Assembly: GCA_045560295.1 (NCBI GenBank)
Contig: JBJKZL010000004.1
Span: 132,566-196,565 of the forward strand
Source of the DNA: Fidelibacterota bacterium
GTDB taxonomy: Bacteria; Fidelibacterota; Marinisomatia; Marinisomatales; Marinisomataceae
Length of the DNA stretch: 64,000 bases
Direction: 5' to 3'
Of this stretch, positions 1 to 64,000 are shown piece after piece. Made by a program: the position numbers and the translations under genes. Numbering within the stretch: the first letter of the stretch is position 1; each line of letters begins with the position of its first letter. The notes beneath the pieces are model-generated. The model searched no databases. It had not been told where the DNA came from and saw nothing but the letters and a program-made list of their open reading frames with translations.

Positions 1-91
1 TAGAAGATGTTAATGACCCGAATTTGAAATGTATCTTCTCTGGAGAGCCAGCGAAGCATCTTGTAGTTTTTGCAAAAGCATATTAGTTGCT

Positions 92-1138
92 ATGAAAAAC
101 CTACTATTTTATTCCTTGTTCATTTGTATGTCATATCTTTTGTTGTGGCCTGTTCCAATAAATCCAGTATCTTGGGATTCTCCTGATCCACCATCAATGA
201 CAGGCATATATGAAAAAAATGATTATTTAAAAAATATAGAAATCTTTTGGGAAAACGATGGACATTCTGGACCAGAAGACATCGCAATTCATGACGATAA
301 TTTATATGTTGGATACCATGATGGGCTTATTATGCGCTCTGATGGGGAGTTTTACAATACTAATGGCCGTCCTCTTGGAATGGTATTTGATGCTGGCAAT
401 AATCTAATCGTTGCAGATGCGATTCAAGGACTGATATCAATTAATCAAAACGGTATTGCTAGCACCCTTTCAATAAAATCTGATTCAGACGGCATTCCGC
501 TCAGTTTTGCAGATGATTTAGATATTGCAACCGATGGGAAAATTTACTTTTCTGACGCTTCAGATAAATTTGGATACGGGGAAGACCAAATTGAAGCTAT
601 GGAACATACACCAAACGGAAGATTGTTAGTCTATGACCCAAAAACTAAACTGACGACCACACTTCTCGATAAATTATATTTTGCAAATGGGGTTGCTGTA
701 GGCCCCGACGATGCTTTCGTTTTATTTAATGAAACGTTTATGTATAGAATACAAAAATATTGGCTTAAAGGACCAAAAGCCGGCACATCAGAAATCATTA
801 TGGACAACCTACCTGGTTTTCCAGATAATATCTCTTCTAATGGAAAAGGAATTTATTGGGTGGCACTTTTTACAGTAAGAAATGACTTTATTGACCAAAC
901 AGCAGATAAGCCTTTTCTTAGGAGTCTAGCCTTGAGATTACCAAAATTTTTACAGCCCAAGCCAGAATCTTATGCCTTTGCTTTGGGAATTGATGCTAAC
1001 GGCAATGTTTTACATAACCTTCAGTATGATGCTAGCGATGCCTATGCTCCCATAACAAGCGTTAAGGAGTATGATGACCATTTATATTTTGGAAGCCTCA
1101 CTCATGAAGGTTGGGGTAAAATAGAAGTTCCAAAATGA
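92..1138 (+). CDS. Strictosidine synthase-like / APMAP-like beta-propeller protein with N-terminal membrane anchor
   Basis: The internal ATG at 92 gives the hydrophobic N-terminus MKNLLFYSLFICMSYLLLWP. Motifs GPEDIA, GRPLGMVFD, DDLDIATDGKIYFSDAS, GRLLVYDP, FANGVAV and PGFPDNI are typical of the strictosidine synthase family. The ORF-track start at 29 looks like an upstream extension. Confidence 0.7.
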   Translation: MKNLLFYSLFICMSYLLLWPVPINPVSWDSPDPPSMTGIYEKNDYLKNIEIFWENDGHSGPEDIAIHDDNLYVGYHDGLIMRSDGEFYNTNGRPLGMVFDAGNNLIVADAIQGLISINQNGIASTLSIKSDSDGIPLSFADDLDIATDGKIYFSDASDKFGYGEDQIEAMEHTPNGRLLVYDPKTKLTTTLLDKLYFANGVAVGPDDAFVLFNETFMYRIQKYWLKGPKAGTSEIIMDNLPGFPDNISSNGKGIYWVALFTVRNDFIDQTADKPFLRSLALRLPKFLQPKPESYAFALGIDANGNVLHNLQYDASDAYAPITSVKEYDDHLYFGSLTHEGWGKIEVPK

Positions 1139-1815
1139 GGATTTCTACACCGGGCATTGTTTTAAAAACCAGTCTTTTTAAAGAATCAAGTATCATTGTT
1201 AGGTTATTTACATTAAAAAGAGGCAAGTCTTCTTATGTTATTAAGGCGGCCATGAGGCAGAAATCTCCTCTTAAAGCTATATATCAACAGATGAATGAGG
1301 TTGAGGTAAACTATGTTCATAACAATAAGAGGCAATTACAACCAATATATGATTCTAAAACCATTAATAGTTGGGACGGGATTAATAAAGACCTTAGAAA
1401 AACCGTACTTTGTTTATCCATGATTGAAATGATTGATAAGGGTTTTGATGAAACTACGTCCGATCAAAGCACTTATTATTTAATTAGAAATACCTTAGAG
1501 TATTTTAATAGAGTAAATAGTGGATACAATAATGCTTTTTATTTTTTCCTGATACATTTTTTAAAAAATACAGGATACAATATTATTGATGCAGAACAGC
1601 ACCCTATTATAAGGCGGTATAAAACAAAAGAACCTAACTTGACCGAACAATTAAAGGAAATATATTTCTCTGACTTTATAGATAAAAAAAGTATGAATGT
1701 AGAGTTTGACTATAATAAAAAAACCATGGCTAACTTTATATCTGACCTAATGAGATATCATTTGCCAGATATAAAATCGTTTGGTGTTGCAAAAGAAATC
1801 TTTAGAACTTCTTAA
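1135..1815 (+). CDS. recO: DNA repair protein RecO
   Basis: 226 aa. The N-terminus has the RecO OB-fold pattern (GIVLKTSLFKESSIIVRLFTLKRGKSSYVIKAAMRQKS). The start overlaps the upstream stop by 4 nt. Confidence 0.7.
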   Translation: MRISTPGIVLKTSLFKESSIIVRLFTLKRGKSSYVIKAAMRQKSPLKAIYQQMNEVEVNYVHNNKRQLQPIYDSKTINSWDGINKDLRKTVLCLSMIEMIDKGFDETTSDQSTYYLIRNTLEYFNRVNSGYNNAFYFFLIHFLKNTGYNIIDAEQHPIIRRYKTKEPNLTEQLKEIYFSDFIDKKSMNVEFDYNKKTMANFISDLMRYHLPDIKSFGVAKEIFRTS

Positions 1816-2097
1816 TTACTCTACCTTAAAAACTTTTTCTCCAGGTTTAGACATCCTGAACTTTTCCCTAGCAATTTTTTCAATATATTTTTCATCAAAT
1901 TCTAATTTTTCAGCTTCCTTTTCAAGAGCAGCAATCTGTTGACGCAATGAATTGATATCTTCCTGAATTTCAATTTTTTCTTTTTTTAAATTCCATAGCG
2001 CAATAAACCCCCTATCACTAAAAAGTAGTAACAATATGCAGCCGACAGATAAGCAGCCAAACAAGACATTAGTAAGTGATAGGCTTTTAAAATTCAT
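1816..2097 (-). CDS. ftsB: Septum formation initiator FtsB/DivIC family
   Basis: 93 aa with one N-terminal TM helix followed by a coiled coil (EIQEDINSLRQQIAALEKEAEKLE...YIEKIAREKFRMSKPGEKVF). It lies directly downstream of eno, a conserved arrangement. Confidence 0.7.
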   Translation of the reverse strand: MNFKSLSLTNVLFGCLSVGCILLLLFSDRGFIALWNLKKEKIEIQEDINSLRQQIAALEKEAEKLEFDEKYIEKIAREKFRMSKPGEKVFKVE

Positions 2098-2103
2098 AGT
2101 ATT

Positions 2104-3387
2104 TTACTTTATAAAGGAAAAGCTTTTACCAAACTTTGGATTTTTCAAGCTTTCTTCAATTCTTAGAAGTTGATTGTATTTACTTGTTCGATCTGAACGA
2201 CAAACAGAGCCAGTTTTTATCTGACCACCACCCATTGCTACTGCAAGGTCAGCAATAAAGGTGTCTTCCGTCTCTCCAGATCTGTGAGATATAATAAAAT
2301 CACAATTATTTTTTTTTGCTATATTAATAGCTTCAATTGTCTCTGAAACTGTTCCAATTTGGTTCAGTTTTATTAAAATGCTATTAATAGAATTTTGAGC
2401 AATTGCTTTCTCTAATTTAGCCGGGTTGGTTACAGTTAAGTCATCACCAACAACTTGAACTTTGTTACCCAATGCTTGATTCATTTTTGTCCATCCAGAC
2501 CAATCATTTTCATCTAAACCATCTTCTATAGATACAATAGGATATTTAGTGATAAGATTATCATAAAACTGTATCATACCATCAACATCTAAAACTTTAT
2601 TATCAATTTTTAGATGATATTCTCCTTGGTTATAAAAGCTTGATGCTGCAACATCTAAAGCTAAGTAAACATCTGTTCCAGCCCTGTAGTTTGATTTCTC
2701 TATTGCATTTAATAAAAGCTCTATGGCATGTTCATTTGATTTAAGTCTCGGAGCAAATCCACCCTCATCACCTACTGTTGTCGACAAGCCCAAATTCTTT
2801 AACTCGCCTTTGAGTGTATGAAATATTTCTGAACCCATTCTAAGCGATTCTGAAAAAGATATTGCTCCAGAAGGGAATAACATAATTTCTTGAATATCAG
2901 AACCTCTGTCAGCATGCATACCCCCATTCAAAACATTGATCATCGGTACAGGCATTTGAATGCTGTTTTTATTTAAATACATATAAAGTGGTTGTTGATA
3001 AAACTTTGCGGACGCAACAGCACATGCCATTGATATTCCCAGCATTGCGTTTGCACCATAATTGCTTTTATTAGGCGTACCATCAATTTCCATTAATAAG
3101 GCATCTATTGCTGTTTGATCATCAGATCTTTTGTCAATAAGCTCAGGTTGAAAAACATTGATTACATTTTTGATGGCAGTAGAAACTTCTTTTCCATGAA
3201 AGCGAGTATTATCTAAATCCCTTAATTCAAGCGCCTCAAATTCTCCTGTTGATGCACCTGAAGGAACAGCTGCTTTACCAATAATCCCACTCGCATGTAC
3301 CTCTACCTCTATCGTCGGATAACCCCTAGAATCTAGTATTTGTCTAGCGTGTACTTTTTCTATAATAGGATAATTATTATTTCCCAT
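2104..3387 (-). CDS. eno: Enolase (phosphopyruvate hydratase)
   Basis: 427 aa with clear full-length enolase similarity (ARQILDSRGYPTIEVEV, SGASTGEFEALELRD, IKLNQIGTVSETIEAI, SHRSGETEDTFIADLAV). Confidence 0.97.
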   Translation of the reverse strand: MGNNNYPIIEKVHARQILDSRGYPTIEVEVHASGIIGKAAVPSGASTGEFEALELRDLDNTRFHGKEVSTAIKNVINVFQPELIDKRSDDQTAIDALLMEIDGTPNKSNYGANAMLGISMACAVASAKFYQQPLYMYLNKNSIQMPVPMINVLNGGMHADRGSDIQEIMLFPSGAISFSESLRMGSEIFHTLKGELKNLGLSTTVGDEGGFAPRLKSNEHAIELLLNAIEKSNYRAGTDVYLALDVAASSFYNQGEYHLKIDNKVLDVDGMIQFYDNLITKYPIVSIEDGLDENDWSGWTKMNQALGNKVQVVGDDLTVTNPAKLEKAIAQNSINSILIKLNQIGTVSETIEAINIAKKNNCDFIISHRSGETEDTFIADLAVAMGGGQIKTGSVCRSDRTSKYNQLLRIEESLKNPKFGKSFSFIK

Positions 3388-3495
3388 ATCTTAAGTTAGT
3401 TCTTATTGCGTTTATATGACACTTTTCAATAACAATTCTAATGAATTATTGATTTATTATGTAAATAAAATTTTTTTACTTACTTAATAAAAATC

Positions 3496-3524
3496 TTGAT
3501 TCATCGGCAAAAAGCGACTATAAT
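3496..3524 (+). promoter_or_regulatory. Sigma-70-like promoter (TTGATT-N17-TATAAT) for the leader and small-protein locus
   Basis: -35 ttgatt at 3496-3501, an exact 17-nt spacer, and a consensus -10 tataat at 3519-3524. The predicted TSS is near 3531. Confidence 0.45.
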
Positions 3525-3534
3525 TATAAAAAAG

Positions 3535-3636
3535 ATGAATAAAGACAACTTTTTTAAAAGATTTAATCATATTGACATGATTAATAATGGGGGTAAAAAG
3601 TCACTCGTAAAGTGTGAAGTTTTACCTTTTTTTTAA
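3535..3636 (+). other. Candidate 33-codon leader ORF (MNKDNFFKRFNHIDMINNGGKKSLVKCEVLPFF) inside a ~105-nt leader transcript
   Basis: ATG at 3535, about 4 nt after the predicted TSS, with no SD. The stop TAA at 3634-3636 lies at the end of the terminator U-tract, so the ORF reads through both arms of the terminator hairpin. Coding status is unproven. Confidence 0.25.
3592..3634 (+). terminator. Intrinsic terminator / attenuator in the 5' leader of the small-protein genes
   Basis: ggtaaaa (3592-3598) pairs with ttttacc (3620-3626), with inner tcac/gtga pairing. A T8 run follows at 3627-3634. It lies about 20 nt upstream of the SD of the 3667 gene. Confidence 0.7.
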
Positions 3637-3666
3637 CTAGTTAATAACTAATCAAGGAGGAATAAC

Positions 3667-3873
3667 ATGGCTTCATGGGATTCAATGATAACGAGTACAT
3701 TAAGTGGTTTAACAGGTGTAGTAAAAGCTGCAGTAATCTTCTTCATATTCGCAAATATACTATATCCAACAGGAATGGACCCACTTGGTGGAATTATGAA
3801 TTTAGTTGATACATTTCTAAACGGTGGCGTAACAGGATTGCTAGTATTAGTAGTCTTTTTGTCATGGTTATAA
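3667..3873 (+). CDS. Small glycine-rich two-helix membrane protein (68 aa), paralog 1, unknown family
   Basis: Strong SD aaggagg at 3654-3660, 6 nt before the ATG. Two hydrophobic segments. About 32% ungapped identity (20/63 by hand alignment) to the product of 3960-4172. Confidence 0.75.
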   Translation: MASWDSMITSTLSGLTGVVKAAVIFFIFANILYPTGMDPLGGIMNLVDTFLNGGVTGLLVLVVFLSWL

Positions 3874-3898
3874 GATAGGCTGTATTAAACTAACAAGA

Positions 3899-3932
3899 AT
3901 AAGAGCTTCATACACTAGTATGAAGCTCTTAT
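3899..3932 (+). terminator. 14-bp perfect stem-loop between the two paralog genes (terminator or processing/stability element)
   Basis: ataagagcttcata (3899-3912) pairs with tatgaagctcttat (3919-3932) around a 6-nt loop. There is no clean U-tract after it, only ...aaattaaaag. Confidence 0.5.
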
Positions 3933-3959
3933 AAATTAAAAGTTTGGAGGACAAACATA

Positions 3960-4172
3960 ATGAAAAATGCTATGAAAATGATCAACGATACTTTAGGCCA
4001 GTTAACAGGCTTATTGACACAGGTGGTTGTTGCTGGTACTATTATTGGTATTTTGTATGATGACGTATTTGGTGTTATCGCAGGTATTGGTAATGCAGTA
4101 GCTATGATTGGTGACGGCGGCATTGCTGGCTTAGTTGCAGTAATGATTGTTGCAGGGTGGATGAAAAAATAA
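3960..4172 (+). CDS. Small glycine-rich two-helix membrane protein (70 aa), paralog 2, unknown family
   Basis: SD ggagg at 3946-3950. It shares collinear motifs with paralog 1 (MI..TL..LTG, ILY, GI.N.V, GG..GL, W near the C-terminus). Confidence 0.75.
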   Translation: MKNAMKMINDTLGQLTGLLTQVVVAGTIIGILYDDVFGVIAGIGNAVAMIGDGGIAGLVAVMIVAGWMKK

Positions 4173-4209
4173 TTTTTTTAATAAACTCTACGTTGACTTA
4201 AAATAAAAA

Positions 4210-4232
4210 GGGCTCAAATTTTGAGCCCTTTT
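4210..4232 (+). terminator. Intrinsic terminator after the small-protein locus
   Basis: gggctca (4210-4216) pairs with tgagccc (4222-4228) around a 5-nt loop, followed by tttt at 4229-4232. An A-run upstream gives it bidirectional potential. Confidence 0.7.
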
Positions 4233-4259
4233 ACGTTATATTTGTAATAATTTTATACT

Positions 4260-5429
4260 ATGAAATCAAAAATTCTTTTACGCCCTATTATATCAATTTT
4301 CTTTTTGCTATCACTCCTTATAGCAAATAATACACAAACTATTACTATTCTAGACAGTAATAACATTTTAGGTGAAGCTGATATTTTCAAGAAAGACCAA
4401 TACTATCTGTCGATCAACGACTTTGGAGAAATTATTGATAACGGTTCATTTATAAATCAAAAGACAGAAAAAATTGTTATTTACATAGACAATCTTAAAA
4501 TCAAGTTTTCATACAACATTCCATTTGTTGTAATTGATGAGAATATTTATCAAATGGAAAGCAAAGTTGTAAAAAAAGATGAAGAATATTATATGCCCAT
4601 AGATAGTTTTTTTAAGATTTTATCTATTCACGGCTCTAACAAGCATTCTATAGACTATAATAAAATGTCTATCACATTTAAAACAGAAAATAAAAAATCA
4701 AAAATACCTGTTGTGTCACCAGATTTAAAAGCGGAAAAGAATAAATGGAAGTTTAACACAATTATAATTGACCCAGGGCACGGGGGTAAAGACCCAGGAG
4801 CTATTGGATATCGAGGAACCAGAGAAAAGGATATTGCCTTAGATGTAGCCAAAAGACTTGAAAGAAAGATATCTAAAAACATGAAGGTAAAAACAATCCT
4901 AACCAGAGATGAAGATATTTTTCTAAAATTAGGAGAAAGAACAAGGTTCGCTAACGAAAACAACGGAGATCTTTTTATTAGTATTCATGCAAATGCAGCA
5001 GAAGACAGAAGAGCAAGTGGATTTGAAACATTTTTGATTGGTCCTAACAGAAATCAAGCAGCAGTAAGGGTAGCTGCCAGAGAAAACGCAGTATTAGAAC
5101 TTGAAGGTGGTGCCACTAAAAAACTAACAGATGAAGCTCTTATTACGGCGACAATTGCACAGGCAGGTTTTGCAAGCTTTAGTGAGCAGTTTGCGGCGTT
5201 AGTCCAAGAAGAAATAGGAAAGAGGATTCAAAGTAAAAATAGAGGCGTCAAACAAGCTGGTTTTTATGTATTAATGGGCGCTTCTATGCCTAATGTATTA
5301 ATTGAGCTCGGGTTTATATCAAATCCATCTGAAGAAAAAAAATTAAAAAGTCCAAAGTATAGAGATACGTTAGCAACATCTATTTATAGAGCAATAGAGA
5401 AATATGAAAAAACTTTAGACGCTAATTGA
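4260..5429 (+). CDS. N-acetylmuramoyl-L-alanine amidase (Amidase_3 family) with N-terminal signal/anchor
   Basis: C-terminal domain motifs IIIDPGHGGKDPGAIG, EKDIALDVAKRL and GDLFISIHANA. Hydrophobic N-terminus. Confidence 0.85.
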   Translation: MKSKILLRPIISIFFLLSLLIANNTQTITILDSNNILGEADIFKKDQYYLSINDFGEIIDNGSFINQKTEKIVIYIDNLKIKFSYNIPFVVIDENIYQMESKVVKKDEEYYMPIDSFFKILSIHGSNKHSIDYNKMSITFKTENKKSKIPVVSPDLKAEKNKWKFNTIIIDPGHGGKDPGAIGYRGTREKDIALDVAKRLERKISKNMKVKTILTRDEDIFLKLGERTRFANENNGDLFISIHANAAEDRRASGFETFLIGPNRNQAAVRVAARENAVLELEGGATKKLTDEALITATIAQAGFASFSEQFAALVQEEIGKRIQSKNRGVKQAGFYVLMGASMPNVLIELGFISNPSEEKKLKSPKYRDTLATSIYRAIEKYEKTLDAN

Positions 5430-5430
5430 A

Positions 5431-6675
5431 ATGATTGATCCTACCTTAGAATTTTTATATGGACTCCATAATCGTGGAATTAAACTTGGACTCAAGAATA
5501 TAAATAGTTTTTTAAAAATCTGTGGTGACCCACATAAAAAAATTAAAACAATTCATTTAGCTGGAACTAATGGCAAGGGATCTACATCATCTATTATTGC
5601 AAAAATTTTACAAAATAATGGTTATAAAGTAGGATTATATACTTCTCCACATTTAATAAATTTTAATGAAAGAATTAGAATTGATGGTATCCCTATATCT
5701 GATGAAAAGATTATAAAATTTATTGAAAGGCACAAGCAAACATTAATTGATAGCTCGATTACTTTTTTTGAGGCAACTACAGCTTTAGCGTTTGAACATT
5801 TTGCAGATCAAAAAGTAGATATTGCTATAATTGAAACAGGCTTAGGTGGAAGATTAGATTCAACTAACGTATTGACTCCTATTCAGACAATTATTACTGA
5901 AATACACTATGACCATACACACATTTTAGGCGAATCAATTGAAGAAATTACTACTGAAAAGTGCGGAATTTTTAAAGATAAAACGCCATCCATAACAGTG
6001 AATTCAGATTCTCGAGCTATAAAAACCATCAAAGAACAAGCTTTGCTAAAAAATGTTGAAGTGTCATTTATTAATAAACAAAATATTGTTGTTAAAAGTC
6101 AGCAACAAAAATCTATCAGTTTTTCCTACCAAGATCAGGAATTTACTTTACCTCAAGCAGGGTCTTATCAGGCGCAGAATGCTATAATGGCCATTAAGAC
6201 ATGTCAAAACAACTTCAATCATTTAACCAATGAAAATATTCAGCTAGCTCTCGATCAGTGGTATTGGCCTGCAAGAATGCAGATTATGAAAGACAATTTC
6301 TTCTATGATGTAGCTCACAATAGAAATGGCGTTGAAATTTTGACCAAAGATTTAAAAGAAATTTATAATAAGAAACCATTAGGAGTGGTGGTCTTAAAAA
6401 ATGATAAAATTAACCCTGAGTTGGTAGAAATGTTTTCTCAATCATTCGAGAAACTTATTATTTCAACTATTCCCTCAAAAGATATATTAAATAAAGAAGA
6501 AATAATGAAAAATCCATTGCTTAAAAACTTTGAATTTGTTGAAAACCTTAACGAAGCACTTACAGATATTAATAATATAGAGTATGCGGGTGGTAAAGTT
6601 GTTTTTGGTAGTCATTATATAGCGAAAGAGGTATATAATTTTTTTGATTTTTCCTTTGACAATGGTATCATATGA
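5431..6675 (+). CDS. folC: Folylpolyglutamate synthase / dihydrofolate synthase
   Basis: 414 aa of the Mur-ligase type with P-loop HLAGTNGKGST and ETGLGGRLDSTN. Confidence 0.85.
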   Translation: MIDPTLEFLYGLHNRGIKLGLKNINSFLKICGDPHKKIKTIHLAGTNGKGSTSSIIAKILQNNGYKVGLYTSPHLINFNERIRIDGIPISDEKIIKFIERHKQTLIDSSITFFEATTALAFEHFADQKVDIAIIETGLGGRLDSTNVLTPIQTIITEIHYDHTHILGESIEEITTEKCGIFKDKTPSITVNSDSRAIKTIKEQALLKNVEVSFINKQNIVVKSQQQKSISFSYQDQEFTLPQAGSYQAQNAIMAIKTCQNNFNHLTNENIQLALDQWYWPARMQIMKDNFFYDVAHNRNGVEILTKDLKEIYNKKPLGVVVLKNDKINPELVEMFSQSFEKLIISTIPSKDILNKEEIMKNPLLKNFEFVENLNEALTDINNIEYAGGKVVFGSHYIAKEVYNFFDFSFDNGII

Positions 6676-6738
6676 TGTAATTTGTGATTCAAGGTGTTTT
6701 CCCCCTAGAAATACATTTCACAATTAACAGAGGAACTA

Positions 6739-8058
6739 ATGAAGTTAACCGATTTAAAAGAAAAAAAATTAAGCGACTTAAAAGAAATTGCAAAAACTAT
6801 GGGAATAGAGAAAATTTCTTCTCTTTCAAAAGATGAGCTAATGCAGGCTATGGTTAGTGCTGCGCCAGCTGAAAAAAAAGAAGATGCTCCAAACCCAATC
6901 AAAGTTGAAAAAAAAGAAGCCCCAAAGAATACTCCACATCAAAATCAGTCTAGTGAAAAAAGAGCTGCAGGAGTTTTAGAAATTTTACCTGATGGATATG
7001 GATTTTTAAGAAGTGTAAATGATAATTATTTACCTGGACCAGAAGATATATATGTTAGTCCATCACAAATCAAAAGATTCAAATTAAAAACTGGTCATTT
7101 TGTTGAAGGGAGTACTAGAGCTCCAAAATCTAAAGAAAGATTCCATGCCTTATTAAAGTTAGATAAGGTAAATGATGTAGATCCAGAAAAGATTAGAAAT
7201 CAAAGATCTTTTGATAAGTATACACCCTTACATCCAAACGAAAAATTTAATTTATCTAACACTAGCGATATGTCAATGAGAATTATGGATCTAGTTTGTC
7301 CTATTGGAAAAGGTCAGCGTGGATTAATTGTTGCACAACCTAAAACCGGTAAAACGATTCTTATATCCAAAATAGCCAATGCTATTAGAAGAAATCATCC
7401 AGAAACAGTACTATTAATTTTATTGATTGATGAAAGACCTGAAGAGGTGACAGATATGAAGCGTAGTGTAGATGCAGAGGTAATAGCTTCTACTTTTGAT
7501 GAAGGGCCAGAACGACATGTACAAGTTTCAGATATGGCACTTTATAAAGCGCAAAGATTGGTGGAGTGTGGTAAAGACGTTGTCATCTTACTTGATAGTA
7601 TTACACGCTTAGGTAGAGCACATAATGCCGTCATACCTCATAGTGGTAAAATTCTTTCTGGTGGGGTTGATTCAAACGCCTTAAGAAAACCGAAGAAATT
7701 TTTTGGAGCAGCACGTAATACCGAAGAAGGCGGCAGTTTAACTATCATTGCTACAGCCTTAATTGATACTGGTAGTAAAATGGATGGTGTTATTTTTGAA
7801 GAGTTTAAAGGAACTGGTAATATGGAGTTGGTGCTAGATCGCGAATTAAGTGACAGACGAATCTACCCAGCATTTAATATCGTTAAATCAGGAACAAGAA
7901 AAGAAGAATTGCTTTTATCTGATCAGCATTTGTCTAGAATGTGGATTTTACGAAAGATGTTAGGAGAAATGAGCACTGAGCAATCTATGCAGTTTATGTC
8001 AGAAAGAATGCGAAGAACAAAAACTAACCAAGAATTTCTTGACTTAATGAGCCAGTAA
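6739..8058 (+). CDS. rho: Transcription termination factor Rho
   Basis: N-terminal Rho_N ([18 protein letters not shown]), an RNA-binding domain ([14 protein letters not shown]), Walker A AQPKTGKT, and [10 protein letters not shown]. There is a short K/E/P-rich insertion between the N-terminal helix bundle and the OB fold. Confidence 0.95.
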
Positions 8059-9282
8059 ATGTCTGTATCTTTATCAGGATTAGTTGATAAAATCAAACCA
8101 TCTTTTACCCTACAGATGACAGCTAGGGCTGCTGCTCTACGAGCCAAAGGTGTAGATGTTATTAATTTTGGTGTTGGTGAACCAGATTTTAATACTCCTG
8201 AGCATATCATCAAAGCGGGCCAAAAAGCAATCGAAGATGGCTACACTAAATACACTCCAGGTTCTGGAATGTTAGAATTAAAAGAAGCAATCCAAACAAA
8301 AGTAAAAAATCATACAGGGACTCTATATGATACGAATCAAATAATTGTATCAAACGGAGGAAAACAATCATTATCAGTAGCCTGCCAAGCACTATTTGAA
8401 GAAGGCGATAAAGTAATTATTTTTTCTCCTTATTGGGTGTCTTTCCCAGAGTTTGTAAGATTGTCAGGAGCAGAACCTCTTTTAGTCAATACATTACCAT
8501 CCGTACAGTTTGAACCAGATTTTGATGATTTAAATAAGAAGATTATGGGAGGATATGATTTCAAAAAAATTGATCCTTCTATTAAGGGAGTGATTATTAA
8601 CTCTCCAAGTAATCCTACGGGGGGTGTGTGGTCAGATCAAGCAATTATAAAGATGTTAGAAATCAGCAAAGCAAATAATTGGATTGTCATTTCAGACGAA
8701 ACATATGAAGAGTTAGTTTACGATAGAGAATTCACCGCAATAGATAGCTTGAATAGTATGGGTGCTGAAGTTTTAACTATTAGGAGTATGTCTAAAACAT
8801 ATGCTATGACCGGTTGGCGTATTGGATATACTATTGCAGATGAAATAATCGTAAAAGCGATGTCAAAAATTCAAGGACAAACAACATCTTGCCCAAATGC
8901 AATTGGTCAAAAAGCTTCCGTAGCAGCTCTTTTGGGAGATCCCCAACCTGTATTAGATATGAAAAGTAAATTCCAAGAAAGACGCCAAGTCATGTTTGAT
9001 GCTCTTAATGCTTTAGAAGGTATAACATGTGATATGCCTGGAGGAGCCTTTTATATGTTTCCTGACTTCTCATCTTACATAAATAGGCAAACAAAAGAGG
9101 GTAAAATTTTACGCGACACTTTCGACCTTTCTGATTATATTCTCGACACTGCAAGTGTAGTAACAGTTGCAGGAGATGGTTTTGGAGCAAAGGGCTATTT
9201 AAGATTATCCTTTGCAACAAGTAGTGAAATCATCAAAACTGGAATTAAAAGAATAGAAGAAAGTTTAAAAGAATTAAAATGA
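8059..9282 (+). CDS. Class I/II pyridoxal-phosphate aminotransferase (aspartate aminotransferase-like)
   Basis: 407 aa with the NSPSNPTG motif and the PLP-lysine motif SMSKTYAMTGWRIGY. Confidence 0.85.
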   Translation: MSVSLSGLVDKIKPSFTLQMTARAAALRAKGVDVINFGVGEPDFNTPEHIIKAGQKAIEDGYTKYTPGSGMLELKEAIQTKVKNHTGTLYDTNQIIVSNGGKQSLSVACQALFEEGDKVIIFSPYWVSFPEFVRLSGAEPLLVNTLPSVQFEPDFDDLNKKIMGGYDFKKIDPSIKGVIINSPSNPTGGVWSDQAIIKMLEISKANNWIVISDETYEELVYDREFTAIDSLNSMGAEVLTIRSMSKTYAMTGWRIGYTIADEIIVKAMSKIQGQTTSCPNAIGQKASVAALLGDPQPVLDMKSKFQERRQVMFDALNALEGITCDMPGGAFYMFPDFSSYINRQTKEGKILRDTFDLSDYILDTASVVTVAGDGFGAKGYLRLSFATSSEIIKTGIKRIEESLKELK

Positions 9283-9533
9283 AAAAAGATACACATTCAA
9301 AAGAATATAGACTCGTTGTCTTCGAGGATAGTTCATGTAACTATTCTTTTTTGACACGATCTACTGTCAAAACAGATAAAACTGTTAAATGGGAAGATGG
9401 AAAAGAATATCCATTATTTAAGCTAGATATCTCTGATAAATCACATCCATACTATACAGGTCAACGTACATTGGTAGATACTGCTGGAAGAATTGAGAAG
9501 TTCAACCGCAAGTACAATAAAAAAGCTTCTTAA
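9279..9533 (+). CDS. rpmE: 50S ribosomal protein L31, type B (no CxxC zinc motif)
   Basis: 84 aa with HPYYTGQ...VDTAGRIEKFNRKY. It lacks the paired CxxC motifs of the zinc-binding type A. The start overlaps the upstream stop in an ATGA. Confidence 0.85.
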   Translation: MKKDTHSKEYRLVVFEDSSCNYSFLTRSTVKTDKTVKWEDGKEYPLFKLDISDKSHPYYTGQRTLVDTAGRIEKFNRKYNKKAS

Positions 9534-9562
9534 GCGTTTTTTTATTTATAAATTTTTAATCT

Positions 9563-10621
9563 ATGGACATCTTATCAAAAGCAAACAGTACTATTGTGGA
9601 ATATGATAATATTATGCAAGAGATGATAGATCCTTCCAATGTACTTAATCAAGAAAAGTTAGCTTCCTTATCGAAGAAAAAAAGTGCCCTTCAAGAAGTA
9701 TATGATTTAAGTATAAAGTTTGTTGCACTTACTAAAGAAAATGAGGAGTTGGATGCTCTAGATGGTGAAGAAGGCTATGCAGACTTGGTGAAAGAAGAAA
9801 AAGAGTCTATTGGAGGCAAGTTATCTAATATTGAAAATGCACTTATCAAAATATTAATTACCGACGATCCCAACGATAATAAAAGTGCTATCATAGAAGT
9901 TAGGGCCGGCACTGGAGGAGATGAGGCTGCCTTATTTGTAGCTGATTTATTTAGAATGTATTCTAGATATGCCGAAAAAAATGGTCTATCCATTAATGTA
10001 ATGGATATTCATGAAACGGGCGTTGGTGGCTTAAAATCTGTAATCTTTAGCGCTGAGGGCCATAAAGCATACGGTATTTATAAATATGAAGGAGGCGTCC
10101 ACCGCGTTCAAAGAATTCCTAAAACAGAGTCTGGTGGAAGAGTACATACATCAGCAGCAACAGTCGCAGTTTTACCAGAAGCAGAAAAAGCAGAATTAGA
10201 TATAAATGAAGCAACTGACATTAAAGTAGATACCTATCGTGCTAGTGGAGCTGGTGGTCAACATGTTAATAAAACAGAATCCGCTATACGTCTTACGCAC
10301 ATTCCTACAGGCCTAGTTGTGACATGTCAAGATCAAGCATCTCAACATAAAAATAAAGCTTCAGCTCTCAAGGTTATGAGAGCAAGGTTGTTTGCCTTAG
10401 AACAAGAAAAGCTAAATAAAGATAGAGATGAAATGCGAAAAAGTTTAGTATCTACAGGTGATCGTTCAGCTAAAATTAGAACATATAACTTTCCACAGGG
10501 CCGTATTACTGATCATAGAATAAATTATACCACTCATAAACTACAGGTCACTCTTGAAGGAGACCTAGATCATGTTATAGAGCAATTAAAACTTGCAGAG
10601 GATAATTCTAAGATTAACTGA
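9563..10621 (+). CDS. prfA: Peptide chain release factor 1
   Basis: 352 aa with the GGQ motif (SGAGGQHVNKTESA) and a PxT-type tripeptide (PKT). A prmC gene follows directly. Confidence 0.95.
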   Translation: MDILSKANSTIVEYDNIMQEMIDPSNVLNQEKLASLSKKKSALQEVYDLSIKFVALTKENEELDALDGEEGYADLVKEEKESIGGKLSNIENALIKILITDDPNDNKSAIIEVRAGTGGDEAALFVADLFRMYSRYAEKNGLSINVMDIHETGVGGLKSVIFSAEGHKAYGIYKYEGGVHRVQRIPKTESGGRVHTSAATVAVLPEAEKAELDINEATDIKVDTYRASGAGGQHVNKTESAIRLTHIPTGLVVTCQDQASQHKNKASALKVMRARLFALEQEKLNKDRDEMRKSLVSTGDRSAKIRTYNFPQGRITDHRINYTTHKLQVTLEGDLDHVIEQLKLAEDNSKIN

Positions 10622-10622
10622 T

Positions 10623-11477
10623 ATGCATCCAAACTATCTCTTGACTGATTTTTTTAATAAACAATTGTTAGCTCTTAAAGAAAAAAAAATTGAAGAGTAT
10701 AAACAAAAGTCAGAAATGATTATTGATGATCTTTTAGGTATATCTAAAGCTGAACTATATACAAATGATCATTTCATATCTAATAAGGAAATATACAGTC
10801 TAGAAGCAGCATTTTCTCTATTACTAGAAGACATGCCAGTTCAGCATATAATTGGAAAAACTTACTTTTACCAAGATTCTTTTTTGACACCGCCAGGTGT
10901 TTTTATTCCAAGGCCAGAAACAGAACTCCTCATTGATTGTATTAGAAATGATTTTAAGAAAATGTCAAAGAAAACAGTACTTGATGTAGGCTGTGGCAGT
11001 GGGTGCATAGGGATTACTATAGCCAGTATTTATAAAAATTTTGAGGTAATGGGTATCGATATTTCAAATAAGGCAATTGACGTCGCTAATCAAAATGCTC
11101 TTCACTTAAAAATAGACAATATAAAGATCATGAAGCAGGATATTTTTAAAATGAAGACTAGAAAATTTGATATTATAGTAAGCAACCCCCCCTACCTTGA
11201 TATCAATGAGATTCCATTATTAGATAGTGTAGTAAAAAATCATGATCCATTAGATGCTTTGACAGATAAAAAAGATGGAATACAATTCTATAAATATTTT
11301 ATTAATAATATTTCACATTTATTAAATGAAGACGGTGCGATGTATTTTGAAATTCCTAAATCTAAAATTACCAATCAAATCATTGATATGATTGATAATA
11401 ATAGCAATATTGAAGGTACATTTTTTAAAGATTTAGAAGGAAATAAAAGAGTAATTAAGGTTTTTTTTAGAAAATAA
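10623..11477 (+). CDS. prmC: Release factor glutamine N5-methyltransferase PrmC
   Basis: SAM-binding motif DVGCGSGCIG and catalytic NPPY. I prefer the ATG at 10623, 1 nt after the prfA stop, over the ORF-track start at 10593, which would overlap prfA. Confidence 0.85.
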   Translation: MHPNYLLTDFFNKQLLALKEKKIEEYKQKSEMIIDDLLGISKAELYTNDHFISNKEIYSLEAAFSLLLEDMPVQHIIGKTYFYQDSFLTPPGVFIPRPETELLIDCIRNDFKKMSKKTVLDVGCGSGCIGITIASIYKNFEVMGIDISNKAIDVANQNALHLKIDNIKIMKQDIFKMKTRKFDIIVSNPPYLDINEIPLLDSVVKNHDPLDALTDKKDGIQFYKYFINNISHLLNEDGAMYFEIPKSKITNQIIDMIDNNSNIEGTFFKDLEGNKRVIKVFFRK

Positions 11478-14400
11478 TGAAAAGCGAATTTATACATCTA
11501 CACAACCATTCAGACCATAGCCTATTAGATGGAGCGCAGAATGTGAACTCTATATTAGAAAGAATGGATGACCTAAGCATGGATTCAGTAGCACTTACCG
11601 AGCATGGAAATTTATTTGGTGCCATTTCATTCTATAAGCAGGCTAAGAAAAATAATATTAAACCTATTATTGGTTGTGAAGTTTATGTTGCAAAAGGCAG
11701 TAGTCTTGTTAGAGATAAATCTGGTGGTATGGGGAATTATAACCACTTAGTACTCATCGCTCAGAATTTAAAAGGCTACAAAAATCTAATGAAAATTGTA
11801 ACTCACGGGTATCTTGAAGGATTTTATTATAAGCCTAGAGTAGATTTAGAAATTTTAAAAAAATATAATGAAGGCATTATATGTATGTCAGCTTGTTTAA
11901 AAGGAAGTTTACCGGAAGCACTGTTATATAGTGGTTATGCTAGAGGACAAGCAGTCGCAGAAGAATATTCAAGCATCTTCCCTGGGAGATACTATATTGA
12001 ATTGCAAAATCATGGCATACCAGAAGAAATACGTAATATAGAGTTAGCTACAAAGCTAGCTAAAGATATGGGACTTCCAACCGTTGCAACAAATGATGCT
12101 CATTATGCCAGAAAAGAACATCATGTTGCACATGATGTCCACATATGTATTGGAACAGGAAAGCAATTAAGTGATTCTAAAAGATTAAAATATCCAGGAC
12201 ATGAATTTTATTTTAAATCGCAAGACGAAATGTTTTCTCTATTTAAAGAATTCCCGCAGGCTTTAGAAAACACAAGAGCAATAACTGATAGTATTGATTT
12301 AGATATTCCCATGGATGAATACCATCTCCCTTGGTATAAAATCCCTGAAGGATCTGATGCAAAAGATGTAGATGGATATTTAGAAAAATTATGTCAAGAA
12401 GGTATGAAGCAAAAATTTAATCAATATACCGAAGAAATGGATACAAGGTTAAAATATGAACTGTCGGTGATTAAAAAAATGGGATTTGCGAGTTACTTCT
12501 TAATTACGGCAGACTTCGTACAATATGCTAAAAAAAATAGAATTCCAGTAGGACCTGGTAGAGGGTCAGCTCCAGGAAGTCTCGTATCTTATTGTTTAGA
12601 TATCACCAATATTGATCCACTAAAACATAACTTAATTTTTGAACGTTTTTTGAATCCTGACAGAATTAGTATGCCAGATATAGATATTGACTTCTGTGTA
12701 GAGCGTAGAGGCCAAGTCATTGATTATATTAAAAGCATATATGGAGATGACTCTGTAACACAAATCATTACTTTTGGTAAAATGAATGCTCGAGGAGTTA
12801 TTAGAGATGTAGGACGCGTTATGAGTTACCCTTATTCTGAAGTAGATGGGATAGCAAAAATGATTCCCGAAGGTCCAAACATTACTTTAGATAAAGCTTT
12901 GAAACAAAGTTCTGAGCTTCGTACTGCTTCACAAACATCCCATAAAGATTTATTAGATAATGCTAAAGTCCTTGAAGGTATGACAAGACATGCATCAATT
13001 CATGCAGCTGGTGTGGTAGTCGCTCCGGGAGATTTAACTGATTTTGTACCATTATATAAATCTTCTCAAGGAGATGTGACTTCACAATACAATATGAAAG
13101 AATTAGAATCTGTTGGTCTTCTGAAAATGGACTTTTTAGGCCTTAGGAATCTTACTGTTATTGATAAAGCATTAGACTTAATTAAAGAAAGATCAAAAAA
13201 AGATATTGATATAAATACTATTCCAATGGATGATGATAAAGTATACAATCTTTTTTCAAAAGGATTAACCGTTGGAATCTTCCAATTTGAGTCTGCTGGA
13301 ATGCGAGATTTCCTTAAAAAACTTAAGCCTACCGGTATAGAGGGTTTAGTAGCCATGAACGCATTATACAGACCAGGCCCAATGCAAAATATTGATAGAT
13401 ATATCAAAAGATCTCACGGAGAAGAAAAAGTCGACTATGTCCATCCCCTACTTGAAGAAGCATTAAAAGAAACCCATGGAATTATTGTATATCAAGAGCA
13501 GGTTATGCAAATTGCTAATATTATAGCAGGATTTACTCTTTCAGAAGCAGATGAAATGAGAAGAGCCATTGGTAAAAAAAATCGCTCCTTAATGGATAAG
13601 ATGGCAGAAAAATTTGTTAACGGTGCAGTGAAGAGTGGTTTATCAAAAGCTAAAGCTAAGCAAATCTTTGATTTAATTGATAAATTTGCTCAATATGGAT
13701 TTAATAAAAGTCACTCAGTAGCCTATTCTTATATTGCTTATCAAACAGGTTGGCTAAAAACACACTATACAGCAGAATTTATGTCTGCTAACTTGACTAG
13801 TGAGATGACAAATACTAATAGAGTCGTAGTGCTAATAAATGAATGTAGAAAACTGAATATTAAGGTGAATGCACCAGACATTAATAAGTCTGATATCAAT
13901 TTTATCCCACTAAATGACAAAGAAATTTCCTTTGGATTAAACGCTATTAAAAATGTAGGTATTAAAGCTTTGGAGCAATGCATTAAAGTTCGAAAAGCTC
14001 AAGGAGATTTTACATCGATATTTGACTTTGTAACAAAAGTCGATCAGCGACTTGTTAATAAGAAGGTATTAGAAAGTCTTATACTAGCAGGTGCATTTGA
14101 TTCTATTTCCTCAAACAGAGCACAGTTATTTGAATCTGTAGATGTTGCCATTAACTATGGTCAGCAAGTAGATAAAGCCTCCAATAAAAATCAGATTGAT
14201 TTGTTCTCAGATGAAGAAGATTTAGTGAAACAACCCGACTTGCCTAACATCGAAGATTGGGGAAACCAAGACAAGCTAAAAAAAGAAAAAGAAGTATTAG
14301 GCCTGTATGTGTCAGGTAATCCATTACTGAAATATGCTGATACTCTAGAAGAATTAAGTAACTATGACTTTACCGAAAAGAAATACTTAAAAGAAAACAG

Positions 14401-14899
14401 CTTAATAAGAATAGGCGGAGCAGTCTCAAGTTTTAAGCTGCATTATGATAAAAAAAATCAACCAATGGCTTTTTTTAATTTAGACTGCCTGGGTGGTCAG
14501 GTAGAATCAATTATTTTCCATGACGCTTTCGAAAAATATAAAGAAATTATAAGTGAAGGTAATATCGTTTTCCTTGTTGGTAATTCTACATCACAAAATG
14601 ATTTTTCTGATTTGAAAATTATTGTAGATGAGGTTGTTCCTATTAATCATGCCAAAAAAGTTTTAAAACTAAAAGAAATTAATATAAAGATAGGAAAAAA
14701 TGTTACAAAAGCTACCATAGATGAAGTTTACAAGCACGCAACTGACAACCTAGGTCAAAGTTTATTTGTAGTGCACATGAACAATGAAGATGGATCTTCC
14801 CGAAGGATTATATCTAAGAAAATTAGAGTATCTAGCAGTAATCATTTTCTTATAATGTTAAGAGATTTATTAGGGGAATCAAACGTCTGGATTAGTTAA
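11477..14899 (+). CDS. dnaE: DNA polymerase III alpha subunit
   Basis: 1140 aa. N-terminal PHP domain (HLHNHSDHSLLDGA) and polymerase core motifs (GPGRGSAPGSLVSYCL, MPDIDIDF). TAATG overlap with prmC. Confidence 0.95.
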   Translation: MKSEFIHLHNHSDHSLLDGAQNVNSILERMDDLSMDSVALTEHGNLFGAISFYKQAKKNNIKPIIGCEVYVAKGSSLVRDKSGGMGNYNHLVLIAQNLKGYKNLMKIVTHGYLEGFYYKPRVDLEILKKYNEGIICMSACLKGSLPEALLYSGYARGQAVAEEYSSIFPGRYYIELQNHGIPEEIRNIELATKLAKDMGLPTVATNDAHYARKEHHVAHDVHICIGTGKQLSDSKRLKYPGHEFYFKSQDEMFSLFKEFPQALENTRAITDSIDLDIPMDEYHLPWYKIPEGSDAKDVDGYLEKLCQEGMKQKFNQYTEEMDTRLKYELSVIKKMGFASYFLITADFVQYAKKNRIPVGPGRGSAPGSLVSYCLDITNIDPLKHNLIFERFLNPDRISMPDIDIDFCVERRGQVIDYIKSIYGDDSVTQIITFGKMNARGVIRDVGRVMSYPYSEVDGIAKMIPEGPNITLDKALKQSSELRTASQTSHKDLLDNAKVLEGMTRHASIHAAGVVVAPGDLTDFVPLYKSSQGDVTSQYNMKELESVGLLKMDFLGLRNLTVIDKALDLIKERSKKDIDINTIPMDDDKVYNLFSKGLTVGIFQFESAGMRDFLKKLKPTGIEGLVAMNALYRPGPMQNIDRYIKRSHGEEKVDYVHPLLEEALKETHGIIVYQEQVMQIANIIAGFTLSEADEMRRAIGKKNRSLMDKMAEKFVNGAVKSGLSKAKAKQIFDLIDKFAQYGFNKSHSVAYSYIAYQTGWLKTHYTAEFMSANLTSEMTNTNRVVVLINECRKLNIKVNAPDINKSDINFIPLNDKEISFGLNAIKNVGIKALEQCIKVRKAQGDFTSIFDFVTKVDQRLVNKKVLESLILAGAFDSISSNRAQLFESVDVAINYGQQVDKASNKNQIDLFSDEEDLVKQPDLPNIEDWGNQDKLKKEKEVLGLYVSGNPLLKYADTLEELSNYDFTEKKYLKENSLIRIGGAVSSFKLHYDKKNQPMAFFNLDCLGGQVESIIFHDAFEKYKEIISEGNIVFLVGNSTSQNDFSDLKIIVDEVVPINHAKKVLKLKEINIKIGKNVTKATIDEVYKHATDNLGQSLFVVHMNNEDGSSRRIISKKIRVSSSNHFLIMLRDLLGESNVWIS

Positions 14900-14911
14900 A
14901 TTATATCTATT

Positions 14912-15322
14912 ATGAGCTTAAATCCACCAATTAGAATCTTAATGGCAAAGCCAGGTCTTGATGGCCATGATAGAGGAATTAAAGTGTTAGCAGCTGCTTA
15001 TCGTGATGCTGGCATGGATGTTATTTATCTAGGACTTCGCCAAACACCTGAAAGTATTGTTAGAGTTGCGATCCAAGAAGGCGCGGATGTCATAGCACTA
15101 TCTATTTTATCGGGTGCCCACATGACAATTTTTACTAAGGTTATGTCTTTAATAAAAGATTCTAAGTTAAAGAATGTTCTAGTAACAGGTGGAGGGATTA
15201 TTCCAAAAGAAGATAGTGATGCACTAGCTAAAATTGGTGTTGGAGAACTATTCGGTCCAGGTACTCCCGTTCAAATATCCTTAGATTATATTGAAAAATG
15301 GGTTAAAGAAAATCGAAGATGA
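14912..15322 (+). CDS. Methylmalonyl-CoA mutase-type cobalamin-binding small subunit (C-terminal domain only)
   Basis: 136 aa with the B12-binding DxHxxG motif in its MCM form (KPGLDGHDRGIKVLAAAYRDAGMDV) and SILSGAH. No catalytic large subunit is present in this window. Confidence 0.8.
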   Translation: MSLNPPIRILMAKPGLDGHDRGIKVLAAAYRDAGMDVIYLGLRQTPESIVRVAIQEGADVIALSILSGAHMTIFTKVMSLIKDSKLKNVLVTGGGIIPKEDSDALAKIGVGELFGPGTPVQISLDYIEKWVKENRR

Positions 15323-15729
15323 TTTCAAATATTCACAACATCTATCTTAGGGGAGAAAGAGCATATAAGAATAATAAATTTGGAGAGGCGAAAAAACACC
15401 TCATGTCCGTTGTTGAGCATGATACTAATCACTATGCTTCTTATCTTTTATTATTTGAAATTCTAAACAACTCACAATCTTCTCAATTACAACAAGTAGT
15501 AAAAGAACTAAAAAGGATTAACCCAGCAATTGTTCTTGAATATAAGCCAGTTCCTAAGCCTAAAAAAATTAGCAAAGAGGTAAATCTAGTTACCATATCA
15601 TATATTAAATTAATGCTACTACAAGGAAAAATTATTAAGGCAAAAAGAAGTTTAAATACAATTATTAATCATGGTAAAACCAAAAAACAAATTTTAGAAG
15701 CTAAAAAAATATTAAAAGATCTTAATTAA
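15319..15729 (+). CDS. Hypothetical Lys-rich protein (136 aa), possibly a single TPR-like helical repeat
   Basis: The ORF is coupled to the preceding gene by an ATGA overlap. I do not recognise a family. Confidence 0.45.
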   Translation: MISNIHNIYLRGERAYKNNKFGEAKKHLMSVVEHDTNHYASYLLLFEILNNSQSSQLQQVVKELKRINPAIVLEYKPVPKPKKISKEVNLVTISYIKLMLLQGKIIKAKRSLNTIINHGKTKKQILEAKKILKDLN

Positions 15730-15743
15730 AAAGAGGACCAAAA

Positions 15744-16832
15744 ATGAGTGCAGAATACTTTATAAGAAGACAAGAGAAGTTACGAACAGTTTTAGCAGAA
15801 AAAAATGTAGATGGAATGTTAATCACTAATATGATACATATTAAATATCTATGTGGCTTCGGTGGATCAAGTGGTTCTTTATTAATGGCCCCAGACACCT
15901 GCGAGTTTATAACAGATGGTAGGTATGTTGTCCAATCTAAAAATGAAGTAAGGGGTGCAAATATTACAATCGATAGTATCCCTCACTTACAAGTAATAAA
16001 AAATAAAAATTTTTTATCAAATGGCCTTAAGATAGGATTTGACGGTAAGAATGTTTCTCATCAAATGTTCTCTGATATCAGTAACATTTTACCTCATGTA
16101 AAATGGGAAAATATAGTTGGATCTGTAGAAACCTTAGCGATGGAAAAAGATGATAAAGAAATTGAAGCGCTTAAAACTGCAGTAGAAATTACTGATAAGG
16201 CATTTGCAGAAGTACTGCCTATGATTAAAATTGGGGTAGAAGAGCAGGAAATTGCTAATCAGTTATCATTCCTTTACCGTAAGTATGGTGATGCAGATGC
16301 AGATGCATTCTCACCAATTGTTGGTAGTGGCCCTCATTCTGCTATGCCGCATCAAAGACCAACTGATAAGAAAATCGGTCCTGGCGAACTGGTTGTTATC
16401 GATTCTGGAGCAAAATACGCAGGATATCATGCTGATATGACTCGTACGGTAGCTACTAAAGGATATTCAGAGCAACAAAAAGAAATTTATCATATCGTTT
16501 TAGAAGCTCAAATCAAGAGTATTGAAGGCATTAAAGCTGAAGTCTCGTGTAAAGCAATTGATACTATTGCAAGAAAACATATTACCGATGCTGGATATGG
16601 CAAATACTTTGATCACGGATTAGGTCACTCATTAGGTCTTGAAATTCATGAAGATCCAAGATTTAGTAAGGTTAGTACAGACTATTTAAAGTCAAACTAT
16701 GTAATGACAGTAGAGCCTGGTATCTATATTGAAGATATTGGCGGTGTTCGTATTGAAGATGATATCGTTGTTACAGATGACGGTTGTATTGTACTAAACA
16801 AAACATCTAAAGATTTCATAGTAATTTCATAA
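15744..16832 (+). CDS. M24 family Xaa-Pro aminopeptidase
   Basis: 362 aa with metal-ligand motifs of the pita-bread fold (VIDSGAKYAGYHADMTRT, HGLGHSLGLEIHE, VEPGIY...GGVRIEDD). SD agagga lies upstream. Confidence 0.85.
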   Translation: MSAEYFIRRQEKLRTVLAEKNVDGMLITNMIHIKYLCGFGGSSGSLLMAPDTCEFITDGRYVVQSKNEVRGANITIDSIPHLQVIKNKNFLSNGLKIGFDGKNVSHQMFSDISNILPHVKWENIVGSVETLAMEKDDKEIEALKTAVEITDKAFAEVLPMIKIGVEEQEIANQLSFLYRKYGDADADAFSPIVGSGPHSAMPHQRPTDKKIGPGELVVIDSGAKYAGYHADMTRTVATKGYSEQQKEIYHIVLEAQIKSIEGIKAEVSCKAIDTIARKHITDAGYGKYFDHGLGHSLGLEIHEDPRFSKVSTDYLKSNYVMTVEPGIYIEDIGGVRIEDDIVVTDDGCIVLNKTSKDFIVIS

Positions 16833-16836
16833 AAAG

Positions 16837-17805
16837 ATGAAAAAAGCATTATTAATAATAGCATGCATGCTAATGACGGCATGCGTTGAAAACTTAATAC
16901 ATATATCTGTACTCCCTGATGGAAAGTTTTCTATTAAATATAACTCAATTGGCGACAAAATTGATTTAGAAAACAAAGACTTTGTCCACCCTAAAAACAC
17001 AGAATCAATAAAGTGGGCAACTACTATGACCTCCTTAGATGGTAAAGACAGGCTTTCTAAAAATCTCAACTGGGAAAAAGAAACTATTTCTACTGAGCCC
17101 ATAAATCAAAAATTAAGTTTTGATGACAGCCAAAGCTTAATCTACAATATAGATATAGACAAAAAAGAATATTTCTTTTGGGATACTTATAGTTTTAAAT
17201 CAAATGTAAATAGCTTAGCTATTAATAAAAAATATCCCTCTGTCATTGAATATTTAGATATAGAAGCTGACTCATTATCATGGATAGTACCGGCTAAAAA
17301 ACATATTATTACAAAGAGCCTTGAAGACTATGATAAAAAAGCTCAAGTGAATAGCATCTTCAAAGAAAGAATTAATAATCAGATAAATTCATATTTTAGT
17401 TATGCCAAAGAAAGAGATTTGATAGATAAGTTTGATATAAATTCATCAATTATCTTGAAAGATGCTTTAAAGCCTATATCAAAAAATCTTCCAAGAAATT
17501 TTTTTAAAGATATGGAAATCTTTGTTGATAAATATGAAAGCGAATTTTTAAAAAATACAGCATTAATGAATGATTATTTTCAATTTAATATCAATTTGCC
17601 AGGAATAGTTCGCAGTAACAACGCGCAGTCTATTTCAGATGGACTGTTAGTGTGGTCTTTTGATTTTGATAGTATTGCAAGAGACGAATTCAAAATGTAT
17701 GCTAATTCAATTAGAATCAATAAATTTAGGATTCAATTATTATTAGGACTGATTATAGTCGGATTTTTAGGAATATTATGGAACAAAAAAATAAACAAAA
17801 AATAA
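16837..17805 (+). CDS. Hypothetical lipoprotein with an additional C-terminal transmembrane anchor
   Basis: Lipobox LMTAC at the N-terminus and a C-terminal LLLGLIIVGFLGILW helix followed by a KKINKK tail. No recognisable family. Confidence 0.55.
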   Translation: MKKALLIIACMLMTACVENLIHISVLPDGKFSIKYNSIGDKIDLENKDFVHPKNTESIKWATTMTSLDGKDRLSKNLNWEKETISTEPINQKLSFDDSQSLIYNIDIDKKEYFFWDTYSFKSNVNSLAINKKYPSVIEYLDIEADSLSWIVPAKKHIITKSLEDYDKKAQVNSIFKERINNQINSYFSYAKERDLIDKFDINSSIILKDALKPISKNLPRNFFKDMEIFVDKYESEFLKNTALMNDYFQFNINLPGIVRSNNAQSISDGLLVWSFDFDSIARDEFKMYANSIRINKFRIQLLLGLIIVGFLGILWNKKINKK

Positions 17806-19778
17806 AGCAGTTAACTAGCCAGATTAATGAACATAATTATGCATATTATGTGTTAGATCAGCCATATTTAAGCGATGCAGAATACGATAATTTGTTCAGA
17901 GAACTAGAATCTCTTGAGAAAGCTAATCCAGCATTGATTGAACCCTCCTCTCCAACACAGAGAGTGGGCCACCCCATTAAAAGTGGTTTTCAGAATTATG
18001 ATCATGAGATTCCTATGCTCTCTTTATCTAATGCTATCAATGAGCAAGAAATTTCTGAATTCAATAAAAGAATTAATAAATGGTTAGATCAAAGTAAAAC
18101 CTTTTATGTGGCAGAACCAAAGATAGATGGTTTAGGGGTCTCATTAATTTATAAAAATGGTAAATTGGTCAGAGCACTAACCAGAGGAGATGGGTATTCA
18201 GGAGAAGATATAACACACAATATTAAGACTATTAATGCCGTCCCTATGATTTTAAGAGGAGAAAATTACCCAAGTTTTCTAGAAATTAGAGGGGAAATCT
18301 TCATGTTAAAATCTGATTTTGAAATCTTAAATAAAGCAAGAGCTCATGTTGGTGAAAAGCTATTTGCTAATGCTAGAAATGCAGCAGCTGGCAGTGTAAG
18401 GCAATTAGATCCAAATATTACTTCAAGAAGAAAGCTATCCATTTTTTGTTATGAGCTTGGTGCAAGTGATGGACTAGACGTGAATACTCATTGGGATATG
18501 TTGTCATATTTAAAATCAATAGGGTTGCCCGTGAATCCTTTAGCAAAAAAAATTGACAGTATAGATAATATGATTTTATATCACCAAGATTTAGAGGAGA
18601 AAAGAGATAACATCCCATATGAAATTGATGGTTCTGTAATCAAAGTAGATAGTTATACACTACGATCTAAACTGGGAGAGCGAGCTCGGTCTCCAAGATG
18701 GGCTATTGCTGCAAAATTCAAGTCTAAAAATGCAGAAACGCAGATTCTAGATATAATACTTCAAGTAGGTAGAACAGGAGTGATTACTCCAGTTGCAAAA
18801 ATTAAAGAAGTAGAGATATCTGGAGCAATTATTAGTAGTGCTACTTTGCACAATCAAGATGAAATTGATAAAAAAGACATTAGAATTAATGATTATGTAA
18901 TAGTAGAAAGATCAGGGGATGTTATACCTAAAATTATAAAAGTTCTGAAAGAAAAAAGACCTAAAAATACACAAAAGTTTGCAATTAGTGATTTTAACTG
19001 GCCTGACCCAAATTGCAAAATTGAACGTATTGATGGGGAAGCTGCTTACAGGTGTATAAATCCGAATTGTAAATCTAGGGTCATGGGAATGCTCGAACAT
19101 TTTTGCTCTAAAAATGCAATGAATATTGAAGGTATGGGTCCTCAAATTGTCAAACAATTACTAGAAGTAAATCTTTTAGAAAGCTTTGATGATATATATA
19201 GATTAAAATATGATGATTTAATTAAGTTAGATCGATTTAAGGATAAGTCTGCAATGAATCTTATTACTTCAATTAATGAATCTAAAACAACTACCTTTCC
19301 CAGATTTTTATTTGGACTTGGTATACCAAACGTCGGTCAACATATATCAAAAATATTAGACATTCACTGTCATTCTTCTATTGAATCTCTATCTAATCTT
19401 TCAATGGAAGATTTAGAAAATATAGATGGTATAGGTCTAATAGTAGCACAATCAATTATCGATTTCTTTAGTATCTCTTCAAATAAAGAAATAATCAATA
19501 ATTGCTTTACAAATGGCGTAATTATTAATAAGACTATTTTCAATAATGCTGGCGAACTAAAAGAAACTATATTTGTCATTACAGGAAGTTTCACAAAATA
19601 TAACCGCAATGAAATAAAAGATATGTTAGAGGTAAAAGGCGGTAAGGTTTCAAGCTCAGTTTCTTCTAAAACAAACTTTTTAATCGTCGGAGACAACGCA
19701 GGATCAAAACTAGAAAAAGCTCGAAAACTCAATATAAAAATTATGAATGAAGATCAGCTAGATAAAATTATTAATTAA
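17778..19778 (+). CDS. ligA: NAD-dependent DNA ligase
   Basis: 666 aa with adenylation motif EPKIDG, a Zn-finger cysteine cluster (CKIERIDGEAAYRCINPNC), HhH repeats, and a C-terminal BRCT domain (FVITGSF...). Confidence 0.95.
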   Translation: MEQKNKQKIKQLTSQINEHNYAYYVLDQPYLSDAEYDNLFRELESLEKANPALIEPSSPTQRVGHPIKSGFQNYDHEIPMLSLSNAINEQEISEFNKRINKWLDQSKTFYVAEPKIDGLGVSLIYKNGKLVRALTRGDGYSGEDITHNIKTINAVPMILRGENYPSFLEIRGEIFMLKSDFEILNKARAHVGEKLFANARNAAAGSVRQLDPNITSRRKLSIFCYELGASDGLDVNTHWDMLSYLKSIGLPVNPLAKKIDSIDNMILYHQDLEEKRDNIPYEIDGSVIKVDSYTLRSKLGERARSPRWAIAAKFKSKNAETQILDIILQVGRTGVITPVAKIKEVEISGAIISSATLHNQDEIDKKDIRINDYVIVERSGDVIPKIIKVLKEKRPKNTQKFAISDFNWPDPNCKIERIDGEAAYRCINPNCKSRVMGMLEHFCSKNAMNIEGMGPQIVKQLLEVNLLESFDDIYRLKYDDLIKLDRFKDKSAMNLITSINESKTTTFPRFLFGLGIPNVGQHISKILDIHCHSSIESLSNLSMEDLENIDGIGLIVAQSIIDFFSISSNKEIINNCFTNGVIINKTIFNNAGELKETIFVITGSFTKYNRNEIKDMLEVKGGKVSSSVSSKTNFLIVGDNAGSKLEKARKLNIKIMNEDQLDKIIN

Positions 19779-19816
19779 GTATGTTAAATCTTTATTATTT
19801 TCTGATTAGCATATGA

Positions 19817-19845
19817 TTGCATCTTTTGGAGAAGATATTTATAAT
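19817..19845 (+). promoter_or_regulatory. Sigma-70-like promoter (TTGCAT-N17-TATAAT) upstream of the ABC-2 transporter
   Basis: -35 ttgcat at 19817-19822, a 17-nt spacer, and -10 tataat at 19840-19845. Confidence 0.4.
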
Positions 19846-19902
19846 GAACTATATATAGTAGGTTCTTTAGGGGCTATATACAAAATTCAAAAGGGGAAAT
19901 AG

Positions 19903-20829
19903 TTGAAAGATCTTGGGATTGAAATAATTAATCTGCATAAAAAATATGATGATGTGTATGCTGTTAAAGGAATCGATCTATCTATTAAAAAGGGAGAATT
20001 CTATGGCCTTCTAGGACCAAATGGTGCTGGAAAATCTACAACTATTAATGCTATTACCAGCTTAGTGAAGCCGACAGACGGTGAAGTAAAAATTTTAGGG
20101 AAAAATATTGTATCCGATTTTAGATATGCTAGATCTCAAATTGGCATTGCTTCACAAGAATTAAGTAATGATTTCTTTTTCCCAGTAGAAGAGCTTTTAT
20201 ACTATCAAGCTGGATATTACGGAGTGACTAGAAAAAATGCAAAAAAGAGAATAGACTATATTCTTAATAAGCTTGGATTATATGAGCATCGAAATAAAAA
20301 AATGCGAATGCTTTCCGGGGGAATGAAAAGAAGACTACAAATTGCTAAAGCTTTAGTACATGATCCACAAATTCTCATATTAGATGAGCCCACAGCAGGT
20401 GTAGATGTAGAATTAAGACATGATTTATGGAAATATCTCAATGAGCTTCATTCAGAAGGTAAAACTATATTATTAACTACTCACTATATTGATGAAGCAG
20501 AGCTTTTATGTGAAAGGGTTGGAATTATTGATAACGGTAAATTGATTGTTGAAGACACAGTTAATAATTTAAAAAATATGGTTAATAAATCAGGGATAGT
20601 GATTCATACAAAAGAAAATTACCGAAATTTAGATACTATTTTAAAGGATTTTAGTCCTCTCGTGAATGAAAAAAAAATAGAAATCTTAACAAAAGAGCCA
20701 AACCTAGATTTACCAAGAATTATTTTAAAATTATCAGAAAATAATATAAGAATTGACGATGTCCAACTTCCTAAGGCTTCATTAGAAGATGTATTTATAG
20801 ATTTAACAGGGAGAAAAATTAATGATTAA
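19903..20829 (+). CDS. ABC transporter ATP-binding protein (ABC-2 type exporter)
   Basis: TTG start preceded by SD aagggga. Walker A GPNGAGKST, signature LSGGMKRR, Walker B ILILDEPT. Confidence 0.9.
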   Translation: MKDLGIEIINLHKKYDDVYAVKGIDLSIKKGEFYGLLGPNGAGKSTTINAITSLVKPTDGEVKILGKNIVSDFRYARSQIGIASQELSNDFFFPVEELLYYQAGYYGVTRKNAKKRIDYILNKLGLYEHRNKKMRMLSGGMKRRLQIAKALVHDPQILILDEPTAGVDVELRHDLWKYLNELHSEGKTILLTTHYIDEAELLCERVGIIDNGKLIVEDTVNNLKNMVNKSGIVIHTKENYRNLDTILKDFSPLVNEKKIEILTKEPNLDLPRIILKLSENNIRIDDVQLPKASLEDVFIDLTGRKIND

Positions 20830-21586
20830 TAATTGGGTGGGTTTTTATACTCTATCTTCAAAAGAAGTTATGAGATTTTTTTCTGTTTGGAGACAAACGA
20901 TTATACCTGGCGTAATTACAACGCTTTTATATATATTTGTATTTGGAGTTGCTTTAGAGAATAGAATTTCAGAAATCAGCGGAGTTTCTTATAAGATTTA
21001 TATTCTTCCAGGATTATTAATGATGAATGTTATTACAAATGCTACAGCAAATACAGCTTCCTCTATGTTGCAAATGAAGCTTCTTCAAACATTACCCGAG
21101 CTATTGATTACTCCATTATCTAGTCTAGAATTATCCTTATCATTTATTATTGGAGGAGCAGTCAGGGGTTTTGTAAATGGAACGCTAATATTATTAATTT
21201 GCTGGCTAGCAGGTATGCCAATTAATGATCTACCTTTAACTTTAATCTCAATTTTTTTAGTATCGTGGTCTTTTGCTAGCTTAGGCCTACTAATTGGACA
21301 GCTATCTGATTCTTGGGATCAATTAGCGCTAATTCAAAATTTTGTAATAACGCCGTTCAGTTTTCTAGGAGGAATTTTTTATTCCATAAAGATGTTACCG
21401 GCATGGGCAACAACTATTAGTCTGATAAATCCTATTTTTTATGCTATCAATACCTTAAGGTATACAACTTTGGGAGTTTCAGACGCTAACTTTCAGTCTT
21501 CTTTCATCTTTTTGATCATATTTACTACCATGTCTACTTTATTAGCAGTGCGAACAATGCATACAGGTAAAAAAATAAGGTTTTAA
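20822..21586 (+). CDS. ABC-2 type transporter permease
   Basis: 254 aa with about six hydrophobic helices. It overlaps the ATPase gene by 8 nt. Confidence 0.8.
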   Translation: MINNWVGFYTLSSKEVMRFFSVWRQTIIPGVITTLLYIFVFGVALENRISEISGVSYKIYILPGLLMMNVITNATANTASSMLQMKLLQTLPELLITPLSSLELSLSFIIGGAVRGFVNGTLILLICWLAGMPINDLPLTLISIFLVSWSFASLGLLIGQLSDSWDQLALIQNFVITPFSFLGGIFYSIKMLPAWATTISLINPIFYAINTLRYTTLGVSDANFQSSFIFLIIFTTMSTLLAVRTMHTGKKIRF

Positions 21587-21615
21587 TTTTAATATATATG
21601 AGGTAAAATCTACGC

Positions 21616-22710
21616 ATGCGAAATCAGCAAAAGGCTATCCTATTTTTAGAGGATGGTCTTTTTTTTAAAGGAAAAAGTCTTGGTTCGTTAGGGGAAACAT
21701 CTGGTGAAGTATGTTTTAATACTGGGATGACAGGATACCAAGAAATTTTAACAGACCCATCTTACGCAAAGCAAATGATTGTTATGTGTAGCCCACATAT
21801 TGGTAATTACGGTACCAATGAATCAGATGTAGAATCTTCAAACATTTATGCATCAGGATTTATTATCAAAAACGAATCACTATCTCCATCTAATTGGAGA
21901 TCTACTAGCTCACTAGAAGAATTTTTAAAATCAAATAAAGTTGTGGGGATACAAGATATTGATACTAGAGCTCTTACTATCCATATTAGAAATAATGGAT
22001 CAATGAGAGGAATTATTTCTACGAACGATTTTGATATTAATAGCTTAGCCAAGAAAATTAAGGATATACCTTCTATGGAAGGTTTAGATTTAGCTAAGGA
22101 AGTTTCTAGAAGCGAAAAAACAATTATTTGCAATGTAGATAATCCAAAGTATAAAATTGCAGCTATTGACTATGGTATGAAAAGTAATATTTATGATATA
22201 TTGCTAGCAAATAATGCTGAAGTAACTATTTTCCCAGCCTCTGTTAAAGCAGAAGAGATATTGAATTATAATCCTGATGGTATATTTCTTTCGAATGGAC
22301 CAGGTGACCCATCTGCAGTATCATATGGAATCGAAACAGTTAAAAAATTATTAGGGACAAAACCTATCTTTGGTATTTGTCTTGGTCATCAAATCTTAGC
22401 ACTTGCACTAGAAGCTAAAACATTTAAAATGAAATTTGGCCACCGAGGAATTAATCAACCAGTCAAAAATTTAAAAACTAATCAGATTGAAATTACGTCA
22501 CAGAATCATGGTTTTGCAGTTAGCAATGACTCTTTAGCATCTAATATTACAGTAACACATACGCATCTGAATGACAATACTATTGCAGGAATTGAATGTG
22601 AAGATATGAGGGCATACTCAGTCCAATATCATCCAGAAGCTAGTCCAGGCCCACACGATTCAAGATATGTTTTTAAAAAATTTTTTAACATGATGGATTC
22701 CAATGCCTAA
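21616..22710 (+). CDS. carA: Carbamoyl-phosphate synthase small (glutaminase) subunit
   Basis: 364 aa with the catalytic-Cys motif GICLGHQ and a YHPE-type C-terminus. carB follows. Confidence 0.95.
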
Positions 22711-25700
22711 AAGAGAAGATATCAAAACAATTTTAGTCATAGGTGCAGGGCCGATTGTCATTGGTCAAGGCTGTGAATTTGATTATTCAGGAACGCAAGC
22801 TATTAAAGCATTAAAAGAGGAAGGATATAGAGTTGTATTAATTAACTCTAACCCAGCTACCATTATGACAGATCCTCAATTCTCTGATAGAACATATATT
22901 GAGCCTATTACATTAGAATATGTTGAAGAAATTATTCAAAAAGAAAAGCCAGATGCTATATTGCCTACTGTTGGAGGGCAAACAGCTTTAAATGTAGCAA
23001 TGGATTTAAATGATAAGGGAATTCTTGAAAAATATAATGTAGAGCTCATTGGAGCTAATAAACAAGCTATTGAAACAGCTGAAAGTAGAGAAAAGTTTAA
23101 GGAAGCAATGCTTGAGATTGGTTTAGATTTGCCATATGGGCATACTATTCAATCATTGGAAGAGGGAAAAGATTTGCTTGATGATATTTCCTTACCTGCA
23201 ATTATTAGGCCTTCTTTTACTTTAGGAGGATCGGGTGGTTCAGTTGCATACAATGAAAAAGAGTTTGAAGATTCTGTTGAAAAAGGGTTAAAGGAAAGTC
23301 CTACAGGTCAGGTATTGGTGGAAGAGTACTTGTTAGGCTGGAAAGAATATGAACTAGAGTTGATACGAGACCCTAATGATAACGTCATTATTATTTGCTC
23401 TATTGAAAATATAGATCCTATGGGAATACATACAGGAGATTCTATTACTGTTGCTCCAGCAATGACTTTAACAGATAAAGAATTTCAGCATATGAGGAAT
23501 GCTGCAATACAATGTATTAGAAAAATTGGAGTTGATACGGGGGGTTCGAATGTACAGTTTGCTATTAATCCAAAAGATGGTAGAATGGTGATTATCGAAA
23601 TGAACCCTAGAGTTAGTCGTTCATCTGCACTTGCCTCGAAGGCAACTGGTTTCCCAATTGCAAAAATAGCTGCCAAATTAGCAGTTGGATTTTCCTTAGA
23701 TGAATTAAAAAATGATATTACTAACAAAACACTAGCTGCGTTTGAACCAACAATCGATTATGTCGTAACTAAGTTACCTAGATTTGATTTTGAAAAATTC
23801 TCTTCTGCCTCTGGTAAGTTAGGGGTACAAATGCAATCTGTGGGTGAAGCAATGTCCATTGGAAGAACATTCAGAGAATCATTCCAAAAAGCATTTAGAT
23901 CCTTAGAGTTAAACCTACCAGGACTTTCTACTAAAGACCCAAGAAATGAAGATCCAGATATTAAACGTTATCGCTCTCTAGATATATCTTCTCTTAATGA
24001 TGGAAGTGCATTCAGAATTTTAAAAGTGAAAGAAGCAATAAAAGAAGAATTTACAATTGAAGAAATACATAATAACACTGGTATCGATCCCTGGTTCTTA
24101 AATGAAATAGCAGAGATTGTTTATTTGGAAAATCATCATAACTCATTAGATGATTTAGAATTGCTGAAAAAAAATGGATTTTCAGATATTCAAGTAGCTG
24201 CACTTACTGATAAAACAGTTGAAGAAATTAGGCAGATTAGAAAAGAAAGAGACTTAAAGCCAGTTTATAAAGTTGTAGATACATGTGCCGGTGAGTTTAC
24301 TGCAGAAACTCCATATTCATACTCTACTTATGAATCTACGCATGACATTACACCACTTGATGGACCAAAGGTAATGATCTTGGGTGGGGGTCCAAATCGT
24401 ATTGGACAAGGAATTGAATTTGATTATTGCTGTGTTCAAGCAGTTTATGGGCTTAGAGAAGCTGGATATAAATCCATTATGGTGAACTGTAACCCAGAAA
24501 CCGTTTCAACTGATTTTGATTTAGCAGATCGACTATACTTTGAACCAATTACATTTGAAGATATTATGAATATTATTGAATTTGAAAAACCTGATGGAGT
24601 TCTTGTACAATTTGGAGGTCAAACACCCTTAAAAATTGCAGAGCAATTAACAAATGAAGGTGTCAAAATATTTGGTACATCTTCTGCTAGCATTGATTTA
24701 GCAGAAAATAGAGAAGCATTTGCCAGTATAATTAAAAAGTTAAAAATTCAAATTCCAGAATATTGTATTGCAAAAAATTATGAAGAAATTATCAATTTCT
24801 CAGAAATTGCTCAATTCCCAGTATTAGTAAGGCCAAGCTATGTTTTGGGTGGTAGAGCAATGCAGATTGTTTATAATAAAGAACAACTTGTAGATTATGT
24901 TTTCCGCTCAGCCGAAGCTACAAATGATCATCCAATACTAATTGATCAATTTATTGAAAATGCTTTTGAATTTGATGTTGATGCTTTATCTGATGGCGAA
25001 GAAGTTTTTGTTGCTGGTATTATGCAACATATTGAAGAAGCAGGTGTTCATTCAGGAGATTCATCATGTGTCTTACCCCCTTATGATATGAGTAGCAAAG
25101 TTAAAAAAGATATCATAGATATGACAACCAAATTAGCACTAGAGTTAAATGTGATCGGGTTAATTAATTTACAATTTGCAGTAAAAGATAATGAAGTATA
25201 TGTTCTTGAAGTAAATCCAAGATCAAGTAGGACTGTGCCTTTTGTGAGTAAATATAGCAATGTACCTTTAGCAAATATCGCTGCACAATTATCTGTAGGA
25301 AGAAAAATTAGTGATTTTAATCTAAATGAAAATCGCTTTAAACATACTGCTGTTAAAAAAGCAGTACTCCCATTTAAAAAATTCAAAGATGAGAAAGTTT
25401 TTTTAGGTCCAGAGATGAAATCAACAGGCGAGGTGATGGGAATTGATACTGAACCAGGGATAGCATTCTTAAAAGCGATGCAATCTGATGGATATACCGT
25501 TCCAAGAAGTGGTACAGCCTTTGTTTCAATAACTGATGTAGATAAAAAAAGAGCACTTCCAATAATTAAAGATTTGGAAAAACTCAATTTTACAATTATT
25601 GCTACAAAAGGAACTGCGGAATTTTTATTAGAAAATAATATCAACTGTTCTCCCGTTTTTAAAGTTGGAGAAGGTCGCCCAAATGTAGTAGATGAAATTT

Positions 25701-25900
25701 TGAACGATAATATCCACTTAGTAATTAATACACCGCAAGGCGCTCAATCAAGATATGATGAAGAGGCTATTGGAAAGACTTCAGTAATGAAAAATGTTTT
25801 AACCATTACGACTTTAGCTGGAGCCAAAGCAGCTATAGAAGCTATGTCAAACATGAATAAGATTAGAGTTGCTCCTCTGCAAGAGTATTTTAAACAATAA
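22703..25900 (+). CDS. carB: Carbamoyl-phosphate synthase large subunit
   Basis: 1065 aa with duplicated ATP-grasp halves ([14 protein letters not shown] / [14 protein letters not shown]) and a C-terminal MGS-like domain. Confidence 0.97.
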
Positions 25901-28717
25901 TTATTTATAGCTATCTATGTCTGGACAGACACAGAAGAAATTTCTATCTCCATAAGCATTATCAATTCTTGATACATATGGCCAGAATTTATTTTCTTTA
26001 ATCCATTCTTTTGGGAATACAGCTTTATTTTTGCTATAAGGACGATCCCACTCTTCACAAATATCTTGAATTGTATGTGGAGCATTTACAAGAACATTGT
26101 TATCTTGAGGAACTTTGCCTTCCGCAATTTCATCAATCTCCTTTTTTATTTGAATCATCGCTGAACAGAATCTATCTAACTCATCTTTAGACTCACTTTC
26201 AGTAGGTTCAATCATTAATGTCCCTGGTATAGGCCATGACATTGTTGGTGCATGATATCCATAATCAATTAATCTTTTTGCAATATCTTCATTAGTAATG
26301 CCTGAAGTATTTTTGAATTCTCTACAGTCAATAATAAACTCATGCGCATTTAGCCCCGTGGTACCACGATATAAGATTGTATAATCGTTTTCCAGCTCTT
26401 TTGCCATGTAGTTTGCATTTAAAATTGCTATCTGAGATGCTTTTAGTAACCCTTGACCAGCCATTAATTTCATATAAATATATGATATTAATAATATACT
26501 CGCACTTCCATAAGGAGAAGATGATACAGAGTAAGAATAATCTTCATCTGTTAAATAATGCTTAGGAAGGTGAGGTTTAAGTTTATCATTTACACATATA
26601 GGGCCCATTCCTGGTCCACCACCTCCATGAGGTATACAAAAAGTTTTATGTAAATTAATATGCATTACATCTGCACCAAAATTACCTGGTTTACACACTC
26701 CAACCATCGCATTTAGATTTGCACCATCCATATACACTAAACCACCATTATCATGAACTAAAGCACAAATTTCATCAATGTTATGTTCAAAAACTCCATG
26801 TGTAGATGGATAGGTTACCATTAAAGAGGATAATTTGTCTCCTGCCTCTTTAACCTTACTTGTTAAATCTTCAAAATCAACATTACCATTATCGTCACAT
26901 TTCACAATTACAACTTTTAAGCCAGCCATAATTGCGCTAGCAGGATTTGTTCCATGTGCAGATTCTGGTATAATACATACATTTCTATCAGAATTATTTT
27001 CCTTATGATATTGCTGAATTGTCAATAGACCAGCATATTCTCCCTGTGCTCCAGAATTAGGTTGAAATGATACTGCATCAAATCCTGTAACTTTATATAA
27101 CATGACCTCTAGTTGGTCAATAATAGTTTTATATCCTATTGTTTGATTAGTTGGAGCAAAAGGGTGGATACTGTTGAACTCTGGCCAACTAATGGGAATC
27201 ATTTCTACAGTTGCATTTAACTTCATAGTACATGAGCCTAATGGAATCATGCTATGATTAAGAGATAAATCGCGCTTTTCTAGCTTATGAATATATCTTA
27301 ACATCTCAGTTTCTGAATGGATACTTTTAAAAATATTATGTTGTAAAGTAAGTTCATCCCTTGTTGTAACAAACGTTGGATTAGGTTGTTTTGATTTGGA
27401 ATCTGCAACAAATAAGCTAGCTATCTCCTCTACTTCGGCATTAGAAGTTTTTTCATCTAATGAGATACCTATCAATCCTCCATTATGATATTTAAAATTA
27501 TATAGTTTATCTAAAGCTCTATGTTGTAGAGTTTTGAGATCTAAATTATTTAATTTGATAGATAAAGTATCAAAATATGAGTTATTATTTAAAATAATCT
27601 CATGCCCTTGATAGCTTAATTTTTCTGCAAGATTTTTAGTGTGACTGTGAATATTATTTGCAATTTCTTTTAATTTTTCTGGGCCATGAAAAATAGCGTA
27701 CATACTTGAGATAATTGCAAGCAGGACTTGAGCAGTGCAAATATTTGAAGTAGCTTTTTCTCTTCTAATGTGTTGCTCTCTAGTTTGTAAAGTCAGTCTA
27801 TAAGCTTGATTTTCTTTTCTATCTTGAGAGACGCCAACAATTCTTCCAGGAATATCTCGTTTAAATTCTTCTGTAGTTGTCATAAAGGCTGCATGTGGAC
27901 CACCGTAACCTAATGGCACTCCAAAACGCTGACTATTTCCTACCGCAACATCTGCTTTAAATGAGCCAGGAGCTTTAAATAGCTGTAAACACATTAAGTC
28001 TGTAGCAAAAATTACCTTACATTTAGATTGATGTGCTGCATCCGTAATTTTTTTATATGCCTCAGGATTAGCAATTCTTCCAAAACGATCTGGATATTGA
28101 ACAATACATCCAAAGGCATCTGTATAATCAAAATTTTCATATGATGTAATCTCAATTTCAATACCAAGAGGCTCTGCTCTAGATACAATAACATCAATAG
28201 TTTGTTGAAAGCAGTTTTCATCAATAAGAAACTTATTAGAGCTAGATCTATTTTTTCTGTAGAACATTAGCATTGCTTCACTCGCTGCAGTTCCTTCATC
28301 CAATAAAGACGCATTCGCTATAGGTAGTTCACAAATTTGTGATATCATTGTTTGGTAATTAAGCAATGCTTCAAGTCGACCTTGAGATATTTCAGGCTGA
28401 TAGGGGGTATATTGCGTATACCATCCTGGGCTTTCTAAAATATTTCTCAATACAACATTTGGCGTAATAGTATCATAATAACCTTGACCAATCAGAGAAC
28501 GAAAAATCTTATTTTTTGAACCGAGTTCTTTTACATATTTCAAAATATCATTTTCAGAAAAATTTTCATTTCCAATAGATTCGCCATCAATATCCAAAAT
28601 ATTTTTTGGCACAATTTTCTCAAGCAGATCATTTAAGCTATTGCATTCGAGAGCAGTAAGCATTTCTGTGACTTCTTTAGAAGTAGGACCGATATGTTTA
28701 TTGTGAAATTCAGACAT
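25901..28717 (-). CDS. gcvP: Glycine dehydrogenase (decarboxylating), single-polypeptide P protein
   Basis: 938 aa with N- and C-terminal P-protein halves fused. The PLP-lysine region is HINLHKTFCIPHGGGGPG. Confidence 0.95.
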   Translation of the reverse strand: MSEFHNKHIGPTSKEVTEMLTALECNSLNDLLEKIVPKNILDIDGESIGNENFSENDILKYVKELGSKNKIFRSLIGQGYYDTITPNVVLRNILESPGWYTQYTPYQPEISQGRLEALLNYQTMISQICELPIANASLLDEGTAASEAMLMFYRKNRSSSNKFLIDENCFQQTIDVIVSRAEPLGIEIEITSYENFDYTDAFGCIVQYPDRFGRIANPEAYKKITDAAHQSKCKVIFATDLMCLQLFKAPGSFKADVAVGNSQRFGVPLGYGGPHAAFMTTTEEFKRDIPGRIVGVSQDRKENQAYRLTLQTREQHIRREKATSNICTAQVLLAIISSMYAIFHGPEKLKEIANNIHSHTKNLAEKLSYQGHEIILNNNSYFDTLSIKLNNLDLKTLQHRALDKLYNFKYHNGGLIGISLDEKTSNAEVEEIASLFVADSKSKQPNPTFVTTRDELTLQHNIFKSIHSETEMLRYIHKLEKRDLSLNHSMIPLGSCTMKLNATVEMIPISWPEFNSIHPFAPTNQTIGYKTIIDQLEVMLYKVTGFDAVSFQPNSGAQGEYAGLLTIQQYHKENNSDRNVCIIPESAHGTNPASAIMAGLKVVIVKCDDNGNVDFEDLTSKVKEAGDKLSSLMVTYPSTHGVFEHNIDEICALVHDNGGLVYMDGANLNAMVGVCKPGNFGADVMHINLHKTFCIPHGGGGPGMGPICVNDKLKPHLPKHYLTDEDYSYSVSSSPYGSASILLISYIYMKLMAGQGLLKASQIAILNANYMAKELENDYTILYRGTTGLNAHEFIIDCREFKNTSGITNEDIAKRLIDYGYHAPTMSWPIPGTLMIEPTESESKDELDRFCSAMIQIKKEIDEIAEGKVPQDNNVLVNAPHTIQDICEEWDRPYSKNKAVFPKEWIKENKFWPYVSRIDNAYGDRNFFCVCPDIDSYK

Positions 28718-28745
28718 TGTTATTAATCCTTTTAATAAAAATTAG

Positions 28746-28817
28746 TACCGACGGAAGGACTCGAACCTACAACCAAGGGCTTAAAAGGCCCCTGCTCTAC
28801 CATTGAGCTACGTCGGC
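28746..28817 (-). tRNA. tRNA-Lys (anticodon UUU)
   Basis: The reverse complement folds as a cloverleaf: GCCGACG-TA-GCTC-AATGGTA-GAGC-A-GGGGC-CTTTTAA-GCCCT-TGGTT-GTAGG-TTCGAGT-CCTTC-CGTCGGT-A. The anticodon loop CTTTTAA gives UUU. CCA is not encoded. There is one U-U mismatch in the T stem and a G1-U72 wobble pair. Confidence 0.9.
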
Positions 28818-28984
28818 AAAACTAGGCATTAATTTAAGGTTGAGAATCCAGATTCGGTACTGGAAAAAAGAGATTTTTAATTTTTTTTTTCAGATTTTTA
28901 CATTTAAGTATTGCCCAATTACATAAAACTCTATTAGTTTAGAGTAGTCTTTAATTAGATATTGTACGCAAATACAAGCAATCG

Positions 28985-29020
28985 AAAAGGCTCTGAGGTT
29001 GGCGCTACAGAGCCTTTTTT
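28985..29020 (+). terminator. Orphan intrinsic terminator (bidirectional potential) with no upstream ORF
   Basis: ggctctg (28989-28995) pairs with cagagcc (29008-29014) around a 12-nt loop. T6 at 29015-29020 and A4 at 28985-28988. Confidence 0.6.
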
Positions 29021-29061
29021 GTTTATAAAAAAGGTCGTATCTTCCATTGTATTTGACAATT

Positions 29062-29406
29062 GGGGGCGACCGGTTTCGACATTTTAGAAAGAAATTTTAA
29101 GTTGCATGTAGAGCTTAGTAACTCTTAAAACTTCTAAACTGTATTAAGTGCCGATTATGGCCAAATGGCTGTAGCTTAGTTGCTATAACCCATCATCAGT
29201 AGGCGTTTCTCATCGCTGTCTGAATGATGTCATAAAAATGAGATAGCTTATTTTTTTGCTTCGATTAAATAAGTGACCACTTAGAAGATAGTCTTATATT
29301 CGTCTGTTCTTGAACCTGTATAAGGCGAAACTTGATCGAGTAACTAAACATGTAGATATTTATCTTTTCTCTATTATGGACGGGAGTTCGAATCTCCCCG
29401 CCTCCA
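29062..29406 (+). ncRNA. ssrA: tmRNA (SsrA), one-piece
   Basis: The 5' end GGGGGCGACCGGTTTCGAC and the 3' end GGACGGGAGTTCGAATCTCCCCGCCTCCA form a tRNA-Ala-like domain with a G3-U70 pair. The candidate tag frame is 29150-29179: GCC GAT TAT GGC CAA ATG GCT GTA GCT TAG = ADYGQMAVA. It is preceded by TAA+GT, like the E. coli TAG+TC context. The 3' CCA is not encoded; the sequence continues CAC. Confidence 0.9.
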
Positions 29407-29414
29407 CACATATA

Positions 29415-30116
29415 CTAATTCGGAATGCGATCAGGAAAGTCAGTAATAATTCCATCAACACCTAACGCAATTGCTCGCTTAATGTCTTTTTCTCTATTAA
29501 TAGTCCAGCTATATACTAAAAATCCAGCAGAATGCATCTGATCTATTGCTTTCTTATTCAAAATAGAAAATTTTGGGTGTATAGCTATAGCATTAAGTTC
29601 TTTAGCCTTTTTGATTATATCATTTAATCCTTTTTCTAAAAATATATTATAATTACTAAGCACACCGATAGGTATATTAGTACCAAGATTTTTAAAAAGT
29701 GTTAATTCTTTCCAATTTTTGCTAGAAACAATTAATTTTTTGATATCAGATTGCGAGTCACTAAGATATTGTTTTAGTATAGTAGCAGTTGGAATAGCAG
29801 TATTTTCACCTTTTAATTCAACATTTAATAATATTTTACCATCTATCTTTTCAAGTACCTGTTGAAGGGTGGGTATTCTATATCTTCCTGCTACTAGTAT
29901 ATTTTTTAATTCCTCAAAAGTAGTTTCTTCAATCAATCCATTATGACCAGTAAGACGCTTTAGTTTTTTATCATGGAATACTACAATTTCTCCAGATGCA
30001 CATCTGAAAACATCTATTTCAATACCGTCAACATTTAGATCCAAAGCTTTTTGTATAGATTCAAGAGTGTTTTCTGCAATATATCCACGAGCGCCTCTAT
30101 GTCCTATAGTAAGCAT
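29415..30116 (-). CDS. Glycerophosphodiester phosphodiesterase (cytoplasmic UgpQ-like, no signal peptide)
   Basis: GDPD motifs IGHRGARGYIAENTLESI and DGIEIDV. The ATG at 30116 overlaps the upstream stop (TGATG). The ORF-track start at 30119 is a TTG one codon earlier. Confidence 0.85.
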   Translation of the reverse strand: MLTIGHRGARGYIAENTLESIQKALDLNVDGIEIDVFRCASGEIVVFHDKKLKRLTGHNGLIEETTFEELKNILVAGRYRIPTLQQVLEKIDGKILLNVELKGENTAIPTATILKQYLSDSQSDIKKLIVSSKNWKELTLFKNLGTNIPIGVLSNYNIFLEKGLNDIIKKAKELNAIAIHPKFSILNKKAIDQMHSAGFLVYSWTINREKDIKRAIALGVDGIITDFPDRIPN

Positions 30117-31348
30117 CAAATTCCTTCATTAATTTCTGTAGCTGCACGTAGTCCAGAAAATAGCGCTCCTTGCATCCAGCCACGATCATCTGATGCATGC
30201 TCACCAGCAAAATGAATACGATTTTCAGCTAAGCCGATATAGTTTGCCAGAGCGGCATCTTGAGAGCCTGTGGGCGAGGCCCATGCACCTTTAGACCACT
30301 CTTCTTCAGCCCAAGATTGAGACATACCGCTTTGTAGACTACCGGTTGCACCAGGAAAAATATTTTCCCAACGACTTATTATATAATTAATACGTTCTTC
30401 TTCACTTAATGTATCCATTTCTTCTGCAGGAGTCCAACGCAAATATGACATTATGATTCCAGTAGAGCCTGCCAAGTCCCATGTAGGTTGCCATATTTCT
30501 TCGGGTATATCACTATTACCCCAACCATTCAAAGACTCATTTTCCCAGAATCTATTTTGAAATTGCATATAAACTCTTGTAGAGGGCGCATAGCGATATC
30601 CACCGTTCATTGCAGTTTGCTTTTCGGATGATAGCGGTGGATTAAATTGAATTTTATTTAGTACCGTTAAAGGTACCGTACACAGTACTCTATCAGCAAC
30701 AAATTGATTACCATTAGAAGTTTGGACAGTTACATTATTATTCTGTTGCTGAATAGAAGTAACTGGAACCCCAAGATATATTTTATTATTTAAAGGATTT
30801 GAGTTAGAAAATGAATGAGCCAGGAGATCTGATCCACCACGTATTTTCAAATATTCATTACGTAAAATAGAACCATAGCTAGTATTTAAGTATGTATTAT
30901 TTGAAATAATATCACGATTTCCATTTGACATATTTACATAATCTCCAGAAGTAGCATAAAAAGGGTCTAAGTTTAAATTGAAATGATTAACATAGCCTAC
31001 AGTTAGATTATGGCTAGGCTTGATTCTGGCTGCACCTCCTTCTGCAAAATGATTATTTGAAAATGGAGATCGAATAGTAAGGACTCGACCACCTATTCTA
31101 TCTCTCGCTTCTAAAATAGTCACATCATGACCAGCCCTAACTAATTCATATGCTGCAACTAACCCAGACATACCAGCACCTATTACTATAATTTTTTTTG
31201 AATTACCATTTGAGCTCAGCATTCCTGGAGAGCTTGAGATAGGATTAGATGGAATATTTTCGTTGTCCTCACAAGAAATTATCAATGATGCACCAGCAGA
31301 AAGTATTAAGCTTCTTCGAATAAATTCTCGTCTTGTTATATCAGACAT
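30116..31348 (-). CDS. Flavin-containing amine oxidase, Tat-exported lipoprotein
   Basis: Twin-arginine motif TRREFIRR followed by lipobox LIISC. FAD-binding fold KKIIVIGAGMSGLVAAYEL...LEARDRIGGRV and a C-terminal amine oxidase signature (FAGEHAS). Confidence 0.8.
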   Translation of the reverse strand: MSDITRREFIRRSLILSAGASLIISCEDNENIPSNPISSSPGMLSSNGNSKKIIVIGAGMSGLVAAYELVRAGHDVTILEARDRIGGRVLTIRSPFSNNHFAEGGAARIKPSHNLTVGYVNHFNLNLDPFYATSGDYVNMSNGNRDIISNNTYLNTSYGSILRNEYLKIRGGSDLLAHSFSNSNPLNNKIYLGVPVTSIQQQNNNVTVQTSNGNQFVADRVLCTVPLTVLNKIQFNPPLSSEKQTAMNGGYRYAPSTRVYMQFQNRFWENESLNGWGNSDIPEEIWQPTWDLAGSTGIIMSYLRWTPAEEMDTLSEEERINYIISRWENIFPGATGSLQSGMSQSWAEEEWSKGAWASPTGSQDAALANYIGLAENRIHFAGEHASDDRGWMQGALFSGLRAATEINEGI

Positions 31349-31354
31349 ACTATT

Positions 31355-32974
31355 TTACATTTTTTCAGGAGCAGTAATTCCTAAAATAGATAACCCTGTT
31401 TTTAAAATAATTTGCGTAGCATTACAAAGATTTTTTCTTGCATAAGATAATGGAATATTATCAAGATTAATGACTTTATGGTTACCATAAAACTTATGGT
31501 ATGCAGCAGCAACTTCTTCTAGATAGGTAGCTAATTTCCTTGGCTCTAAAGATTGGTGTAATTCGTTCATTTTTGTTGGGAATGCTGATAATTTTTTTAT
31601 AAGAGATAGCTCATCTTTTTCTTTTAAGAGACTTAAATCAAGACTGACCTTTTCTTTTATCTCCTTATCATATCTTACAATCAAATTAGAAATTCTAGCG
31701 TGTGCATATTGTAAATAATAAACAGGATTTTTTTCAGATTCATCTTTTGCTAAATCAAAATCAAAATCTAGATGGCTATTTGCACCTCTCATAATAAAGA
31801 AATATCTCACAACATCTACACCGAGCTGTTCAACTAGATCATCAAGTGTAATAAAATTTGCTTTACGAGTAGACATTTTTACCACTTCATTACCTTTTTT
31901 TAGAGTGACAAATTGGTGTATAATGACTTTAATATGATCTGTTTTTTTACCTAAAGCTTCCAACCCTAATAAAACATCCGGATAGGTATCAATATGATCT
32001 GCTCCAAATATATCTACGATCAAATCAAATCCTCTGTCTACTTTATCTATATGATATGCGATATCTGGTAAGCGATATGTCGGCTCACCAGTACTTTTTA
32101 CCAAAACCTTATCTTCTTTTTTACCTAGACTGGTAGTTTTAAACCATGTAGCACCATCTTTTTTATATGACAAGGATAATTCTTCTAATTTTTTTAAAAC
32201 ATTATCGATAGCACCATTCTCATATAATCTTTGCTCTTCTGAAAAAAGGTCAAATTCAATACCAAGATTTTTTAAGGTGCGTTTAATACTGTCAAAAATC
32301 TTCTTTTCTGTAAATTGTCGAAATTCAATACTATCAGGATCTAAATTTTCTCCAAAACGTTCAATGATTTGATTTACAATATCATCTAAGTATTGCCCAA
32401 TATAGCCATTTTCAGGAGCAGTAACATCCCTACCAATTTTTGTTGCATATTTTGCATAAGCAGATTCAGCTAGCATGCGCATTTGTTTACCTGCGTTGTT
32501 ATAGTAATATTCTCTTGTCACACTATACCCATGCCATGTGAGAATACTAGATACCATATCGCCAAGTATGGTATTTCTACCATGACCTGCAGTAAGTGGG
32601 CCGGTAGGGTTACTACTTACAAATTCTACATTAGCTGTCTTAGTATGCTTTGCAGGTTTACCAAACTCAGTTCTTTCATCTAAAATATTTTTTAAAATGT
32701 TTAAATAGTAATCGTCAGAAATATGAAAATTTATAAATCCTGGTTTAGTTACTGATACAGAAAAGAGCAGCTCATCCTTATCGTGAGATGCAATTATTTT
32801 CTCGGCAATTTCCATTGGATTCTGACCAATTTGTTTTGATAAAGCTAGAGCAATATTAGATGAATAATCTCCAAAACCTTGCTTTTTATTTGAGGATATA
32901 TGCCAGTTTTGAATTTCTAAATCGTTCGCTTTTAAATATCCATTGATGAAAGATTCTAATTTTTTTTGAATCAT
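31355..32974 (-). CDS. argS: Arginyl-tRNA synthetase
   Basis: 539 aa of class I with a HIGH-type region (SSNPTGPLTAGHGRN), KMS(T/K)-like MSTRK, and a C-terminal DALR anticodon-binding domain. Confidence 0.95.
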   Translation of the reverse strand: MIQKKLESFINGYLKANDLEIQNWHISSNKKQGFGDYSSNIALALSKQIGQNPMEIAEKIIASHDKDELLFSVSVTKPGFINFHISDDYYLNILKNILDERTEFGKPAKHTKTANVEFVSSNPTGPLTAGHGRNTILGDMVSSILTWHGYSVTREYYYNNAGKQMRMLAESAYAKYATKIGRDVTAPENGYIGQYLDDIVNQIIERFGENLDPDSIEFRQFTEKKIFDSIKRTLKNLGIEFDLFSEEQRLYENGAIDNVLKKLEELSLSYKKDGATWFKTTSLGKKEDKVLVKSTGEPTYRLPDIAYHIDKVDRGFDLIVDIFGADHIDTYPDVLLGLEALGKKTDHIKVIIHQFVTLKKGNEVVKMSTRKANFITLDDLVEQLGVDVVRYFFIMRGANSHLDFDFDLAKDESEKNPVYYLQYAHARISNLIVRYDKEIKEKVSLDLSLLKEKDELSLIKKLSAFPTKMNELHQSLEPRKLATYLEEVAAAYHKFYGNHKVINLDNIPLSYARKNLCNATQIILKTGLSILGITAPEKM

Positions 32975-33303
32975 TATACTTTAACAGTTTTGGCATCAAA
33001 CCAGATGCGTTCAAGATCGTAATAATGACGGGTTTCTTCAAAGAAAATATGTACTACAACATCAACATAATCAATAATAATCCAATTTGAATTTTGATAT
33101 CCCTCTGTTCTCCAAGGTTTTTCATCGATATTATCTTTTATATTGTCCGCTATTGCTTTGACCTGAATGAGATTTTTTGCAGAGCATATGACAAAATAAT
33201 CAGATAATGAGGTAATCTTAGTAACATCTAGAGCTACTAGTTCTTCAGCTTTTTTTTCTTCCGCCAGTGTAACAATTTTTTTTAATAATGAATTTGTTTT
33301 CAT
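32974..33303 (-). CDS. rsfS: Ribosome silencing factor RsfS
   Basis: 109 aa with typical RsfS motifs (DYFVICSAKN, WIIIDYVDVVVHIF, YYDLERIW). Confidence 0.85.
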   Translation of the reverse strand: MKTNSLLKKIVTLAEEKKAEELVALDVTKITSLSDYFVICSAKNLIQVKAIADNIKDNIDEKPWRTEGYQNSNWIIIDYVDVVVHIFFEETRHYYDLERIWFDAKTVKV

Positions 33304-33773
33304 TGATTCAAGTTAAGAAAATCTGAGTAGTCTTTTCCAATGATTATTTGAATATCTTCTTGAGGATTATAAGAGCTATTAAATTCTACGTTTTGATCAT
33401 TAATAGTCATTCCTAAAATAGTTAATATATTTTCAATATTAGGATTAGACTCATTAATGATTACAACCTTAGTCATTTCATAATCAAAATTATCTGCATT
33501 TTCAGTTCTTACAATTACAAGTCCATACCTACTGCTTAACATTTCAGAAAATTGATTCCCTACTCCACTAACTCCACACCCATTTAGTATTCCAACTTTC
33601 AATGTTTGATTATCGTAATTTTCAAAAAGTTTAATTTTTGTTGCTGATTCAACCTTTGAAGATCCCTTTCTCAAAGTAGAGTTTTTATCAATAAAAGTTT
33701 TTGATATGGACCACCCAAAAGTTATGATGATAAATGAAAGAATGATAATAATGGTATTTAGAAAGTGTTTCAT
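33300..33773 (-). CDS. LytR_C domain-containing membrane-anchored protein
   Basis: N-terminal TM helix and a C-terminal pattern VGILNGCGVSGVGNQF...VRTENADNFDYEMTKVVI consistent with the LytR C-terminal domain. Confidence 0.55.
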   Translation of the reverse strand: MKHFLNTIIIILSFIIITFGWSISKTFIDKNSTLRKGSSKVESATKIKLFENYDNQTLKVGILNGCGVSGVGNQFSEMLSSRYGLVIVRTENADNFDYEMTKVVIINESNPNIENILTILGMTINDQNVEFNSSYNPQEDIQIIIGKDYSDFLNLNQ

Positions 33774-34498
33774 GAGTTGAGATTTTCCAGATTATCCAAT
33801 TGAGCTATGGTGTTTATTCCCAAAACTTCTGAAGAATCTTCAATGATGCTTGCATGAACTGGTTTATTTTTTCTTATCAATTCGATAACATCTGTAAGAT
33901 AATATTCACCCTGTGCATTATTAGATTTAATTTTTTTTAATTCAGTAAATAATTCTGATATTTTAAATATAAATATACCAGAATTTATTTCTTTAATATC
34001 TCTTTGCTTATCATTGCAATCTTTTTGCTCAACAATTTTTAGGAGATTTCCACTATTATTTCTTACAATACGACCATATCCAGTTGAATCACTTACAATT
34101 GCAGTAACAACTGTTGCACTATAATTATTTTTAATGTGATGGCTAATGATGGGCATGAGACTATCGGATTTTATATTAGGAACATCTCCTGATAAAATTA
34201 ATAAATGACCGCTCTGATTTTCTAATATATTTTGCATTTGTAGTACAGCATGGCCAGTTCCTAACTGTTTATCTTGAGATACATAGTTCACTTTGTAATT
34301 TTTTGTGTGGTTTTTAACAAGATTTTTTTCAAATCCCACTACAAGTGTTGTAGAATTGGGCTTTAATTCTGATGCTGTTTGAAGTACATAATCAATTAAG
34401 CTTTTACCGTTTAATTTATGCAACACCTTAGGCATTGTAGATTCCATTCTTGAGCCTTTTCCAGCTGCAAGAATACCTATATGTAATTTACTGCTCAT
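33770..34498 (-). CDS. GlmU-like sugar-1-phosphate uridylyltransferase, N-terminal pyrophosphorylase domain only
   Basis: 242 aa with motifs GILAAGKGSRMESTMPKVLHKL, QLGTGHAV, LSGDVPNI and EYYLTDVI matching the GlmU N-domain. There is no left-handed beta-helix acetyltransferase domain. Confidence 0.75.
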   Translation of the reverse strand: MSSKLHIGILAAGKGSRMESTMPKVLHKLNGKSLIDYVLQTASELKPNSTTLVVGFEKNLVKNHTKNYKVNYVSQDKQLGTGHAVLQMQNILENQSGHLLILSGDVPNIKSDSLMPIISHHIKNNYSATVVTAIVSDSTGYGRIVRNNSGNLLKIVEQKDCNDKQRDIKEINSGIFIFKISELFTELKKIKSNNAQGEYYLTDVIELIRKNKPVHASIIEDSSEVLGINTIAQLDNLENLNS

Positions 34499-35611
34499 TT
34501 AAATAGTCTCCTTCAAAAAAGGTATATCTCTTTTTGAAATAATGCCACCCCCTGTACAAACACCTTTTTCGTCATACAAAACAATAGATTGTCCTGGAGT
34601 GATAGCCTTTTGTTTAGATTTAAATTTAATGAGATATGAGTCGTTATCTAGTGAAAAAACATTACATAGCTTATCTTTATCCCTATATCTTACTTTTGCA
34701 TAGTATTTTCTAGGGAACGTTTTAGGTTTTCGGGAAATCCAGTTTATATGTTCTACTATAATTTGTTCGCTAAATAATGCGGGATGGTCTTCCCCCTGAG
34801 CTACAAATACAATATTTTTATCAATATCTTTTTTCACTACATACCAAGGTTTGTCTTCTGAAGACATTCTTGCACCAATACCTAAACCTCTTCGTTGGCC
34901 GATTGTAAAGTAAATATGACCATTATGATTGCCTAAAATTTCTCCATCAAGAGACTGAATTTCTCCTTTATCTACAGTTAAATACCCTGCTATAAAATCA
35001 TTATACTTTCTTTCTCCAATAAAGCATATACCAGTACTATCTTTTTTATTATGATTGATTAAAGCATATTGCTTTGCAATTTTTCTTACATCTTTTTTTA
35101 ATATTTGACCTAAAGGGAAGATTGTATTTTTTAACTCTGATTGGCCTAATTGATGAAGAAAGTAACTCTGATCTTTAGATAGATCTGTGGCTTTTTTTAA
35201 ATAACATATAGAGTTATCATCGTATTTATCTGCATAATGGCCTGTAGCAATTTTTGTAGCACCGATTTCTTTTGCATAATTTTGAAAGACTTCAAATTTG
35301 ATTTCTTTGTTACATAATATATCAGGATTTGGAGTGAGCCCATGCACATGGTCATCTAAAAATTGGTTAAATACTTTATCTTTGTATTGATGTGTGAAGT
35401 CAATTTTTTTTAAAGGAATATCTAACTTCTTACATACACTTAATGCATCAGCATAATCGTCTTCTGCAGAACAAATGGCATGCTTGTCATCCCAATTCTT
35501 CATAAATACTCCATGAACCTCATATCCATCTTTCTTTAATAAAACTGCAGCGACTGAGCTATCTACTCCACCACTTATACCCAAAACTATTTTTTCTTTT
35601 TTCATGTCCAT
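34499..35611 (-). CDS. mnmA: tRNA-specific 2-thiouridylase MnmA
   Basis: 370 aa with PP-loop GISGGVDSSVAA and catalytic cysteines (NPDILCNKEIKF, DSTGICFIG). Confidence 0.93.
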   Translation of the reverse strand: MDMKKEKIVLGISGGVDSSVAAVLLKKDGYEVHGVFMKNWDDKHAICSAEDDYADALSVCKKLDIPLKKIDFTHQYKDKVFNQFLDDHVHGLTPNPDILCNKEIKFEVFQNYAKEIGATKIATGHYADKYDDNSICYLKKATDLSKDQSYFLHQLGQSELKNTIFPLGQILKKDVRKIAKQYALINHNKKDSTGICFIGERKYNDFIAGYLTVDKGEIQSLDGEILGNHNGHIYFTIGQRRGLGIGARMSSEDKPWYVVKKDIDKNIVFVAQGEDHPALFSEQIIVEHINWISRKPKTFPRKYYAKVRYRDKDKLCNVFSLDNDSYLIKFKSKQKAITPGQSIVLYDEKGVCTGGGIISKRDIPFLKETI

Positions 35612-35638
35612 TACATTGCTATCTTAATAAAAAATTTT

Positions 35639-36544
35639 ATGACTTCAAATCAATCACACAAAGCACTAGTATTTGGTTCTATAAGTATTGATAAGATTAT
35701 TAATAAATACGGAACCTATAATGATGTACTAGGCGGATCAGCCGCCTATGCATTATTAGCAACAAAATCTAAAGAATGCCAGCTGGTAGGGATGGTAGGT
35801 AGTGATTTCCCTAAACACCATTATAACCTGTTAGGCAACCATTCTATTAATCTAGACGATTTAAAAATAGAAAAAGGAAACACCTTTGCTTGGGGCGGAG
35901 AGTATGCGCAAGATTTTTCTTCAAGAGAAACATTATATGTAGATCCAGGGGTATCTGAAAAATTTGAACCAATCTTATCCAAAGACGCTAAACAATGCGA
36001 TTATTTATTATTAGGGAATACCCATCCAAAATTACAACTTGCAGTTTTAAATCAAATTGAATCAGAACCTTTTATAATTTTAGATACATTTAAGCTATAT
36101 ATGGATATTGCTAATGCGGATTTAAAAAAAATGATTTCAAAATCAAACTTATTGTGTATCAATTATAACGAAGCCGTTCATTTATCAGGTTTAAAAAATC
36201 ATAGTTTAAATGAAATTGCAGATAATATTCTCGGTTTAGGTTCAGATAGTCTAATTATTAAACAAGGAGAAGATGGAGCAACCTTTTTTGATAAAACCAC
36301 TTCTTTTTCAGTAAAGGCATATCCTGTTAACAAGGTTATGGATACTACGGGAGCAGGTGATGCTTTTGCAGGAGGAATTCTCTCATCACAGATAGCAGGT
36401 AAGAATATGGAAGAATCTATGGTAGCAGGAGCAGCAATGGCATCTTTTTGCATTGAAAATATTTCACATCGAGGAATCGTTGAGGTTTCAGACTCAGAAT
36501 ATCAATTACGCAAAGAATGGATTCAATCAAGTCTTACCTATTGA
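35639..36544 (+). CDS. PfkB-family carbohydrate/nucleoside kinase
   Basis: 301 aa with the C-terminal PfkB signature DTTGAGDAFAGG. Confidence 0.75.
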   Translation: MTSNQSHKALVFGSISIDKIINKYGTYNDVLGGSAAYALLATKSKECQLVGMVGSDFPKHHYNLLGNHSINLDDLKIEKGNTFAWGGEYAQDFSSRETLYVDPGVSEKFEPILSKDAKQCDYLLLGNTHPKLQLAVLNQIESEPFIILDTFKLYMDIANADLKKMISKSNLLCINYNEAVHLSGLKNHSLNEIADNILGLGSDSLIIKQGEDGATFFDKTTSFSVKAYPVNKVMDTTGAGDAFAGGILSSQIAGKNMEESMVAGAAMASFCIENISHRGIVEVSDSEYQLRKEWIQSSLTY

Positions 36545-36596
36545 AATCTGAGAATAATACTACTAACTTGTTGCTATAACCGGAGGATATATATTT

Positions 36597-37691
36597 ATGA
36601 GCATTATAAAAAACTTTTTTATTGGATTAATACTAGTTTCAACGCTTTTTGCAGGCCAAGATTTAGAGTCAGCGAAAATTAGATTAAAAGATAAAGAGTG
36701 GGATAAGGCAGAAGAGTTTCTACTTAAAGCACTAAATCATCCAAAAGATAAATGGGAAGCAGCATTCCATTTAGCCGACAAAATTTACCCAAGATCTCAA
36801 GATTGGAATAAAGTGAAACAGTACATGGATATTGCCAGTACAGCTTCAGCTAATACTAAGATTAGGCCTACTGCAAACGATAGAAAAATACTGATGTCAC
36901 AAGCTATTGCAGCATCATTAACAAAAAGCTATAATTTACTTTACTATAGAGCAACTGGATTTTTAAGCCTATTAAACAGAGTAAGTGATGTAGACAAAAG
37001 AGACGCTTTAGTAGACCAAGCTATTGATACATCCCTTCAGGCTAAAGAATTAGACCCGTCACAACCTGGGTCTTATGCAATGCTTGGGCTATATTATTCT
37101 ATTAAAGGAGATAAGGACAATGCGTTTAAGTATATCGATCAAGCTCTAGCTTTACCGGACGTCCCACAAGATGTTCAGTTAGCATTGTTAGTTAGTGCTG
37201 GACAGAGCGCAGTACGCCTAGGAGCTTTTGATAAAGGATTAAGCTATTACGAAAGTGCATTAGCAATTAATCCAAATGAAGTACCTGCTTTAAAAAGTTT
37301 GGGTGCATTATATCTTGCAAAAGATGAATTTGAGCCAGCATTAAAAAATCTGAATGCAGCAATAGAAAACTCAGATGATGACAAAGAGAAGGTAGATCTT
37401 TATTTTAACAGAGGATTAGTCTATTTAAAAATGAACGAATTTGATGAGGCAGAATATAATTTTGAGGAAGCATACTTTTTAGCTCCTGATGATACAGAAG
37501 CTCTTCTAGGTCTTGCAAAAGCTTTGGAGCAGGCGGAAAGATGGAGAAAGTCTAGAACATATTATTTAGAACTAATCGATACTGATCCAAATAATGCACA
37601 ATACTACTATGGAGTATATAGAACATATTTTGGCGAAGGTAGATTAGAAGATGCTACTGAGTATCTTAATAAAGCTAACGCACTAAAATAA
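36597..37691 (+). CDS. Secreted tetratricopeptide-repeat protein
   Basis: Signal peptide MSIIKNFFIGLILVSTLFAG and multiple TPR-like A/Y/L-patterned repeats. SD ggagga lies upstream. Confidence 0.7.
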   Translation: MSIIKNFFIGLILVSTLFAGQDLESAKIRLKDKEWDKAEEFLLKALNHPKDKWEAAFHLADKIYPRSQDWNKVKQYMDIASTASANTKIRPTANDRKILMSQAIAASLTKSYNLLYYRATGFLSLLNRVSDVDKRDALVDQAIDTSLQAKELDPSQPGSYAMLGLYYSIKGDKDNAFKYIDQALALPDVPQDVQLALLVSAGQSAVRLGAFDKGLSYYESALAINPNEVPALKSLGALYLAKDEFEPALKNLNAAIENSDDDKEKVDLYFNRGLVYLKMNEFDEAEYNFEEAYFLAPDDTEALLGLAKALEQAERWRKSRTYYLELIDTDPNNAQYYYGVYRTYFGEGRLEDATEYLNKANALK

Positions 37692-37709
37692 TTTTTCTAC
37701 GACACTAAA

Positions 37710-38657
37710 CTAGTATAAAGAAATACCAAGCTGTTCTTGATAAAATTTGTAAGTTGCGTCTTCGAGAACAACCCCTACAGCACGATAAGCGTTAGCATTA
37801 TCTCTAAATCCGGAATATGGAGTTGCTACTTCAATAGCATTCATTTTACCCTGTCTCTCTTTACCATAAGCTGTTAAAGTATATCCCCCTGAAGTATATC
37901 CCCCTGAAGGAGCATTTGGATTATCTAGAGTTGGGACTACTTGGAAAGAAGAGCCATTATAAGATGCAGCAAATAAGTAATTACCAAAACTACTATATCC
38001 TCTTAGTGTTTCTGCAAATGATGCCGCAGAAATAGAAGATAAGTGGCCGATACTAGATAGAGTACTATAACCAGTATTTAGTACTTCATCGGATAAATTC
38101 AAGTCGCTCTCTGAAAGTAGATAACCAAGCTCAAATTGTTGTGTTGCATGATCATGTTCAACTAGATTTAATAATATACCTGAATCAAAGTTCGCTTCAA
38201 CAGAATCAATTGCTGTTTGCAAATAACTATGATATGTACCATATGATTGATTAGCATAACTATTACCTTGAGCACCATCCATTAAATTAGCATCGGGATC
38301 TAATTTTGTACGACTTAGATTATTATAAATGATATGTGGGAAAAGACCATTTGAGTTTGCATTGAAAAATACCGCAAATTGTTCAGCAACTTTTCTTGTA
38401 TTTACAGCACGCTCAGTATCTCCCATTCTATCTGCCATATTTGAAGGCACTAAAGTTCCATCATGTGGAACAGTAATAATTACAGGAGTATTTCCTACTC
38501 TATATTGAATGTAGCCTTGTCCATCAGATACTAAGTCACCTGGTGTATATATAACAACTGGTGTTGGTACAGTAGACTGTGTGGCTCTATTATTTTCACC
38601 ACAGCTTATTAAAAAGAGCACTAAAAAAATTATATATTTGTTAATATGTTGCGCCAT
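37710..38657 (-). CDS. Hypothetical lipoprotein, possible N-formylglutamate amidohydrolase (FGase)-family fold
   Basis: I prefer the start at M24 of the track ORF, giving MAQHINKYIIFLVLFLISC with a lipobox. The TVPHDG and SRTKLDPDAN motifs resemble the FGase PHxG / SR..D.NR pattern, but this assignment is weak. It overlaps the ggt stop by 17 nt. Confidence 0.45.
   Translation of the reverse strand: MAQHINKYIIFLVLFLISCGENNRATQSTVPTPVVIYTPGDLVSDGQGYIQYRVGNTPVIITVPHDGTLVPSNMADRMGDTERAVNTRKVAEQFAVFFNANSNGLFPHIIYNNLSRTKLDPDANLMDGAQGNSYANQSYGTYHSYLQTAIDSVEANFDSGILLNLVEHDHATQQFELGYLLSESDLNLSDEVLNTGYSTLSSIGHLSSISAASFAETLRGYSSFGNYLFAASYNGSSFQVVPTLDNPNAPSGGYTSGGYTLTAYGKERQGKMNAIEVATPYSGFRDNANAYRAVGVVLEDATYKFYQEQLGISLY
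37879..37908. repeat. Perfect 15-bp tandem duplication (gtatatccccctgaa x2), in frame
   Basis: Read directly at 37879-37893 and 37894-37908. On the minus strand it encodes SGGYT-SGGYT within the lipoprotein. Confidence 0.95.
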
Positions 38658-40428
38658 CGGTTTTATCTCCATTTCCTCTTGTATCAACTCCCGTACTGAA
38701 TTCTCCATTGTTAAAATAGATCCCATGTGCGCGAGCTAAATAATACATCCCTGATTCTACGTTTCCGTCATGTTCAAACATGTGATTAAGTTGTGTTAAT
38801 TCTTTTTTTTGTTTATCTGTTAATGCTTTGGCTTCATATCTTATGACATCTGGAAGCCATTGTGAGTGCGTTCTTGGTAAATCAATCGCTTCTTGTATAC
38901 CAAGATTATGATCTATGACACTAATGATAGTTTGTAGTACCGCAGTAATAATTCTTGATCCACCTGCAGCACCTATTGTCATCATTCTATTTCCTTCTTT
39001 ATCAATAACTAGTGAAGGAGTCATAGAGCTTAAAGGTCTCTTAGAAGGCTGAATAGAATTAGCTGAATAACCAATAAGACCATAAGTATTTTGCTGACCT
39101 GGCTTTGATGAAAAATCATCCATTTCATTATTTAATAAGAATCCTGCCCCATCCACAATTTTTTTATTTCCATAAGAATGATTAATAGTAGTAGTGATAC
39201 CTACAATATTTCCTTGTTTGTCCATCGCAGAATAATGAGTGGTTTCCATACTTTCTTTTAATGCAATCTCTCCAGCAGCAATCTCAGTACTTGGAGTAGC
39301 TTTTTCCATGGAAACTAATGACAACCTTTCTTTTGCATAATCTTTTGATGTTAGCATTGGTATTGGGTTCGGCCAAAAATCTGGATCGCCTAAGTGAATT
39401 GCTCTATCTGCATATGCAAGTCGTTGAATTTCTGTCATCATATGTACAAACTCTGTTGAGTTACGTTCCATAGATTGCAAATCATAATTTTCTAACATGT
39501 TTAGCATCTGAATTAGAAGAGCACCTCCTGAGCTAGGAGGACCCATTGAAACTATTTTACTACCTCTATAACTACCTACCACAGGATCACGATAGACAGA
39601 CTGGTAATTAGCTAAATCTTTTTTTGTGATTAGGCCATTATTTTTTTTCATTTCTGCCACAATTAAATCTGCAATCTCGCCACTATAAAATCCTAAAGCA
39701 CCATTCTGAGCAATTTTTCTTAAAGTCTTTGCTAAATCTTTTTGTACTAAAACATCACCCTCTGACCATTGGTTAAATGACCTCATTTGTTCTATATATT
39801 TATTTTCTGGTATGAGCCCATTCTTAAAGTCTGAACGTAATTTTTGCATTTCAGGTGTGAAATTTTTAACAAAAAGTTTTGATGCTGCTTCATCTTCAAG
39901 AAATAAATGTCTGTACCAATCAAATCCAAATGCAGAACTTTTATTAATTTTGTGACCATTTTCTGCATAATCTATTGCTGGAGCTAGTATTTCTTCTAAA
40001 GTAAATTTACCTGAACCATAATCAATAAATATTTTAATAAGTCCATCTACGGTCCCTGGAACGCCAGACGATTTGTGAGAAAATAAAGCAAGCTCTCTAC
40101 TATATTCATTATTTTCATCTAGAAACATTGTTTCATAAGAGTCTGCTGGAGCTTCCTCTCTAAAGTCTAATGTAAAAACTTCGCCACTCTCTGTTTGTGC
40201 GACTAAAAATCCACCACCACCAATATTACCATTGGCTGGAGATGTTACAGCTAAAGTAAAGCCAGTAGCTACAATAGCATCAAATGCATTTCCGCCTTGT
40301 TTTAAAATATCAATACCAACTTCTGATGCTAGACGAGAAGTGGAGGATATAGCACCATTTGTATTATTAGTAGTATTGTTACTACAGCTAGTTAAAAGTA
40401 CTATGATGCTGATTAGAATGTATTTCAT
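38641..40428 (-). CDS. ggt: Gamma-glutamyltransferase, lipoprotein
   Basis: 595 aa with lipobox LLTSC, the autoprocessing/catalytic Thr context ESMETTHYSAMD, and the small-subunit motif MDDFS...GQQNTYGL. Confidence 0.9.
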   Translation of the reverse strand: MKYILISIIVLLTSCSNNTTNNTNGAISSTSRLASEVGIDILKQGGNAFDAIVATGFTLAVTSPANGNIGGGGFLVAQTESGEVFTLDFREEAPADSYETMFLDENNEYSRELALFSHKSSGVPGTVDGLIKIFIDYGSGKFTLEEILAPAIDYAENGHKINKSSAFGFDWYRHLFLEDEAASKLFVKNFTPEMQKLRSDFKNGLIPENKYIEQMRSFNQWSEGDVLVQKDLAKTLRKIAQNGALGFYSGEIADLIVAEMKKNNGLITKKDLANYQSVYRDPVVGSYRGSKIVSMGPPSSGGALLIQMLNMLENYDLQSMERNSTEFVHMMTEIQRLAYADRAIHLGDPDFWPNPIPMLTSKDYAKERLSLVSMEKATPSTEIAAGEIALKESMETTHYSAMDKQGNIVGITTTINHSYGNKKIVDGAGFLLNNEMDDFSSKPGQQNTYGLIGYSANSIQPSKRPLSSMTPSLVIDKEGNRMMTIGAAGGSRIITAVLQTIISVIDHNLGIQEAIDLPRTHSQWLPDVIRYEAKALTDKQKKELTQLNHMFEHDGNVESGMYYLARAHGIYFNNGEFSTGVDTRGNGDKTDGATY

Positions 40429-40453
40429 TTTTTTAATTTTTTAGTCAATCAAA

Positions 40454-40461
40454 ATTATACA
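40454..40461 (-). promoter_or_regulatory. Extended -10 element (TGTATAAT) upstream of ggt
   Basis: The reverse complement of attataca at 40454-40461 is tgtataat. It lies about 26 nt upstream of the ggt ATG and downstream of the receptor terminator. Confidence 0.35.
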
Positions 40462-40470
40462 TTGAAGATA

Positions 40471-40508
40471 ATAAAAAGCCTCTACAAAGAATAGAGGCTT
40501 TTTATTTT
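40471..40508 (-). terminator. Intrinsic (bidirectional) terminator after the TonB-dependent receptor
   Basis: aagcctcta (40476-40484) pairs with tagaggctt (40492-40500) around a 7-nt loop. A/T runs flank it on both sides. Confidence 0.7.
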
Positions 40509-40531
40509 ATTCAGTTATAATAACGTTACTA

Positions 40532-43324
40532 TTATAGTGTCATATCTAGACGAGTATATACGTAACGTCCGTTAAATCCAAATGGACTATATCCAGAATG
40601 CTGGAATATTCCATTGAAACTATTTCTTTTAATAGTTTTATCAGGATACACATCGAACATGTTATTCACACCAAATGAAACACGAACTTGACTGTTTGCC
40701 TGGAATGAGTATTCCATGTCTGTAGTCCATTTGCCGCTTAAAACTTGTTCTCTTTCTACTGATCCTGATGGAATTGTTACTTCACCCCAACGGTTAAGTT
40801 TAACCATCCAAGTTGTAGTTGGTCTTTGAACTCTCGCTGAAAACTGGAATGCTTCCGCAGGAGATGAACTTTCAAACCTTACAGTATTAGCACGTCCTAA
40901 CAACTGGTCAGTTGTATAGTCAGCTAATGCTGCTGGAGTTACAAGATCACCTTTATTGGTAACTTCAGTATCATTAAAGTTCATAGCTGCCTTAAGAAGC
41001 AGTGAACCGTTTGAGAGGTCTTGAGTCATAGTCGCAACTATGTCTAAACCATTTGTTTCAGTATTAATTCCGTTAAAGAAGTATCTTCCACCAACTGCTG
41101 GAATTCCTCTGTCAGCAAAGAATGTTGCCATATCAGAAGTTGCACCAGAACCATTGAAGGTTTCACTCATAGTAATACGGTCATCTACTTTAATTTGATA
41201 AGCGTCTACAGATACAGTAAATGTATCATCTTTATAAGTCATACCCGCTGAAAGGTTTGTTGATGTTTCAGGCTCTAAGTCTTTTGCACCTAAAGCTCTA
41301 GCTGGCTCTGTATCAACTGGGAATGTTCCTACTTCATAAGGAATTCCATCAATAAAGTTAGTTGCAATAGATGAGAAGTAAGCTTCTTGTAAAGCTGGTG
41401 CTCTAAATCCTGTGCTAAATGAACCTCTAGCAGCTACACCGTCTTGTAACTCATATCTCATTGCAATTTTACCATTAGTTGTTTGACCAAAGTCGCTATA
41501 ATTTTCTGTTCTTAATGCAACGTTTACTAACAAGTTATCACGAACGTCAGCTTCAGCGTCAACATAAACACTAAAAGCATCTCTATCACGATCTTGCTCG
41601 TTATTAGGAGCTAGTCCTGGTAAACATTGACAACCTACTGCTGCAGAAGCACCAGCATTTGGTCCATCTAATACATCAAAACCGCCGTCAGCATAACCTG
41701 CTTCTTCACCAGCTTCAATAGTATAGTTTTCCATGCGCATTTCAGCACCCATAGCAAGACTTACTGGTCCAGCAAATCCTTCCATGTCCATTTGTGTTGT
41801 CACATCAAAGTTAACAGTTGTTTGGCTATAGCCTAATGTTCCTAGATCAAACTCAGATTGTTGTCCTGGGCCTGTACCATAAGTTGCATTATGACTATTT
41901 TGCATACCCCATTGGAAATCATTAGATCCAGTATTTACACTTAGATCATATGCATAATCTCCCATAAGTCCTTTCATTCCTACTGCCATAGATTTGTCAG
42001 ATAGGGTAGGACTAATTAAAGGTAAAAATCCATCTGGATACCATGCACGTAGAGTACGATTATCTTGTGCTCTTCTGTAATAACATCCACTTTCACCGTC
42101 ACGGCTATTGAATCCACCAAATGTGTATAAAGTACCACGTTCCATTGGGAAACTACCGTTCCACATCATACTTACTTGTTCAAAGTTACCAGCGCCAATA
42201 CGATGATTTTCTCTGTCAAATGCAGCTTCTTCTGCATCCATGCCAGCAAAGTATTGTCTTCTAGGGTCTAGTCCAGCACGGTTTGTACGACCACCGTCAC
42301 GAATTTGACCACTAACATATAGATTACCACCAAACATTTCCATACCGTTACCAGCATGAATAATTAGGTTTCTTCCATCTGTTTTGTGTACTGTTTCATT
42401 TCCTGAACGAGCCCATCCGCGAGCAGCAGTATATGGCAAGTATCCAGTACCTTCATTGTAACCTTCACCATCAAGATCCCAACCGTAAGTTGAGTCATCT
42501 TGACCATCGATCAAGCCTTCACCAGCTGCATACCCTCTGTCAAAATAAGAATCATTTCGACCGTAGGTAACGCTCATGTCTGCTCCACCTGTTTCTTTTA
42601 ATATTAAATTAATAACACCTGCGACAGCATCTGAACCGTATTTAGCTGCAGCACCATCACGCAAGACTTCAATTTTAGCAATTGCACTTGCTGGGATAGC
42701 ATTTAAGTCAACCTGAGTTGAACCACGACCAACTGAACCGTTTACGTGTACTAATGCACCTTGATGACGTCTCTTACCATTCACTAGTACTAGAGTCTGA
42801 TTTGGTGCCATACCACGTAAAGTAGCAGGTCTCATATGGTCAGAACCATCAGTAATGTAGCCTTTAGGCGCATTATAAGATGGAACTAATGCTTGTAATA
42901 AGTCATTGGTTTCAGTGAAACCAGATGCACGAATTTCAAGCTCAGTAATGACTTCTACTGGAACTGCTTGTTCGTCCACATTTCTTGCAAAACGAGATCC
43001 AAGAACTGAGACAGAATTACCAGAAACTGCACTAGATGCTAGTGAGAAGTTTGCGGTTGCAGAACCATCTACATTTACAGAAACACTTGCAGATTCATAT
43101 CCAATGTATGAAGCAGTAACAGTATATGCACCACTTGACACACCGTCGACTGAATATGATCCGTCGGCTGCTGTTGCAGCACCAGATGATGTTCCTTCAA
43201 CTGTTACATTTGCACCAAAAAGAGCATTACCTGCTCCGTCAGTCACGGTACCTGAGACTGAACCTTGTGCAAACATAAAGCTGGAAATCATGACTAGCGC
43301 TATCACATTATATAGCTTTCTCAT
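40532..43324 (-). CDS. TonB-dependent outer membrane receptor with N-terminal carboxypeptidase-regulatory-like domain
   Basis: 930 aa with signal peptide MRKLYNVIALVMISSFMFAQG. The N-domain reads GSVSGTVTDGAGNALFGANVTVEG...YTVTASYIGYES. Plug-domain motifs follow (VLVNGKRR, IEVLRDGAAAKYGSDAVAGVINLILK), then a long beta-barrel. Confidence 0.9.
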   Translation of the reverse strand: MRKLYNVIALVMISSFMFAQGSVSGTVTDGAGNALFGANVTVEGTSSGAATAADGSYSVDGVSSGAYTVTASYIGYESASVSVNVDGSATANFSLASSAVSGNSVSVLGSRFARNVDEQAVPVEVITELEIRASGFTETNDLLQALVPSYNAPKGYITDGSDHMRPATLRGMAPNQTLVLVNGKRRHQGALVHVNGSVGRGSTQVDLNAIPASAIAKIEVLRDGAAAKYGSDAVAGVINLILKETGGADMSVTYGRNDSYFDRGYAAGEGLIDGQDDSTYGWDLDGEGYNEGTGYLPYTAARGWARSGNETVHKTDGRNLIIHAGNGMEMFGGNLYVSGQIRDGGRTNRAGLDPRRQYFAGMDAEEAAFDRENHRIGAGNFEQVSMMWNGSFPMERGTLYTFGGFNSRDGESGCYYRRAQDNRTLRAWYPDGFLPLISPTLSDKSMAVGMKGLMGDYAYDLSVNTGSNDFQWGMQNSHNATYGTGPGQQSEFDLGTLGYSQTTVNFDVTTQMDMEGFAGPVSLAMGAEMRMENYTIEAGEEAGYADGGFDVLDGPNAGASAAVGCQCLPGLAPNNEQDRDRDAFSVYVDAEADVRDNLLVNVALRTENYSDFGQTTNGKIAMRYELQDGVAARGSFSTGFRAPALQEAYFSSIATNFIDGIPYEVGTFPVDTEPARALGAKDLEPETSTNLSAGMTYKDDTFTVSVDAYQIKVDDRITMSETFNGSGATSDMATFFADRGIPAVGGRYFFNGINTETNGLDIVATMTQDLSNGSLLLKAAMNFNDTEVTNKGDLVTPAALADYTTDQLLGRANTVRFESSSPAEAFQFSARVQRPTTTWMVKLNRWGEVTIPSGSVEREQVLSGKWTTDMEYSFQANSQVRVSFGVNNMFDVYPDKTIKRNSFNGIFQHSGYSPFGFNGRYVYTRLDMTL

Positions 43325-43364
43325 TGTTTTCTTCCTTTTTTTATGTACATATTAATAAAAATTT

Positions 43365-43392
43365 GGTACGTACCTCTATCTCTATAGAGGTA
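43365..43392 (-). promoter_or_regulatory. Structured element in the receptor 5' UTR: 10-bp palindrome ggtacgtacc overlapping a 9-bp stem-loop
   Basis: tacctctat (43371-43379) pairs with atagaggta (43384-43392) around a 4-nt loop. The perfect palindrome ggtacgtacc lies at 43365-43374. The element sits between the predicted promoter and the SD. Confidence 0.4.
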
Positions 43393-43412
43393 AAATTACC
43401 CTTAGTTGATGT

Positions 43413-43441
43413 AACTTATCGTAAGAGGAGGTTAATGTCAA
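43413..43441 (-). promoter_or_regulatory. Sigma-70-like promoter (TTGACA-N17-TAAGTT) for the TonB-dependent receptor
   Basis: Minus-strand TTGACA at 43441..43436, a 17-nt spacer, and TAAGTT at 43418..43413. Confidence 0.5.
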
Positions 43442-43462
43442 TCATTTAAAGGAAGTAGATTT

Positions 43463-44191
43463 TTACCTCCTACTTCTCAATTTCATCAAAAGATTTAAGA
43501 TTTCAATATAGAGCCAAATTAAAGTAATCATGAGGCCAAATGCTCCATACCATTCCATATATTTAGGAGCACCATTTTCTGCACCCTGTTCAATAAAATC
43601 AAAATCTAAAACTAGATTCATTGATGCAATTCCAATAACAAATAAAGAAAATAAAATTCCCGTGGTTCCATTCCCAAATAGTGAGCCCATAAATGAAACT
43701 CCAAAAAATGATAAAACCATGTTAAGAACATAAACGATTAGAATACCAAATGTAGCAGAAAATACCCCTAATCTAAAATTATCTGTTACTGCAATAAGCC
43801 TACTTTTATATAATAATAGTAGAGCAGTTAAGATTCCAAAAGTTAGGAAAATTGCTTGATTAGCTATTCCGGGGTACATGGCATCTACCATAGCTGATAT
43901 ACCACCAAGGACTACTCCTTCAGCAAGACAATAGAGCGGAACAGTATATGGTGCAGCTTTTTTATTAAAAATAGTAATCATTAAAAGTACAAACGTAAAT
44001 ATGGTAATTGGCCAAAATAGCATTAAGGCTGTTGCTGGGTTATTCCAACTATAAATCGCAGTTGTCATCAATAAAAGTAATCCAAGAGCGGTTTTATTTA
44101 CCGTACCATCGATTGTCATTGCCTCCGAACCAGAAAAACGTCCAGTGTTTCTAAAAGTATTATTATTTAATGCTGGATTAGCAGACCTCAT
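43463..44191 (-). CDS. Bax inhibitor-1/YccA-like integral membrane protein
   Basis: 242 aa with the N-terminus MRSANPAL...F typical of this family, followed by about 7 TM helices. Confidence 0.7.
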   Translation of the reverse strand: MRSANPALNNNTFRNTGRFSGSEAMTIDGTVNKTALGLLLLMTTAIYSWNNPATALMLFWPITIFTFVLLMITIFNKKAAPYTVPLYCLAEGVVLGGISAMVDAMYPGIANQAIFLTFGILTALLLLYKSRLIAVTDNFRLGVFSATFGILIVYVLNMVLSFFGVSFMGSLFGNGTTGILFSLFVIGIASMNLVLDFDFIEQGAENGAPKYMEWYGAFGLMITLIWLYIEILNLLMKLRSRR

Positions 44192-44200
44192 TTAATTCTC

Positions 44201-45640
44201 CTATTTGTTATCTTCAATAAATGAAGAAATTTTATCAATAGATATGCGAGTTTGCTTCATAGAGTCTCTTTCACGTATCGTAACTGAATTATCTTCTAGT
44301 GTTTGATGATCAAGCGTAATTCCAAATGGAGTACCAGCTTCATCTTGTCTATAATAGCGCTTTCCAATAGAGCCTTGCTCATCATAAATACAAGAAAATT
44401 CTTGATTTAATGTTTTAAATACAGACATTGCTTTTTCAGGTAAACCATCCTTTTTTACCAAAGGACATATAACTGCTTTAATAGGAGCCAATTCATAAGG
44501 AAGTTGTAATACAACCCTATTATTGTCTGTATCTTCAAAATAAGCCTCACATAGCACCATTAAAAAAAGTCTGTTTAAACCAGTAGATGTTTCAATAATG
44601 TATGGATGGTATTTGTCTTGAGCTTTTGTATCAAAGTAAGTCATATTTTTACCCGATAGGTTTTCATGTTGCTTGAGATCAAAGTCTGTTCTATTGTGGA
44701 TTCCTTCGACTTCACCCCAACCAAATGGAAAATTATATTCAATATCATATGCATCTTTAGCATAGTGAGCTAAGGCATCTTTGGAGTGTTGATGGAATTT
44801 TAAGTTTTCAGCATTAATTCCCAGATGGTTTAAGTAAAAGTCTAATCTTTTTTCTTTCCAAAGGTCCATACTTTCAACGTCTTTTGATGGATGAACAAAG
44901 TATTGCATTTCCATTTGTTCAAACTCTCTTGTTCTAAATATAAAGTTTCTTGCTACAATCTCATTACGAAAAGCTTTTCCAATTTGAGCAATACCAAATG
45001 GTACTTTGAGTCGCATAGTATTTTGAACTAATAAGTAATTAATAAACATTCCTTGAGCGGTTTCTGGTCTAAGGTAAATATGCTTTCCTGTTTTTTCGGA
45101 AGGACCAGAATCCGTCTTAAACATTAAGTTAAATTGTACAGCCGGAGTCCATTTTCCAATTGCACCAGAAAATGGATCAATAACACCCGCTTCTTGTAAC
45201 ACATTATCAGATTTGGATCCATCTGATAATAAAGTATGCGCTATATCATTATAGATATCATCATTATTGGTACTATCCATTTTTAATGCAACACATATAG
45301 CATCAATGACTTTTGATTTTTGTTGAGATAGAAGATCATCAATACGATATCTTTTTTTATTATCTTTATTATCCGTCATAGGGTCATTGAAATTGGCAAT
45401 ATGGCCACTAGCTTCCCAAACGTCGGGATGTACCATAATTGCACTATCAAGCCCAACAATATTTTGATGGGATTGTGTCATCTCTTTCCACCATAATTCT
45501 GAGATTGACTTTTTAAGCTCTACTCCCAAAGGACCATAGTCATAGGAGGCTTTAAGACCTCCATAGATTTCAGAGTTTGGAAAAACAAACCCTTTTCTTT
45601 TGCAAAGTGAAATAATTTTATCTAAATGCTGTTTTTTCAT
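44201..45640 (-). CDS. glyQS: Glycyl-tRNA synthetase, dimeric (alpha2) type
   Basis: 479 aa with class II motifs (YLRPETAQGMF, GKAFRNEI, GTPFGITLD) and a C-terminal anticodon-binding domain. Confidence 0.93.
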   Translation of the reverse strand: MKKQHLDKIISLCKRKGFVFPNSEIYGGLKASYDYGPLGVELKKSISELWWKEMTQSHQNIVGLDSAIMVHPDVWEASGHIANFNDPMTDNKDNKKRYRIDDLLSQQKSKVIDAICVALKMDSTNNDDIYNDIAHTLLSDGSKSDNVLQEAGVIDPFSGAIGKWTPAVQFNLMFKTDSGPSEKTGKHIYLRPETAQGMFINYLLVQNTMRLKVPFGIAQIGKAFRNEIVARNFIFRTREFEQMEMQYFVHPSKDVESMDLWKEKRLDFYLNHLGINAENLKFHQHSKDALAHYAKDAYDIEYNFPFGWGEVEGIHNRTDFDLKQHENLSGKNMTYFDTKAQDKYHPYIIETSTGLNRLFLMVLCEAYFEDTDNNRVVLQLPYELAPIKAVICPLVKKDGLPEKAMSVFKTLNQEFSCIYDEQGSIGKRYYRQDEAGTPFGITLDHQTLEDNSVTIRERDSMKQTRISIDKISSFIEDNK

Positions 45641-45662
45641 TTTAACAATTTAGTTATAGTAG

Positions 45663-46016
45663 TTAAGAAAATAAATACTTGTACAATATTATTAATCCAA
45701 GTAATCCAAACAATAATGGAGCAATGAATACTAAGATATCAAAACCTTTCTTTGGAGGATCTGCCAAAATAAATAAACCATACTTTTCTACGTAGAAATC
45801 TTTTATTTCTTGATCACTCATTCCTTTTATGACCATTTTTTTAATCTCTTCGCGCATCTCCACAGCTACATTTGCTTGAGACTGCTCCAATGTTAATCCA
45901 TCACATATTGGACACATCAATTGGCGATTTAAAGAATATAGGCGATCTTCTAATGTTGATTGGAAACTAAAAAGAAAGGTAAAGGTACATAGGACTAAAA
46001 AAACTTTTTTTATCAT
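45663..46016 (-). CDS. ccmH: Cytochrome c-type biogenesis protein CcmH/NrfF family
   Basis: 117 aa with a signal peptide, the CPIC motif in LMCPICDGLTLEQSQANVAVEMREEI, SDQEIKDFYVEKYG, and a C-terminal TM helix. Confidence 0.8.
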   Translation of the reverse strand: MIKKVFLVLCTFTFLFSFQSTLEDRLYSLNRQLMCPICDGLTLEQSQANVAVEMREEIKKMVIKGMSDQEIKDFYVEKYGLFILADPPKKGFDILVFIAPLLFGLLGLIILYKYLFS

Positions 46017-48448
46017 TTTTTTTCTGCTAATAATTTGATGGCTTCTTCCAAGGTAACATCATCTATTGAATATCCTTTAAGAGATACATTTTTTTTACCA
46101 TCTGTAACATATGGACCAAATCTACCTCTTTTAATTGAAATATCCTTTTTTGTTTTTGGATCTGCACCTAAAATCGTCGGCTCAAACTTTAACTTTCTAT
46201 CTTTAATTAGTTTTATTGCATCTTCTAAAGTAATAGTTAAAGGACTATCAGTAGACTTCATTGATGCATTAGTTTTACCACATTTTACATAAGGGCCATA
46301 AGGACCAAATGTTGCCAATATATCTTCTCCAGTATCAGGGTGTTTACCCAGTACTTTTGGTAGGCTCAATAAATCTGAGGCCATAGTTTCAGTTACGTCT
46401 TCTGGGGGTGTTCCTTTTGGAATAGAAGCTCTTTTTTTACTTTCTTGCAATTCTACATAAGGACCATATCGACCTACCTTTAATAAAATATTTTCTCCAC
46501 CATTAAATGTTCCAATAATATTATCTTCTTTTTGCATAGTACTAAGTTTGTCGATTTCTTCTTGATTTAAATCTCCTAAAAATAGATCTTGTGGGATTGT
46601 AATGTTTCCACCATCTTTTTCTACATATGGTCCAAATTTTCCAATGCGGATACTAGTTTTGTCAGAAACAGGAACGCTACATGCTTTTGCAATATCTATT
46701 TCTTCTTCTAATAATTTAGCTACTCCAGCATAATTTTCACCGCCATTATAAAATTCTTCTAGTACATTTATATATGTGCTTTCAGATCGGGATATTGCAT
46801 CTAACTGTTGCTCCATACCAGCTGTAAATTTCTCATTAAAAAGTGCTAAATAGTGATTTTCTAGAAGCTGGGTAACAGCAATACCTACAAAAGTTGGAAT
46901 AAGAGTTTTGCTCTTTTTAATTACATACTCTTTTTTTACAAGTTTATCTAAAATAGATGAGTAAGTAGATGGTCGTCCAATGCCCCTAGCTTCCATTTCC
47001 TTTACCAGCATAGCCTCTGAAAATCTTCTTGGAGGGGTAGTGTTCCTTTCAAGAGTATCAATATTGTTATATACAATAGTAGAATCTTTTTCTATTGGAG
47101 GAAGGGCAGCAACTATAGTTTTTTGAGTTCTAGAAAGTGCTTGTTCATAAGCTGCAGTATATCCTTTAAATGTGGTAATATTACCACTCGCTTTAAATAT
47201 TGATTTACCATTTATAATTTCAATATTTGTTCTAATATATTGTGCAGGCTTCATTTGAGATGCTAATGTTCTATTTAAGATGAGTTCATATAATTTTGCT
47301 TCATCAGTACCCAGACTATTTAGTATATGCTGAGGATCTTTGAATGTAGTCCCTGCCGGTCTAATTGCTTCGTGTGCTTCTTGTGCATTTGCAACCTTAC
47401 TTTTATAAATATTTGAACTTTCAGATAAAAAGTCTTTACCAAATTTATCTAAAATAAATTTTTTAGATGCAGCTAGAGCCTCTTTAGAAAGATTAGTTGA
47501 ATCTGTTCGCATATAAGTAATAAAACCTTGTTCATATAGTTTTTGTGCAACTACCATCGTTCTCTTTGGTGAATATCCAAATCTTCTAGATGCATCCTGT
47601 TGAAGAGTGCTTGTTGTGAAAGGTGGGGCAGCAGAACTAGAGGTAGGTTTTGATTCAATCTTACTAATGTGCCATTCACCCTTTTCAGATTCCATCTTAA
47701 TTTCTTTAGCTTTAGCAGCATCTATTAAAAGAAGTTTATCATTTTTTAAACCACTGTCAAATTTGCTAAAGTCATCACCTTTTGCAATAGTTTGATTATT
47801 GTACGAAACAAGTTTTGCTTTAAACGTAGCATCATGATTTTTTTCTTTTAAATCAGCTTCAATTGTATAAAAAGTATTTTTTATAAACTTATTACGCTCT
47901 TTTTCTCTGTCAACTAACAATCTCAATGCTACAGATTGTACTCTTCCAGCTGATAAACCAGTATTTTTAATAGATCTAAGCGTCTTCCAGAGAACTGGAG
48001 AAAAAGTAAAGCCTACAATACGGTCGATAGCACGTCTTGCTCTTTGTGCGTCAACTAAATTATAATTAATATCCCTGCTATTATTGATAGCATGTTTTAC
48101 AGCTGACTTAGTGATCTCAGTAAATTCTACTCTCTCAATATCCTCTTTAATTTCTTCTGCTATATCCGCTGCAATTGCCTCTCCTTCACGATCCGGATCT
48201 GTTGCAATTAAGATTCTATCTGCTTTTTTAACTTCAGATTTTAGTTGAGTGATAAATTTTTTTCTATCAGGCATTGTTTGAATTTTCATAGCAAAGTCAT
48301 TTTCAATATCAATACCCATTTCTTTCTTAGGTAAATCTTTAAAATGACCAACACTTGCTATTACAGAAGCATTATCAATATACTTTGCAATCGTCTTAGT
48401 TTTTGAAGGCGACTCAACAATGATTAATAGTTTTTCTTGGCTTGACAT
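46013..48448 (-). CDS. topA: DNA topoisomerase I
   Basis: Toprim N-terminus LLIIVESPSKTKTI and the active-site region GFITYMRTDS. Four zinc-free C-terminal repeats (GKFGPYVEK, GRYGPYVEL, GPYGPYVKC, GRFGPYVTD). I prefer the ATG at 48448 (MSSQEK...). The ORF-track start at 48460 is a TTG four codons upstream. Confidence 0.95.
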   Translation of the reverse strand: MSSQEKLLIIVESPSKTKTIAKYIDNASVIASVGHFKDLPKKEMGIDIENDFAMKIQTMPDRKKFITQLKSEVKKADRILIATDPDREGEAIAADIAEEIKEDIERVEFTEITKSAVKHAINNSRDINYNLVDAQRARRAIDRIVGFTFSPVLWKTLRSIKNTGLSAGRVQSVALRLLVDREKERNKFIKNTFYTIEADLKEKNHDATFKAKLVSYNNQTIAKGDDFSKFDSGLKNDKLLLIDAAKAKEIKMESEKGEWHISKIESKPTSSSAAPPFTTSTLQQDASRRFGYSPKRTMVVAQKLYEQGFITYMRTDSTNLSKEALAASKKFILDKFGKDFLSESSNIYKSKVANAQEAHEAIRPAGTTFKDPQHILNSLGTDEAKLYELILNRTLASQMKPAQYIRTNIEIINGKSIFKASGNITTFKGYTAAYEQALSRTQKTIVAALPPIEKDSTIVYNNIDTLERNTTPPRRFSEAMLVKEMEARGIGRPSTYSSILDKLVKKEYVIKKSKTLIPTFVGIAVTQLLENHYLALFNEKFTAGMEQQLDAISRSESTYINVLEEFYNGGENYAGVAKLLEEEIDIAKACSVPVSDKTSIRIGKFGPYVEKDGGNITIPQDLFLGDLNQEEIDKLSTMQKEDNIIGTFNGGENILLKVGRYGPYVELQESKKRASIPKGTPPEDVTETMASDLLSLPKVLGKHPDTGEDILATFGPYGPYVKCGKTNASMKSTDSPLTITLEDAIKLIKDRKLKFEPTILGADPKTKKDISIKRGRFGPYVTDGKKNVSLKGYSIDDVTLEEAIKLLAEKK

Positions 48449-48489
48449 CTTGGCTGGCAACTTACATAGTTTGTTTAGTAATTGTCAAA

Positions 48490-48517
48490 AATTTATATTT
48501 ATTAATAAATATAAATT
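48490..48517. repeat. Perfect 28-bp A/T-only palindrome (aatttatatttatt|aataaatataaatt)
   Basis: Read directly, with 14-bp arms and no spacer. It overlaps the hisS stop codon and lies just upstream of a TTGACA hexamer (48488..48483) facing topA. Confidence 0.9.
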
Positions 48518-49748
48518 ATTGGGTTTTTAAAAAGTTGAGCAATTCGTGAAAATCAGAAACAGTAATTTGCTCTTCAGATAGTATATTTTTTATTGTAATA
48601 TTTTTATCGATTATTAAAAGGCATGATGCATTTTTTTTAATAGCATCTTTCATTTGATTTTTAACACTTTTCTTATTGGTATCAAAGAATACTTTATAAT
48701 TATTATCTATCAAATTTTGCATCATACTTAAGCATTTGGCGCTATTATTTGAATCATTAGAACTAATATAAATATCAATATTATTTTCTGAAACTTGGTA
48801 CTTTGATTCAAGAATCATTCTTTCCATTCCCGCAGCAAATCCAATTGCTGGTGTTGGCGGGCCGCCCATTTGCTCTACAAGGAAATCATATCTTCCTCCA
48901 CCGCATAAAGCATTTTGTGAATTGTGACTTTGGGTAGTGATTTCAAAAGTAGTTCCGTTGTAGTAGTCTAGCCCTCGAACTAGATAAGGACTTTCTTTAT
49001 ATTTAATATTAAGACTGTCTAAGTTTAAAAGAAGGTTATTAAAATCTTTTTTTTCTGAATCGGTTAGTAATTCTTTAATAACAGGAGCATTATTAATAAG
49101 TAATTGATCTTCTTTTTCTTTACTATCGAGGATTCGAATAGGGTTAGACTCAAGTCTTTTTTTAGATAAATTTGATAAAGCATCTATATTTTGAGAAAAG
49201 TACTTTTTCAATAGAGCTTCATACTGTGTTCTCGTTTCTGGAGAACCAATATTATTAATATGAAGAGTTGTACCGTTAATATTAAGTGCTTTGAGACAAG
49301 TTGTAGCTATCATAATTACTTCTACATCTTGCTCTACATTGGAAGATCCGAAAGCTTCTATACCAAATTGATTAAATTGACGTTGTCTACCTTTCTGTGG
49401 TTTTTCTCTCCTAAAAAGAGAATCAATATAATATAAGCGGCACAATGGATTGCTTCTATAAAATCCACCTTCTACATAGGCACGTACTACTGGAGCAGTC
49501 ATTTCAGGTTTTAATGCTATTTGCTGATTAGAATGATCTTCCCATACAAACATTTCCTTTGATACATCAGTTTCATACCCAACATTTTGTTTGAATAAGT
49601 CGATCGATTCGATTGTGGGAGTTCGAATTTCTTCATAGCTAAATTGCTGACTTATATTACGGAGAATATTCTCCATTTCATTCCATAAGCGTGTATCAGC
49701 AGGAAGAATATCAAAGGTACCTTTAATTTTTTGATATTTAGATTTCAC
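48516..49748 (-). CDS. hisS: Histidyl-tRNA synthetase
   Basis: 410 aa with class II motifs (KPEMTAPVVR, FRREKPQKGRQRQFNQFG, GGGRYD, GFAAGMERM). Confidence 0.93.
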   Translation of the reverse strand: MKSKYQKIKGTFDILPADTRLWNEMENILRNISQQFSYEEIRTPTIESIDLFKQNVGYETDVSKEMFVWEDHSNQQIALKPEMTAPVVRAYVEGGFYRSNPLCRLYYIDSLFRREKPQKGRQRQFNQFGIEAFGSSNVEQDVEVIMIATTCLKALNINGTTLHINNIGSPETRTQYEALLKKYFSQNIDALSNLSKKRLESNPIRILDSKEKEDQLLINNAPVIKELLTDSEKKDFNNLLLNLDSLNIKYKESPYLVRGLDYYNGTTFEITTQSHNSQNALCGGGRYDFLVEQMGGPPTPAIGFAAGMERMILESKYQVSENNIDIYISSNDSNNSAKCLSMMQNLIDNNYKVFFDTNKKSVKNQMKDAIKKNASCLLIIDKNITIKNILSEEQITVSDFHELLNFLKTQ

Positions 49749-49783
49749 AAAACAACATTAATAATTTTTTTAAGCAATAACAC

Positions 49784-52700
49784 CTAAAAACTTGACCTAG
49801 TATTATATAAACCTGTTTTTTGCTCAACCTTTAAATCTTTTAGTATATCAGATTTTAAGTTTAATCTAAAATAAAGTCCTTTTGCATACCCTGTAGGAGT
49901 CCAATCCATAAATAACTCCCAACAATCTATTTCTCTATAAAGAGTAATATTATGCCTAACAATATCTTTGTCACTGATACTGAAGCGAGCATTATAATTC
50001 AGTTTCCAATTTTGCGTTACATTAACGCTCGTATTAGTATTAACCCAAAAGTTTTCAATAGTATTTGATGGATTAATTTTATTTACGGTATAACTAACAC
50101 CTATTCTGCTTTGCCAAGTATTAGCTGATAGATTGGTTAAGAACTCTTTAGTTTGATCTGAAAATTCTCTATCAGATTTTTCTTTCGTATCATGTTCTCT
50201 CCCTTTTAATGTAAAATTGGTAGCCAGTCTTATTCCTGTCAGTCTAGGAAAACTTTCTAACTCATTAATTCTAGATTGAGTCAAATCATCAAACTTATAT
50301 AAATCATGTGTAAGATTGGCATCTATCGAAACTCCATTTTTTAAATTGCTTCTAATTGATGAACTAATATTAGATGCTTTGAATTGATCGGCATTAAAAT
50401 TATAGCCGCTTGATATTCCCCATGAAAAAAGATTAACCTTATCTTCTTTTTCCCCGTCTTTTATTTTTGCTTGAAATACATTACCTAAAGAAAGGCTAAG
50501 CTTTTTTGTACTTGTGGTTGGAGTAGATCCAATGATAGAGCTACTAAAGTAATCATAATATTCATCATTAAACGATTGGAAATAGCTATCGTTACTTAAG
50601 TAGTCTGGAGAAAAGTTAAAGCGAAGGCTTGGAGTTATCACGTGCCTTACAGACTGAATCTTATTAAATCGTATGGGTAAAATACCATAAATTTTAGTAG
50701 ATAATGACAAACCAACATTACCTGTTGTTCTATTTTTAATAGCCTCTTTGTATCTAAAGCTAATTGAATCTGTTTGATCATATTCTGCCACCCTATATCG
50801 GTTTACAAAATCTGAATTCAATTTGATACTAGGATTAATTGCAAGGTATTTAAAAGCAGTAAAAGGCGCATTAATTGAAAAAGCATTCTTAAGCATTGCA
50901 TCTAATTTATTTGAACTTTCAGGATTCCCAGAACTATTTTGTTTCCATTCATAAGACATATTTCCATCACCGTCTATGACTTCTTCTGTTTCGTAGAAAT
51001 TTTTAGAATTATTTACAAGGCGAGAATTATAATCCCATTGAATATTTCCAATCCATGAATCTTGAGAAATATTCTTGAATAACTTTCTTCTCGCAACTCT
51101 AAAATTTATGGAAGGTAATGTGCTGGTGTCTTGAGTTATAGTAGACGATAAGCTTGTAGGTGATTGATAAAAAGAGGAATTAGTATCTACTTTACTCTTA
51201 GACATTAAATCTTGTTTATTAGAAGCATTGACACTTAAAGAAATATTAGGGTTTTTCCACCTTTTTGTATAAGTCACATTTGAAATAGCTTGCTGATTAA
51301 GTCTTTTAATTGGATCTATACTTGTTTCTCTATTGTATTCTCCATTGCTATAGTAGCTAGCAGAACCACGAAAAGTTTGATCATTCCTAAGTATCTGATT
51401 ATGATTCCAGTTAAAAGAATAGTCTGTCTTATTGCTTTTACCGATTTGTGCAATATCACTTTCACCAGATCCTAAATGTTTTCTAACTTCAACATCTAGT
51501 CGCCCATTGAATCGATATCGGTCACGATATTGATTCTTTGATTTAAGAATTACTCCTTGCCGATCTGCAAATATGAGGGAATTTTCAGAGCCTATATAAT
51601 CATTTGGAGCAAAATAATATCCCAGCCCATCAAGATAATTCCCACGATTCTCTGATGATCCAAATGATGGCATAATCCACCCAGATCTTCTTTCGGTTGA
51701 TGAATGCGGAAAGATAGCTATTGGCACACCAATAATTGGAACTCCACCAATAAAAATACTAAGAGGCTTTGCAATAACTTTATCTCCATAAATAATCTTT
51801 ACTTGCTTACTTCCAAGATAAAACTTTGAAGGGTCGCATGAAGTAAAAATGCAGTCATCAATATAAAAAGTGCTATCTGTTACACTTGTAATCTGACTTC
51901 CCATATATACATTTTCCTGAACACGACTTTCTCCCATCAATACTTTACCTTTTCTAGATTTAATATTGTATACCATCGTATCACCAGTCATTGGTTCACG
52001 ATTATTCTCTATAAGTACAGGTCTATTGATTTCTTCTTTATTAAAAGGATTGTCGCTAAAAGCTTCTAATATATTATTACTCCAATTTACATTTATGTGT
52101 GCAGCAGATAAGTCCATTTTATCATGTATAACTTTAACGACACCATACATCTCAGATATTTTTTTATCTACTTCAAATTCTACTCTGTCTGCTTCATAAT
52201 CAATTTCTTCTTGAACATTTTCATTAGATGCATTTGGGGTATATCGACCAACTGTCCCACCTTCAGCTATTAATTTCTTTGCAGATTCGTTCTGAATATT
52301 CATGGTAATCTTATCACCGGATATTTCATTAATACCATCATAAAGAGAATCATTATATAGATGGATTAAGGTAGAGGCCATTCCTATTAATTCTATATTT
52401 TGAATTTCATCATTTTCAAGTTTAGCAAGAATAGTTTCAGCCTTTAAGATATCTTCATTTTCAATACTTTTTTCCAAATCATCAATTTTTTCATAACCAG
52501 AATTTTTAGATAAAATTAAACCATTTGACAAGACTTTAAATGACTGAAGAGCATTATCCTGAAAACTTAAGAGTATTTTATCACCGAACACTTTATTACT
52601 ATTTTCATCTTTGATTTCACAATTATCAATCAAAGTCATCTGATCAGAAATTTGATCTAAAGTAGCTTTGTCTGCACTAATGAATCGAGAGCCATTTTTA

Positions 52701-53017
52701 ATCTTAATATTGCCATACATTTCAAAAAATTCAGTATCATTATTAAATGATAACGAATCACAATAGATAATTTGTTCAGGTTGCTGAATGGATACATCTC
52801 CATATAAATTTATTATAGAGTTCTTATCTGATTGTGTTGCAAAACTTCCTTTGAGAATAATATCTTTTTTTTGAAATATAATATTTCCATCTAATCTTGT
52901 AATTGTTTCCTCTCCAATCATGGAAGATGTGAGAGTATCTGCTTGTCTGAGTAGTAGATTGTCTTGACTAAAGACAAAGGAGTAGAAAAAAAATAAAACA
53001 AACCCTTTTTTTATCAT
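49784..53017 (-). CDS. Very large LptD/OstA-like outer membrane protein (putative LPS assembly)
   Basis: I prefer the start at M34 of the track ORF, giving the signal peptide MIKKGFVLFFFYSFVFSQ. The ~400-aa N-terminal region has OstA-like beta-jellyroll patterns, followed by a long Asn/Ser/Tyr-rich beta-barrel-like region ending in ...YNTRSSF. The assignment rests on architecture, not strict motifs. Confidence 0.55.
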   Translation of the reverse strand: MIKKGFVLFFFYSFVFSQDNLLLRQADTLTSSMIGEETITRLDGNIIFQKKDIILKGSFATQSDKNSIINLYGDVSIQQPEQIIYCDSLSFNNDTEFFEMYGNIKIKNGSRFISADKATLDQISDQMTLIDNCEIKDENSNKVFGDKILLSFQDNALQSFKVLSNGLILSKNSGYEKIDDLEKSIENEDILKAETILAKLENDEIQNIELIGMASTLIHLYNDSLYDGINEISGDKITMNIQNESAKKLIAEGGTVGRYTPNASNENVQEEIDYEADRVEFEVDKKISEMYGVVKVIHDKMDLSAAHINVNWSNNILEAFSDNPFNKEEINRPVLIENNREPMTGDTMVYNIKSRKGKVLMGESRVQENVYMGSQITSVTDSTFYIDDCIFTSCDPSKFYLGSKQVKIIYGDKVIAKPLSIFIGGVPIIGVPIAIFPHSSTERRSGWIMPSFGSSENRGNYLDGLGYYFAPNDYIGSENSLIFADRQGVILKSKNQYRDRYRFNGRLDVEVRKHLGSGESDIAQIGKSNKTDYSFNWNHNQILRNDQTFRGSASYYSNGEYNRETSIDPIKRLNQQAISNVTYTKRWKNPNISLSVNASNKQDLMSKSKVDTNSSFYQSPTSLSSTITQDTSTLPSINFRVARRKLFKNISQDSWIGNIQWDYNSRLVNNSKNFYETEEVIDGDGNMSYEWKQNSSGNPESSNKLDAMLKNAFSINAPFTAFKYLAINPSIKLNSDFVNRYRVAEYDQTDSISFRYKEAIKNRTTGNVGLSLSTKIYGILPIRFNKIQSVRHVITPSLRFNFSPDYLSNDSYFQSFNDEYYDYFSSSIIGSTPTTSTKKLSLSLGNVFQAKIKDGEKEDKVNLFSWGISSGYNFNADQFKASNISSSIRSNLKNGVSIDANLTHDLYKFDDLTQSRINELESFPRLTGIRLATNFTLKGREHDTKEKSDREFSDQTKEFLTNLSANTWQSRIGVSYTVNKINPSNTIENFWVNTNTSVNVTQNWKLNYNARFSISDKDIVRHNITLYREIDCWELFMDWTPTGYAKGLYFRLNLKSDILKDLKVEQKTGLYNTRSSF

Positions 53018-53090
53018 ATAATCTTTAACGAATCTTATTGATTTTTGTTTCATCTTTGTAAAGTAGAAATCTAATGTATAAATTGCTACA

Positions 53091-53396
53091 ATGTTAGAGA
53101 ATCTGTTAAATAGCATTTCTAGTAATCCGGCCTACCTGGCTGTAACCATTGTTTTAATGGCAATGATTACTTTTAGCGTTATAAAACGCTTGTTCAAATT
53201 GGTAACATTGGGGATTACATTACTCATTATTTATTATGCTTATATCATACTTACTGGTCAGCAGCTACCAGACTTAGATAAGCTTCCAAATCAAGTTCAG
53301 GAGTTACAGGAGTCTGCTCAAAGCGTTGTTGAAGATAATATTTTAGAACCATTAAAAGAAAAAACAGATTTAATAACTGAAATTTTAGATAATTAA
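53091..53396 (+). CDS. Hypothetical small membrane protein (two TM helices, acidic C-terminal tail)
   Basis: A 101-aa ORF divergent from the LptD-like gene. No recognisable family. Confidence 0.45.
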   Translation: MLENLLNSISSNPAYLAVTIVLMAMITFSVIKRLFKLVTLGITLLIIYYAYIILTGQQLPDLDKLPNQVQELQESAQSVVEDNILEPLKEKTDLITEILDN

Positions 53397-53412
53397 AAAC
53401 AAAGGAATTCAT

Positions 53413-54261
53413 ATGTTTCAAGATGGCTTATTAAAAGATCAGACAATTATTGTTACTGGAGGAGGAACTGGATTAGGTAAAAGTATGTCCAGAAGATTCG
53501 GAGAATTAGGAGCAAATATTGTTATTAGTGGAAGAAGAGCAGAGGTGTTAGATGAAACCGCGCAGGAATTTTCAGAACAAGGGATTAATGTATTAACATG
53601 TCCTGGTGACGTTAGAAAAATAGAAGATGTAGAGCTAATGACTAAGCAAACCATTGATAAGTTTGGAAAAATTGATAATCTTCTCAATAATGCAGCTGGT
53701 AATTTTATTTCTCCAACAGAAATGTTGAGCCCAAACGCATTTAAGGCAGTCATTGATATTGTATTAATGGGAACATGGAATTGTATTAGCACAGTCGGTA
53801 AAGAGATGATAAAAAATAAAAAGGGTAATGTATTAAGTATTGTTACTACATATGCATGGACAGGCTCACCTTATGTGGTCCCATCTGCAGCAGCCAAAGC
53901 AGGAGTATTAGCAATGACGCGATCATTAGCGGTAGAATGGGGTAAACATAATATTCGATTTAATGCGATTGCTCCAGGCCCATTTCCTACAGAAGGAGCT
54001 TGGTCCCGATTAATGCCACCAGGCTTTGATGATTTCGAAGATAATATGAAAAATAAAATACCAATGAAAAGATTTGGTGAGCGACATGAACTTGAAAATC
54101 TTGCATCATATTTAATGAGCGATGGATCTGCATATGTGAACGGTGAAGTCGTAACTATTGATGGTGGTGAGTGGCTTGCAGGTGCAGCAGAGTTTAGTGA
54201 TTTGACTAAATTGCCAGATTCTATGTGGGAAGCAATGGCAGCAAGAAGAAAGAAGAAGTAA
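53413..54261 (+). CDS. SDR-family oxidoreductase, 2,4-dienoyl-CoA reductase-like
   Basis: 282 aa with motifs TGGGTGLGKS, NNAAGNF and SAAAKAG, which resemble the DECR/enoyl-reductase SDR subgroup. Confidence 0.75.
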   Translation: MFQDGLLKDQTIIVTGGGTGLGKSMSRRFGELGANIVISGRRAEVLDETAQEFSEQGINVLTCPGDVRKIEDVELMTKQTIDKFGKIDNLLNNAAGNFISPTEMLSPNAFKAVIDIVLMGTWNCISTVGKEMIKNKKGNVLSIVTTYAWTGSPYVVPSAAAKAGVLAMTRSLAVEWGKHNIRFNAIAPGPFPTEGAWSRLMPPGFDDFEDNMKNKIPMKRFGERHELENLASYLMSDGSAYVNGEVVTIDGGEWLAGAAEFSDLTKLPDSMWEAMAARRKKK

Positions 54262-55014
54262 TTGTTTAGTTTAAAAGAAAAAACAGCAATCATTTCTGGG
54301 GGCTCCAAAGGCATTGGTAAATCAATTGCATTTAAGTATGCAGAAGCTGGTGCAAACGTTGTCATTTGTAGTCGTAAAAAAGATAATTTAGATAGTGCAA
54401 TAGAAGAAGCTCAGACATTAGGATTTAATATTATTGGCATTGAATGTAATACCGGAGAAAAAGAATCAATCAATAATGTTGTAGATAAAACATTAGAGCA
54501 GTTTAAAAGAGTTGATATATTAGTTAATAATGCAGCAGCGAACCCCTACTATGGTCCAATTCTTAATTCAGAAGATAGTCATTGGGAAAAAATTTGGGAT
54601 ATTAATGTAAAAGGATATTTCAATTTTATAAAAGCGTGTAGTAAGTCAATGAAAGATAATAAGTACGGTAAAATTATAAATGTGGCATCTATAGCAGCAA
54701 AGACACCACTTGATGGTTTAGGCGTTTATAATATTAGTAAGGCTGCAGTAGTAATGTTAACCAAGGTGCTAGCTAAAGAGATGGCAGGATCAAATGTACA
54801 AGTTAATACCTTAGCTCCAGGCTTAATCAAGACAGATTTCAGTAAAGCTTTATGGGAAGATGAATCAGTATATAATGAAATTATAAAAGCTATCCCTCAA
54901 GCTAGAATGGGAGAGCCTGATGATATATCTGGTATGGCATTGTATTTGGCTTCTGAAGCTTCTGATTTTATTACTGGATCAATGTTTGTAGTAGATGGCG
55001 GACTGACAACCTAA
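54262..55014 (+). CDS. SDR-family oxidoreductase (FabG-like)
   Basis: TTG start immediately after the upstream stop. Motifs SGGSKGIGKS, NNAA, and the catalytic Y-x3-K (YNISK). Confidence 0.8.
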   Translation: MFSLKEKTAIISGGSKGIGKSIAFKYAEAGANVVICSRKKDNLDSAIEEAQTLGFNIIGIECNTGEKESINNVVDKTLEQFKRVDILVNNAAANPYYGPILNSEDSHWEKIWDINVKGYFNFIKACSKSMKDNKYGKIINVASIAAKTPLDGLGVYNISKAAVVMLTKVLAKEMAGSNVQVNTLAPGLIKTDFSKALWEDESVYNEIIKAIPQARMGEPDDISGMALYLASEASDFITGSMFVVDGGLTT

Positions 55015-55655
55015 GTTGTTATCACCCAATTATAAAATTCCTGAATATCTGAAAAAGTAAATGCTCCAGTTTCATCTAATCTTTTCATATCATTATGCCC
55101 GTGGGATACTAAAGCACAATCAATTTTTAGATATTGAGCGACATTAAAATCCAGCAAAGTGTCCCCGATAATAATTGTTTCTTCTGCTGGAATATCTAAA
55201 GTTAAAAGTAATTCTTCCCCTTCGAATTCTTTTCCATGAGCATATAAATTAGTTGTACCAATAACATGTTGTAGATGCTGTGTTAAATCAAAAAAACTAA
55301 CCTGCTCTTTTAATCTATCGTCACGACTAGCAGATAGAACAGTTTGCATAATTTTTTGTTCAGAAAATTTGATAATTGTATCTTTTGCAAATGGCTGTAG
55401 TGCCAATGATTTAAATTGATTTGCAAAACCCGTGTTGAATTCATTATTAGAATTATCAAAAGGTTCTTTATCAAAATCAAACCCTATCGATTCATAGAAT
55501 GTTTTAATCGGAAATAGAAATTTCTCTCTATACTGCTTAACAGTGATTTCAGGGATATCACGCTTTCTTAATGAGTCATTTAAAATTTGCGCACATAAGG
55601 AAGTGTCATTCAATAAAGTTCCATTCCAATCCCAAATTATGTGCTTATATTTCAT
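55011..55655 (-). CDS. HAD-superfamily hydrolase (phosphoglycolate phosphatase-like)
   Basis: I prefer the start giving MKYKHIIWDWNGTLLND. Motif I reads D-W-N-G-T, with Asn at the D+2 position. The C-terminus has IIIGDTLLD. The ORF-track N-terminal extension would overlap the NUDIX gene. Confidence 0.7.
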   Translation of the reverse strand: MKYKHIIWDWNGTLLNDTSLCAQILNDSLRKRDIPEITVKQYREKFLFPIKTFYESIGFDFDKEPFDNSNNEFNTGFANQFKSLALQPFAKDTIIKFSEQKIMQTVLSASRDDRLKEQVSFFDLTQHLQHVIGTTNLYAHGKEFEGEELLLTLDIPAEETIIIGDTLLDFNVAQYLKIDCALVSHGHNDMKRLDETGAFTFSDIQEFYNWVITT

Positions 55656-55665
55656 GGTCATGAAA
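55650..55665. repeat. Inverted repeat tttcatg-gt-catgaaa containing the start codons of both divergent genes
   Basis: Read directly. Minus-strand ATGAAA (HAD, MK...) and plus-strand ATGAAA (NUDIX, MK...) are the two arms. Confidence 0.9.
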
Positions 55666-56295
55666 GTAGAGAAAAAAATTGCATTATTAAAGGAAAGACT
55701 TAATGCAGATACTTTACTTCCTGGATGGAATAGCCAAAAAAAAATGGCTGTAATTCCAATCAACAGTATTACAGCTAAAGCTTTTACACCACCAGCAGAT
55801 GCTAAGCAAGCTAGTGTTGCTATTATACTCTTTGAAAAAGACGGAGATCTTTCATTCTTATTGACGAAACGAACATCAAATGTTGAACATCACAAAGGAC
55901 AGATTTCTTTACCAGGCGGCGCTATTGACTCGGGGGAAACATCAAAAAATGCTTCATTGCGTGAATCAAATGAAGAAATTGGAATAGATATTGCATCGTT
56001 GCGTTTAGTTGGGAATCTTTCAACATTATATACCCCTGTATCACATTTTAATATTCATGTCTACGTTTGGTTTTCAAATCAACGCCCTAAAATAACAGTT
56101 AATCAAAGTGAAGTTGAAGAGGTGTATGAAATCAGTATCAAAGAACTTCTTAAAGAAGAGATTCATTCAACAACACGAATTTCTAAAGCAGGAATGAATA
56201 TAAATGTACCTGCTTTCCGTTTCTTAAACTGCGTTTGTTGGGGAGCTACAGCAATGATTATATCGGAGCTAAAAGATATTTTAAAAAATATTTAA
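55660..56295 (+). CDS. NUDIX hydrolase, CoA pyrophosphatase-like
   Basis: Nudix box GGAIDSGETSKNASLRESNEEIGI preceded by the CoA-type motif FLLTKRTSNVEHHKGQISLPGG. The start is at 55660 (MKVEKK) or 55654 (MVMKVEKK). Confidence 0.8.
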   Translation: MKVEKKIALLKERLNADTLLPGWNSQKKMAVIPINSITAKAFTPPADAKQASVAIILFEKDGDLSFLLTKRTSNVEHHKGQISLPGGAIDSGETSKNASLRESNEEIGIDIASLRLVGNLSTLYTPVSHFNIHVYVWFSNQRPKITVNQSEVEEVYEISIKELLKEEIHSTTRISKAGMNINVPAFRFLNCVCWGATAMIISELKDILKNI

Positions 56296-57155
56296 AGTTT
56301 AACAGGACGACCAGCTTTTCTCCACATAAATGATACTAATATAAGTGTAAACAGCCAACTCAAAATTTCAGTAGTTGTTGGATTGCCGTTATATCCAAAA
56401 AATCCTTTAAATAGCTGACCTACAGCTCCTTTATCGCTAAACAATGGTTTTGGGATTCCATTATCATCAATATTAAATCCAAAAACAGGGCCACTATCAT
56501 TAATATTCCATATCTCCATTTTTTTCATTTCATCTTTGGTATAAAATGCTTCCTCAAATTCATGAACACCGTAAGCAACAAGCCCTGCACATACAAAAAT
56601 TAACAGAATTGATGTAACGTTGAAGAATTTTTTTAATGGGACTTTTTTACCTTGAATAAATATTGAATATCCAATCATTAATGCTACAAGCGAACCAAAT
56701 ATAGATCCCCCAATTGAAAGACCGTCAGATTGAATTAATATAGCATACATAAAAAGTACAACTTCAACTCCTTCTCTAAATATTGCAAAAAATGTTAAAG
56801 CAAAAAGACCTAGTGAAACATTTTTATCTTGATCAATAATATCTGAAGCTTCTTTTTCAAGACTAGCTGCAACATTTTTATTTCTACCCATCCAAATGAT
56901 CATTGTTGATAGTAGAAATGCTGCTATAAGCATCGTTGTTCCTTCAAATAAAGCAGCTTGTTTTCCTTCAAAGCCACCATAAGTTATTTGGAATATTACT
57001 GCAAAGATTGCAGTAGCAATGAAAGAAGCAACTATACCATTAGTAATACTTTTTTTGAGATGTAACTTTCCAGTTTTTACAATAAATGTATAAAGAATTC
57101 CTACAACTAGAACCCCTTCAAGCACTTCTCTGAACATAATTAAAAATTCACTCAT
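56292..57155 (-). CDS. FTR1-family high-affinity iron permease
   Basis: 287 aa and about 7 TM helices with two REXXE iron-binding motifs (FREVLEGV and FREGVEVV). Confidence 0.85.
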   Translation of the reverse strand: MSEFLIMFREVLEGVLVVGILYTFIVKTGKLHLKKSITNGIVASFIATAIFAVIFQITYGGFEGKQAALFEGTTMLIAAFLLSTMIIWMGRNKNVAASLEKEASDIIDQDKNVSLGLFALTFFAIFREGVEVVLFMYAILIQSDGLSIGGSIFGSLVALMIGYSIFIQGKKVPLKKFFNVTSILLIFVCAGLVAYGVHEFEEAFYTKDEMKKMEIWNINDSGPVFGFNIDDNGIPKPLFSDKGAVGQLFKGFFGYNGNPTTTEILSWLFTLILVSFMWRKAGRPVKL

Positions 57156-57195
57156 ATTTTCCCCTTTTGAGATTTAATCTCAATGTTAGGTTGAT

Positions 57196-57224
57196 AATAT
57201 AAATAAAAATTTATAATTCGTCAA
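57196..57224 (-). promoter_or_regulatory. Sigma-70-like promoter (TTGACG-N17-TATATT) for FTR1, with an AT-rich inverted repeat in the spacer
   Basis: Minus-strand TTGACG at 57224..57219 and TATATT at 57201..57196. The spacer holds ataaat-N4-atttat (57198-57213), adjacent to a gataat hexamer at 57193-57198. Confidence 0.45.
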
Positions 57225-57247
57225 AGAGAGTATCTAATTTATTAACA

Positions 57248-57691
57248 TTATTCAACAATCATATAGCCACGCATCGATCCCGCATGAGCAATATAAGTAC
57301 AAACATATAAATATCTACCTGGCTTTGAAGGTGCTGTGAATTCAATAAATGTCTCTTCTTGCTTATCAGCTAATGGTGTCATTGCTAAAATTCTTCCATC
57401 AGCATATGGTTCTCCACCATTGCCTTCAGCTAATTGAATGATCATTGGAGCAGCTGATTCATCTTTTAAAATTACAACATTATGAAGCATTGCTCCCATA
57501 AAGTCGGATGGCGTGTTATTTTTCATAACAACCTTTACTTTAGAGCCGCTTTTAACGGTGAATTCTTCCACATCAAATTTCATTTCTGCGCCTAAAGAAC
57601 CAATATTAACTACAGTAGCTTCAGCGGAAGATCCTCCTCCACATGCAGCTAGAATCAAGATTGATGTTATTGCGAATATTTTTTTGAACAT
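57248..57691 (-). CDS. Azurin-like type-1 copper protein (cupredoxin), lipoprotein
   Basis: Lipobox LILAAC. Ligand pattern: His in GAMLHNVVI (compare azurin MGHNWVL) and C-x4-H-x3-M in YVCTYIAHAGSMRG (compare azurin FCTFPGHSALMKG). Confidence 0.8.
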   Translation of the reverse strand: MFKKIFAITSILILAACGGGSSAEATVVNIGSLGAEMKFDVEEFTVKSGSKVKVVMKNNTPSDFMGAMLHNVVILKDESAAPMIIQLAEGNGGEPYADGRILAMTPLADKQEETFIEFTAPSKPGRYLYVCTYIAHAGSMRGYMIVE

Positions 57692-57736
57692 TTTAATTTC
57701 CCCTTTTTTTGTTAAACCTAACCGGTAGGCTGGCCA

Positions 57737-57765
57737 ATTTTATAACAGAAAAAATCTAGTAGCAA
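57737..57765 (-). promoter_or_regulatory. Sigma-70-like promoter (TTGCTA-N17-TAAAAT) for the cupredoxin gene
   Basis: Minus-strand TTGCTA at 57765..57760, a 17-nt spacer, and TAAAAT at 57742..57737. Confidence 0.4.
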
Positions 57766-57769
57766 ACGA

Positions 57770-58066
57770 TTAGTACCTGAGAATTTCAATATTATTGCCT
57801 GAGCGATCTTTGATATAAACTGAAACTGATCCATCTCGGTGAGTAACAGGTTCTCCATAGCTCTCAACATCATCTTTTAATATTGCAAAGTGGAAAGGAT
57901 GTTGGTCGGGAAGTACCAATGCTAACTTAACATTTTCAAATTCAAGCATCGCCCAGGAATCATCCTGATAAAGAATGTCACAAGTAAAATTATCTATATA
58001 CCATGATACTGATTTTGCAATATCATCAGTACAAAGTGCTAAATGATCTATAATATCTTTTTTCAT
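57770..58066 (-). CDS. Glyoxalase/bleomycin-resistance/dioxygenase (VOC) superfamily protein
   Basis: 98 aa, a single VOC module (IDHLALCTDDIAKSVSWY...FHFAI...). Confidence 0.6.
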   Translation of the reverse strand: MKKDIIDHLALCTDDIAKSVSWYIDNFTCDILYQDDSWAMLEFENVKLALVLPDQHPFHFAILKDDVESYGEPVTHRDGSVSVYIKDRSGNNIEILRY

Positions 58067-58114
58067 AAGATTGCTAGTGAATCTTAATAAAACTATATGT
58101 ATTTTGGTAGTACT

Positions 58115-58729
58115 ATGAATGATAAAATTCCAATTTTCCCACTACCTTTAGTACTCCTCCCAGGCGAAAAACTGCCTTTACATATCTTTGAAGAAAAATA
58201 TAAAAAAATGATTGAATATTGTCTGAAAAACAATCAGAAATTCGGTATTATAAATTCAAAAAATAGCGATTCTTTAGTGATTGGATGTACAGCTTCCATA
58301 GAGCAATTGGTCGGTGGCGAAAATGATAGTAGGGAATACGATATCTTAGTATCTGGTGTAGAAAGATTTATTGTTAAGAGTTACAATACTTCTGAACCTT
58401 ACAAGCAAGCATATGTAAAAACATGGAACGATATTGATGACACGATTGACCAGACATTATTACAAGAAGCTAATGTTTTTCTATATGAAGTATTATTGAA
58501 GTTAGGAGCGTCATCTAAGATTCCGCAGATTAATGTTCCGAAAAGCTCTTTTGAAATAGCTTCAATGCTAGACATTGATAAGAGAGCAAAAAAAATTCTT
58601 TTAAAAAGTCAGTCAGAAAACGATCGTTTAATTGTTTTAAAAAGAATATTAAAGAAAGCAATTATCAAGATTGACTACGAAGATCCTGCTAGATCTGGAT
58701 ATCCTAGCTATGCACAATTTGAAGCATAA
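58115..58729 (+). CDS. LON N-terminal (substrate-binding) domain protein
   Basis: IPIFPLPLVLLPGEKLPLHIFEEKYKKMI is the characteristic start of the LON/PUA-like N-domain. I prefer the start at M7 of the track ORF. Confidence 0.7.
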   Translation: MNDKIPIFPLPLVLLPGEKLPLHIFEEKYKKMIEYCLKNNQKFGIINSKNSDSLVIGCTASIEQLVGGENDSREYDILVSGVERFIVKSYNTSEPYKQAYVKTWNDIDDTIDQTLLQEANVFLYEVLLKLGASSKIPQINVPKSSFEIASMLDIDKRAKKILLKSQSENDRLIVLKRILKKAIIKIDYEDPARSGYPSYAQFEA

Positions 58730-58734
58730 TTATT

Positions 58735-61700
58735 TTAATTGGCCTTCTTAAACAGTCTTTCTAAAAGCAGAATAAAGTCATCAATAACCACATAAGCAAC
58801 AGGAACAAGCAGTAATATGATACTTGTTGCAAATAATATTCCAACCCCAAGTGAGATAGCCATAGGCTTTAAAAATAATACCTGCGTACTTTGATTCAAT
58901 AATAATGGAACAATACCTAAGAATGTTGTCATCGAAGTTAGTACAACTGGTCTGAATCTTGTACGGACTGCATCTAGGACAGCTTTTTTAGTTTCCACAC
59001 CTTTTTCTTTAGCTCTATTTACAAATACAACTAAAAGAAGACTGTCATTTACTACCACTCCAGATAGTGCGATCACACCAAGTAGAGATAACACTGACAT
59101 TGGCTGATTAAATAGTAAGTGTCCAAGAATTGCACCTACTACGCCAAATGGAATTGCTGATAGTACGATCAATGGTTTAAAATATGATTTAAGTGGAATC
59201 GCAAGCAGTACATAAATAACAAAAATTGCTATACTAAATTTTAATAATATATCATCAAGCTGTTCACTTTGTTCAGCTGGCTCTCCTGCTAGTGCAAAAT
59301 CTACTCCAGGAGTTTTATCCATAACCTTTTTAAGTTTGCCCATTGGTTGTCCTTCAAATGGACCACCGGGCCATACAATTGTTTGTAAGATCATAGAAGA
59401 GGTATTTTTAGAAACATCAACATCGGAGGTTACTTCGATAACACGCTTTCCATCCACACGAACAATCGTTGCTTTTCCTTCTACTTCTTTAACATTTGCA
59501 ACAGCATAGAGTGGAACCTTAATTCCTTGAGCAGTTCGTATTCTCATGTTTTCTAGTGTTACAAGGCTATCGCGCTCATCTTTAGGTAGCTTTAACATAA
59601 CCTTAATATCATCATCCGCTCTCTGAATGCGCTGTACTTCTTCACCAAAGAATGCTTGCCTTACCTGACGCGCAATATCCATAGCAGTAATGCCATACAC
59701 CTCGGCAGAAGGTAATAGTTCAATTTGTAATTCATTTTTACCTTTGGTGTCAGTATCTGCTAAATCATAGACACCTGCAAAACCAGAAAGTAATACTCGC
59801 GTATCAGCAACAACTTGATTCAATTTTTCAAAACTGTCTCCTGAAAATTCAAAGTGAATTGATTTACCAGCAGTAAAAATATTAGCACTGTAATTCAGTC
59901 GCTCTACACCTGGTATAGTCCCAATACGTGAACGAAGTTTATCAATAACATCGTATGCACCAGTTAATCCCCATCTGCTATCTGCAGGAGTAAGCACAAC
60001 TACAACCTCACCAAGATGCGGTGTTGATGAAGATGTAATAGAACCACCACTAGGACTATTCTCAGATTCGGAATTTGCAAAGTAATGCTTCCCAACAGTT
60101 GTTAAGACATGAGAAATAATTATTTCTGGCTCATTTGTATTTAATTCTTGTTTGAGTTGAAGAGCTTCGCTTTCAATAATTTCAGTAATAGCTTGCGTTT
60201 TCTCTATTGGAGAACCTTCTGGTAATTCGAATACAATTCCAACCTCTTCAGACTCGAGCACAGGAAAGAATTGCCATTTTACTAATCCTCCAGCAAGCAA
60301 AGAAAGAGTCATAATCATCATTCCTATAAAAACTGAAATAGTGACGTATCTACTAATAATAGATTTTTTAACAAGAGGAACCCAAAAATTATCTACAAAT
60401 AAATAAAGTCTTTTTGAACAATAATTTCTTATTGCTTTTAATTTTTTACCAAAGCCTACAAAACTTGTCTGGAACCATTCACCTGCATGATATAAGTGGG
60501 CTGGTAAAATCGTTGTAGATTCTATAAGTGAGAATACTAAAATTGGAATAGCAGTTAATGGAAATACTTTCCAAATATCGCCAGTTTGTCCAGCTAGATC
60601 AAGCATAGGTGCAAACACAACAATTGTTGTTAATACTCCAAAAAAGACAGGAATTAATACTTCCATTGTACCTTTAATAGTTGAATCCATATTATTTTCT
60701 TTAAGTTTAACGCGCCTCCTAAAAACATTTTCTCCTACAATGATGGCATCATCAACTACAATACCTAACACAACAATAAACATGAATGCGGATAAAACAT
60801 TTACGGTAACACCAATTAGTGGAAGTATAATTAATGCCCCTCCAAAAGAGATTGGAATACCCATTGACACCCAGAATGCTACAGATGGCCTCAAAAACAT
60901 TGTTAAAAGAAGTAATACCAAAACTATTCCAATAGCAAAATTTCTATATAATAAATTAATACGATCTTGGAGATAGCGTGCTTGGTCATACCAATAATCA
61001 ATACTCACATTTGGAGGCATATCTAACTGTTTACTCTTAACATATTTTCTTAATTGTTCAGCAGCTACAAGTACATCTTGATCACCAACTAAATTTGCAC
61101 TAATAAACATTGCTTGGACGCCATCCCACCTATAATAACTTTCTACATCAATAAAGCCATCCGTAATAGTAGCTATGTCCTTTAGCAGTAATTGACTGCC
61201 ATCAGGCTGCCCTTTAATGACGATATTTTCATATTCATTAGCATTATAAGACTGTCCAACCGTTCTAATTAATAGATCACCGCTTTTACTTGATAATAAT
61301 CCACCCGGTAAGTCAATTGAACCTGCATTAATTGCCATAGTTATTTGATCAAAGCTTAGATTGTACTTTTCAAGATTTTTTTCGGACACCTCTATGGTAA
61401 TTTCCTTATCTCTGTCTCCGTTAATTTCGGTAAACGAAACTTCGCTCAGCTCTTTCATTTCTTTGTTTACTTGCTTAGTAATGTTTAATAATACCCGTTC
61501 ATCAACATCTCCATAAACAATGACATCTAGAACTTTTTCGGTAGGTTCCAGCTTACTAACGACAGGAGCTTCACTGTTTTGTGGGAATGTGCTTATACCA
61601 TCCATGATTGTTTTCACATCATCTAGAGTGGTATCAATTTCACCACTATCAAAAACTTGTATAGTAACTAGTCCAGCACCCTCAAGTGAGTATGATCTTA

Positions 61701-61944
61701 ATTTTTTAATATTAGAAATACCTTGAAGTCTATCTTCTATTTTTGAGGAAATTGAAGACTCTACTTCTTTTGCAGATGCTCCAGGATAAGGAACGCTAAT
61801 TGTAATAGTTGAAAGATCTGGAATAGGAAAAAACTCAGACTTCATTGTTGGATATGACACAAAGAATCCACCAAAAATTAAAAAAAACATAAATAGGTTC
61901 GCAGGGACACTATTCTTAACGAACCAAGTAACTATGCCTCTCAT
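58735..61944 (-). CDS. RND efflux transporter permease (AcrB/CzcA superfamily)
   Basis: 1069 aa with 12-TM RND architecture and two large periplasmic loops. It is the third gene of an OMP-MFP-RND operon. Confidence 0.92.
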   Translation of the reverse strand: MRGIVTWFVKNSVPANLFMFFLIFGGFFVSYPTMKSEFFPIPDLSTITISVPYPGASAKEVESSISSKIEDRLQGISNIKKLRSYSLEGAGLVTIQVFDSGEIDTTLDDVKTIMDGISTFPQNSEAPVVSKLEPTEKVLDVIVYGDVDERVLLNITKQVNKEMKELSEVSFTEINGDRDKEITIEVSEKNLEKYNLSFDQITMAINAGSIDLPGGLLSSKSGDLLIRTVGQSYNANEYENIVIKGQPDGSQLLLKDIATITDGFIDVESYYRWDGVQAMFISANLVGDQDVLVAAEQLRKYVKSKQLDMPPNVSIDYWYDQARYLQDRINLLYRNFAIGIVLVLLLLTMFLRPSVAFWVSMGIPISFGGALIILPLIGVTVNVLSAFMFIVVLGIVVDDAIIVGENVFRRRVKLKENNMDSTIKGTMEVLIPVFFGVLTTIVVFAPMLDLAGQTGDIWKVFPLTAIPILVFSLIESTTILPAHLYHAGEWFQTSFVGFGKKLKAIRNYCSKRLYLFVDNFWVPLVKKSIISRYVTISVFIGMMIMTLSLLAGGLVKWQFFPVLESEEVGIVFELPEGSPIEKTQAITEIIESEALQLKQELNTNEPEIIISHVLTTVGKHYFANSESENSPSGGSITSSSTPHLGEVVVVLTPADSRWGLTGAYDVIDKLRSRIGTIPGVERLNYSANIFTAGKSIHFEFSGDSFEKLNQVVADTRVLLSGFAGVYDLADTDTKGKNELQIELLPSAEVYGITAMDIARQVRQAFFGEEVQRIQRADDDIKVMLKLPKDERDSLVTLENMRIRTAQGIKVPLYAVANVKEVEGKATIVRVDGKRVIEVTSDVDVSKNTSSMILQTIVWPGGPFEGQPMGKLKKVMDKTPGVDFALAGEPAEQSEQLDDILLKFSIAIFVIYVLLAIPLKSYFKPLIVLSAIPFGVVGAILGHLLFNQPMSVLSLLGVIALSGVVVNDSLLLVVFVNRAKEKGVETKKAVLDAVRTRFRPVVLTSMTTFLGIVPLLLNQSTQVLFLKPMAISLGVGILFATSIILLLVPVAYVVIDDFILLLERLFKKAN

Positions 61945-63086
61945 TACTGATATCGTGGGTTGACTAGCATTCCATTAGTTGCAATGCTTAGTTTAGATAC
62001 AACCACCCTTTCACCTGCTTTCATTCCTTCTTTTACTAAAATATGATTTTTCATTTTAGTCAGGATGCTTACTTTTCTTATTTCTAAAGCATCATCTTGA
62101 TTTAAAAACAAGAGTTCGTCATTGGGAGTTAATGCAGAATTTGGTATCATAAAAATATCTTCCAACTGTTTTCCGTTGATTTCTGCTTCAACAAATAAAC
62201 CAATTGGCAATATAGGCTTTGTTTCTTCAATAAAATTATTTTTGAAATTTGCAATTAACTTAATCATTCGGGTCATTGGATCAATAACACCATCAACACG
62301 CTCTAAATTACCAGCCCATTCTTGCATTTCACCTTTATATAGAGATTTAATGACTACAATAGACTTTTGATCAGGGTTTAATTTTCTGCCGTCCATTGGT
62401 ATATCTAAAAATTGCAAATCACTATCTTTAACTGAAAGAGTAACTTCAATTTCATTCGAAGTATACATTGATCCTACTGGTTGGCCAGGGATAATAGTAG
62501 AACCTAAATCAATGTTAATATTTTGTATTCGTCCTGTATATGGAGCAGTAATTTCTGTTTTATTTAGTTTTTTTTCTGCTGATTGCACTTGAGCTTTTGC
62601 AACTTCCAATGCTGCTTTTGCTTGTTTTAACTGTGGTTTTTTAGTTGTCAGTTCTTGCGGAATTCCTTCACCAACTTGGTCCCAAGCTTCTTGAGCTATT
62701 TCTGCTTCCGCTTGTTGAACTGCAAATTGCACTTCTGCACTTGCTAATTGAAGTAGTGCATTTTTATACTGAAGCTGTAAGTCAGTATCATCGATTTTAG
62801 CTAAAATCTCTCCACTAATAACAGAAGATCCTTCTGAGAATTTCTTAGAACGATAAATAACCTCTCCACCTACTTCAGAGGTTAAGACTGTTTGTGTGAT
62901 AGGGGTTGTAGTACCGGTTGATTTTATTTTTATTTGATAGTCAATAGGTGTCAAAATTTGGACATTGACATCCATAGGGTCTTTCTCTTGAATAGCATCA
63001 GGAGATATTTGGCCTAACATGTATAGTACAGCTGCTATAGCTGTAGAAATACCTATAATTATTAATGGTCTTAAATATTTAATCAT
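61944..63086 (-). CDS. RND efflux periplasmic adaptor (membrane fusion protein, HlyD family)
   Basis: 380 aa with an N-terminal anchor, a coiled-coil hairpin (QLQYKNALLQLASAEVQFAVQQAEAE...AKAALEVAKAQVQSAEKKL) and a lipoyl/beta-barrel domain. It overlaps the neighbours on both sides. Confidence 0.85.
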   Translation of the reverse strand: MIKYLRPLIIIGISTAIAAVLYMLGQISPDAIQEKDPMDVNVQILTPIDYQIKIKSTGTTTPITQTVLTSEVGGEVIYRSKKFSEGSSVISGEILAKIDDTDLQLQYKNALLQLASAEVQFAVQQAEAEIAQEAWDQVGEGIPQELTTKKPQLKQAKAALEVAKAQVQSAEKKLNKTEITAPYTGRIQNINIDLGSTIIPGQPVGSMYTSNEIEVTLSVKDSDLQFLDIPMDGRKLNPDQKSIVVIKSLYKGEMQEWAGNLERVDGVIDPMTRMIKLIANFKNNFIEETKPILPIGLFVEAEINGKQLEDIFMIPNSALTPNDELLFLNQDDALEIRKVSILTKMKNHILVKEGMKAGERVVVSKLSIATNGMLVNPRYQ

Positions 63087-64000
63087 TGTTTGTAAGTAAA
63101 CCCTCCTCCAAGTGCCAATATTAAGTTTATTCTTTGTTCAATCCGAATTCTTTCTGTTGTAGCAAGCATGTTTTTATTATCAAAAAGTGCATTATTTGCA
63201 TTAATAACATCTTCTATGCTTGAAACACCTTTTTCAAATTCATCAAAAGTAGTACTATAAATAGATTCAGATAGTATAATGTTATCTTTCAATAGATTTA
63301 AAGATAATTGTGTACTTCTATCAAACTCTAGTCCTGATTCTACCTCCTTATAAGCATTCAATAAATTATTTACAAACTCTAACATGGCAATTTCTTTATT
63401 ATTTTTTGCAATTTTTTTATTAGCTACTAGTTTTCCTGCGTTAAAAATTGGAGCAAATACGTTAACCCCTTTACTCCAAACACTAAAATCGTCATTCAAT
63501 AAGTCTTGAACATTGCTAGATGCTCCAGTCGAACCAACCAAGCTAAAAGAAGGGTATAGTGATCGAAGAGCTTGCTTATTAAGTGCCTTCGATGCTAATA
63601 AATTATATTGTGATGCTATTAAATCTGGACGTCTTTTTACAATATCAGCTGGAAGTAAGTAGGGTAAGTTAGGAATTGATTCCGGAAAATCTTTGGCAGT
63701 CTCCAATTCTAGATTAGGATATTCTTTAATTAATACTCTAGCTTCACGAATTAAAGATTTAGAGATACTTTTTTTATTTTCTAAATCACTCTTTGTAAGG
63801 TTGAGCATTAGTTCAGATTGTTGCAGAGCCTTCAATGAAATAACTCCTTTATTATATCGACTAGTATATAAATCAAAAATAATTTTTGCATTACCATATT
63901 TCTTTTCAGCATTTGCTGCTAATTGCTTTGCTTCAATAATTGAGAAATATAGCTTAGTAGCTTCTGACGTAAGTGAGAATTGATAGTATGTATAGTTATA
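63083..64000 (-). CDS. TolC-like outer membrane efflux protein (5' end beyond the window edge)
   Basis: The C-terminal OEP repeat is present (RRPDLIASQYNLLAS..., LALGGGF). The reading frame stays open from 63835 to 64000 by my hand translation (...YNYTYYQFSLTSEATKLYFSIIEAKQLAANAEKKYGNAKIIFDLYTSRYNKGVIS-LKALQQ...). The TTG at 63835 in the ORF track is therefore internal. Confidence 0.85.
   Translation of the reverse strand, partial: YNYTYYQFSLTSEATKLYFSIIEAKQLAANAEKKYGNAKIIFDLYTSRYNKGVISLKALQQSELMLNLTKSDLENKKSISKSLIREARVLIKEYPNLELETAKDFPESIPNLPYLLPADIVKRRPDLIASQYNLLASKALNKQALRSLYPSFSLVGSTGASSNVQDLLNDDFSVWSKGVNVFAPIFNAGKLVANKKIAKNNKEIAMLEFVNNLLNAYKEVESGLEFDRSTQLSLNLLKDNIILSESIYSTTFDEFEKGVSSIEDVINANNALFDNKNMLATTERIRIEQRINLILALGGGFTYKQ

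Follow-up and report, generated by a model that had tools for sequence, protein, structure and literature searches.

The 64,000-nt stretch of Marinimicrobia (SAR406) DNA analysed here, which we call the window, contains two adjacent genes for small hydrophobic proteins, A and B. In front of gene A lies a leader in which a predicted promoter is followed by a short open reading frame (sORF), a small hairpin (P1) that lies inside this frame, and an intrinsic terminator (Table 1). A preliminary description of this DNA, made from the sequence of the window, had named these leader features, and all of them are present. The combination of promoter, sORF, P1 and terminator recurs in about 35 Marinimicrobia species-level genomes and across 68 distinguishable leader variants. 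We consider the leader features to be beyond chance mainly because they are conserved.

Table 1. Features of the leader and of the genes behind it, in window coordinates.
Feature	Position	Strand	Remarks
A-rich tract, UP-element-like	3488–3495	+	AAAA at 3490–3493 invariant in 30 species; putative function
−35 hexamer	3496–3501	+	TTGATT; invariant in 30 species; listed by promoter scan
−10 hexamer	3519–3524	+	TATAAT (TATTAT in clade 3); kept at 17–18 nt spacing
Predicted transcription start	3530–3533	+	Placed from the position of the −10
sORF, 33 codons	3535–3636	+	MNKDNFFKRFNHIDMINNGGKKSLVKCEVLPFF; ATG 3535, TAA 3634–3636
U-run/A-run inside the sORF	3550–3559	+	TTTTTTAAAA; T positions nearly invariant across clades
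P1 hairpin	3563–3584	+	8 bp; DNA TTAATCAT/ATTGAC/ATGATTAA, RNA UUAAUCAU/AUUGAC/AUGAUUAA
Terminator stem-loop	3592–3626	+	Outer 7 bp, internal loop, inner 4–6 bp; from folding and covariation
U-tract	3627–3634	+	T8; T6–T9 in all clade 1–3 variants
Translation-initiation block of gene A	3645–3684	+	SD AAGGAGG 3654–3660, ATG 3667, first six codons
Gene A	3667–3873	+	68-aa hydrophobic protein, two predicted membrane helices (from reading the sequence); putatively the first regulated gene
Gene B	3960–4172	+	70-aa paralogue of A (32% identity, E = 3e-08); second gene

Gene B adjoins gene A in every locus examined, and neither protein matches a family in Pfam, NCBIfam or PHROGs. The two genes have by far the strongest ribosome-binding sites in the window. 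The initiation block of gene A carries 0 substitutions in 30 or more species. Its codons 1–6 show no synonymous change; conserved residues later in the gene vary synonymously, and the corresponding region (TIR) of gene B is not invariant. The gene A block gave 0 matches when searched for in viral contigs. Taken together, the promoter, the SD and the invariant 40-nt initiation region suggest, as far as sequence can indicate, that A and B would be expressed very strongly and under tight control. More distant relatives of gene B (L178–L181) have a different leader from which the terminator is absent, and they contribute nothing to the covariation analysis described below.

The proposed promoter, TTGATT-N17-TATAAT, agrees with the consensus at 10 of 12 positions. 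The promoter scan that lists it proves nothing by itself, because such matches are not enriched in this AT-rich DNA (17 matches, where 19.6 are expected). The proposal is borne out by the phylogenetic footprint, in which both hexamers are conserved across 30 species while the sequence of the spacer changes. Neither the promoter scan nor the clade alignment revealed a sigma-70-like −10 between the terminator and the SD of gene A, as anticipated by the earlier view that the downstream genes need read-through. Two candidate second promoters, one starting from TTGACA at the P1 loop and the other 3' of the terminator, were rejected on inspection, having no acceptable −10 in any clade.

The leader, first described as about 105 nt long, does end in an intrinsic terminator with a stable hairpin and a run of eight T. 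Its outer stem pairs 3592–3598 with 3620–3626 and its inner helix 3601–3604 with 3614–3617, with GG/CC at the base. The T-tract is separated from the SD of gene A by 19 nt, which places the terminator about 30 nt 5' of the start codon. The predicted folding energy, −14 kcal/mol (z = −3.7), was matched by 0 of 200 shuffles; across the terminator-bearing variants it ranges from −7.9 to −16.3 kcal/mol. The orthologous leaders show compensatory changes: in an alignment that was fitted to the structure model, 95.7% of cells are paired, and seven pairs, in 71 cells, have changed on both sides. These values were reached by 0 of 500 shuffles, and slid controls pair at 31–56%. The structure can be assigned to the + strand because of its G.U pairs, and the minus strand has no U-tract at this site. 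A palindrome 3' of the terminator, TTAACTAGTTAA, was considered as an operator and rejected: it occurs once in the window, and clade 3 lacks it.

The T-tract is missing in one clade only (L021, L022 and L049), and this clade also has a degenerate P1. In other words, the parts of the leader decay together. L049 has lost the sORF as well. In L021 and L022 the frame of the sORF relative to P1 differs, and a TGA-to-TGG change in P1 leaves the stem intact through a wobble pair.

The sORF has no SD, and its ATG lies roughly 2–5 nt from the predicted 5' end of the RNA, so that it is not a true 5'-terminal AUG. A start without an SD is normal here: about half of the long ORFs in the window also lack one. 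The preliminary description had a 33-codon frame run through the terminator, and a frame that enters or crosses the terminator is indeed kept in all three terminator-bearing clades. Specifically, 63 of the 65 terminator-bearing variants retain an ATG-started frame that reaches into the terminator and covers its outer 5' arm. In two variants the stop codon just precedes the loop; in the others it lies within the loop or the 3' arm, within the U-tract, or no more than 15 nt past the stem. The ATG does not change in clades 1 and 2, though its flanks vary; in clade 3 it lies 7 nt farther from the −10 and in the same frame relative to P1. In L063 and L116, 1-nt homopolymer indels, which are either real or sequencing errors, truncate the frame before or in P1.

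Shuffled flanks recreate the sORF geometry in 2.5–6% of trials per clade. Statistical support for the sORF is modest, with P of 0.03–0.06 per clade and clades that are only partly independent. At least 64 substitution events in the frame have produced 0 stop codons, where about 3.7 would be expected (P about 0.05 and 0.27). The codon-pattern check gave no protein-coding signal: variable sites fall evenly on all three codon positions, there is no 3-periodicity, and conservation of the peptide is limited to the RNA-constrained P1. The peptides of the different clades have only H-I-D-M-I in common, a stretch encoded by P1, and no regulatory codon run or repeated codon class is visible in them. 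Searches of Pfam, NCBIfam and PHROGs gave no match to the sORF peptide, and both the 33-aa peptide of the window and the 26-aa peptide of clade 2 are absent from a collection of 15 billion proteins. The U-run/A-run upstream of P1 might, speculatively, be a pause site or pair weakly with the A-run of the terminator.

P1 (−5 kcal/mol, z = −2.4) was first described with a stem of 6 bp. The hairpin stands, with a slightly longer stem of 8 bp, and both it and the sORF recur when orthologous loci are checked. The core 18-mer of P1 is invariant in clades 1–3, and only two loop variants occur. Three changes have been accepted in the stem, all of them A-to-G and all giving G.U wobbles, which argues that P1 acts as + strand RNA. 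P1 can be translated in the sORF frame only. The invariance of both stem and loop goes beyond what a simple pause hairpin would require and hints at specific recognition.

The P1 motif was rejected as a regulon motif: the window holds a single copy, and matches elsewhere that are not the leader are unrelated. Among 120 metagenome matches, 69 are the leader itself and 51 are unrelated sequences, most of which seem to be coding, such as ENHIDMI in apparent Usp-type genes; the six matches in viral contigs are all unrelated sequences in other contexts. Long-range pairing of the leader or P1 with the invariant TIR was also rejected, as the best duplex (−6.5 kcal/mol) is worse than the shuffle mean. 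The suggestion that P1 takes part in alternative folding found no support. We found no conserved antiterminator, the only candidates being weak, low-information pairings of the U-run and A-run that differ between clades and carry no covariation information.

Looking across the computed evidence, support comes from the conservation of the promoter, P1, the terminator and the open frame, from covariation in the terminator, from constraint on P1 at the RNA level, from the lack of an alternative promoter and from the joint loss of parts. We are confident that the locus is a lineage-specific transcription attenuator in a SAR406 leader. The Rfam scan that the preliminary description had called for matched the leader to no described family. 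At gathering thresholds a scan of the whole window left the leader without a match, and in Rfam 15 at E up to 10 the region 3300–4300 gave only sub-threshold matches to sRNA families, scoring 17.8–20.6 bits where the gathering scores are 48–64. The literature on leaders and small RNAs of Marinimicrobia/SAR406 yielded no relevant description.

How might such an attenuator work? Most likely, read-through would be set by translation of the near-leaderless sORF across the terminator, in the manner of the pyrBI leader. We give a probability of about 0.45 to this reading as a whole, that is, to a two-gene operon whose 5' leader holds a transcription attenuator acting in cis, with read-through that would be driven by sORF translation. 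A strong sigma-70-type promoter would fire near 3531, and the AUG at 3535 would emerge in the RNA almost at once, opening the short frame to translation. The polymerase would pass P1 and meet the terminator, which by default would release a transcript of about 100 nt. If a ribosome translates the sORF close behind the RNA polymerase, it may instead occupy the 5' arm of the terminator and thus allow read-through into A and B. P1 probably helps to couple ribosome and polymerase, for example as a pause hairpin, or is otherwise recognised. The physiological signal may be general translation capacity or coupling, since no regulatory codon run is visible.

The closest known parallel is the pyrBI (and pyrE) leader of E. 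coli, where ribosomes suppress an intrinsic terminator. There too, a short leader ORF runs across the terminator hairpin, which a closely following ribosome would keep from forming; U-rich stretches lie 5' of the terminator, and neither an antiterminator helix nor regulatory codon runs are required. Unlike pyrBI, the SAR406 leader has no sequence similarity to that system and no link to pyrimidine genes, its SD-less sORF begins 2–5 nt from the predicted 5' end, and an invariant hairpin lies inside the ORF. Ribosomes near a terminator suppress termination. In E. coli, within the first 100 nt of an ORF, translation barely affects a terminator unless RNA polymerase pauses, and it lowered the efficiency of a terminator placed 30 nt into an ORF by only about 10% (PMC4824070). 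Extra coupling would thus be needed for the sORF model, given so small an effect; in the pyrBI leader this coupling is supplied by pause sites (PMC4824070).

The order of promoter, short leader ORF, intrinsic terminator and structural genes is also that of the trp, his, leu, thr and pheA attenuators, whose pause hairpin may be analogous to P1. In contrast to these, the SAR406 leader has no cognate codon run and no conserved 2:3 antiterminator that we could find, its ORF does not stop before the terminator, the genes behind it are not biosynthetic, and it has no match in Rfam. A third comparison is offered by the mycobacterial polycysteine sORFs, in which runs of Cys codons reportedly sense cysteine and which are not known to work through an intrinsic terminator. 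In the SAR406 leader the intrinsic terminator is clear, codon bias is absent, and the ORF is probably preceded by 2–5 nt of leader. The leaderless sORF attenuators of mycobacteria (bioRxiv 10.1101/834739) resemble the present case in being unannotated SD-less sORFs, at or near the 5' end, that regulate a downstream operon in cis. Taken as a whole, the SAR406 leader looks like a previously undescribed on/off leader of a well-known type, the transcription attenuator.

The sequence invariance of P1 invites a different reading. The stem-loop and its flanks may be the recognition site of a trans-acting RNA-binding protein, a small ligand or an ion, which we regard as doubtful but worth keeping in view. 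In one version, which we think unlikely, a trans-acting factor, most plausibly an RNA-binding protein, would read P1 and alter pausing or termination, and the open frame would be incidental or secondary. Arguing for this, P1 has kept both its stem and its loop while the terminator stems diverged freely, a pattern typical of sequence-specific recognition; the only changes in its stem preserve pairing through G.U, and its decay is confined to the clade that has lost the T-tract. The protein-dependent attenuators, such as the L10(L12)4 site of B. subtilis rplJL, PyrR, TRAP and the LicT/SacY RAT, likewise have a conserved, sequence-specific RNA element before an intrinsic terminator. Counter to this, P1 does not overlap the terminator as the elements in those leaders do, so that a bound factor could not compete directly with the hairpin. 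No gene for a candidate binder is linked to the locus, and P1 is confined to one leader, with no regulon among the metagenome matches (69 of 120 being the leader itself). Furthermore, overlapping constraints from the open sORF frame and from pairing might also freeze P1. On inspection P1 is unlike the PyrR, TRAP and RAT motifs.

Alternatively, the terminator may respond to no signal. A constitutive, partial terminator could set the level of expression or the ratio of short to long RNA, with P1 and the 5' region serving mRNA stability or processing. The lack of regulatory codons and of any conserved alternative structure in our searches fits this picture, as do a stem that is AU-rich and of moderate strength (−7.9 to −16.3 kcal/mol) and the existence of a related clade that does without the T-tract. 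We nevertheless judge it improbable: tuning alone hardly accounts for a terminator placed between a consensus-like promoter and a perfect SD with an invariant TIR, and it leaves both the maintained ATG and open frame and the nucleotide invariance of P1 unexplained.

There is also a small chance that the main product is the terminated RNA itself, about 100 nt long, as a 5'-UTR-derived or independent sRNA acting in trans, in which P1 or its loop is the functional part. It would have a strong promoter of its own and a rho-independent terminator, its internal sequence is highly conserved, and the weak Rfam matches are all to sRNA families, though far below threshold. Since no other promoter serves genes A and B, the leader must in any case also act in cis. 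The conserved part is a paired stem rather than a single-stranded seed, the element is always fixed to gene A, we can suggest no target, and complementarity to the neighbouring TIR is not significant.

A very small riboswitch, in which P1 and its flanks (the U/A-run and the AAUAAUGGGGG linker) would bind a metabolite or ion and shift formation of the terminator, seems very improbable. The preliminary description had listed a riboswitch among its candidates, and the layout, a conserved promoter-proximal element right before an intrinsic terminator, is the classic one; the downstream membrane proteins could be related to transport. Against this stand the lack of any matching Rfam family even at E up to 10 and the nature of the only conserved strong structure, a single helix that is invariant in sequence rather than covarying, the reverse of what aptamers usually show. 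The clades differ in the 5' flank, neither a conserved antiterminator nor a pseudoknot partner for the P1 loop was found (partly by inspection), and a maintained ORF spans the region.

Finally, it is scarcely credible that P1 is a DNA operator at which a transcription factor blocks elongation or initiation, even though AATCAT-N6-ATGATT is a perfect inverted repeat of invariant sequence with further AATCA-like half-sites within the −35 hexamer and immediately 5' of the SD, because the three one-sided A-to-G changes break the DNA symmetry and keep RNA pairing by G.U, the site lies downstream of the promoter at +35 to +55, its distance to the other half-sites varies between clades, and no regulator gene is linked to the locus.

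SAR406 is among the most abundant uncultured bacterial groups of the ocean, and to our knowledge the phylum is uncultured as a whole. We found in the literature no described cis-regulatory RNA from Marinimicrobia/SAR406. At about 170 nt, the leader provides a clean and testable case, and it points to the pair of orphan small membrane proteins that appear to be under its control. If the proposed translation of the sORF across the terminator is correct, the leader would be a coupling attenuator of the pyrBI type, near-leaderless and found outside both the Proteobacteria and the Actinobacteria. If P1 is instead a binding site, it would be one half of a new RNA–regulator pair, and if it is indeed P1 that is recognised, the leader would represent a new class of regulatory RNA controlling an orphan pair of membrane proteins.

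We consider a transcription attenuator the best-supported reading of the leader that precedes gene A, which encodes a small hydrophobic protein of 68 aa. On our analysis, read-through would depend on a ribosome translating a 33-codon leader frame (the sORF) into the terminator. The leader occupies the 279-nt gap between gene A and the divergently transcribed enolase gene in a Marinimicrobia (SAR406, Candidatus Neomarinimicrobiota/Fidelibacterota) genome. All elements named in a preliminary description were found in place; the small hairpin P1 inside the leader, described there as 6 bp (3565-3582), is present but actually has 8 bp. The terminator folds at -14 kcal/mol (z = -3.7), equalled by 0 of 200 shuffles, and P1 at -5 kcal/mol (z = -2.4).

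Features of the leader and its neighbours (window coordinates, except the last row, which uses those of the loci named)
Feature	Position	Strand	Remark
Enolase	2104-3387	minus	divergent neighbour
Promoter -35, TTGATT	3496-3501	+	17 nt to -10
Promoter -10, TATAAT	3519-3524	+	
sORF, 33 codons, MNKDNFFKRFNHIDMINNGGKKSLVKCEVLPFF	ATG 3535 to TAA 3634-3636	+	
P1 hairpin, UUAAUCAU/AUUGAC/AUGAUUAA	3563-3584	+	8 bp
Terminator, outer stem	3592-3598 with 3620-3626	+	
Terminator, inner stem	3601-3604 with 3614-3617	+	
T8 tract	3627-3634	+	
SD of gene A, AAGGAGG	3654-3660	+	
Gene A, 68-aa hydrophobic protein	3667-3873	+	directly after leader
Gene B, 70-aa paralogue of A	3960-4172	+	32% identity to A
Replaced-terminator region	L021 2920-2981; L022 1107-1168; L049 about 360-500		

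Homologous loci (L-numbers) were collected by exact-protein look-ups (ten near-identical loci), a profile scan of GTDB species representatives (30 loci), further look-ups that added L041-L051, and a metagenome scan with the P1 18-mer, which returned 120 loci, 69 of them with this leader. Pooling all sources gave 68 distinct leader sequences. We distinguish clade 1 (the window's own), clade 2 (such as L024-L039), clade 3 (such as L017-L023 and L043-L048) and a fourth small clade (L021, L022 and L049-L051).

In all clade 1-3 variants the terminator folds as a hairpin in two tiers, with energies from -7.9 to -16.3 kcal/mol, and T6-T9 follows directly. Using a covariance model built from 13 gap-free sequences, we aligned 51 leaders; standard pairs fill 95.7% of terminator cells against 87.5% in shuffles, in an alignment that favours structure because it was fitted to the model, and model-independent folds of each sequence agree. 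The compensatory change that had been proposed as a check on orthologous leaders is present: both sides change in seven pairs and 71 cells (for example GGU...ACC, GGC...GCC and GGGGAC...GUCUC), the observed values are reached by 0 of 500 shuffles, and pairing falls to 31-56% when partners are slid by 1-3 columns. Given that G.U pairs are numerous and that a U-tract lies on one side only, the structure belongs to the + strand.

Across a 30-species alignment the -35 hexamer is unchanged; clade 3 has TATTAT as its -10 and the others have TATAAT. The spacer varies in sequence at a constant 17-18 nt, and an A-tract lies 5' of the -35. As a phylogenetic footprint, the region fits a predicted sigma-70-type promoter well; single-sequence support is weak, because promoter-like matches are not enriched in the AT-rich window (17 against 19.6 expected). 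No acceptable -10 hexamer lies between terminator and SD in any clade, so transcription of genes A and B has to read through the terminator, as had been claimed for downstream expression. Possibly the terminator is simply partial and unregulated, or the RNA released at the terminator, about 100 nt long, acts in trans. The sequence AATCA (TGATT on the opposite strand) has four copies that alternate in orientation, namely in the -35 hexamer (3496-3501), in both P1 arms (3565-3570 and 3577-3582) and just 5' of the SD (3649-3654), and RNAalifold pairs the first copy with the last. This is probably coincidence; clade 3 does not keep the spacing.

The 18-nt core of P1, AAUCAUAUUGACAUGAUU, is identical in every clade 1-3 species that was found without selection on P1, save for two changes in the loop (AUUGGC in L019, AUUGAU in L047). 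Stem substitutions number just three, all A-to-G: the L017 group has one, in its 5' arm, and L021/L022 have two, in the 3' arm. Each turns an A-U pair into G.U; of all single substitutions possible in the stem, pairing would survive only about one in six. Read on the opposite strand they give C.A mismatches, and they break the DNA palindrome, so P1 is constrained as + strand RNA. Such invariance, set against a freely covarying terminator, suggests sequence-specific recognition or several overlapping constraints, and it is possible that a factor binding P1 controls the leader. The two weakest alternatives are a DNA operator at P1, which sits poorly with one-sided stem changes that keep RNA pairing through G.U, and a minimal riboswitch: the leader has just one helix, invariant, and Rfam places it in no described RNA family, in keeping with the earlier remark that it fits no riboswitch consensus. 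P1 was also rejected as a general motif; the window holds one copy, and the further hits from viral and metagenome collections are unrelated sequence, a large part of which seems to be coding.

P1 is open in just one frame, AAU CAU AUU GAC AUG AUU, with UGA in both others. In clades 1 and 2 this frame is opened by an ATG 10 nt past the -10, invariant amid variable neighbouring bases; clade 3 leaders are 2 nt shorter, and an ATG 17 nt past the -10 again opens the P1-readable frame. Of 65 distinct leaders with both P1 and terminator, 63 have a frame that stays open until it has entered the terminator; the stop falls shortly ahead of the loop in 2 variants and otherwise within the loop or 3' arm, within the U-tract, or at most 15 nt beyond the stem. 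The exceptions, L063 and L116, have 1-nt homopolymer length changes (A3 to A2; T6 to T7); both are metagenome variants, and either sequencing error or genuine loss of the frame may lie behind the change. When the variable flanks were shuffled around a fixed P1 in representatives of each clade, such an ORF arose in 2.5-5.8% of trials, and at least 64 substitution events created 0 stops where about 3.7 would be expected (P about 0.05 and 0.27).

Two features speak against a coding role of the peptide as such: residues beyond P1 vary from clade to clade, and third codon positions within P1 are invariant. The codon-pattern check suggested earlier came out negative, variable sites being even across codon positions. 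If the frame is used, translation itself would count, not the peptide product. The sORF start has no SD, which is no argument against translation, because about half of window ORFs of at least 150 aa lack an SD-like motif; the full AAGGAGG of gene A occurs in none. SD-independent initiation seems common in this genome, judging from these ORFs, and ORFs without an SD are typical of the FCB group.

By layout, the leader and pyrBI, its closest known counterpart, both belong to the leader-ORF/terminator attenuator class, and here, as in the pyrBI leader, a ribosome whose translation of the sORF carries it into the terminator would permit read-through. In E. coli, ribosomes stopping beside a terminator suppress it, and a terminator in an ORF's first 100 nt is barely affected without RNA polymerase pausing of the kind seen at pyrBI (PMC4824070). 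With the terminator here at nt 58-100 of the sORF, some means of coupling would be required, for which P1 or the conserved U-run at 3550-3555 would be the obvious candidate. The sensed signal would possibly be general translation capacity or coupling; sORF variants contain no regulatory codon run. As to the alternative folding once suggested for the small hairpin, no conserved antiterminator was found across leaders. The near-leaderless start resembles the mycobacterial sORF attenuators (bioRxiv 10.1101/834739).

Members of the fourth clade, a coastal or estuarine sub-clade, have no U-tract; a short hairpin has taken the place of the terminator, with UAAAAG or AUAAAU after it, and a hairpin (GGGUUAUAAAACCC and variants) has been gained at the predicted 5' end. 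In L021/L022 the frame is shifted relative to P1, which reads UUA AUC AUG UUG ACG UGG, the would-be UGA now being UGG and the stem retained via a wobble pair; in L049-L051, a degenerate P1 goes with an sORF that ends after 8 codons. Promoter and initiation region are still intact. Their joint loss suggests that P1, sORF and terminator function as one unit, and this leader looks like a natural 'attenuator-off' version.

The initiation region of gene A (3645-3684, 40 nt) is invariant in all species examined. It comprises pre-SD sequence, SD, ATG and six opening codons (ATG GCT TCA TGG GAT TCA) with zero synonymous changes, whereas conserved residues farther into the gene do vary synonymously; its length is about that of a 30S initiation footprint. 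The gene B counterpart is not invariant. Extreme selection on translation initiation and a binding site are candidate causes.

Genes A and B bear the window's strongest SD sequences; judged by sequence, each protein apparently has two membrane helices and Gly-rich motifs. A 15-bp, GC-rich hairpin between them (3899-3932), kept in all clades with apparent compensatory changes by eye, is followed by A-rich sequence and no U-tract; it may act in processing or stability or block 3' exonucleases, fixing the A:B ratio. The perfect 12-bp hairpin 3' of gene B (4206-4232; AAAAGGGCTCAAATTTTGAGCCCTTTT), between A-runs and T-runs, looks like a bidirectional intrinsic terminator and draws several Rfam sRNA matches, all sub-threshold. 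Gene A is followed by gene B, an Amidase_3 gene, folC and rho. Between amidase gene and rho, the near-identical strains L002 and L008 (4939-5427) have an unannotated 162-aa ORF, the window has folC (5431-6675), and other strains have a shorter Mur_ligase_M call, which indicates strain-level variation or assembly differences. Elsewhere lie a tRNA-Lys(UUU) gene (28745-28817, minus strand) and a tmRNA gene (29062-29409, plus strand) with tag peptide ADYGQMAVA.

Proteins identical or near-identical to A are annotated in MAGs and single-cell genomes of this phylum only. Searches of Pfam, NCBIfam and PHROG gave no family match for A or B, and with just 39 matching cluster representatives among 1.84 billion proteins they form an orphan family confined to the lineage. 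Distant gene-B relatives (L178-L181, whose gene-A homologue starts MKNVA) have an unrelated leader without terminator, so the element too is confined to this lineage. That leader carries its own conserved hairpin, CUUACGAGC...GCUGUAAG, and in L179 the A/B homologues sit among other small genes, a differing genomic context. We found no literature on cis-regulatory leaders in the Marinimicrobia/SAR406 phylum, and P1, if it proves a specific recognition site, would make this leader more interesting.

Follow-up and report, generated by a model that had tools for sequence, protein, structure and literature searches.

A candidate SAR406/Marinimicrobia envelope locus combining a TonB-dependent receptor, a gamma-glutamyltransferase and an FGase-like lipoprotein

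Described systems and the three genes of the locus

N-formylglutamate amidohydrolases (FGases; PF05013, HutG/TIGR02017, structures 2Q7S and 2ODF) are cytoplasmic enzymes found in the context of hut operons, and one PF05013 enzyme is listed as a gamma-glutamyl-glycine amidohydrolase (PMC9397018). The FCB group also encodes a family of secreted FGase-like proteins (for example at L037:9929-11134 and L018:34-1329), which carry the full signature HGDRDNRDHHHQE together with T9SS secretion or Ig-like domains, and which adjoin gamma-glutamyltransferases (GGTs) and TonB-dependent transporters. The degradation of poly-gamma-glutamate in Bacillus relies on an exo-acting GGT and either the zinc hydrolase PghP (PF05908) or PgdS, with CapD in B. 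anthracis. Finally, polysaccharide-utilisation loci group a SusC transporter, a lipoprotein binder and hydrolases.

We analyzed a stretch of 64 kb (hereafter, the window) where the original prediction had placed three genes on one strand, encoding a receptor, a GGT and a lipoprotein that we call X. The list of open reading frames of the window contains all three, on the minus strand and at matching coordinates. The locus has the following features:

43413..43441, minus strand: putative sigma-70-like promoter of the receptor gene (TTGACA at 43441-43436, 17-nt spacer, TAAGTT at 43418-43413)
43365..43400, minus strand: receptor-leader hairpin, from fold energy and conservation in L001-L003
40532..43324, minus strand: TonB-dependent receptor, 930 aa, CarboxypepD_reg, Plug and beta-barrel domains
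40471..40504, minus strand: intercistronic hairpin and U-run between receptor and GGT genes, putative intrinsic terminator or attenuator
40454..40461, minus strand: TG and TATAAT, a -10-like element upstream of the GGT gene, read from the sequence
38641..40428, minus strand: lipoprotein GGT, 595 aa, lipobox LTSC, Cys15
38641..38657, minus strand: 17-nt overlap of the GGT 3' end and the X start
37710..38657, minus strand: lipoprotein X, 315 aa, lipobox LISC, Cys19, predicted FGase/M14-like fold

Each of the described systems resembles this locus in part. X has in common with FGases the overall fold and several motifs, namely PHxG, the Arg and Asp of R...D, the YH helix, and the GG of the C-terminal half. 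In contrast to these enzymes, it is an exported lipoprotein with a signal peptide, encoded in a locus without hut genes. Missing from its sequence are the histidine of LHS, the glutamate of QxE, the NR pair and the Asp ahead of helix 1. It also has an insertion of ca. 50 residues, predicted to form a helical subdomain (residues 183-230). N-formylglutamate had been among the proposed substrates, but nothing points specifically to it. The homology of X to the secreted FGase-like proteins of the FCB group is clear, the domain boundaries agree, and both are exported, but X carries the signature HDARDDANVHHEA and is a bare lipoprotein.

As in Bacillus, a GGT-family enzyme is paired with a protein of M14-like fold, and relatives of X are found beside pgsBC. 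However, the GGT of the window is E. coli-like and has a lid loop, the cluster includes a TonB-dependent importer, the window lacks pgs genes, and the fold of X is nearer to FGase than to PghP. We rejected the assignment of X to PghP, since X has no match to PF05908 in the Pfam search and a phage PghP comes only at rank 10 of a viral fold search (E 5.6e-3, TM 0.33-0.41). The clustering of a CarboxypepD_reg TonB-dependent transporter with lipoproteins recalls polysaccharide-utilisation loci, where a non-catalytic lipoprotein such as X could take the capturing role. Here the differences are that the presumed substrate is a gamma-glutamyl compound and not a glycan, that the receptor scores far below the cutoff of the SusC/RagA model TIGR04056 (68.7 vs 368.25 bits), and that no SusD-like ORF adjoins the three genes among the window ORFs or in the domain search.

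The reading that we propose, at about even confidence, is that receptor, GGT and X form a conserved SAR406/Marinimicrobia envelope module for the acquisition of gamma-glutamyl-linked compounds, in which X is probably a binding or accessory partner.

Expression of the receptor, GGT and X genes

The domain architecture of the first gene confirms the predicted TonB-dependent receptor: PF13715, PF13620, PF07715 (Plug, 67.8 bits) and PF00593 (barrel, 108.3 bits) all exceed their cutoffs, and dN/dS relative to homologues is 0.11-0.18. Its proposed promoter is less clear. The hexamers and the spacer are present and the -35 block ATTGACAT is invariant in the related loci L001-L003, but the -10 is weak, as TAAGTT shares three of its six bases with TATAAT and escaped a consensus scan. 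Between promoter and gene, the leader hairpin (-15.1 kcal/mol, z -3.4) keeps its stem in L001-L003 despite sequence changes and is flanked by invariant blocks. It has no Rfam family, either at gathering thresholds or at E values up to 1, and it may also terminate transcription of the BaxI-like gene upstream.

A terminator had been predicted after the receptor gene, and there is indeed a strong hairpin followed by a U-run at this place (-22.7 kcal/mol, z -7.8, with none of 200 shuffled sequences as stable), which is identical base for base in L001-L003. The extended -10 proposed for the GGT gene fared less well: the TG abutting a perfect TATAAT is present, but it lies in a segment missing from L001 and L003, and hence is not a conserved promoter. 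In these two loci, the GGT start codon is within about 15 nt downstream of the hairpin, with no space for a separate promoter. The receptor gene and the GGT-X pair, which has no conserved promoter of its own, more likely form one operon with an internal attenuating hairpin, and the conservation of the hairpin itself suggests a single attenuated operon. The receptor would then be transcribed from a promoter ca. 115 nt upstream, and the hairpin would let only part of the transcripts proceed into the GGT and X genes, giving much receptor and less GGT and X.

Mechanical ORF calling gives X 338 aa from the ATG at 38726. We prefer the start at 38657, as did the original prediction, because it is backed by the N-termini of homologues, by a GGAG located 9-12 nt upstream of the ATG, and by the invariant lipobox Cys19. 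The overlap with the GGT gene that results from this start is also found in L001-L003 and L006, where it spans 26-32 nt, and persists down to a relative of 48% identity, implying that translation of X would be coupled to that of GGT.

Around X lie the genes of the receptor, of GGT, of a TPR protein and of a PfkB kinase. All close relatives share this whole neighbourhood, including topA, glyS, the BaxI-like gene, the TPR protein gene, pfkB and mnmA. Linkage within the SAR406 lineage is thus uninformative, because the housekeeping flanks are syntenic too. One could then argue that the three genes are neighbours through lineage-specific synteny only, with a receptor unrelated to GGT and X and with X unrelated to gamma-glutamyl compounds, a view to which the strong terminator-like hairpin between receptor and GGT also lends itself. 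We regard it as improbable, considering the conserved GGT-X overlap, the lack of room for a GGT promoter in L001 and L003, and the gene associations in other phyla described below.

An intact GGT and an FGase-like protein with lost signature residues

The second gene encodes the predicted GGT with a lipobox: it matches PF01019 (E 1.4e-150) and TIGR00066 (498 bits for a cutoff of 358), i.e., MEROPS family T03. Its best solved relative is the E. coli GGT 2E0W (E 1e-130). In the alignment with the latter, T396 (in TTHYS) falls on the position of the nucleophile, a GGSRI motif occurs, and the Tyr-bearing lid loop is as long as that of E. coli. Judging by these residues, the enzyme is catalytically intact, and a lid loop of the E. 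coli type favours small gamma-glutamyl donors over long polymers. The lipid-anchored GGT would release glutamate from gamma-glutamyl donors, a step for which family and residues are seen and the substrate is putative.

The family of X had been suggested tentatively as FGase, and structure sides with this suggestion whereas sequence scores stay below the thresholds. An AlphaFold2 model built on a 134-sequence alignment reached a pLDDT of 93.6 (an earlier model from a 19-sequence, clade-only alignment had a pLDDT of 32 and was discarded). With this model, Foldseek returned first the FGases 2Q7S (E 2e-7, TM about 0.5) and 2ODF, and then M14-type carboxypeptidases, the two groups against which a comparison had been advised. 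X has, according to this model, an FGase/M14-like alpha/beta fold. In terms of sequence, X scores 17.5 bits against PF05013 (cutoff 28.9), and matches TIGR02017 (HutG) only in its N-terminus (E 9e-6, 25.3 bits, cutoff 278.75). Searches of PDB sequences with X, with the profile of its clade, or with that of the wider family gave no meaningful match. When hhalign was run with the family profile against 2Q7S alone or against a 15-sequence FGase alignment, it produced only a short alignment of low probability. This agrees with the hmmsearch alignment at the DLH/NLH motif and does not map every motif; the other motif equivalences between the family of X and FGases come from order and spacing.

The secreted FGase-like proteins to which X belongs are a large and uncharacterised group. 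This wider family comprises at least 1568 representative sequence clusters, many of its members bear T9SS tails or Ig-like domains, and 28 of 45 sampled members match PF05013. The profile of the clade of X retrieves the canonical family with E values down to 1e-56, at 30-38% identity.

Between X and these relatives we compared the FGase signature, made up of the PHxG His, an Asp ahead of helix 1, the R...D.NR block, a His within (D/N)xH(S) and a Glu within QxE. While 71 of 75 canonical relatives have HGDRDNRDHHHQE, X has HDARDDANVHHEA: H65, R116 and D120 are kept, and the other residues are replaced (D84A, N122-R123 to D-A, H166V, E278A), so that X falls outside FGases by its signature residues. 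The substitutions are fixed, or nearly so, in the clade of the window (n=121):

Position 84: D in 99% of the wider family, A in 100% of the clade
Position 122: N in 99% of the wider family, D in 98% of the clade
Position 123: R in 98% of the wider family, L/A in the clade
Position 166: H in 99% of the wider family, V in 100% of the clade
Position 278: E in 99% of the wider family, A in 100% of the clade

The LHS histidine of 2Q7S falls on position 166 in the alignment, and position 278 corresponds to the QxE Glu by motif correspondence. A literature search on the FGase active site found no experimental paper, and the putative roles of zinc ligand, general base or carboxylate clamp that we assign to the missing residues come from conservation, motif correspondence with FGases, and analogy with M14 carboxypeptidases. 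The same region of the clade gained invariant acidic residues (D66, D122, E167, D/E276), and H65 and H168 are kept, so that a metal site that has moved, with catalysis preserved, is conceivable. X is not a decaying pseudogene, a possibility that we rejected since its ORF is intact in more than 120 clusters and its dN/dS is 0.11-0.20, comparable to that of GGT and receptor and indicative of purifying selection.

The original prediction saw in X a zinc amidohydrolase performing the second of two periplasmic hydrolysis steps. The replacement of five signature residues, each conserved at 98% or more in the family, makes this canonical second step unlikely. Two options are left for X, namely a partner of GGT that binds or assists without catalysis, or an enzyme that has been rewired. 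In the latter case, a putative metal or catalytic centre made of H65, D66, E167, H168 and D/E276 would act on a GGT product or some related amide, such as a dipeptide or a gamma-glutamyl amine, which would restore the proposed two-step hydrolysis. We consider this unlikely, albeit worth keeping in mind. The pocket positions are invariant rather than relaxed across the 121 clade members (D66 100%, E167 98%, H168 100%, D/E276 100%), D276 is two residues before the lost E278 in the same predicted strand, selection is strongly purifying, and FGase-family enzymes are annotated for gamma-glutamyl amides. On the other hand, five hallmark residues are gone together, including the canonical FGase His and the Asn-Arg pair, and a related degenerate lineage, P0123, has K84, S123, T166 and S278 at the lost positions, as expected if these are no longer used. 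P0122, which is 48% identical to X, likewise follows a GGT gene, yet its signature is intact.

We therefore return to X as a probable binding or accessory partner. Lipid-anchored, with a predicted FGase/M14-like fold and translationally coupled to GGT, X most likely lacks canonical zinc hydrolysis, its His, Asp, Glu and Asn-Arg positions having been replaced under purifying selection. It would probably bind a substrate or product, or otherwise assist, in a fixed proportion with GGT, which is the least certain step of the proposed mechanism. A more specific version, which we put forward as a doubtful one, has X as a pseudoenzyme lipoprotein capturing gamma-glutamyl polymers or peptides at the envelope and handing them to the co-translated GGT and the adjacent TonB-dependent transporter. 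Poly-gamma-glutamate fragments, glutathione and phytochelatin-type compounds are similarly speculative candidates for what is captured.

Gene context across phyla and biological meaning

The comparison with other lineages used related loci retrieved with a 7-sequence alignment. A GGT lies within 10 kb of a canonical family member in 6 of 80 genomes of other lineages, when 0.24-0.94 are expected under an assumed GGT density. In L018 and L020 the two genes are directly adjacent. The same three families cluster in L018 (Gemmatimonadaceae), in the order X-GGT-TBDR, and in L035 (Saprospiraceae), as X-GGT-SusC-SusD. The absence of linkage in relatives, which would have spoken against the module, is thus not what we observe, and the enrichment and the two clusters also speak against synteny alone. 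Nevertheless, part of the transporter association may be due to chance, because SusC/D genes are so frequent in Bacteroidota. We also rejected the receptors beside canonical relatives as orthologues of the one in the window, given ca. 27% identity restricted to N-terminal domains.

Family members also adjoin a glutamate-racemase-like gene as well as pgsB, pgsC and TIGR04332, each of which scores above its cutoff. In L023, L037 and L041, one of them a Neomarinimicrobiota MAG, canonical members are embedded in pgsB-pgsC-TIGR04332 loci that also hold GGT paralogues. These loci could suggest that the module remodels or anchors the cell's own poly-gamma-glutamate capsule in a CapD-like manner, with GGT as transpeptidase and X as polymer-binding factor, rather than harvesting nutrients. 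We give this little credence. The 64-kb window has no homologue of pgsB, pgsC, TIGR04332 or the racemase, and tblastn with the L037 set matches only GGT and X. Furthermore, the GGT keeps its lid loop and most resembles those of E. coli and H. pylori (E 1e-130), CapD being much more distant (E 3e-34), and the adjoining gene encodes a TonB-dependent importer.

Overall, canonical members are found beside GGT, TonB-dependent or SusCD transporters, and poly-gamma-glutamate genes in several FCB phyla. Together with the recurrence of the trio, these neighbours support a functional link to gamma-glutamyl substrates, in line with the initial proposal of a utilisation locus for gamma-glutamyl compounds. 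Because the neighbours are recurrent, we infer that the family, whose canonical members are secreted enzymes, most likely acts on gamma-glutamyl or N-acyl-glutamate amide bonds. Nothing relevant came from literature searches on poly-gamma-glutamate in Bacteroidetes, GGT together with SusD, or Marinimicrobia and GGT, nor on a secreted FGase-like family linked to GGT or poly-gamma-glutamate loci.

In our view, the module appears to be a hitherto undescribed means of harvesting gamma-glutamyl compounds. The clade of X is widespread in ocean metagenomes: a single cluster at 90% identity accounts for 177 contigs and 329 index blocks, TARA samples included. Since SAR406/Marinimicrobia are uncultured, gene-level hypotheses on their uptake of dissolved organic nitrogen are valuable. 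The link to GGT and poly-gamma-glutamate loci concerns a family of at least 1568 clusters, across Bacteroidota, Gemmatimonadota, Ignavibacteriota, Lentisphaerota and Marinimicrobia, and provides concrete candidate substrates for biochemistry. X, which lost the signature and remains constrained, and P0122, which kept it, make a natural pair to study the repurposing of an enzyme fold. Were X indeed a pseudoenzyme that captures gamma-glutamyl compounds, the locus would stand for a type of utilisation locus that is non-glycan and independent of SusD, in an uncultured lineage that is among the most abundant of the ocean. The large and unstudied group of secreted FGase-like proteins would then also be tied to poly-gamma-glutamate turnover across the FCB group.

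The three genes and their transcription

The receptor, the transferase and the third protein (hereafter X) are encoded by three consecutive minus-strand ORFs in a window of ~33% G+C, and the database matches of X are named Fidelibacterota or Marinimicrobia.

The three genes and their products
40532-43324, minus strand: TonB-dependent receptor, 930 aa; CarboxypepD_reg, Plug and TonB-dependent barrel domains
38641-40428, minus strand: lipoprotein gamma-glutamyltransferase (GGT), 595 aa; PF01019 (E 1e-150), TIGR00066 (498 bits, cutoff 358)
37710-38657, minus strand: X, 315 aa; lipobox LISC

The N-terminus of the GGT ends in a lipobox (LTSC), and its nearest solved relative is the E. coli GGT (E 1e-130). 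In the alignment of the two, T396 of TTHYS occupies the place of the nucleophile and the GGSRI motif is found; the lid loop, tyrosine included, is as long as that of E. coli. Judging from the sequence, such a loop would suit small donors or oligomers better than long polymers. An insertion of ~27 residues relative to the E. coli enzyme lies between two aligned blocks (residues ~185-221). The 17-nt overlap proposed between the GGT stop and the start of X is real, since homologue N-termini and a Cys19 invariant among homologues support a start at 38657; the mechanical ORF begins at 38726 and would give 338 aa. The overlap is kept in relatives, at 26-32 nt. Convergent to X lies a gene for an exported TPR-repeat protein (36597-37691, plus strand), and even the most distant members of the clade (loci L006 and L007) have it immediately downstream of X. 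The window also holds a tRNA gene (28746-28817, minus strand) and a tmRNA gene (29062-29409, plus strand; 159.5 bits).

Compared with L001, the locus of a SAR406-type relative, the receptor has 93% identity (dS 0.40) and X 89% (dS 0.55), whereas the GGT has 69% amino acid identity (dS 1.25) and is closest to that of another relative, L002. Since the GGT is far more diverged from L001 than the genes on its two sides, and nearest to L002, this suggests that recombination or allele exchange was confined to it. In L002 (GCA_902529705.1, 3272-6098), the orthologous receptor is split into ORFs of 879 and 61 aa in different frames, through either a frameshift or a misassembly.

The promoter predicted for the receptor (TTGACA-N17-TAAGTT) is present upstream, with a -35 block that does not vary among three relatives, but its -10 is weak and a consensus scan does not call the site. 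The hairpin 3' of the receptor stop is strong and followed by a U-run (-22.7 kcal/mol, z -7.8), and is base-for-base identical in relatives where protein identity is down to 66-90%. In two of these, the GGT start codon lies within ~15 nt of the hairpin and the segment that in the window holds the TG-TATAAT element, described in the original prediction as an extended -10 element, is absent; the element is thus no conserved promoter. Given the conserved hairpin, the close GGT start and the missing element, we infer that the receptor, the GGT and X belong to a single operon, containing a hairpin with an attenuating or stabilising effect, and not to two separate units. A second hairpin lies in the receptor leader (43365-43400, minus strand; -15.1 kcal/mol, z -3.4). 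Its stem is kept despite sequence changes in three relatives, with invariant blocks on either side (ATTGACAT; TTTATTAATATGTACATAAA). An Rfam match to it was sought and none was found; it may act in regulation or terminate transcription of the BaxI-like gene upstream.

Fold and active-site signature of X

At the sequence level, X scores 17.5 bits against PF05013, below the cutoff of 28.9, has a sub-threshold match to the N-terminus of the TIGR02017 model, and found nothing in sequence searches of the PDB. An AlphaFold2 model built with a deep alignment (pLDDT 93.6) has as its best PDB matches the N-formylglutamate amidohydrolase (FGase) structure 2Q7S and Atu2144 (2ODF), so the FGase fold guessed for X was correct. 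Next come a putative metallopeptidase, cytosolic carboxypeptidase 5 (CCP5) and carboxypeptidase A, and a phage poly-gamma-glutamate hydrolase is a weak fold match. Searched with a profile, 1.84 billion representative proteins yielded 1568 X-family clusters. Among 45 sampled members, 28 match PF05013 and 13 have a T9SS sorting tail, while others carry Ig-like domains. In the table of a review (PMC9397018), a PF05013 enzyme appears as a gamma-glutamyl-glycine amidohydrolase, a precedent for action of this family on gamma-glutamyl amides.

The consensus motifs of the wider family (APHGG, D..T.ELA, R.KLDANRE, DLHGHGH.IQRLELGY, GGYNT.RHGS, VQIE.N..GVRD) follow the same order as those of 2Q7S (PHSG, EDTH, R..YIDPNR, LNLHS, LQIE), and DLH in the former pairs with NLH in the latter in both hmmsearch and hhalign. 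The clade of X has replaced this signature.

Signature positions in 260 wider-family proteins and 121 members of the clade of X
Position 84: wider family D 99%; clade of X A 100%
Position 122: wider family N 99%; clade of X D 98%
Position 123: wider family R 98%; clade of X L/A
Position 164: wider family D 100%; clade of X N 100%
Position 166: wider family H 99%; clade of X V 100%
Position 276: wider family Q 98%; clade of X D/E
Position 278: wider family E 99%; clade of X A 100%

M14-type enzymes have His, Glu/Asp and His as zinc ligands, a general-base Glu on a late strand and an Asn-Arg carboxylate clamp, and by analogy we take the changed positions to be those expected to bind metal and catalyse; a literature search on the FGase active site found no paper assigning roles to them. 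The 75 family members found in GTDB genomes are all canonical or close to it, and 71 have the exact signature. The nearest outgroup to the clade (P0122, 48% identical to X), also a lipoprotein whose gene overlaps a GGT gene, keeps the whole signature. X is not decaying, since its dN/dS (0.11-0.20) is similar to those of the GGT and the receptor, and across the 121 clade members the residues newly gained in its pocket (D66, E167, H168 and D/E276) do not vary in character. X thus probably does not perform canonical hydrolysis. An enzyme with a rewired active site remains an alternative reading of these data; we prefer a non-catalytic binding or accessory protein.

Gene neighbourhoods of the wider family

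The three genes always occur together in SAR406 relatives. A rival explanation is that their adjacency is mere synteny; housekeeping flanks are equally conserved within this lineage, so linkage there is uninformative. We took 80 loci of canonical members, with each GTDB species represented by a single genome; the taxa covered are Saprospiraceae, Chitinophagales, Gemmatimonadota, Ignavibacteriota, Lentisphaeria, Verrucomicrobia and a single Neomarinimicrobiota MAG. A GGT lies within 10 kb in 6 of them, where 0.24-0.94 would be expected if the 0.94 Mb of flanks had an assumed background density of 0.25-1 GGT per Mb; the loci are not fully independent. The X-family gene is followed by a GGT and a CarboxypepD_reg-Plug receptor in a Gemmatimonadaceae locus (L018), and by a GGT, a SusC-like and a SusD-like gene in a Saprospiraceae locus (L035). 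Several further loci have it directly flanked by SusC/SusD pairs, which is weaker evidence because such genes are common in these phyla. At L064:11234-15012 and L087:6465-10353, canonical FGase-like genes adjoin genes for a PSCyt1/PSCyt2/PSD1 (DUF1549/DUF1553) protein and a DUF1501 protein.

The same 80 loci include 8 with the poly-gamma-glutamate system protein TIGR04332 and ~11 with a glutamate-racemase-like gene. The Neomarinimicrobiota locus (L037) encodes two AstE/AspA-like hydrolases, DUF6305, two GGTs, a racemase, PgsB, PgsC and TIGR04332, further an FGase-like protein with a T9SS tail and then a two-component system. Large poly-gamma-glutamate loci with this content, a sensor kinase and a sigma-54 regulator included, occur in FCB-group MAGs (L037:162-16720, L041 and L023). 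In the last, from an Ignavibacteriota MAG, the canonical FGase-like gene stands in two tandem copies (8988-11761) upstream of the racemase-like gene, near a GGT and pgsBC.

Proposed role

The three genes most likely serve the acquisition of gamma-glutamyl-linked compounds. The receptor would import, the lipoprotein GGT would release glutamate, and X, made in step with the GGT, would bind substrate or product, or assist the GGT. A rival explanation is that they remodel the cell's own capsule; pgs genes were sought within the 64-kb window and none was found. The components of this proposed acquisition module belong to known kinds. Three things are new, and none was found in the searchable literature: this set of genes side by side, a link at the level of the X family to poly-gamma-glutamate loci, and loss of the signature throughout a clade whose proteins stay under selection.
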